Shown: positions 1 through 24,884 of the stretch, one piece after another | How positions within the stretch are numbered: position 1 is the stretch's first letter | Layout: every line of letters begins with the position of its first letter | Source of the DNA: a virus | Taxonomy: Duplodnaviria; Caudoviricetes | Length of the DNA stretch: 24,884 bases | Reading direction: 5' to 3' (one strand) | Virus record (IMG/VR): IMGVR_UViG_3300025822_000030 | Coordinates: 1 to 24,884 of that record | Notes under the pieces: generated by a model | What the model was told of the DNA's origin: nothing | Databases searched by the model: none | The model's input: only the letters and a program-made list of their open reading frames with translations | Program-made: the position numbers and the translations under genes

Positions 1-22
1 CCTGGTCTATCTTCTCCCCCAT
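1..22 (-). CDS. N-terminus of a gene running off the window (MGEKIDQ...)
   Basis: ATG at 22-20 preceded by AAGGAG, just after the previous stop. Confidence 0.45.
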
Positions 23-38
23 GCCCCACTCCTTCGAT

Positions 39-209
39 TTAAACCTCGGCATCTTCGCACTCCTCCAATAATTCCTCTTCCCGATTGGCCTTTGCCAATG
101 TCATGGCATCAGGCTCAAAACCGGCTTTCCAATTTATCTCATCAATATCATCTTGATTGATGTCGAGAAAGCTGTCCCGAGGTTCGAGTAACCAGTATTT
201 ATTCTCCAT
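39..209 (-). CDS. Small acidic hypothetical protein (56 aa, MENKYWLLEP...)
   Basis: ATG at 209 overlaps the end of the nuclease gene; the longer 39..356 call would overlap that gene heavily. Confidence 0.65.
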   Translation of the reverse strand: MENKYWLLEPRDSFLDINQDDIDEINWKAGFEPDAMTLAKANREEELLEECEDAEV

Positions 210-1017
210 GACTTCGAGGGTCGTAGTTTTTAAGAGACCGCCACAACTGACAGAGGGCGGTGAAATCGACCCATGCTTTGGCGAGATCCTCGGGGGAATA
301 GCGGATGACTTCAAAGCGGCCCTCCTCAGTGCTAGAGATAAAGGCATTTGCTCCATGTACTTGATGGTTCAGAACATTATCCTCGCCCCAATAGGTGGCA
401 GCATATGCCGCTATCTGATGAATCTGAAAATCATATGCGGTTACCTTCTGCCCCTTCTTTGTCTTTCGGGTTTTCCAGTCAACGATGAACATCTGATTAT
501 CTGACCCTTTACCGACAATATCGACAGTACCAGCAAATCCATGATTCGTATTTACCAGCATCTTTTCAAACTCGATGAAGGTCAGTTGGTTTTCCTGTTT
601 CCAATTCAAGGCGGGCTGAATATATCCAAGTAGTTCATCAGGGATATGCTCGCCTTTCCAATAAGACTCAATCGCATCATGGATTTTCGTCCCAAAGCTT
701 GCCGCTTCCTCGACTGGCTTTTCGTGCAGTACTAAGCATCGGTCTGTATATTGTTCAATTGTTTCCCCGGCTTTCGGAGGATTGCTGAATGCTATTAATA
801 TAAGCTGGTTCTGTTTCCATCGGTCTAAGCCCGGCTTGGCAAACAGGCCAAGTAAGGTTGTCACCGAGGGGAACAGTCCCAACTTCTTTGCATCCCGAAG
901 AGTAGTATTCCGTTCGCCGTCACCCTTTGCCCGAGGCATAGTATGCTTGGCTTTCCCCTCTCGGGTGTACCAATGTCCGCCTCCACCTCGCTTAGGTTTT
1001 TCGGTTAGAATAGCCAT
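199..1017 (-). CDS. PD-(D/E)XK-family phage exonuclease
   Basis: Motifs PSVTT, GTKIH, E...AGTVD...IVDWKT, QIAAY; start chosen at MAILTEK because AAGGAG lies just upstream. Confidence 0.85.
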   Translation of the reverse strand: MAILTEKPKRGGGGHWYTREGKAKHTMPRAKGDGERNTTLRDAKKLGLFPSVTTLLGLFAKPGLDRWKQNQLILIAFSNPPKAGETIEQYTDRCLVLHEKPVEEAASFGTKIHDAIESYWKGEHIPDELLGYIQPALNWKQENQLTFIEFEKMLVNTNHGFAGTVDIVGKGSDNQMFIVDWKTRKTKKGQKVTAYDFQIHQIAAYAATYWGEDNVLNHQVHGANAFISSTEEGRFEVIRYSPEDLAKAWVDFTALCQLWRSLKNYDPRSHGE

Positions 1018-1084
1018 TCCATAACTCCTTTCCATATTTCCAAAGAAAGAGTACCAGGTGGATCGCTCGTTTCAGATATTTCAT
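992..1084 (-). CDS. Micro-ORF, 30 aa (MKYLKRAIHLVLFLWKYGKELWNGYSNRKT)
   Basis: ATGA overlap with the stop of the DnaA-IV gene; fills the gap. Confidence 0.45.
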   Translation of the reverse strand: MKYLKRAIHLVLFLWKYGKELWNGYSNRKT

Positions 1085-1365
1085 CCTAACTTCGCCTCCA
1101 CTCTCTTTACTAGGGATTGCAACGAAGAATCAGTTTCAATGTATCCGCCGTAATTCTTCCAGGTGGATGAAACTTGGCTGTGATCACGATTAAATGCTTT
1201 CCCAATCTCCACACAAGTTTTGCCAGTCTTTAATCTGCTTAGATAAATGGCGATGGAACGGGCAAGGGATACTTTTCCAGTTCTCCCCCGCCCGTCTATA
1301 TCACTTACCTCAACTCCACATTCATCAGCAGATACTCGCTTAATGTCCTCGATGGTCATGCTCAT
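1081..1365 (-). CDS. Stand-alone DnaA C-terminal (domain IV)-like HTH protein
   Basis: IEDIKRVSADECGV..DI.GRGR...VSLARSIAIYLSR......EIGKAFNRDHSQV matches the DnaA domain IV pattern (AR..A.YL.R...IG..F..RDHTTV). Confidence 0.85.
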   Translation of the reverse strand: MSMTIEDIKRVSADECGVEVSDIDGRGRTGKVSLARSIAIYLSRLKTGKTCVEIGKAFNRDHSQVSSTWKNYGGYIETDSSLQSLVKRVEAKLG

Positions 1366-1427
1366 AGAACCATGTCAGCGACTACGGCCAACCAACCCAT
1401 CATTAATAATATATTAATCGGATTCAT
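1362..1427 (-). CDS. Micro-ORF, 21-aa hydrophobic peptide (MNPINILLMMGWLAVVADMVL)
   Basis: Starts 2 nt after the SSB-like stop; its TGA overlaps the next ATG (ATGA). Confidence 0.5.
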   Translation of the reverse strand: MNPINILLMMGWLAVVADMVL

Positions 1428-1429
1428 CT

Positions 1430-2131
1430 TTAGAATGGTACATTTTCAGGTGCTGGTCCTGTGAACTGAGTTCCCATAGTGGCCTGTTGGGGCTGAACTG
1501 GAATCGGCTGTTGTACAGGCACAGGCTGTGGCTGATCGACTGTCACAGTGGTAGCAGTTTGCAACGGCGCTTGAACGGGGGCTTGCTGAATCGGTTGCGG
1601 GTTGAACTTCTGTGCCGGTTGGGCAGGTTGAACCACGGGAGCCTGTTGAATAGGTGCTGGTGCTTCGTCTCCACTAGGGATGACAAATCTTGACCTGTCA
1701 GGTATCTGATTTTCCATCCCCGCCATTACTGGCATAATTGCTGAGATATCTGCATACTCTCTACCCTTCTGACTGGTCTTGTGGATGATATTTAATGTAG
1801 CACCCTTGCCTACCATTGACTCAGTATCGAATCCGCCAAAAGGCATTGTGCCGTTCCAACTCGTCAGAGTCTTAAAGAGCTTACTCTTTTCATTTAAGCT
1901 GATTGTCATCTCACCCGTTTGGATAAGAGTGCCATCAGTAAGACCGAATAAGAACCTGGTAAAGTTCTTCGTTTCGATGACAGATGGATCGTCATAGGAC
2001 GGACGCTGAATGCTCATTGAGTCCTTTACCGCCAAGCAGACCGCAAATGTCTGTCCCGCTGGTGCGAGTGTAGTGAGAGGCCAGCCTGTGATCGGTCCGC
2101 CTGTGTTTGATGATTGTTGTAATATTGCCAT
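1430..2131 (-). CDS. Putative single-stranded DNA-binding protein
   Basis: Beta-rich N-domain, long Q/P-rich linker and C-terminal ENVPF tail; located in a recombination operon. Confidence 0.6.
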   Translation of the reverse strand: MAILQQSSNTGGPITGWPLTTLAPAGQTFAVCLAVKDSMSIQRPSYDDPSVIETKNFTRFLFGLTDGTLIQTGEMTISLNEKSKLFKTLTSWNGTMPFGGFDTESMVGKGATLNIIHKTSQKGREYADISAIMPVMAGMENQIPDRSRFVIPSGDEAPAPIQQAPVVQPAQPAQKFNPQPIQQAPVQAPLQTATTVTVDQPQPVPVQQPIPVQPQQATMGTQFTGPAPENVPF

Positions 2132-2175
2132 GTTATTTATGTATTTCTATCTCCATTTTTACGGGTGGAGGCCCA

Positions 2176-2634
2176 TTATTGATTAATAAGAAAGTGTCTT
2201 AAAATAAGGATCGCATCGGCAGTCTTGAGGGTTAGCCCCTTAGTCGATGGAAAGAATTGCTTGGCGTGGTTCGCTAAAACCTTCTTTCGTTTGCCCGAGG
2301 TTAACTTAGTCAAACCACTTAATCCCTTTTGCCATTCTTGTGGCCGGACTAAGGTGAAAGGTATTTCTGCCATCCGCAGTACCCCTTCAAGGAATCCGCA
2401 TGACTTGCCTAATTTGAACGAGCTACTAGAAGGAATCATCTTACCAGCAAAAGGCGGGACCAATTCAACCACCGCTTCAATCGATGTAACAATTGGATGG
2501 TCTTGGAGATCCTGAATATGTTCGACAAATTCAAAGTCCTCGCCAATGGAATGCAGTTTAATATCATGCATCCCGCCCCAAGCGATTGCGTAACCGCCGC
2601 TTTTACCAGGGTCAATTCCGATGGTTAATTTCAT
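2176..2634 (-). CDS. RuvC-like Holliday junction resolvase
   Basis: IGIDPG..GG, VVE, S.FKLG...G, V.PQEWQK and ADAILI motifs. Confidence 0.88.
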   Translation of the reverse strand: MKLTIGIDPGKSGGYAIAWGGMHDIKLHSIGEDFEFVEHIQDLQDHPIVTSIEAVVELVPPFAGKMIPSSSSFKLGKSCGFLEGVLRMAEIPFTLVRPQEWQKGLSGLTKLTSGKRKKVLANHAKQFFPSTKGLTLKTADAILILRHFLINQ

Positions 2635-2822
2635 GCGGCCTCCTCGGAGAAGATGGCGATTACTTTTTTAACATCAGAGGCCAAATAATGCTGGCCTCTT
2701 TTCCGAATACCAAACTCTCGCTTGAAAGTTTGCAAAGCCTTATCAGAATTTAATCTGAAAATTTCTTTGACCTCACGCTTCGTGAGAAATAAATTGTGAT
2801 ATTGATTTAGTAGTTTTTCCAT
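2631..2822 (-). CDS. Small HTH DNA-binding protein (excisionase/Cro-like)
   Basis: 63 aa, basic, LTKREVKEIF...Y..SDV pattern; first gene of the early operon. Confidence 0.55.
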   Translation of the reverse strand: MEKLLNQYHNLFLTKREVKEIFRLNSDKALQTFKREFGIRKRGQHYLASDVKKVIAIFSEEAA

Positions 2823-2825
2823 TTT

Positions 2826-2940
2826 GCCGGTTAATGTTAAAACCGGTTGGAAAAAAACTAAGTGCTATTTACTAACTATTTATGTCGAAATAGAACCGTA
2901 ATCCATATTGTGCGAAACAAAATGTATGCCAACCGGTTGG
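2826..2940. promoter_or_regulatory. Repeated (CC)AACCGGTT(GG) palindromes, putative operator or accessory sites
   Basis: GCCGGTT 2826-2832, AACCGGTTGG 2841-2850, perfect CCAACCGGTTGG 2929-2940, all in an AT-rich intergenic region. Confidence 0.55.
2891..2918 (-). other. dif-like 11-6-11 recombination site (candidate attP core)
   Basis: Minus strand GTTTCGCACAA-TATGGA-TTACGGTTCTA; left arm resembles XerC arms of dif (e.g. GGTGCGCATAA), with AA-N6-TT geometry; right arm degenerate. Confidence 0.5.
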
Positions 2941-3071
2941 TTATTAATAATATTAAAGATCAAACTCAGCCCATCCATTGGGCGAATAATGCTTTTAAAT
3001 GGAATAAATCGGATCATGTCAACAAGTTTTAACTTTTTCTGCTATAAAATTTATATTTCTTCTATTAATAT

Positions 3072-3473
3072 TCATTTTTTCCTACTTTTCTTTGACTCTT
3101 TAATCGTTCTTTTTGCTCGGAGTAAGCGGTAATAATTAGAATCTCCCCGAACTTTTTTCTTACCATATCCAGCTTGGCCGCCAACCTGACCCAAAAGCCT
3201 AGCCGCCTCTTTAACCTTGTCCTTGCGGTCAATGATGGTGTAGTTAATTCGTTCGCCAGTTGCACATATAGTATGTCCATGCCACTCATTATTACTTACT
3301 TGAGCTAAACTGTCACTATTCATATTGCACCATAATTTCCACTTCCGCTGAACCGCCTCGGGAAGCTTTAGTCTCATATGCCTGAAATCTTGCGCAAAAC
3401 ACTTACGAGTCTCACCCTTATAGTATAATGTGCAACTTAAGTCATTTATCCATTTTTTAGTACTTTTTCTCAT
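3072..3473 (-). CDS. Basic hypothetical protein (133 aa)
   Basis: AAGGA upstream of ATG; C-terminal AARLLGQVGGQAG.GKKK.RGDSNYYR segment resembling KGG-type repeats. Confidence 0.7.
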   Translation of the reverse strand: MRKSTKKWINDLSCTLYYKGETRKCFAQDFRHMRLKLPEAVQRKWKLWCNMNSDSLAQVSNNEWHGHTICATGERINYTIIDRKDKVKEAARLLGQVGGQAGYGKKKVRGDSNYYRLLRAKRTIKESKKSRKK

Positions 3474-3584
3474 ATTTTCCTTTCGCTATTGGTTGCGTAG
3501 AATATTGGACTGCAAACACCCATGCAAGGACTAAATTGCTATAAAGTGGACTAATTCTAACGCAAGGGTTAGCGAAAGAAAATA
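3473..3584. repeat. Imperfect 31-bp inverted repeat flanking three GGACT direct repeats
   Basis: 3473-3503 TATTTTCCTTTCGCTATTGGTTGCGTAGAAT versus reverse complement of 3554-3584 TATTTTCTTTCGCTAACCCTTGCGTTAGAAT; GGACT at 3507, 3528 and 3548. Confidence 0.85.
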
Positions 3585-3597
3585 ACAGCCTTACCAG

Positions 3598-3615
3598 TGT
3601 TTGCGAAGGCAAACA
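3598..3615. promoter_or_regulatory. 7-bp hairpin/palindrome in the xerC leader
   Basis: TGTTTGC-GAAG-GCAAACA. Confidence 0.45.
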
Positions 3616-3651
3616 GCTTTACAAATCCGCATAAATAAAATAACAAAACAT

Positions 3652-4566
3652 ATGGCCGACAAAATTGTACTTTTTGAACTTTCTGAGTTTATTGAATACA
3701 TGAAAGTAGTCCGCCGATTATCACCTTACACGGTCCGTAACTATAAACACGCCATTGAGTTATTTTTTACCTGGGCTAAGAAGGAGGAGAAGGTCGCCCT
3801 ACCCTCTGAGGTTACCCGGCAACAGGCTAGAAGTTACTGCATTGAGGTACAGAATCAAATATCCCGCCGAACACTTAGGCATCATATTTCGGGCCTCCGT
3901 ACCTTTTTTACTTTTTGCCGGACTCGTAAGTTTGCCACAATAAATCCATTTTTAAATATCGCTCTGCCCAAGCTTAGTAAGCCATTGCCCAAAGTTTTGT
4001 CTGAAGATCAGATGACTAAGCTGATGAAGCAACCGCCCGCCAATGAGCCGAAGGGCGTAGGAATAAAATTTAATTCATTGAGGGATTTGATGATTTTAGA
4101 GCTTCTTTATGCTGGGGGCTTACGAGTTAGCGAATTAGTTAGCATTAATTACGAGGATATTGATTTTGTTCGCTCAACTATAAAGGTAGTCGGGAAAGGT
4201 CAGAAGGAACGAATGGTAGTTATCGGTAAACAGGCCAGCGACACAGTCCAAAAGTTTAGGCATATGTTTGCCAAGAAATCGAAAAAGTCCGATCCAGTCA
4301 TTATAAATTCTTTCGGTAAGAGGTTTACCACTCGGTCGGTCCAATATCTGATTAAGAAGTATTTAAACTTCGCGGAGCTTCCGCATGATATCACCCCGCA
4401 CAAGCTTCGACATTCATTCGCTACTCACTTACTTGATAATGGTGCGGATCTTCGTGCAATTCAGGAATTACTCGGGCATTCAAGCTTATCGAGCACTCAA
4501 ATTTACACCCATGTTTCTAGTGCCCGGCTTAAAGAAGTCCACGGCCTAGCCCACCCAAGAGGATAA
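3652..4566 (+). CDS. xerC: XerC-like tyrosine recombinase
   Basis: N-terminal LS.YTVRNY, LELLYAGGLRVSEL (R), GKG.KER (K), TPHKLRHSFATHLL (HxxR), LLGH, TQIYTHV (Y), C-terminal AHPR; ATG at 3652 preferred to TTG at 3601. Confidence 0.9.
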   Translation: MADKIVLFELSEFIEYMKVVRRLSPYTVRNYKHAIELFFTWAKKEEKVALPSEVTRQQARSYCIEVQNQISRRTLRHHISGLRTFFTFCRTRKFATINPFLNIALPKLSKPLPKVLSEDQMTKLMKQPPANEPKGVGIKFNSLRDLMILELLYAGGLRVSELVSINYEDIDFVRSTIKVVGKGQKERMVVIGKQASDTVQKFRHMFAKKSKKSDPVIINSFGKRFTTRSVQYLIKKYLNFAELPHDITPHKLRHSFATHLLDNGADLRAIQELLGHSSLSSTQIYTHVSSARLKEVHGLAHPRG

Positions 4567-4570
4567 TGTT

Positions 4571-4816
4571 ATGGTTAATGACTTAGAAAGTTTTGAGGCA
4601 AAATTCCCAAAGTTTATAATTGGCGATACTGAAGATCGAACATTTGTTGTCCACCTCCACAGCCCTAAATTGATTGCCGAGATCATTGTGGCGGAAGATG
4701 GGAGCGAAACATTCGACCCCACTTTTATCGATCCTCCCGGTAATGACCCCGCCCTACTAGCTAAGTTAATGCGAGAGGTCGGAGATTTTTACATCGAGGA
4801 AATCGAGCGGGAATAG
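4571..4816 (+). CDS. Small acidic hypothetical protein (81 aa)
   Basis: Starts 4 nt after the xerC stop; PKFIIGD...FVVHLHSPKLIAEI. Confidence 0.75.
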   Translation: MVNDLESFEAKFPKFIIGDTEDRTFVVHLHSPKLIAEIIVAEDGSETFDPTFIDPPGNDPALLAKLMREVGDFYIEEIERE

Positions 4817-4817
4817 A

Positions 4818-7800
4818 TTACCGAAATCTTTCGGATAACTTAGCACCGGCACTTGCGGCTGGAGCCATGAATCGATTGCCAGGCATAGCGGGTGCTTGCT
4901 GTTGGATGCGATTGGCGGGTTGAGCCTTTGGTGCTTTGGGGTCTGAGGGCATGAATTGCTTAGAAGATTTATCCTCGGGACTCCATCCCCATTCGTGCAA
5001 GCTATTAGCTTCGGTAAATAATTCCGATGCTTTTACTTTTTTAGATAAAATATTGTAATTATCTCCACCAGCATTCCCGCTTTCTCCATGTAGTTCGGCA
5101 TATTCCCTAACAATAGTAACCCAATCATTTGGCCTAATTTCGTCAGCAAACTCAGGAACTGCTCGGTAAATAGTTACTTCCCCATCAGGGTTTCCATACA
5201 TTTCTTGTATAATTGCGATGCTTTTTGCATCTAAAATAGGATCACCTGTCCCATAATATCTTGCACCATTAGGTCCGTAAATGTCTGAAGGATACATATC
5301 TGTAACATCATGCAAAGGTGCTCCGTTATCTCGATCAGGAGCTAGATGGTATCCTCGATAATCTTCGCCATCTTTGGATGTAGGCATGAACAGCCTTTTA
5401 TATTGAATTTCTTTAGCCTGTTTTGCTCCGACTTGTTTCTTTAACTCACTAGCCGGCATAAAAAGAATATTCCTCTCCCCCGCATCGAAAGTCCCTCGGT
5501 TGCCGGTGGCCGATTTGATTTGTTCGGGGGAGAAAGCGACTATTTCGTCAATCCTTCCATTATCGAATTTTACAATAATGCCGTCATGCCCTCGTTCTTT
5601 TGCAGATTGAGCTAGAAACGGGTCACTTGCCGAGGTGCTTTTTACTATTAAGGGATTTTCTAAGCTCAGATATGAATCAATAATTATTTCATCATTTCCC
5701 TTGTTTATACTCTGCAACTTTTGATCGAGCTTGCTTTCAAATTGTTGTAGTTTTTTATATTCAGGACTGTTTAATCCTAAATCTATAGCCGCCATCATAG
5801 TAGAAGTCCCAAGCTGTTTTGCCTGTGCCTCGTATTCTTTTTGGAGGGCTAAAACTTCGGGGTCAGTTTTCTTTATTGCATCTTGGCTGTAAAGTCTTGC
5901 CTGTCCCTTTTTGGGGGTAAAATAAAAGCCTTCACCAAAGTCACCTTTATTTATCGTTTGGTATCGGTCTGCATCAAAGGCTGTAAACTTATCACTCGTC
6001 CCATGATAAACCACCAATGGCTCGCCGTTATCATCGACTACCTTGGACTTGCCGAACCACTTCTTAAAGTATGGCGAATCAATCCCCTTCTCATTCCATA
6101 GCTTTGCGGCCTCGGCCACCTTCCCCTTAGTCGCACCCGCTTCGGAGGCTGGCATAAAAAGTTTGTCGGTCACCGTGACATCGGCTTCATCGAAGATTAC
6201 ATAATTGAAATCGCCCTCGCCTTTGGATCGGGATGCTCCATCTAAATATTTGATGCCTGGTATGCCGGCTTCTTTTAATCGCTTGGAGATTTCAGCCTCG
6301 GGCATATCATCGAGTACATTATTGGTGATGTCTCGATAATCTTGTTCTTGTCGATATTGCCAAGTATCCTCGCCCTCCTGTTCCCGTAGGAACTTCTTGA
6401 GCTTATCCTGTACGCCTTTGGGCTGTTCGCCTAATGTCTTATCATAAAGCAGATACTCGTTCTCCTTGGGGGCTAGTTCGACTTTGTAGAGGGAGCCAGC
6501 TATAGTTACATCAGCTTCATTTTGATCTCTCAAAGTTTTTATGACTTGCTGAAACTCTTGGTATTTACCAGTAGGATAGTCACTAGGATTATTTTGTATG
6601 TCTTTTAGGCTAGACTCCATCCAACTTATTAAGTCTCTGCGAGCCGATGATTTATTCGAGTTAAGGGACATATAATTACCTACACCCATTTCATCAGCTA
6701 AGTAATCTGCCGCTAAATGCTTTATATTCGTGCTATCTTTAGCTTTGCCATCAAATAACCTGTTTTCCCCGTCTCTCGATTGCTTTCTGTAAAACTCTGC
6801 TACTTCCCTCTTCCCCGCAAAGTAAAGCCCATGCCCATAGGCCTGTGCGCCCTCGCCTGTTCCAATCTTCGAAGTTCTGAATCTGCCCAAGGGTGCGCCC
6901 GCTTCGGGGGCTAGGGTGTGCGGTGTGCCGTGGAAGGCGGGGATGAAGAGTTTCTGCCCACTTTCTAATTCGTTACGAATTTGATTAGCGGTGCGATCCG
7001 AGTCTCTAGATTTAGTAATATCCTGTGGGTTTATATATTCCCGCCCTTGGCTAAACTCCTGTCCGTTCTTATCAAATCCATAGAATGGACTCTGCTCGGG
7101 ATTATCTGCTACCCCTGAAAGCCGAGAGCCGTCTTTTAATTGGACTGGGCTTTTAAAGGTCCTGACTTGAGCCGATGTATCCCTTGAAGATTTTGGTCTG
7201 AAGTAACTACCAGGTGAACCTTCAAAGGTTTCGGTTGGCATGAAAAGTTTCTGAGCCTCGGGTGACATTAAATTAATGACTCTTTGCTCGTTTACAGGTG
7301 ATGCTTTTCCTGATCGTTCGGCATTAAATACTCGATCTAATCGGAATGTCTTTGTGGCTGGACCGAATGGGTTATGCTTTTTATTAATAGCCGCCATATT
7401 ATATCCGATTGCATCTAGCACTGGATTCATAGCAACTTGAGACTTGGTAATCCCACCATGCAAGGCATTTAGAAAGTTTAACTTCTTATTTGCGATTACT
7501 GGATCAGCATCTAGTCCTGTTCTGCCGTCAATGCCGTTGGCCGTATTCTGCCTATAAAGTGAAAATGCGTCCCAAACGGCATTGTCGTTACCAAATAATT
7601 CATCGTACATCCCGATTAAATCGTCAGGTAATTTCTTTGGCTGTCTTTCGCCTTTAAGAAATTCGAGGTTTTTCTGTATCTGCCCGACATCGTGAATACG
7701 GACAAGGATGTTACCCTGTGCGGTAAGCTCAAATCCGTAAGGCATCGTTGTACGAACTGCAAATGGTACGGCCTTGGGCTTTCTGCCTTGTGTGGCGGAA

Positions 7801-10800
7801 TAATATCCGATGAGCATACCCGCCCTTTCTCCATCTCCCTGTCTTAATGCTCGGGAGATTTCACGCAAGGCGGCTATTTGTCTAGGATGGATTGGTCCTT
7901 TGGCGAGTTGATCAATAACTGCCTCGCTGAGTGCTGGTAAGTCCTTGGCGAATGGCCTACCCTTGTCGTTGGTCTCGACATCGATTCCATTCTTTTGTAA
8001 TACATCTGCGGCATGATCTCCGGCGGCCTCGGATACTTTATTAGCTTCCGTTCCCGTCATGCGGATCGGATTACCGAGTGCGTCTTTTTCGATTTCTCCC
8101 GTCTGTGGATTAGTCTTATAGATTCCGCCTGTGTTTAATTTATCAACCACATTGGGGTTCTTCTGATCTTCAACTGTGTAAAGAGTTTCAAACTCGTCAT
8201 CGATTGGTTTCTTACCTTCAGTCTTACGAGTCTTTCCAGTATTCGGATCGGTAAACTCAGAACCTTCAATTTCTGCCTTCTTTAATCCTCGGACATCCTT
8301 GTAATACTTTTCAATTAAATTCTGTAGCTCGGGGATCTTTCGGAGTTTGCCCTTAAATAGATCAGTCGAAGTAATAAATTTTCCATCTGCATTGAGTGGC
8401 TGATTTAATTTAAGGAGAAAGTCACGGAGGAAAGACACTCCTGTTATTCCATCGATTGTTGCCTGTATAGCTTTGCCCGCTGGTCCTTGGTTGAGTGCTT
8501 TTTCCCGCTTACCGGTTAAAAGAAAATCCGCTCCCTGGTCGGCAAATATTTCTCTACCGATTTTTTGTGGATTAGCCTCGTAGTCAGCAACAGCTTCGGG
8601 GTCTAACGATGCATCTTTGCGAAGTCGATCCATGTAGATGTCTCGCAGTTCAATAAATTCATCAGTATAAATAACATTTCCATCTTTATCGTAGGATGCA
8701 AACTCTCCGGCAGTCTTGGTTTCCTTGTCCCCGAATAGTATTCGATTAACCATCGGAGTAAGTCCGTGGACTTCCATGAAGTGGGTAAGCTCATGTGCCA
8801 ATGTCCCCTTTAAATATCCCGAACCATTCGGATTATAAGACACCTCCATCGTTATAGGATCAAACTCGCCCTCCCCTTTAGTTGTCTGTTTAAATACGAC
8901 ATCGGGATGAGATAAACTGTATCCAGCAATTTGTGTGCGGATATGGGCGGGCATGGCATCAAATTCCGCCTGTTCGCTTTTCGTTAAATGCTCACGATAA
9001 TATTGAATATCTCCAATCTGTTTACTGTAAAGATCTCCTTTAGTCTTATAATTTTCGTACATCCCAGCACCCGCACCTAATGCGGTAAAGGGTGCGGACA
9101 TGATTGCTCCGGCAACCGCACCACTCGGCTGACCCGCAGATGCGACAAAGCCAATCGTTGCGGGTAGACTTGCACCGGCGGCCATCCCTTTGCCGAATCT
9201 GCCAAGTGTTTCGAGTGGTGTACCTAATCGCCCAACCGCACCGGCATTATCCAAGAAATTAGCAACCTTCTGAGTGGCATTCGATATTGTTGGGGCTTGC
9301 CCGATTTTCTCTCCACCTGGTCCAACTCTAAAAGGTTGTGCCGATGGATTTACCTCTTTTGCTGATGCCCTACTCCCTTGGGCAATTGCATCTTTTACTC
9401 TACTAGCTAATCCCTCGGGACTCGGTTTCATTAGGATATTAAATTTATCCATCGTTGCTCCAGCTAGTCCTTGGTCAGGAGTTGGGAGCATAGAAAGTCT
9501 GCGGAAGAATGGTGTATGATCACCCGTTCTTGCGAGGGTAAGTTCTGATCCGACTACTCGGGCATCCCTTGCAATGTTATCATATAAACTTAATGCTTTC
9601 GGACCAATAAATGTTGCTAGTGCCGCCACAGCCGCACCGCCACCTAAAGCATCTTGATCAAACGAAAATCCAGCCGCTGAACCCAAGCCCAATGCTGTAC
9701 CACTTAAATTCTTAAAGTTTTTATACCTTTGGCGGGCTGATTCAATAGTCACTTCTCTCCCAGCTTGCCGTTCAGAATTTATTATATAACGGATAGCGCT
9801 ATTTTCCGTCATAGAAGATAAGAACCTTCCAATCTTTGCGATAGTCGGTAATGATGCTCCAACAGCCGCACCAATTGGTCCCGCTACTAATGCACCAACA
9901 CTAGCACCGGCAATCTCAGGATTGAGCTTGGCCGCAGTGTTCGCAACTCTTCGGAGTTTGCTCATCTTGTCGGTTGCTTTTGTTGCCTCCTGGACTAATC
10001 CCATGCCCATCTTTCCGGCATCGGTTGACTGGTCGAAAGTTTCCATTGCCACCTTGCCGAGAGTTTCGGGTGAGGCTTTACCCATCAAACGAAGGTGAAG
10101 CGAATTGCTTCCATACTTCTGTAAAACTTTTTGCTGTTCTGCTAGTTCATCCGCCAACTTGGCAGACTCTTTTGTAATTCGAGATCGAATAAGAGCCTGT
10201 AAACTCTTGTTTGCTATATCTGTGGGAAGTTTCTGTAAAGTGTTCTGATACTTGGCAAGCTGGATAGTTTTTTGCTGAACATCTTGAATCGTTTTAAGCA
10301 TTCTACCTTTTAACCCGATTCTCATGGGTGCGGTAACTCCTTTAGCTAGAGTACCACCCGCCGCATTAAGCGGATCACCAACAACTTCAAAGGCTAATCC
10401 AATGCCCTCACTGGGTACTTGGAAGCCCGAACGGAGATCCTGTTCAAGTTGCGAGTCAAATGTCATAGATTCGGGTTCTATTCCGACTGTCCCCTTCAAT
10501 GCATCGACAGGATTATCCATCACCCATGCGGCAAACTCGGCGGCAGTTTCATACTCGTAATTTACCTTATCAAATCCGATTAAACTATTCACATAGCTAA
10601 GAACTTCCCCGTCATCCTCCTCGTCTAAAGTTAAATAGTTTGATAATGCGGCTCCGCCCCGAAGTAAGAACTCAGGTGTCTTCCATGCCCTAGCTGTACC
10701 CATTCCGACAGATGATTTTATATTGTCAGATGCGTAATCCATTGCGGCGGCTTTAACTCGGCCACGGGCATCTTTATTCTTTTGATAAAATGGCATCCCT

Positions 10801-11285
10801 GTCTGCTTGAGTGCTTCGGAGATTGGATCAAATCCTAAATCGCCTAAACTTTCTTGGTTATCTAGTAGCCCAAAAAGTCTTTTTCCCGCTTCCCTAAATT
10901 GCTCTATATTTTCTGTTTTATCGTAGGATACTGCTTCATCATCTAGCTGAAGAACTTTAGAGTATGGGGAAGTTAGTGGGTCAATCCTTGTGCCTAAGTT
11001 ATCAACCATATCCCCGAGGGTAGAAAGTAATCCAGGTGATTCCTCATCTTGAATCGTCTCAGGGTCATCATCCACATCTAATATCGGACCGGACGGAGTA
11101 TCAAAGAATCCATTCCGATAGGCGGATATTTTAGCCTCGTTTGACAATTGCGATGCACCGTATGGCCGCACCATCGTCTTAGCTGCTTCCCAAAAATGCT
11201 GATCGGATGGTTCCTCGCCATCCTCTAATTCTAGTATCCCTCGGACCTGTGGTAGCTCGGGGTGACTAATTTCGTACTTAGCCAT
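4818..11285 (-). CDS. Giant polyvalent internal virion/ejection protein with zincin motif and ADP-ribosyltransferase-like modules
   Basis: 2155 aa; last of three ejection-position genes; Gly/Ala hydrophobic stretches; HELTH; FHGT..GLYFA, YHGT..GFYFT..EIVAF.PEQIKSA and YRAV..WVT..HEWG modules. Confidence 0.85.
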   Translation of the reverse strand: MAKYEISHPELPQVRGILELEDGEEPSDQHFWEAAKTMVRPYGASQLSNEAKISAYRNGFFDTPSGPILDVDDDPETIQDEESPGLLSTLGDMVDNLGTRIDPLTSPYSKVLQLDDEAVSYDKTENIEQFREAGKRLFGLLDNQESLGDLGFDPISEALKQTGMPFYQKNKDARGRVKAAAMDYASDNIKSSVGMGTARAWKTPEFLLRGGAALSNYLTLDEEDDGEVLSYVNSLIGFDKVNYEYETAAEFAAWVMDNPVDALKGTVGIEPESMTFDSQLEQDLRSGFQVPSEGIGLAFEVVGDPLNAAGGTLAKGVTAPMRIGLKGRMLKTIQDVQQKTIQLAKYQNTLQKLPTDIANKSLQALIRSRITKESAKLADELAEQQKVLQKYGSNSLHLRLMGKASPETLGKVAMETFDQSTDAGKMGMGLVQEATKATDKMSKLRRVANTAAKLNPEIAGASVGALVAGPIGAAVGASLPTIAKIGRFLSSMTENSAIRYIINSERQAGREVTIESARQRYKNFKNLSGTALGLGSAAGFSFDQDALGGGAAVAALATFIGPKALSLYDNIARDARVVGSELTLARTGDHTPFFRRLSMLPTPDQGLAGATMDKFNILMKPSPEGLASRVKDAIAQGSRASAKEVNPSAQPFRVGPGGEKIGQAPTISNATQKVANFLDNAGAVGRLGTPLETLGRFGKGMAAGASLPATIGFVASAGQPSGAVAGAIMSAPFTALGAGAGMYENYKTKGDLYSKQIGDIQYYREHLTKSEQAEFDAMPAHIRTQIAGYSLSHPDVVFKQTTKGEGEFDPITMEVSYNPNGSGYLKGTLAHELTHFMEVHGLTPMVNRILFGDKETKTAGEFASYDKDGNVIYTDEFIELRDIYMDRLRKDASLDPEAVADYEANPQKIGREIFADQGADFLLTGKREKALNQGPAGKAIQATIDGITGVSFLRDFLLKLNQPLNADGKFITSTDLFKGKLRKIPELQNLIEKYYKDVRGLKKAEIEGSEFTDPNTGKTRKTEGKKPIDDEFETLYTVEDQKNPNVVDKLNTGGIYKTNPQTGEIEKDALGNPIRMTGTEANKVSEAAGDHAADVLQKNGIDVETNDKGRPFAKDLPALSEAVIDQLAKGPIHPRQIAALREISRALRQGDGERAGMLIGYYSATQGRKPKAVPFAVRTTMPYGFELTAQGNILVRIHDVGQIQKNLEFLKGERQPKKLPDDLIGMYDELFGNDNAVWDAFSLYRQNTANGIDGRTGLDADPVIANKKLNFLNALHGGITKSQVAMNPVLDAIGYNMAAINKKHNPFGPATKTFRLDRVFNAERSGKASPVNEQRVINLMSPEAQKLFMPTETFEGSPGSYFRPKSSRDTSAQVRTFKSPVQLKDGSRLSGVADNPEQSPFYGFDKNGQEFSQGREYINPQDITKSRDSDRTANQIRNELESGQKLFIPAFHGTPHTLAPEAGAPLGRFRTSKIGTGEGAQAYGHGLYFAGKREVAEFYRKQSRDGENRLFDGKAKDSTNIKHLAADYLADEMGVGNYMSLNSNKSSARRDLISWMESSLKDIQNNPSDYPTGKYQEFQQVIKTLRDQNEADVTIAGSLYKVELAPKENEYLLYDKTLGEQPKGVQDKLKKFLREQEGEDTWQYRQEQDYRDITNNVLDDMPEAEISKRLKEAGIPGIKYLDGASRSKGEGDFNYVIFDEADVTVTDKLFMPASEAGATKGKVAEAAKLWNEKGIDSPYFKKWFGKSKVVDDNGEPLVVYHGTSDKFTAFDADRYQTINKGDFGEGFYFTPKKGQARLYSQDAIKKTDPEVLALQKEYEAQAKQLGTSTMMAAIDLGLNSPEYKKLQQFESKLDQKLQSINKGNDEIIIDSYLSLENPLIVKSTSASDPFLAQSAKERGHDGIIVKFDNGRIDEIVAFSPEQIKSATGNRGTFDAGERNILFMPASELKKQVGAKQAKEIQYKRLFMPTSKDGEDYRGYHLAPDRDNGAPLHDVTDMYPSDIYGPNGARYYGTGDPILDAKSIAIIQEMYGNPDGEVTIYRAVPEFADEIRPNDWVTIVREYAELHGESGNAGGDNYNILSKKVKASELFTEANSLHEWGWSPEDKSSKQFMPSDPKAPKAQPANRIQQQAPAMPGNRFMAPAASAGAKLSERFR
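4863..7250 (-). repeat. Seven dispersed FMP-type peptide motifs delimiting C-terminal modules
   Basis: F-M/I-P/A codons at 7236-7244, 6939-6947, 6150-6158, 5454-5462, 5382-5390, 4947-4955 and 4863-4871. Confidence 0.85.
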
Positions 11286-12610
11286 TACGGAGCAATCGGT
11301 GTGAATATACCGCCACCTGGTAATGTACTTGCCTGTGGTACACTTGGATCTTGTGGGGGTTTTCCTTGTGGTTGCCCGTTCTGAGGTAATCTTATGTCAG
11401 GGAATATTACCTCCTCAAAAAGTAAGTTAGCTTGGTCCGGTGCGAGATTTCGATTTTGCTTATTAATTGTTCTGTCAAACTTCTGCCTAGTTTGGCGGAT
11501 CAAGGGATCAATAGATTTACCTCTAGCATCTACTATTTTTTTAGCTTGGGTAATAAAATCTTGTCTTTGTTTTTCGTCAAGTCTTTGGCCTTTTGACCAA
11601 TTATTAAACATATTCCTTATTCGATCGGGGACACCGGCGGCGTTTTGTGCGTTAGCAAACTCCCCTTCTCTAACTGTACTACCAGGATCAAGAACTTTCA
11701 TGTATTGAAAAATTAAACTAAGGTCACCAGCGGCTGACGGATTTTCTGCCGCTGAACTTATCGTATTATAAGATATAACGACATTTTTATAATCTTGTAC
11801 TTGTTTATTTTTATCGAAATTAGCACTAAGATCGTTTAATGGCTTGTCGAATAATTGCCTTGTTGTCTCTTCCTTATTTTTAAGGTCAATTGCATCTTTT
11901 GGGTCTATTCTATTTGACTCTGCTAAATCAGCCTCCGCCTTCTGCAAACTCATAAATCGACTACCAGCAAGCACAGGATCAAGATTTTGCTCTTTAGCAA
12001 ACCGACCAAAATCAGATGAGCCAAGTTCTCCGCCTAATACTTTGGGTGCTTCATCCCTTTGAAATTCTAAAAATCGATTTCTTGCACCTTGATCCCCGCC
12101 TAAAGCGAATAGGCCAGGCTGTGCTTGGTTAAAGTCTTCTACGACTGCTGGATCGGGTGTTTCAGCTAAAAGGGCTTCTGCCATGCCCATCTGATTTGCC
12201 TTCAACTCATCTGCCTCTGCCTGAATCAAATCTTTTTCCGATTGTATCTGTGCGGCTTTATCTCCAGCAATCTTTTGCGCACTTCGCCGGTTGGCCGCCA
12301 TTTGGGCAATTCGGCCTTCTTCGATCTTCATCTGCTGTTCAGCACCTTTTTTACGCTGATATTCTTTTTGCAGAAATGGATTCTTGGCGATTGCTTTGGC
12401 ATCTTTTTCGGAGACTCCCTGGTTCATCAGATAGCCCGTCATTTCTTCTGCCCGTGCTTTCTTTTCTCGCCCTTCGATGAATCCTTTTGCTACCTGGTTA
12501 AGAGCATTGCCGAATGCCATATTTGCATTCGCATTTGCCTGTCCCGCCCTTTCATAGGCCGAGGTGTCGATTTTCATTAAGCCCGCCTGAACTGTATCTC
12601 CAATTGCCAT
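11285..12610 (-). CDS. Putative internal virion/DNA ejection protein
   Basis: Position; helical Q/A/K-rich sequence; GDLSLIFQYMKVLDPGSTVREGEF motif; stop overlaps the next start. Confidence 0.65.
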   Translation of the reverse strand: MAIGDTVQAGLMKIDTSAYERAGQANANANMAFGNALNQVAKGFIEGREKKARAEEMTGYLMNQGVSEKDAKAIAKNPFLQKEYQRKKGAEQQMKIEEGRIAQMAANRRSAQKIAGDKAAQIQSEKDLIQAEADELKANQMGMAEALLAETPDPAVVEDFNQAQPGLFALGGDQGARNRFLEFQRDEAPKVLGGELGSSDFGRFAKEQNLDPVLAGSRFMSLQKAEADLAESNRIDPKDAIDLKNKEETTRQLFDKPLNDLSANFDKNKQVQDYKNVVISYNTISSAAENPSAAGDLSLIFQYMKVLDPGSTVREGEFANAQNAAGVPDRIRNMFNNWSKGQRLDEKQRQDFITQAKKIVDARGKSIDPLIRQTRQKFDRTINKQNRNLAPDQANLLFEEVIFPDIRLPQNGQPQGKPPQDPSVPQASTLPGGGIFTPIAP

Positions 12611-12614
12611 AATT

Positions 12615-14009
12615 TTATCCTCTGCTTAGATATCCACCGCCTAATGATCCAATCGCACCAAATAAACCCTGTGCCATTCCGCTCGCCGCATTTTCTCGGG
12701 CGGCGTAATTTGCTGAGTCGTAGTTCGCTTTATTAGCATAACCTTGCATACCAATATTTACTCCAGCATCGGGATTTATCCGAGTTACTGATTCCTGTGG
12801 CATTCCGAAAAGTGCGGACCTTTCTCCAAATCCTTGGGCGGTATAATTCTGTCCACCTCGAAGCATCGCCATTGGATCGACTGAGGTTGATTTATTTAAA
12901 TTAGATGCATAAGATCCGAGGCTTTGTGCTTGTTGGCGATTCTGTCCGATAATATCTCTTAAATAATCCTCTCGGCTCATGGCCTCAGCGGCAATGCCCG
13001 CATTATCCATTCCCCTACCCCTCGCCACTAATCCTTCACGGGCGGACTGAGTGGCTCGCCGTCTCATTTCGGGCGATAGGTCAGTCATTTGTGCTTCATT
13101 GAAAGCCTGATCGGCTAACTGGTTAGCTTGTTGTGTACGAGCTTGCATGAGTGGATCGGATGCACGATAAGCCTGATTCATATCCGCACCAAATCGACCA
13201 AGCATAGAAATATCTGACCCCGCCTGTCTTTCTGCCATCCTCGCCCCGAAATCCTGTGACCGCATAGCATTCGATTCTGCTAGGCTAGCCATCGGATCGG
13301 CGGCTCGTTGGGCAAGACCCATCTGTAAATCTTGATACTGTGGGTCGTACTTTTGGCGTACCCCAAGCATTTGATCTTGAAGCCCTGAGTCGGCCATTGC
13401 TCCGACATAATCTCGGGCAGATTTGCCGACATTAAATTCGGGTAAGGGAGGGGGTGCTTTTCCTCCTCCAAAGAGTTTCTGCAAGAAGAAGGAAGGTACT
13501 CCCGAGGAGTTGACCGGTTCACCCGCTCCACCGGCATCCTTTAGCATTTGTGCTTCTTGTTGATTAATGTACGCTAATCCTTCACCTTCCGGTGCGGCTG
13601 TGTTAAGAAGCATGGCCGCCTGTTTGAGCGGATCTTCGGGGGCGAAGGAAACTATTCCATCTTTTGTCATTTTACCCTTTGCACCGGAGAGCATGAGAAG
13701 TTCCCGTTCGATCGGATTGATGTACGCTAACGATTCCCCGCTTGGCGATTGTTCGGCTAAATATTTTATTACCTGGTCTTGCGAAATATCCTGATTAAAA
13801 TGCTCGGGGTTGGTGTCGGGAAAATGGCTTGGGTTTGTACGCCGACGCATTTGAACATGGGTGTCCCCGTATTGGTGGGAAAGCGGGTCTTTTGAGCGAG
13901 TTACTTGCTGGGGAGCTATTTGGGCCTGTTGTACTAGATTTAAACGCATCTCTGCTTCTTCTGCAATTTCCTCTTCCGATGGGCCGATTAATTTTTTTAT
14001 GAAGTCCAT
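12615..14009 (-). CDS. Putative DNA pilot/ejection protein
   Basis: Q/A/M/G-rich helical body, C-terminal glycine-zipper GLFGAIGSLGGG, duplicated LAYIN module. Confidence 0.65.
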   Translation of the reverse strand: MDFIKKLIGPSEEEIAEEAEMRLNLVQQAQIAPQQVTRSKDPLSHQYGDTHVQMRRRTNPSHFPDTNPEHFNQDISQDQVIKYLAEQSPSGESLAYINPIERELLMLSGAKGKMTKDGIVSFAPEDPLKQAAMLLNTAAPEGEGLAYINQQEAQMLKDAGGAGEPVNSSGVPSFFLQKLFGGGKAPPPLPEFNVGKSARDYVGAMADSGLQDQMLGVRQKYDPQYQDLQMGLAQRAADPMASLAESNAMRSQDFGARMAERQAGSDISMLGRFGADMNQAYRASDPLMQARTQQANQLADQAFNEAQMTDLSPEMRRRATQSAREGLVARGRGMDNAGIAAEAMSREDYLRDIIGQNRQQAQSLGSYASNLNKSTSVDPMAMLRGGQNYTAQGFGERSALFGMPQESVTRINPDAGVNIGMQGYANKANYDSANYAARENAASGMAQGLFGAIGSLGGGYLSRG

Positions 14010-14010
14010 A

Positions 14011-14763
14011 TTAAGTCTTTATTATGTAATTTAAAATGATGGTCGGCTGAACATTGTTGTGGGCTCCGCCTCCTCCTGTTGAAGCGGTCGAACCCGAACC
14101 CGAGCAAACATTATTTGTGTTTCCCCCCGAAGTCCCGAAATCGTCTGATGTGGATGAGTCAATGATTAATCCGTGGGTATGAGCGGGCAGTTCTGCGGTA
14201 CTGAGGGTGTGCGTTTCTGCTCCTCCTGATCCGCCTAAAACATCTCCGTCAACTCCACCAGTTAAACCAGTTAATCGATTAGCAGATGCTCCGCCCATAT
14301 CATCCTGTCCGGCAATTACTCGGCCTCGAAGGTCGGGGATATTGAAAGTCGATGAACCATCTCCCGATCCGTAGGTGGTTGCCAACAGTCCAAAAAGAGT
14401 CGAATAAGTGGAGCGTGAAATTGCCGCACCATCACACAATAAATAACCTGTTGGGGCAGATGAACCGGCGTAAGGCATAATTGATGCCGTTGGCATGAGA
14501 ACACTTACTGCTCCAGCATCTAGCTTGGCGGCTGTTACTGCTCCATCTTGAATCTTTGCGGTGATGACGGAATCCGTGGCCAACTGGGTCGCTGTGATTC
14601 CGGCATCCTTAACTTTTAATTTACTCGAACCTAAAGTAAGGGTCGAATTGTCAGTCGTATCTGCCGCCGAGGTAAAATACGCTTGGCCGACAATATCAAT
14701 TAATTTCTGTGCGGTGACTTGATCGCCACTCGCAAAACTCTGTCCTGTTGATAATACTGCCAT
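14011..14763 (-). CDS. Tail fiber-like protein with phage tail collar domain
   Basis: IMPYAG..APTGYLLCDG.AISRSTY..LF......YG.GDG..TFNIPDLRGR, GGAETHTLS..ELPAHTH, HNNVQP..ILNYIIK. Confidence 0.9.
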   Translation of the reverse strand: MAVLSTGQSFASGDQVTAQKLIDIVGQAYFTSAADTTDNSTLTLGSSKLKVKDAGITATQLATDSVITAKIQDGAVTAAKLDAGAVSVLMPTASIMPYAGSSAPTGYLLCDGAAISRSTYSTLFGLLATTYGSGDGSSTFNIPDLRGRVIAGQDDMGGASANRLTGLTGGVDGDVLGGSGGAETHTLSTAELPAHTHGLIIDSSTSDDFGTSGGNTNNVCSGSGSTASTGGGGAHNNVQPTIILNYIIKT

Positions 14764-14773
14764 AATGTTTCTC

Positions 14774-17215
14774 CTATGAAATTGAAGTTGTGCTTCTGTC
14801 TGTTACTCGGGCATCTATCTTAACTGCCCGTAAAAATGGTCTGCCCACTGTGGGCTTAAAGTCTGTCTGTATTCCGAATCCTCTTTTTCTTACTCCCAAT
14901 CGGATTGAGGAATCCTCGTTTGCCGGTAAAGTTGAACCTAGCAGAGTGGAGATCGATGTGGCCGAAGATGTGGAGTCGGGATCTTCAGTTATGAAACTGA
15001 TATCACCATCGGAAAGTCCTTGATCTGAGCTTTTTATATGTAGCTCGGAACGGGAAAACATTTTCCTATCGGCAGTATCGGCATCGTATTGGCGAGTGGT
15101 GCATTGGCTTACTACATCGATGGTTTCGGGAACCGCCTGACCGGCGGACATACTTACCACATCCCCTCCATCTGCTCCATCGACTTTGTGGATGCCGCCT
15201 TCTTCAGTGGTAAGATAGAGGGCATTCTGCGAACCTTCTTTGCCGACTATTAATTCACGAATCGCAAACTCGGTTGAGTTAACTGTGTCGATGCTTTCAA
15301 AGCCTCCATTAAGGAAGCTGTACACGATTATAGTGTTAAGCTTAGTTGCATCTCCGCTCCCTGGAACAATGTCTAATGGTAACGCCAGCCAGTAACGATT
15401 ATCGAAGTAAACTCCACAAGACAGATGAACATAATCCTGATTAATTCGGTCGATAAAGGGCTGGATGGTTTCCGAGATTGGAGTGCCTGTTCCCCGTAAA
15501 TTATAAGCGTCAAGAAATTCGACTGAATAGATACCTTGGTCAGATAAAAACATTATTTGATTTGCTACCTGGACTACTGACTTTCTTGCCGAGCATCCGA
15601 TTTCTGTGGTTACCACATTGGTCGAAACATCAGCAAGAGATCCGCTTATCCCACTCATTAGATGGATCGATTTTCGATTAAATACTACGAGCGAATCCTT
15701 AGTGAATGGAGTAAGCTGGACCAAGTAATCGCTTTGCCCGGCAGAGGGTCTAAACTGATTGCCAATCACATCCACTGTATCAAAATCCATAATGTCAGAA
15801 CTTACTATCTCATCCCTTATTCCTCGGTCCGTAGGATTAGTTTCCGAGGTGTACCAGTAAGGCATCCAAAGCCTTCGTTCGTGAACGATTCCCCAAGGTG
15901 CGGCGGGTTGGTGAATGTAGCCTTTTCCGACTGCTAGGGGTTTATTAACTGTTAAAGTTTTAGACTGGCCAATTGAAACATTTGCGACTTCTAAATTAAA
16001 CTGAAATTGATTTGCATTCGGGACATTGGAAACACGAGTTTTTTGATTCGTAAAGAGGTCGAATGGGCTTGTACCTGACTGGATGGTTAAATCATCCCCA
16101 GCGGACAGGCCGTGAGAATTTATATCCATGGTTACCACTCCGTCCTGTGCGACTGTTGTGGTATCAGTCAGGTAGAGCGGTGCAGTATAAGTTCCATTTG
16201 CCACTTTAGTGAAGTCTAAGAAAAATTCTACCTGTGCACCGGAAACATTAAAGGTCGTATTTTGGCTCGTTGCCATTGTAACTGTAAACTGATTTGTCGA
16301 TGCAGTGGCCACTTGGTAACAGTCATTTGGATTATTAGTCCAATTTCCTAGACCGGTTAAAGTAACATAATCATTAGCCGAGCGGCCATGTGCCGTGGCG
16401 TTTACAGTTATCGTCTGCCCACTTTGCGATGCCGATGAGATATCCACTCGCTGAACCTCGGGGCTGGCCTCGAGAGTTGTCTGACGAGTCCTAAAGATAT
16501 ACATCTTTCCGAGTCCCTGAGTCATTTGAACCGGTCCATCGACTGATTCCCCTCCAGCCTCATACCGACACTTGAAAAGTGCCGAGTCTTTCAGACGCAG
16601 AATGATACAGGTGGTATCAGTAGCGGTAAAAATATAATCATCGTTATTCGATGTGGCATCCGAAAAGACTGCCGATCCGAATACTTCGTTTACCCCGTTA
16701 TCGTTTAGGGTAAAATTTAAAGTTGTACCTATGGATGTGCCGGAAGCTACCACGGAAGTATTCCCTACACTTTCACCCTTTACTGTAAAAGTGGTATCCG
16801 CTCCGCTATTGGCAAAAGTCAGAGTCTTAGTTGTAAAATTGACCGAAGCTAAAGTTTGAGTGCCATCGACTGATGCATCTAGGTCATCGATGTGGAAATC
16901 TTCACCAGGTATAAAAGAAAGCGAAGGTGTAGTGCTTAAAATTAAGGTTACTACATTGCTCTGCCGTTGGGCCGATAAAATAATGTAAGGCAATCGGATC
17001 GCATTTTCACCCGAGGTAATCGATCCAAACAAAGTCGATAACCCTTTGCGAGTCTGCCAAGTTCCATCCTTATTCATTCGACCATTCTTCGACAATGCTA
17101 CCTCACCAGGCTTTAACTGGTTAGGGCGTAGACGGGCATTCATCCGCAGAAAGAAAGTATCCCCTTCCGATGTGAATGGATCGTCTAGTTTGCCGTATGA
17201 ACGATACCGGCTCAC
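14774..17215 (-). CDS. Tail nozzle / tail tubular protein B-like
   Basis: 813 aa beta-rich; N-terminal N.RM...G.WQTRKG; propeller-like IGC.A..SVV......FLS..GIY; GTG start overlaps the upstream stop. Confidence 0.7.
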   Translation of the reverse strand: MSRYRSYGKLDDPFTSEGDTFFLRMNARLRPNQLKPGEVALSKNGRMNKDGTWQTRKGLSTLFGSITSGENAIRLPYIILSAQRQSNVVTLILSTTPSLSFIPGEDFHIDDLDASVDGTQTLASVNFTTKTLTFANSGADTTFTVKGESVGNTSVVASGTSIGTTLNFTLNDNGVNEVFGSAVFSDATSNNDDYIFTATDTTCIILRLKDSALFKCRYEAGGESVDGPVQMTQGLGKMYIFRTRQTTLEASPEVQRVDISSASQSGQTITVNATAHGRSANDYVTLTGLGNWTNNPNDCYQVATASTNQFTVTMATSQNTTFNVSGAQVEFFLDFTKVANGTYTAPLYLTDTTTVAQDGVVTMDINSHGLSAGDDLTIQSGTSPFDLFTNQKTRVSNVPNANQFQFNLEVANVSIGQSKTLTVNKPLAVGKGYIHQPAAPWGIVHERRLWMPYWYTSETNPTDRGIRDEIVSSDIMDFDTVDVIGNQFRPSAGQSDYLVQLTPFTKDSLVVFNRKSIHLMSGISGSLADVSTNVVTTEIGCSARKSVVQVANQIMFLSDQGIYSVEFLDAYNLRGTGTPISETIQPFIDRINQDYVHLSCGVYFDNRYWLALPLDIVPGSGDATKLNTIIVYSFLNGGFESIDTVNSTEFAIRELIVGKEGSQNALYLTTEEGGIHKVDGADGGDVVSMSAGQAVPETIDVVSQCTTRQYDADTADRKMFSRSELHIKSSDQGLSDGDISFITEDPDSTSSATSISTLLGSTLPANEDSSIRLGVRKRGFGIQTDFKPTVGRPFLRAVKIDARVTDRSTTSIS

Positions 17216-17355
17216 TTCTTCTTTACCTCCTGGTAAATCTTAACCGCCATATATATAATCGTCATCCCACCGGCAATAATTCCGATTAGTTCATGGAAAG
17301 ATCCGCTTATACTAGCAAGCGATCCACCGGCTCCAGCTAATGCGGTTCGGTCCAT
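17212..17355 (-). CDS. Putative holin (47 aa, MDRTALAGAGGSLASISGSFHELIGIIAGGMTIIYMAVKIYQEVKKK)
   Basis: Not in the ORF track; TAATG and GTGA coupling on both sides; hydrophobic helix followed by a basic C-terminus. Confidence 0.6.
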   Translation of the reverse strand: MDRTALAGAGGSLASISGSFHELIGIIAGGMTIIYMAVKIYQEVKKK

Positions 17356-17471
17356 TAGAACAGGCAGTCGAGGATTATAATGCCAATGACCAAGCCAGCT
17401 AAAACAGTAAACATCTTTGCTTTCTTTGAAAGAGTTGAGAATTGATCTGCGAGTAATTTAAGATTTTTCAC
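17355..17471 (-). CDS. Small single-TM protein (38 aa, MKNLKLLADQFSTLSKKAKMFTVLAGLVIGIIILDCLF)
   Basis: GTG start overlapping the upstream gene; basic N-terminus then a TM helix; TAATG coupling downstream. Confidence 0.55.
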   Translation of the reverse strand: MKNLKLLADQFSTLSKKAKMFTVLAGLVIGIIILDCLF

Positions 17472-17916
17472 GGGAAGGAGGTTTTACAGGAAATGGTGCG
17501 CGAGTCTGATGTTTAATTGCTTCGGTTTGAGAGCATTGACGGGCAGTTCTTTTTGCTACGAAAATGGGGATACCCAAGTACCCTCCGAGCAGTATTGCCG
17601 CTCCGATTAGAATCTTTTTGATGTAGGATGTGAATGCCTCAAAGCCTGACTTGTGGCTCTCCATGCCCTTTGCCACTAACTCGCTTACATCTCCGTGTGT
17701 GAGTAAATCAAGTTTTTCTTCTGCTTCAATAAGGGCATCTTTGTTTTTGAGTGCCTCGCCAGCTAGTACGCCAGCACCAGCACCTAATGCCGCAGTACCT
17801 GGGCCACCTAGACTACCTACTCCACCTCCAGCTATACCGCCCAAGGTTGGGTAGACAGAGCGCAAACTGCACGATGCCATGCACAACGCCAATACTATTA
17901 TGGCGGTGTAAATCAT
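17458..17916 (-). CDS. Putative lipoprotein with C-terminal TM helix (u-spanin-like topology)
   Basis: Hydrophobic N-terminus ending MAS-C16, glycine zipper, TM ILIGAAILLGGYLGIPIFV, basic tail. Confidence 0.55.
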   Translation of the reverse strand: MIYTAIIVLALCMASCSLRSVYPTLGGIAGGGVGSLGGPGTAALGAGAGVLAGEALKNKDALIEAEEKLDLLTHGDVSELVAKGMESHKSGFEAFTSYIKKILIGAAILLGGYLGIPIFVAKRTARQCSQTEAIKHQTRAPFPVKPPSREKS

Positions 17917-18146
17917 TCGCCAGGAGGTTCGTCAGATGTCCACTCGTCAGTTGCTAGAATAGTGAGCATCTCGGAATGAGTGTATTCGGTCTTACCGCTC
18001 AGAAAGGATGGTTGTTCGCCTTCGTACTTAACGAATGTTTGTGTACCGTCTAGTGAGTAGCGAAGTTTATCTGCATCTGCTTGTAATACCTGGCTAAAGT
18101 CAACCGAACTAACTTCAGATGCGTCTATAATTACATATGTTCTCAT
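17913..18146 (-). CDS. Small phage tail-region protein (77 aa)
   Basis: Coupled by ATGA overlaps; VDFSQV....LRYSLDG...FVKYEG..PSFL. Confidence 0.75.
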   Translation of the reverse strand: MRTYVIIDASEVSSVDFSQVLQADADKLRYSLDGTQTFVKYEGEQPSFLSGKTEYTHSEMLTILATDEWTSDEPPGE

Positions 18147-19033
18147 GGCTTATTAATACTGTATGTTGCTCCTCCGTTACCTGTTCCGTCATTCGTACCA
18201 GCATTCTCTGCATTGACTACTGTGCCTATAGTACCTCCGTTTGTAGGACTTCCGCCACCACTTACAGTATCATTGCCTTCTCCTATTCTGTACCAATTTG
18301 TAAGGTTTGCTGATTTATCATAAGTACCAGCATTAGATGTTGGATCGATTGGCAGTCCGTTATTGTATAAACTAGAAGCATCATCGCCATCTAAAGAAGC
18401 ATTCCAAATAGCTAAATTATCTAACAGTCCGTCAAAATAATTAGTACCCCAACCTGCTTTAGCTATAGAACCATTATTACCAGCTGTTGATTGAGTGGTG
18501 GAAGGGACTGAAGAGGGGGTAGTAGCTACTTGTGAACCGTCAAAATACAAAGTAATAGAACTTCCGTTATAAGTTCCTAATACATGATGCCAAGCATCTG
18601 TTGATCTGTAATCTGTCGGCGAAGCTAAGTTAAGTATACAATTATTAACTGAACCATCGATACCCCATCTAAGTTGGGAGGACGAGTTTAAATAAAATGC
18701 TACACGATTACTGGTACTTGTGCCCGAAGAAAACGGAACTTCTACAGTTGATCCAGCGTAGTCTCTCAAATTAATCCAAAAACCTACAGACAATGTCGCT
18801 GCACTATTAAATCCTGATAAAGTACCCAAGGAAATGTAATCATCTGTGCCGTCAAACTCAGCACTAAACGAGTTAGATACAGCACTTATAGACACGCCGT
18901 CACTATTATACACCCGCCAATTCGTGCCGTCATAGATGATGTAGTTTCTCGTGTCTGTTTCAAAGTAAGCATCACCTGCCGAGGGACTACCTGGACGAGT
19001 GGATGAAGTGATTGATGGTATTGTTGTTGGCAT
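18143..19033 (-). CDS. LamG/concanavalin-like lectin-domain virion protein
   Basis: FDGTDDYI, SVGFWI, WHHVLGTY.G....LYFDG, YFDGLLDNLAIWN..L. Confidence 0.85.
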   Translation of the reverse strand: MPTTIPSITSSTRPGSPSAGDAYFETDTRNYIIYDGTNWRVYNSDGVSISAVSNSFSAEFDGTDDYISLGTLSGFNSAATLSVGFWINLRDYAGSTVEVPFSSGTSTSNRVAFYLNSSSQLRWGIDGSVNNCILNLASPTDYRSTDAWHHVLGTYNGSSITLYFDGSQVATTPSSVPSTTQSTAGNNGSIAKAGWGTNYFDGLLDNLAIWNASLDGDDASSLYNNGLPIDPTSNAGTYDKSANLTNWYRIGEGNDTVSGGGSPTNGGTIGTVVNAENAGTNDGTGNGGATYSINKP

Positions 19034-19038
19034 AGCTA

Positions 19039-19656
19039 TTAAGAATCGTTGTTATAAATGTACCAAGCACCTCCACTATAAATGTAGAAATCATAGGTAT
19101 CTGTACCGAATGCGATGTTAACTTCTCCGCTCGGATTGGTGGGTGTGCTTGCTAAGATGTTTGCTTCGGTGTCTCGTGTTGTGACATTGAATAGAGCTAC
19201 TGCATTTAAAAATGTTCCACTAATATTAGCAGTTGTAAAGCCACTCGAAGCTAAAGTAATACCTGTGACTCCAGCATTCGTTGAAGCTGGGTTTGTCAGA
19301 GTAAAGGTAATAACAGTATCTGAACCTGTTGGTACGCTTTGACCTCCAGCAACTGTAAGAACTAATGTACCTGATGACTGAGTCCATGATCCACTTGATC
19401 CAAAGATTGCCGCATTAGTACCTCCAACTGTTAATGAAGCATTGTCAGATGTCTGCGATCCTGTAAGTCCAGCTATAGTTAAAGTAGAACCAGCACTTAT
19501 TGATGCAGATGGATTAACTGTGAAGGTTAAGGTGTTAGAGTTGCCAATAGCAGTCTGTCCATTCTCAAGAGTAGCAGTATCAAAAGTCTCAAGTGGTACA
19601 GGTGGTACAGTAGGACTGCCTATGACCCCCAACCCAAATGTAGGAAGAACGAACAT
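19039..19656 (-). CDS. Ser/Thr/Gly-rich virion structural protein, possibly Ig-like
   Basis: Beta-strand periodicity; tail-gene context. Confidence 0.65.
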   Translation of the reverse strand: MFVLPTFGLGVIGSPTVPPVPLETFDTATLENGQTAIGNSNTLTFTVNPSASISAGSTLTIAGLTGSQTSDNASLTVGGTNAAIFGSSGSWTQSSGTLVLTVAGGQSVPTGSDTVITFTLTNPASTNAGVTGITLASSGFTTANISGTFLNAVALFNVTTRDTEANILASTPTNPSGEVNIAFGTDTYDFYIYSGGAWYIYNNDS

Positions 19657-19658
19657 TC

Positions 19659-20183
19659 TTAGGAAGCTGTGTCTCCAGCTAAGACAAACACATCATCAGC
19701 GTAGGCAACTAAACTTGCTACTCCAAACTGAGCATTGATCTTGGTGTGTGATTGTCTGTTATTAATAGTAGTACCTGAAGCACTAAAGCTGACTTGACCA
19801 GCACCCTTCTGTACGAAACTACAATTAAACCCAGCACCTAGTCCGCTTGGAACTGTTACTGTAATAGCTGACCCATTATTAAGGACTACTACCTTACCAT
19901 TATCTCCAGCTAATAAAGTGTATGCAGTACCTGTTTGATCGTTCAGAGTCGCATCGAATCCAAGGATTGCAGTGCCTCCGAAATCTCCGTCTGTAAGATC
20001 ACCAGCATCAACTGTAACTGTTCCCGTTCGTCCGGCAACCGATTGGACGGGAGATGCTCCCATCAAATTTGTAACGGTTACTTTTTTCGTTGTAGGAGTC
20101 CCACTCACATCGGTGATTGGAATGATATCCGCACCGGCGGGAGTTGTGCCTAAAGCGGTTAATGCTGAAATTTTCTTATTCAT
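19659..20183 (-). CDS. Tail fiber/spike-associated structural protein
   Basis: KKISAL....P..ADIIPI.D....TKKVT N-terminus, VQSVAGRTGTV, YTL..GD.GK, L.GDT C-terminus. Confidence 0.75.
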   Translation of the reverse strand: MNKKISALTALGTTPAGADIIPITDVSGTPTTKKVTVTNLMGASPVQSVAGRTGTVTVDAGDLTDGDFGGTAILGFDATLNDQTGTAYTLLAGDNGKVVVLNNGSAITVTVPSGLGAGFNCSFVQKGAGQVSFSASGTTINNRQSHTKINAQFGVASLVAYADDVFVLAGDTAS

Positions 20184-20188
20184 AGTTT

Positions 20189-20329
20189 TTAATCAAAAGC
20201 TAAAATGCTCCCGTCTTCTGTGTTTAAAAAAGCCCCGTTTTCTGCCCTCAATGCACCATCTATCGGCGGACCGACTGCATTATCTGCATCGGTGTCCCCA
20301 ACTAAGAGTCCTAGGCAGTTAAAAGGCAT
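20189..20329 (-). CDS. Small virion-associated protein (46 aa, MPFNCLG...LRAENGAFLNTEDGSILAFD)
   Basis: Fills the gap exactly with TAATG coupling; LxxExG repeats. Confidence 0.65.
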   Translation of the reverse strand: MPFNCLGLLVGDTDADNAVGPPIDGALRAENGAFLNTEDGSILAFD

Positions 20330-20589
20330 TACTGTTTATAGGCCAAACAGCTTCCACTCGCCAAAGTGAAACTCGTGCATTCACCATAAATTACTTGGCC
20401 TTGCGAAAAAGTAGTCCCGTCTGAAATTAATGCGGATACATTTTCCACTTTACCGACATATGCAGATAAAACTGAATCCTCGGTGAATTGAATTGATGTG
20501 AATGTGCCAGCGTGAGCCGCTGTATCGTTAGCGTAAAGGCTTCCGCCAGCTCCCATTGCATTTAGAATATTTACTCCTGATAGTCCCAT
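20329..20589 (-). CDS. Hypothetical structural protein (86 aa)
   Basis: Operon-coupled ORF in the structural module. Confidence 0.7.
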   Translation of the reverse strand: MGLSGVNILNAMGAGGSLYANDTAAHAGTFTSIQFTEDSVLSAYVGKVENVSALISDGTTFSQGQVIYGECTSFTLASGSCLAYKQ

Positions 20590-20593
20590 AATA

Positions 20594-21226
20594 TTATACT
20601 GTTGTTAAAATGTTAACTCCGAACGAGTAGCTCGGATATGTGTTGACTGATATTTTGTTCATTCCTTCTAGGCGTTCGACTCGGTCGATTTCGAGTGCCA
20701 AGGTTTCTTCCGCCATTTGTTCTTGCTGGATCGCTTTTTCAAGCTGGCCGTCTGATTTGTACCAGTCTGCAATGGTTGCTAATAATAAGTACCTCTCCAA
20801 GAATCTTGGGAGGTCGGGATCGCCTGACTCACCATAACTCGAAGGTGTTACCTGGTTACCCATTACAAAGACTGAACTTTGAGACGAATTGGCGGGTAAT
20901 ACTAAGTACCCATTGATTAAATTGTAATCCAACTTGAATGCGGTTCTCTCCGATAATGGATTCTTATCGAAGACCGAAAACACATCCATCAGATTTGCAT
21001 CGTTGTCGATTTGAACCGCCTTGTCTGCAACGATTGGCGAGGTAACGGCGGCAACAGATTTCTCCACTACTGTCATTAGCTCGGGCCATTGTGCGCGGGT
21101 CCATGCTCCTTTTACTCGGTCATTTAACGAGTTCTTGAAAGCTGTTTCTTCTACCGATAATAATGTGTCCACCCCGATGGCCGAGGTGAATCGATTTTTA
21201 AGTTCGGTGTAGGTTACAGTTCTCAA
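20594..21226 (-). CDS. Head-tail adaptor / tail tubular protein A-like
   Basis: Size, position after the capsid gene, N-terminal TY.EL helix and W....WPE motif. Confidence 0.6.
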   Translation of the reverse strand: MRTVTYTELKNRFTSAIGVDTLLSVEETAFKNSLNDRVKGAWTRAQWPELMTVVEKSVAAVTSPIVADKAVQIDNDANLMDVFSVFDKNPLSERTAFKLDYNLINGYLVLPANSSQSSVFVMGNQVTPSSYGESGDPDLPRFLERYLLLATIADWYKSDGQLEKAIQQEQMAEETLALEIDRVERLEGMNKISVNTYPSYSFGVNILTTV

Positions 21227-21528
21227 CTTCCGATTACCGTTTCGGGGTTGGCTTTTGCGAAGTCTTTAGAATATTGAGGGTCGGACATACAGCCTGGTCT
21301 TTCCTGTTCATGCCTCATGTAAGTAGATAAATCTACGGACCGAACGGCTCGGAGGTTCTTACCCCCGCCGACAGATTGGCCGTATTTACGAGCGGCTAAT
21401 GCTCTTTGCTTATATCCGGCTTTTTCTTGTGCGGCTTGTCGGTCAACTTTCTTGGCCAAGTAATGAGCCATTTCTTCGCCCGACATTCCGCTTCTCTTAC
21501 CGCCTTTTACTATTATATTTAAGCTCAT
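21223..21528 (-). CDS. Hypothetical protein (101 aa)
   Basis: Coupled ORF downstream of the capsid terminator. Confidence 0.7.
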   Translation of the reverse strand: MSLNIIVKGGKRSGMSGEEMAHYLAKKVDRQAAQEKAGYKQRALAARKYGQSVGGGKNLRAVRSVDLSTYMRHEQERPGCMSDPQYSKDFAKANPETVIGS

Positions 21529-21537
21529 ATTTTAAAG

Positions 21538-21574
21538 AAAAAAGGGAGGCCGGCCACTACCCAACCGGCCTCCC
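21538..21574 (-). terminator. Rho-independent terminator after the major capsid gene
   Basis: 10-bp stem GGGAGGCCGG/CCGGCCTCCC, 11-nt loop, followed by U6 on the minus strand. Confidence 0.88.
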
Positions 21575-21602
21575 AAAATAACACCAAATAAACCAATTAA
21601 AC

Positions 21603-22631
21603 CTAAACTATTGAACCAAGCGCGCGTGGGTTGGATACGCGAATCGTAGCCATACACTCTGTAAATGCGCGTTTCCCAGCACCGTTGTCAGGAAGATCCT
21701 GAACGGTCATGCCTTCCAAGAACTTCAAGGAAACAGTGTCATCAGATGGAAGGAGATATCCTCGATCTGTGTTAACAGTTCCCAGTGCTGTACTTGTTCC
21801 ACTTGCTCCAGCATCCCTACGCCCGTTCCACAAAGTAGGGATTATGTCCACTACACCATAGTCCGAAATGTACTGGACCACTGATAATTTCAAGATACCA
21901 TCCTTAACATCCTGGTTAAAGTTAAAGTCACTGTTTGCAGTGGTGGATCTCGTATAGTCCGTTATTTTATTAACGCAATTTGGGCCGGCATATAACTTAA
22001 AAGAGCCTTTAGAACCAGCGGCAGTGTAAACAGCCTGAAGTAATCCACGGAAAGCAGATTCGGTCAAACTTGCAAGACTTACACGAGAACCACTTACTGC
22101 ACGGAAACCTTGTTTTAAGGTTGTGTCGAAAGTGTTACCAGTTGCAGTTGGGTCAGACCAAATTCCAAGTCCGCACATCGTAGCTCCAGCAGAACCTGAG
22201 CCAGCGGCTTGATCGTTGTTTGAAGCGATTGCCACTTCAAGGCTGTTCTTCAACTGAATTAAAGATTTTGCAGTTGAGGCCGCAAAGAGAGATCCACCAG
22301 GAGCAACATCAACCATTTCGGCCTGACGAGAAACTGCGAAGATATCCCTAAGTGTTGCCACCCGGTTACCTAGACGAGCGCGGCTATCAATTAAGTTAGC
22401 GGCATTCGACAGAGTAATATCTACACCGTCTGCGTTTGTTGCGGCACTTGAGCCGGCGGGATCAGCGAGTGAATCAACTAACCATTCATTAAGAGTCGCT
22501 TTGGGAGCGGCGGATTGAGAAATCGTGCTGTAAATTGGAGTCTCTTGTGGAGAAACCGTTTTCATCACATTTTCTAAATTTTCGCGTGAGCCCTTGGTAC
22601 TCAACACGTTATACGAAGTTGCTATAGCCAT
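21603..22631 (-). CDS. Major capsid protein (DUF5309/SU10-like)
   Basis: G.RENL......VSP.ETP, EWLVDSL, R.GN, K.LE signature; downstream of scaffold; followed by a terminator. Confidence 0.85.
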   Translation of the reverse strand: MAIATSYNVLSTKGSRENLENVMKTVSPQETPIYSTISQSAAPKATLNEWLVDSLADPAGSSAATNADGVDITLSNAANLIDSRARLGNRVATLRDIFAVSRQAEMVDVAPGGSLFAASTAKSLIQLKNSLEVAIASNNDQAAGSGSAGATMCGLGIWSDPTATGNTFDTTLKQGFRAVSGSRVSLASLTESAFRGLLQAVYTAAGSKGSFKLYAGPNCVNKITDYTRSTTANSDFNFNQDVKDGILKLSVVQYISDYGVVDIIPTLWNGRRDAGASGTSTALGTVNTDRGYLLPSDDTVSLKFLEGMTVQDLPDNGAGKRAFTECMATIRVSNPRALGSIV

Positions 22632-22667
22632 TTTATATATTCCTTATTTTAAGATTTTTAAATTTTT

Positions 22668-23693
22668 TTAGTCCGCAAGAAATGCGGCGAGATCGTTGAC
22701 CGAGAGATTTTTACGCTCCAAAATTTTCTGTTTATTTGCAGTCTGCCTAGTGGCTGAGGTTTGTACCGGTGGGGATGAATCGCCCATCGTTGTCGGAGGT
22801 GCTTTGGCTACCCTTTTGGCTTTCGGTTTGGCCGACTTGGCCGCCTGATCTGATTTAATCGCTTCAACTCCTCGAACGAGTGTTGCCGCTACAAAATCGC
22901 CATTAGGTAGGGATTTGAGAATGTCGGCATACTGACTTTTTATCTGACCTAAAACGGATCTCCGTTCTTCGGCTTGGTCTGTATCGACTGTTTCTGAAAT
23001 CCACGGGTGAGTATTGATCGTATCCTGTTGCCACTGAGCGGATGCCTGGAGATATTGCGCCCTTTCGGGTATTTTCTCCGTTAGATAATCTTCTGCTTGG
23101 GTGAGAATATTTCTGATATCCTCATCGGCATATTCCTTCCCATCGACTTCGATAAAATCTTTTCCGATGTGTTGGAGCGACCAACGCTTGGCGGCAAGAG
23201 CTTCCTTCCGAAGAGTTTCCAATGACTGAAAGTCCTGGACTTCTTCGAGAGCTGGCTGACTGGATTCCGATTGCTTTTGAGGGGTGGATTTTAATGATGC
23301 AATTTCTGATTTTAGTGTTTCGGCAAGCTCATCTCCTGCTTTTGCGCGAGCGGTCAAGCGGTTCACCTGTTTCAGAAGTTTACCAACAGCTTTAGACTGC
23401 GGCTCATTGTCCCCCGATTCTTCAGTGGACTCCTCCTCTTCTGCTATCTCTTCCGTTTCCTCTTCTGATTCCTCAGATTCGGTAGACTGTAAAAGAACAT
23501 CTGTATCCTGGTCGGTCTCTGCGTCTGCGGTAGTAGTCTCGGGACTTGGTTCCGCTTCAGATTCCTCTTTCGCTTCACTCTCCTCAACTTTGTCAACGAA
23601 CGATGCCGTTAACTCCTCAAGGGTCGTAATGCTTTGCGTGTTTGTTTCTGCTTCTGTCGTAGCCGGAGCCTCGCTAATTTCTGTATCTGCCAT
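22668..23693 (-). CDS. Capsid scaffolding protein
   Basis: Very acidic N-terminus, coiled coil KQVNRLTAR, basic C-terminus; precedes the capsid gene; start chosen at MADTEISE. Confidence 0.78.
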   Translation of the reverse strand: MADTEISEAPATTEAETNTQSITTLEELTASFVDKVEESEAKEESEAEPSPETTTADAETDQDTDVLLQSTESEESEEETEEIAEEEESTEESGDNEPQSKAVGKLLKQVNRLTARAKAGDELAETLKSEIASLKSTPQKQSESSQPALEEVQDFQSLETLRKEALAAKRWSLQHIGKDFIEVDGKEYADEDIRNILTQAEDYLTEKIPERAQYLQASAQWQQDTINTHPWISETVDTDQAEERRSVLGQIKSQYADILKSLPNGDFVAATLVRGVEAIKSDQAAKSAKPKAKRVAKAPPTTMGDSSPPVQTSATRQTANKQKILERKNLSVNDLAAFLAD

Positions 23694-23709
23694 ATTTTCT
23701 CTGCGTTTG

Positions 23710-23760
23710 GGAAGTTCGCACTCTTGCGTTTTCTGCGTACCGAAATGGTTCGCCACTTCC
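23710..23760 (-). promoter_or_regulatory. Putative three-way-junction RNA leader upstream of the scaffold gene
   Basis: GGAAGU/ACUUCC closing two hairpins (GCG-A-ACC/GGU-A-CGC and CGCA/UGCG), ending 16 nt before the AUG. Confidence 0.4.
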
Positions 23761-23788
23761 GATTATGACAGGGGGCCAATAAAAATTT

Positions 23789-24220
23789 TCAGGAAGTTTT
23801 AAATAAGTCCCACGCTTCCCGATATTTCTCGTGCTTGGCTTTGGACTCGGGGTTGTCCGGGTAAACCGCAACTGTTAATGCTCCATCGAGAGCCATACAT
23901 GGGATTAGATACCAGGTGTTTATGTCGGCACAAAATATTGCCACTATATCGACTTTTGTGCAGTCTAGTGGTTGCTTTACTACCCGCCCAGTAGTCGTGG
24001 AAAATCGATACCGTTTGCACCCGTTTTTTCTTTCCCCTTTGCTTGACTTTTCAGACCCCTTAATTTGGACATTAAAATTTTTGCCCGCCGAATTTACGAG
24101 GATACAGTCAACTGGTAAATGGTCACCTAGTGGGATGAAAACTTCCAACCCATTCTTTAACGCTTCAGTGAAGAAAGTCTGCTCGTAAATGTAGCCCTTA
24201 CGCTTCGTGTTCTTCGTCAT
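23789..24220 (-). CDS. PD-(D/E)XK endonuclease (I-Ssp6803I/PDDEXK_5-like)
   Basis: KG...E......L..G..VFIPLGD...VD.IL......VQIK...VDIVAIF......WYLIP. Confidence 0.8.
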   Translation of the reverse strand: MTKNTKRKGYIYEQTFFTEALKNGLEVFIPLGDHLPVDCILVNSAGKNFNVQIKGSEKSSKGERKNGCKRYRFSTTTGRVVKQPLDCTKVDIVAIFCADINTWYLIPCMALDGALTVAVYPDNPESKAKHEKYREAWDLFKTS

Positions 24221-24392
24221 CGAGGCTCATGTCGCACTCAAAATCAACAACTTCCTCGTCCATCCATTCTTCAACATCGGTCAGGGCGATTTGTGCCATC
24301 TCATGGTCATCGATATCACTCTCTTCTAGCCAGCGATTTAGCATGGCTCGATGTTCGTTTTTAAATTGCTGATGGGGTGTCAGTTTCGGCAT
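24198..24392 (-). CDS. Acidic hypothetical protein (64 aa)
   Basis: Overlapping ORF chain. Confidence 0.65.
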   Translation of the reverse strand: MPKLTPHQQFKNEHRAMLNRWLEESDIDDHEMAQIALTDVEEWMDEEVVDFECDMSLDDEEHEA

Positions 24393-24585
24393 TTTCTAAG
24401 CTTTCAATTATTCGGGTTAATCCAGCAATCTCACCACTTAGTCGGGCGAGTTTTTGCGGGTTGTCTACATGGGTATAGTCCTGAAAATCGACTAAGCACA
24501 TATCCCTCTGTTCGAGGATAAATGATTTTACTGTTAGCCATTCGGTCTGTTCCCCGAGGCCGTTAATCGCATCTGCTAAAGTCAT
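24361..24585 (-). CDS. Small helical protein downstream of portal (74 aa)
   Basis: Typical size and position; LARLSGEIAGL. Confidence 0.7.
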   Translation of the reverse strand: MTLADAINGLGEQTEWLTVKSFILEQRDMCLVDFQDYTHVDNPQKLARLSGEIAGLTRIIESLENAETDTPSAI

Positions 24586-24725
24586 TTGCGTTTTTTTGCA
24601 GTTTTTGCCGCCTTCTTAAACGCACTGGCAGATGGTGCGCCTTTTGCTCCGGGCTTTCTCATTCGTTCCTTTGATCCGGCTTTTATTCGTGCCTTCTTTT
24701 TGGCGATATTTCTGTATAAGCTCAT
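24582..24725 (-). CDS. Small very basic protein (47 aa, MSLYRNIAKKKARIKAGSKERMRKPGAKGAPSASAFKKAAKTAKKRK)
   Basis: Not in the ORF track; ATGA coupling downstream; LYxNI...MRKPGxKGAP pattern recalled from aquatic phages. Confidence 0.75.
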   Translation of the reverse strand: MSLYRNIAKKKARIKAGSKERMRKPGAKGAPSASAFKKAAKTAKKRK

Positions 24726-24736
24726 GGTAATTTTAG

Positions 24737-24884
24737 TTAAGCGGCCATCGATGTACCTGGTACATTGCCGGGAGCAGTCCCGAGTTGGCCAATTAGTGCG
24801 TTGCGATTCTGTGCTTCCATTTGTTCAAGCTGACCCGCATATGTCTGAAGTCTCTTGGCAAAGTTTTCGTCCTCTTGCATACGA
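24737..24884 (-). CDS. Probable portal protein C-terminus (partial)
   Basis: Open frame RMQEDENFAKRLQTYAGQLEQMEAQNRNALIGQLGTAPGNVPGTSMAA*; position upstream of scaffold and capsid. Confidence 0.55.
   Translation of the reverse strand, partial: RMQEDENFAKRLQTYAGQLEQMEAQNRNALIGQLGTAPGNVPGTSMAA

Follow-up and report, generated by a model that had tools for sequence, protein, structure and literature searches.

A short peptide ending the zincin-bearing body of a giant phage polyvalent protein recurs at the borders of its exchangeable cassettes

The window (the whole stretch of DNA analysed, 24,884 nucleotides) is a partial podovirus-type phage genome encoding a giant polyvalent protein of 2155 aa. 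The C-terminal part of this protein is an array of cassettes separated by a short motif centred on F-M-P. Among relatives, cassettes are exchanged at this motif and its adjoining shared arms and, separately, inside ADP-ribosyltransferase (ART) domains. As judged from sequence comparisons, the junction motif is a copy of the end of the protein's own body, which includes a zincin-like metallopeptidase domain, and belongs to the host protein rather than to the cassette.

The gene (4818..11285, minus strand; ORF list, Pfam and PHROGs) is the last of a tail/ejection block. Base 11285 is common to its start and to the stop of the upstream 441-aa ORF. On the same strand lie genes for probable ejection proteins (the 441-aa ORF and a 464-aa ORF), a tail-collar protein and an 813-aa tail/nozzle-type protein (together 11285..17215) and, further upstream of these tail genes, the major capsid protein (PF17236; 21603-22631). 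This neighbourhood of virion genes marks the product as a phage polyvalent protein, as does the presence of several unrelated conflict domains in one chain: an ART-PolyVal domain, a second ART-like cassette, a PHROG 2579 domain and a zincin motif. Because of the position of the gene and the example of phi24B gp47 (available part of preprint 10.64898/2026.04.10.717836), the protein is presumed to be packaged and ejected into the host. The next ORF past the giant gene (81 aa, other strand) is variably present among relatives. DNA near-identical to the window is present in marine metagenomes. One copy, 45% identical, sits on a 6-kb contig that was binned as Opitutales, which does not suffice to assign a host.

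The body (aa 1-1345) consists of three parts, all on the minus strand. The N-terminal 769 aa (8979..11285) match no family and include four mildly hydrophobic Gly/Ala-rich stretches (aa 454-472, 542-560, 697-743). The zincin-like domain (aa 770-940; 8466..8978) has the HExxH motif and downstream Glu expected of zinc ligands, H831-E-L-T-H835 at 8781-8795 and E912 at 8550-8552. It gave no Pfam match and no hit in a PDB sequence search, and the Atlas lead LPD23, present in 18% of one cluster, is weak. A conserved domain of about 400 aa, of unassigned function, follows (7251..8465); Atlas searches with this domain and with the zincin returned unnamed clusters or weak leads. It ends in N-L-M-S-P (aa 1338-1342; 7260-7277), just before the first junction motif, and this pentapeptide is likely to be an altered copy of the ancestral terminal motif of the body.

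The motif copies reported by the first-pass annotation, five FMP, one FIP and one FMA, were all found in the 2155-aa ORF, with Phe at aa 1348 (QKLFMP), 1447 (QKLFIP), 1710 (DKLFMP), 1942 (NILFMP), 1966 (KRLFMP), 2111 (KQFMP) and 2139 (NRFMAP). The spacings it gave (99, 263, 232, 24, 145 and 28 aa) are exact, FMP is absent before aa 1348, and codon usage varies as described, with two codons for Phe and four for Pro. Five FMP tripeptides compare with 0.10 expected, and a tripeptide was equally over-represented in none of 1000 shuffles. The seventh copy, RFMAP, has its Pro one place later and belongs to a conserved cap, and it was seen as a join point only in the homolog P0001.

A search with the body yielded 59 homologs, of which P0014 (truncated) and P0059 (distant) were removed before segmentation, leaving 57. 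In the window, motif 1 (QKLFMP, 7236..7253; like all features of the array on the minus strand) borders the body and cassette 1, and metagenome contigs have joints and loose ends there (7244-7250). Cassette 1 (cluster C05, 99 aa, function unassigned; 6945..7241) occurs in 16 of the 57 homologs, and contigs that do not have it are joined at 6941-7244. Beyond motif 2 (QKLFIP, 6939..6956) lies cassette 2 (C03, 263 aa; 6156..6944), which is ART-like (HGTPH...GLYF), has hypervariable inserts and is present in 24 copies among the 57 homologs. It matches cassette 3 in a profile comparison (probability 84%, E 7e-6, 49 columns) and has the His and Tyr motifs, with Asp not evident and no Pfam hit. After motif 3 (DKLFMP, 6150..6167), cassette 3 (C02, 232 aa; 5460..6155) is an ART-PolyVal ADP-ribosyltransferase domain (PF18760, E 6.5e-23, above cut-off) with the His-Tyr-Asp triad of that family (H1761, Y1789, D1901); its best Foldseek match, PARP/tankyrase, is weak (E 2e-4, TM 0.29). 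Motif 4 (NILFMP, 5454..5471) separates it from a mini-cassette of 24 aa (C15; 5388..5459), which is followed by motif 5 (KRLFMP, 5382..5399) and cassette 4 (C16, 145 aa, function unassigned; 4953..5387). The latter matches PHROG 2579, labelled ParB C-terminal domain (E 1e-34), and has no profile match to the ART cassettes. Contigs without C15 and C16 show a joint at 4952-5467, with a short side of 68 letters. Motif 6 (SKQFMP, 4947..4964), where contig loose ends occur at 4955, borders the cap (about 44-45 aa; 4821..4952), which holds NRFMAP (4860-4877) and ends in ERFR. The cap is a separate segment in 47 of the 57 homologs and the ERFR end is found in 50; in some relatives other terminal modules replace the cap.

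The aa 1700-1973 region was modelled from 94 sequences with a mean pLDDT of 83.6, the ART core being confident to about aa 1939. The three motifs in this model fall in coil or at a helix end, in blocks scoring 40-66, values which a thin alignment at the flanks may depress. The predicted position is at the edge of the ART fold, in low-confidence coil, rather than buried in the core. Folding the whole tail from a single sequence gave a mean pLDDT of 35.9, and that model was set aside.

Splitting the 57 homologs at the motif gave 42 segment clusters in 43 cassette orders between a constant zincin body and the cap. Arrays hold one to seven cassettes and the same cassette meets many neighbours; in P0001 the body region is 100% identical to that of the window, and the array is a different one. 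Module content is thus variable, as the first-pass annotation had expected. The ends of homology blocks were located by pairwise comparison without use of the motif, after removal of tails at least 90% identical (53 to 46 tails; in a larger set, 94 to 82). In the 46 tails, 79 of 409 block ends lie within 3 aa of a motif (null 4%) and 208 lie more than 30 aa away, 186 of these inside ART cassettes at fixed points of insert variation. In the 82 tails, 558 of 1028 ends are inside ART spans. The other 470 lie within 3 aa of a motif in 156 cases (null 6%), within 10 aa in 293 (null 17%) and within 20 aa in 386 (null 32%). At the DNA level, 15 of 82 block ends are within 12 nt of a motif (null 5.5%). 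In metagenome contigs from eight independent runs, both joints of one listing and the three replacement joints of another lie at motif codons (4952-5467, 6941-7244, 6170-7244). Of 15 other contig joints listed, 3 have a motif within 13 nt of either end, 8 fall inside ART cassettes and the remaining 4 miss the motifs by 20-80 nt; these joints were placed at 85% likeness, mostly with short sides, and serve as supporting evidence only. The proposal that cassettes are gained and lost in frame at the motif is borne out by homolog orders, block ends and contig joints. Its stricter form, with the motif as sole breakpoint, is not, since most block ends in the larger set fall inside ART spans and many crossovers occur up to about 20 aa away.

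The origin of the motif becomes apparent in more distant bodies. A full-library search with the body found 222 homologs; the best 150 of the 222 were taken, and 134 matched over more than 430 aa. Among the matches listed, 129 of these 134 distant bodies end in x-x-x-P, a permissive pattern, and 94 of them in N-x-x-P. Bodies about 25% identical still retain this terminal motif. In 95 long-tailed proteins among the matches listed, the junctions follow the motif variant of the body. Again among the matches listed, M-type tails (52 proteins) contain 163 M-P compared with 24.6 expected, R-type tails (15 proteins) 51 R-P compared with 16.6 expected and 5 M-P compared with 4.0, and L-type tails 28 L-P compared with 12.9 expected, but also 15 M-P compared with 5.0. 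No label permutation among 10,000 reached the observed excess of motif/body agreement, a figure inflated by kinship. The counts in general are phylogenetically non-independent, and part of the protein set was found via the zincin region.

A similar relation between motif and host protein is seen in other polyvalent proteins with an ART. Proteins in which an ART anchor pattern was missing (6 of 111 and 15 of 120) were left out, giving 105 large and 105 short proteins. NILFMP aligns with a lineage-specific post-ART motif of the large ART-PolyVal proteins, which at that position have I-R-F-S, I-T-E-S, I-R-K-S, I-L-x-Q and others. Identity of this post-ART motif is 64% within a protein and 24% between proteins, whereas a control 12 residues upstream gives 27% for both. 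Two other shared cassettes also end in the motif of their host protein (12 of 25 flanks compared with 5.8 under the null, p 0.003). Whether the dipeptide of the ART tail also recurs at other places in unrelated polyvalent proteins proved a weak test (275 compared with 212 expected; 2 of 105 proteins at p<0.01).

The short ARTs suggest a register for cleavage. Eleven of the 105 stop exactly nine residues after the anchor, that is, after the residue equivalent to the motif Phe, and none stops at +0 to +8 or +10 to +11; several of the eleven are related or lie on short contigs. The stand-alone ART of Dickeya phage JA11 stops at the same +9 position. In the cultured phage F116, gp60 has an aromatic-type motif, I-L-F-S, behind its ART, and two HExxH. 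Cutting at F|M-P would recreate the C-terminus of a stand-alone ART. A second peak of stops at +14 (12 of 105, mostly one sequence type) weakens the register argument, and the +9 stops may reflect no more than where the ART domain ends structurally. Among the 129 distant bodies in the matches listed, H831, E832 and E912 are present in 100% and H835 in 96%. Of 94 FMP-array proteins, 93 have HExxH and the lone exception is an N-terminal fragment. With somewhat better than even confidence, we favour the reading that the protein's own zincin cuts the motif, probably at F|M-P, and frees the cassettes. One clade (5 of the 134 bodies) speaks against this: it has H-E-x-x-E and keeps the body-end motif, with 0-4 junction copies each and a motif density of 9 in 3072 aa, compared with 19 in 3723 aa for its sister clade. 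The Glu of H-E-x-x-E could still bind zinc. When the body (aa 775-1336) and a junction peptide (aa 1696-1730) were predicted as a complex, the score was 0.00, and this was counted neither way.

That same clade fits a role in docking, in which the terminal N-x-x-P would be bound uncut, either by a packaging partner or by packing into a groove on the body, while its copies would tether or pace the cassettes as the protein is packaged and ejected. This appears unlikely, although several observations are in keeping with it. Twenty bodies among the matches listed have no more than 35 aa behind the terminal motif, and so no cassette to release, and the residues that follow the motif in such bodies are partly conserved (P-x-G-x-P). 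The domain downstream of the zincin tracks the motif as well as the zincin itself does: motif class requires 27 changes on the zincin tree and 28 on the downstream-domain tree (null 60), and covariation of motif class with body columns singled out none of the active-site positions. Trees and covariation do not distinguish which of the two domains would read the motif. Moreover, the vRNAP of N4 is packaged uncut (available part of PMC13434306), so that a domain of this kind can enter the virion without having cut its own chain. The invariance of the catalytic E832 and the short ARTs that stop inside the motif, at the predicted cut, were nevertheless counted for cutting over docking. In addition, the charged motifs of polyvalent proteins elsewhere resemble known head-protease sites, where cleavage follows Glu and the favoured next residue is Ser (available parts of PMC5694885 and PMC10052503); that the Glu- and Lys-type motifs are prohead-protease sites is a lead.

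Cleavage of the motif by another protease of host or phage, with the zincin acting instead on the cell envelope or on host proteins, is improbable. In close relatives, whose tail protein is 93-96% identical to that of the window, at least four other body types carry the same FMP motif, and their zincins are 22-30% identical to that of the window or undetected; because one motif stands behind such different bodies, zincin and motif sequences show no tight co-evolution. HExxH is found in 37 of 50 polyvalent proteins with aromatic motifs, which leaves 13 of 50 without it, and in 11 of 32 with charged motifs (the samples are not independent). A role in peptidoglycan has also been proposed for the metallopeptidase of the phi24B giant protein in the available part of its preprint (10.64898/2026.04.10.717836). 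An outside enzyme does not, however, fit a motif which varies with body lineage and copies the body's own end. No other protease was found by Pfam and PHROGs among the scanned proteins of the window, a partial contig, whose six frames hold just two further [FY]MP matches.

The motif could also be a DNA microhomology or recombination scar that plays no part at the protein level, a highly improbable reading. It would account for a 14-nt core common to 25 of 43 KLFMP junctions and for junction Leu and Phe codons that are skewed against the gene background, but such a skew is also compatible with a by-product of exchange through the site. KLFMP is encoded in 16 ways among these 43 junctions, Pro codons at junctions are even (33/32/25/22 of 112), and the body-end motif outlasts wide divergence of the bodies. 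The claim of selection on the peptide is supported by this synonymous spread and by a motif that follows the host protein and not the cassette. The codon pattern as a whole fits peptide selection plus recombination through the site. An XerC-like gene downstream was considered as the shuffling enzyme and rejected because this accessory gene is absent from nearly all relatives: apart from the window and its twin L029, it occurs in just one (L070) of 53 further loci. Neither the linked recombinase nor the conserved DNA site of integron-type systems is found here, xerC being rare and the junction DNA varying synonymously. Hardly any credence can be given to the motif ATG as an internal start that would additionally yield each cassette as a protein of its own: 175 of 203 distinct junctions do have Met and a purine-rich stretch precedes one window copy (aa 1943), but Thr, Ile or Leu replaces Met in close relatives, whole lineages use Arg or Ser, and the other four window ATGs have no evident ribosome-binding site.

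If the protein's own zincin is the cutter, the following sequence of events can be envisaged. The giant protein would be packaged and ejected whole or nearly whole. After entry, the zincin would cut the x-[FY]-M-P peptide at the end of its body, as well as every copy of that peptide, freeing cassettes such as ADP-ribosyltransferases into the cell. A new cassette would be kept only once its tail matched the local motif, so that the motif would spread to newcomers. The 12-15 bp of the motif, with the shared side arms, could provide short homologies for ordinary phage recombination, and in-frame gain and loss of cassettes would need no site-specific recombinase. In its general form, which we hold at slightly less than even confidence, this model makes polyvalent proteins self-processing polyproteins: a zincin body would end in a lineage-specific self tag, each cassette that joins would gain a C-terminal copy, the cut would recreate the stand-alone ART end (possibly switching ARTs on), and the tag would double as a recombination joint, yielding an evolvable multi-effector payload delivered with the genome.

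Whether and where polyvalent proteins are cut has been a standing question since their description in 2017. This family offers exact candidate bonds and a candidate enzyme with one key residue (E832), and its M-P, R-P, L-P and S-P lineages represent natural specificity variants. The motif also provides a practical way of splitting giant unannotated virion proteins into effector units. The 57 proteins alone gave 34 clusters longer than 70 aa, most without a Pfam match. They are candidates for enzymes of counter-defence or host takeover, and would reach the cell before any phage gene is expressed.

In polymorphic toxins such as Rhs and CDI, the swappable effector likewise begins at a conserved peptide, and a single C-terminal toxin, paired with an immunity gene, is exchanged. 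Here, in contrast, several internal cassettes follow one another in frame ahead of a constant cap, and there is no single variable C-terminal toxin. MARTX toxins (available part of PMC6315884) likewise hold a variable effector array inside a constant frame, and their built-in protease frees the effectors, a release which for the window protein is predicted only. The MARTX-like nature suggested by the first-pass annotation holds as this analogy and not in composition, as neither RTX repeats nor a cysteine protease domain was found by Pfam in the window protein, which has a zinc protease, is phage-encoded and presumably targets bacteria.

The closest relatives are the polyvalent proteins of Iyer et al. 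2017 (PMC5512222), also giant multidomain phage chains with MPTase and ART-PolyVal domains; one relative of the window protein has a GNAT-like cassette, as polyvalent proteins do. The available part of that paper proposes zincin autoprocessing and describes architectural mosaicism in a Helicobacter family, and its text there specifies neither a motif at junctions nor a site of cutting or exchange. In the family analysed here the junctions are defined and copy the end of the protease body. Prohead proteases, too, use short three-residue motifs to direct cuts in virion cargo, and those of T4 (gp21), phiKZ and SPN3US (gp245) cut after Glu, at sites which the Glu-type junction motifs of other polyvalent proteins resemble (available parts of PMC5694885 and PMC10052503). 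These are separate genes, none of which was found in the window, and they mostly remove propeptides, whereas the window motif is aromatic-Met-Pro, internal and repeated. Virion-packaged giants with a zincin motif are further represented by phi24B gp47 (10.64898/2026.04.10.717836), N4 vRNAP (PMC13434306) and crAss-like polyproteins (10.1101/2020.03.07.982082), for which ejection has been proposed or shown; the available parts of these accounts describe no repeated junction motif or cassette exchange. A literature search, in which subscription journals were thinly covered, found no published account of repeated junction motifs in polyvalent proteins. The present family extends these systems with data on exchange at the population level, with junctions that match the end of the body, and with a candidate register for the cut.

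The giant polyvalent protein varies at more than one scale, beginning with its zincin body. In four related phages (L045, L047, L059 and L070) the tail proteins are 93-96% identical to those of the window, and the N-terminal bodies are less than 30% identical or undetected. The entire zincin body is therefore itself exchanged as one block. In one clade of bodies (P0354, P0358, P0369, P0382 and P0397), H-E-x-x-E substitutes for HExxH, so nature itself offers a way to ask if the zincin depends on the two histidines together.

Within the ART cassettes, mosaicism recurs at a second level: both carry hypervariable inserts (5540-6000 and 6280-6810), exchanged at fixed internal points, and this variation may set target specificity. 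Mini-cassettes of 15-30 aa that retain the junction motif at each end occur at L018, L022, L026 and L033 and in P0007, P0008 and P0026, and look like leftovers of deleted cassettes. The C-terminal cap is not universal, because some arrays (L020, L049, P0013 and P0057) finish instead in a large terminal module. Stand-alone ART-PolyVal JA11_190 (L037:8950-9627) and 11 short ART proteins stop exactly 3 residues into the junction motif, which suggests that it is important where the free C-terminus lies.

The variable slot behind the giant gene is occupied, on the opposite strand, by a xerC-like recombinase gene (3601-4566, + strand), whose NCBIfam score of 311.7 bits falls short of the cut-off, and by an 81-aa ORF (4571-4816, + strand). 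L070, whose body is different, also has xerC (99%). Among the tail genes, a concanavalin/laminin-G domain protein (18143-19033, - strand) is a possible receptor-binding protein. A 45%-identical homolog comes from a contig of 6 kb (L096, JAYNZN010000059.1) that binning assigned to Opitutales, which weakly hints at a Verrucomicrobiota host.

Other polyvalent proteins (P0064, P0162 and P0145) carry a longer junction unit, repeated ~8-10 times, in which a Glu- or Lys-type motif is followed by [WF]D...HPR or DQPR; this unit could possibly combine a head-protease site with a targeting peptide.
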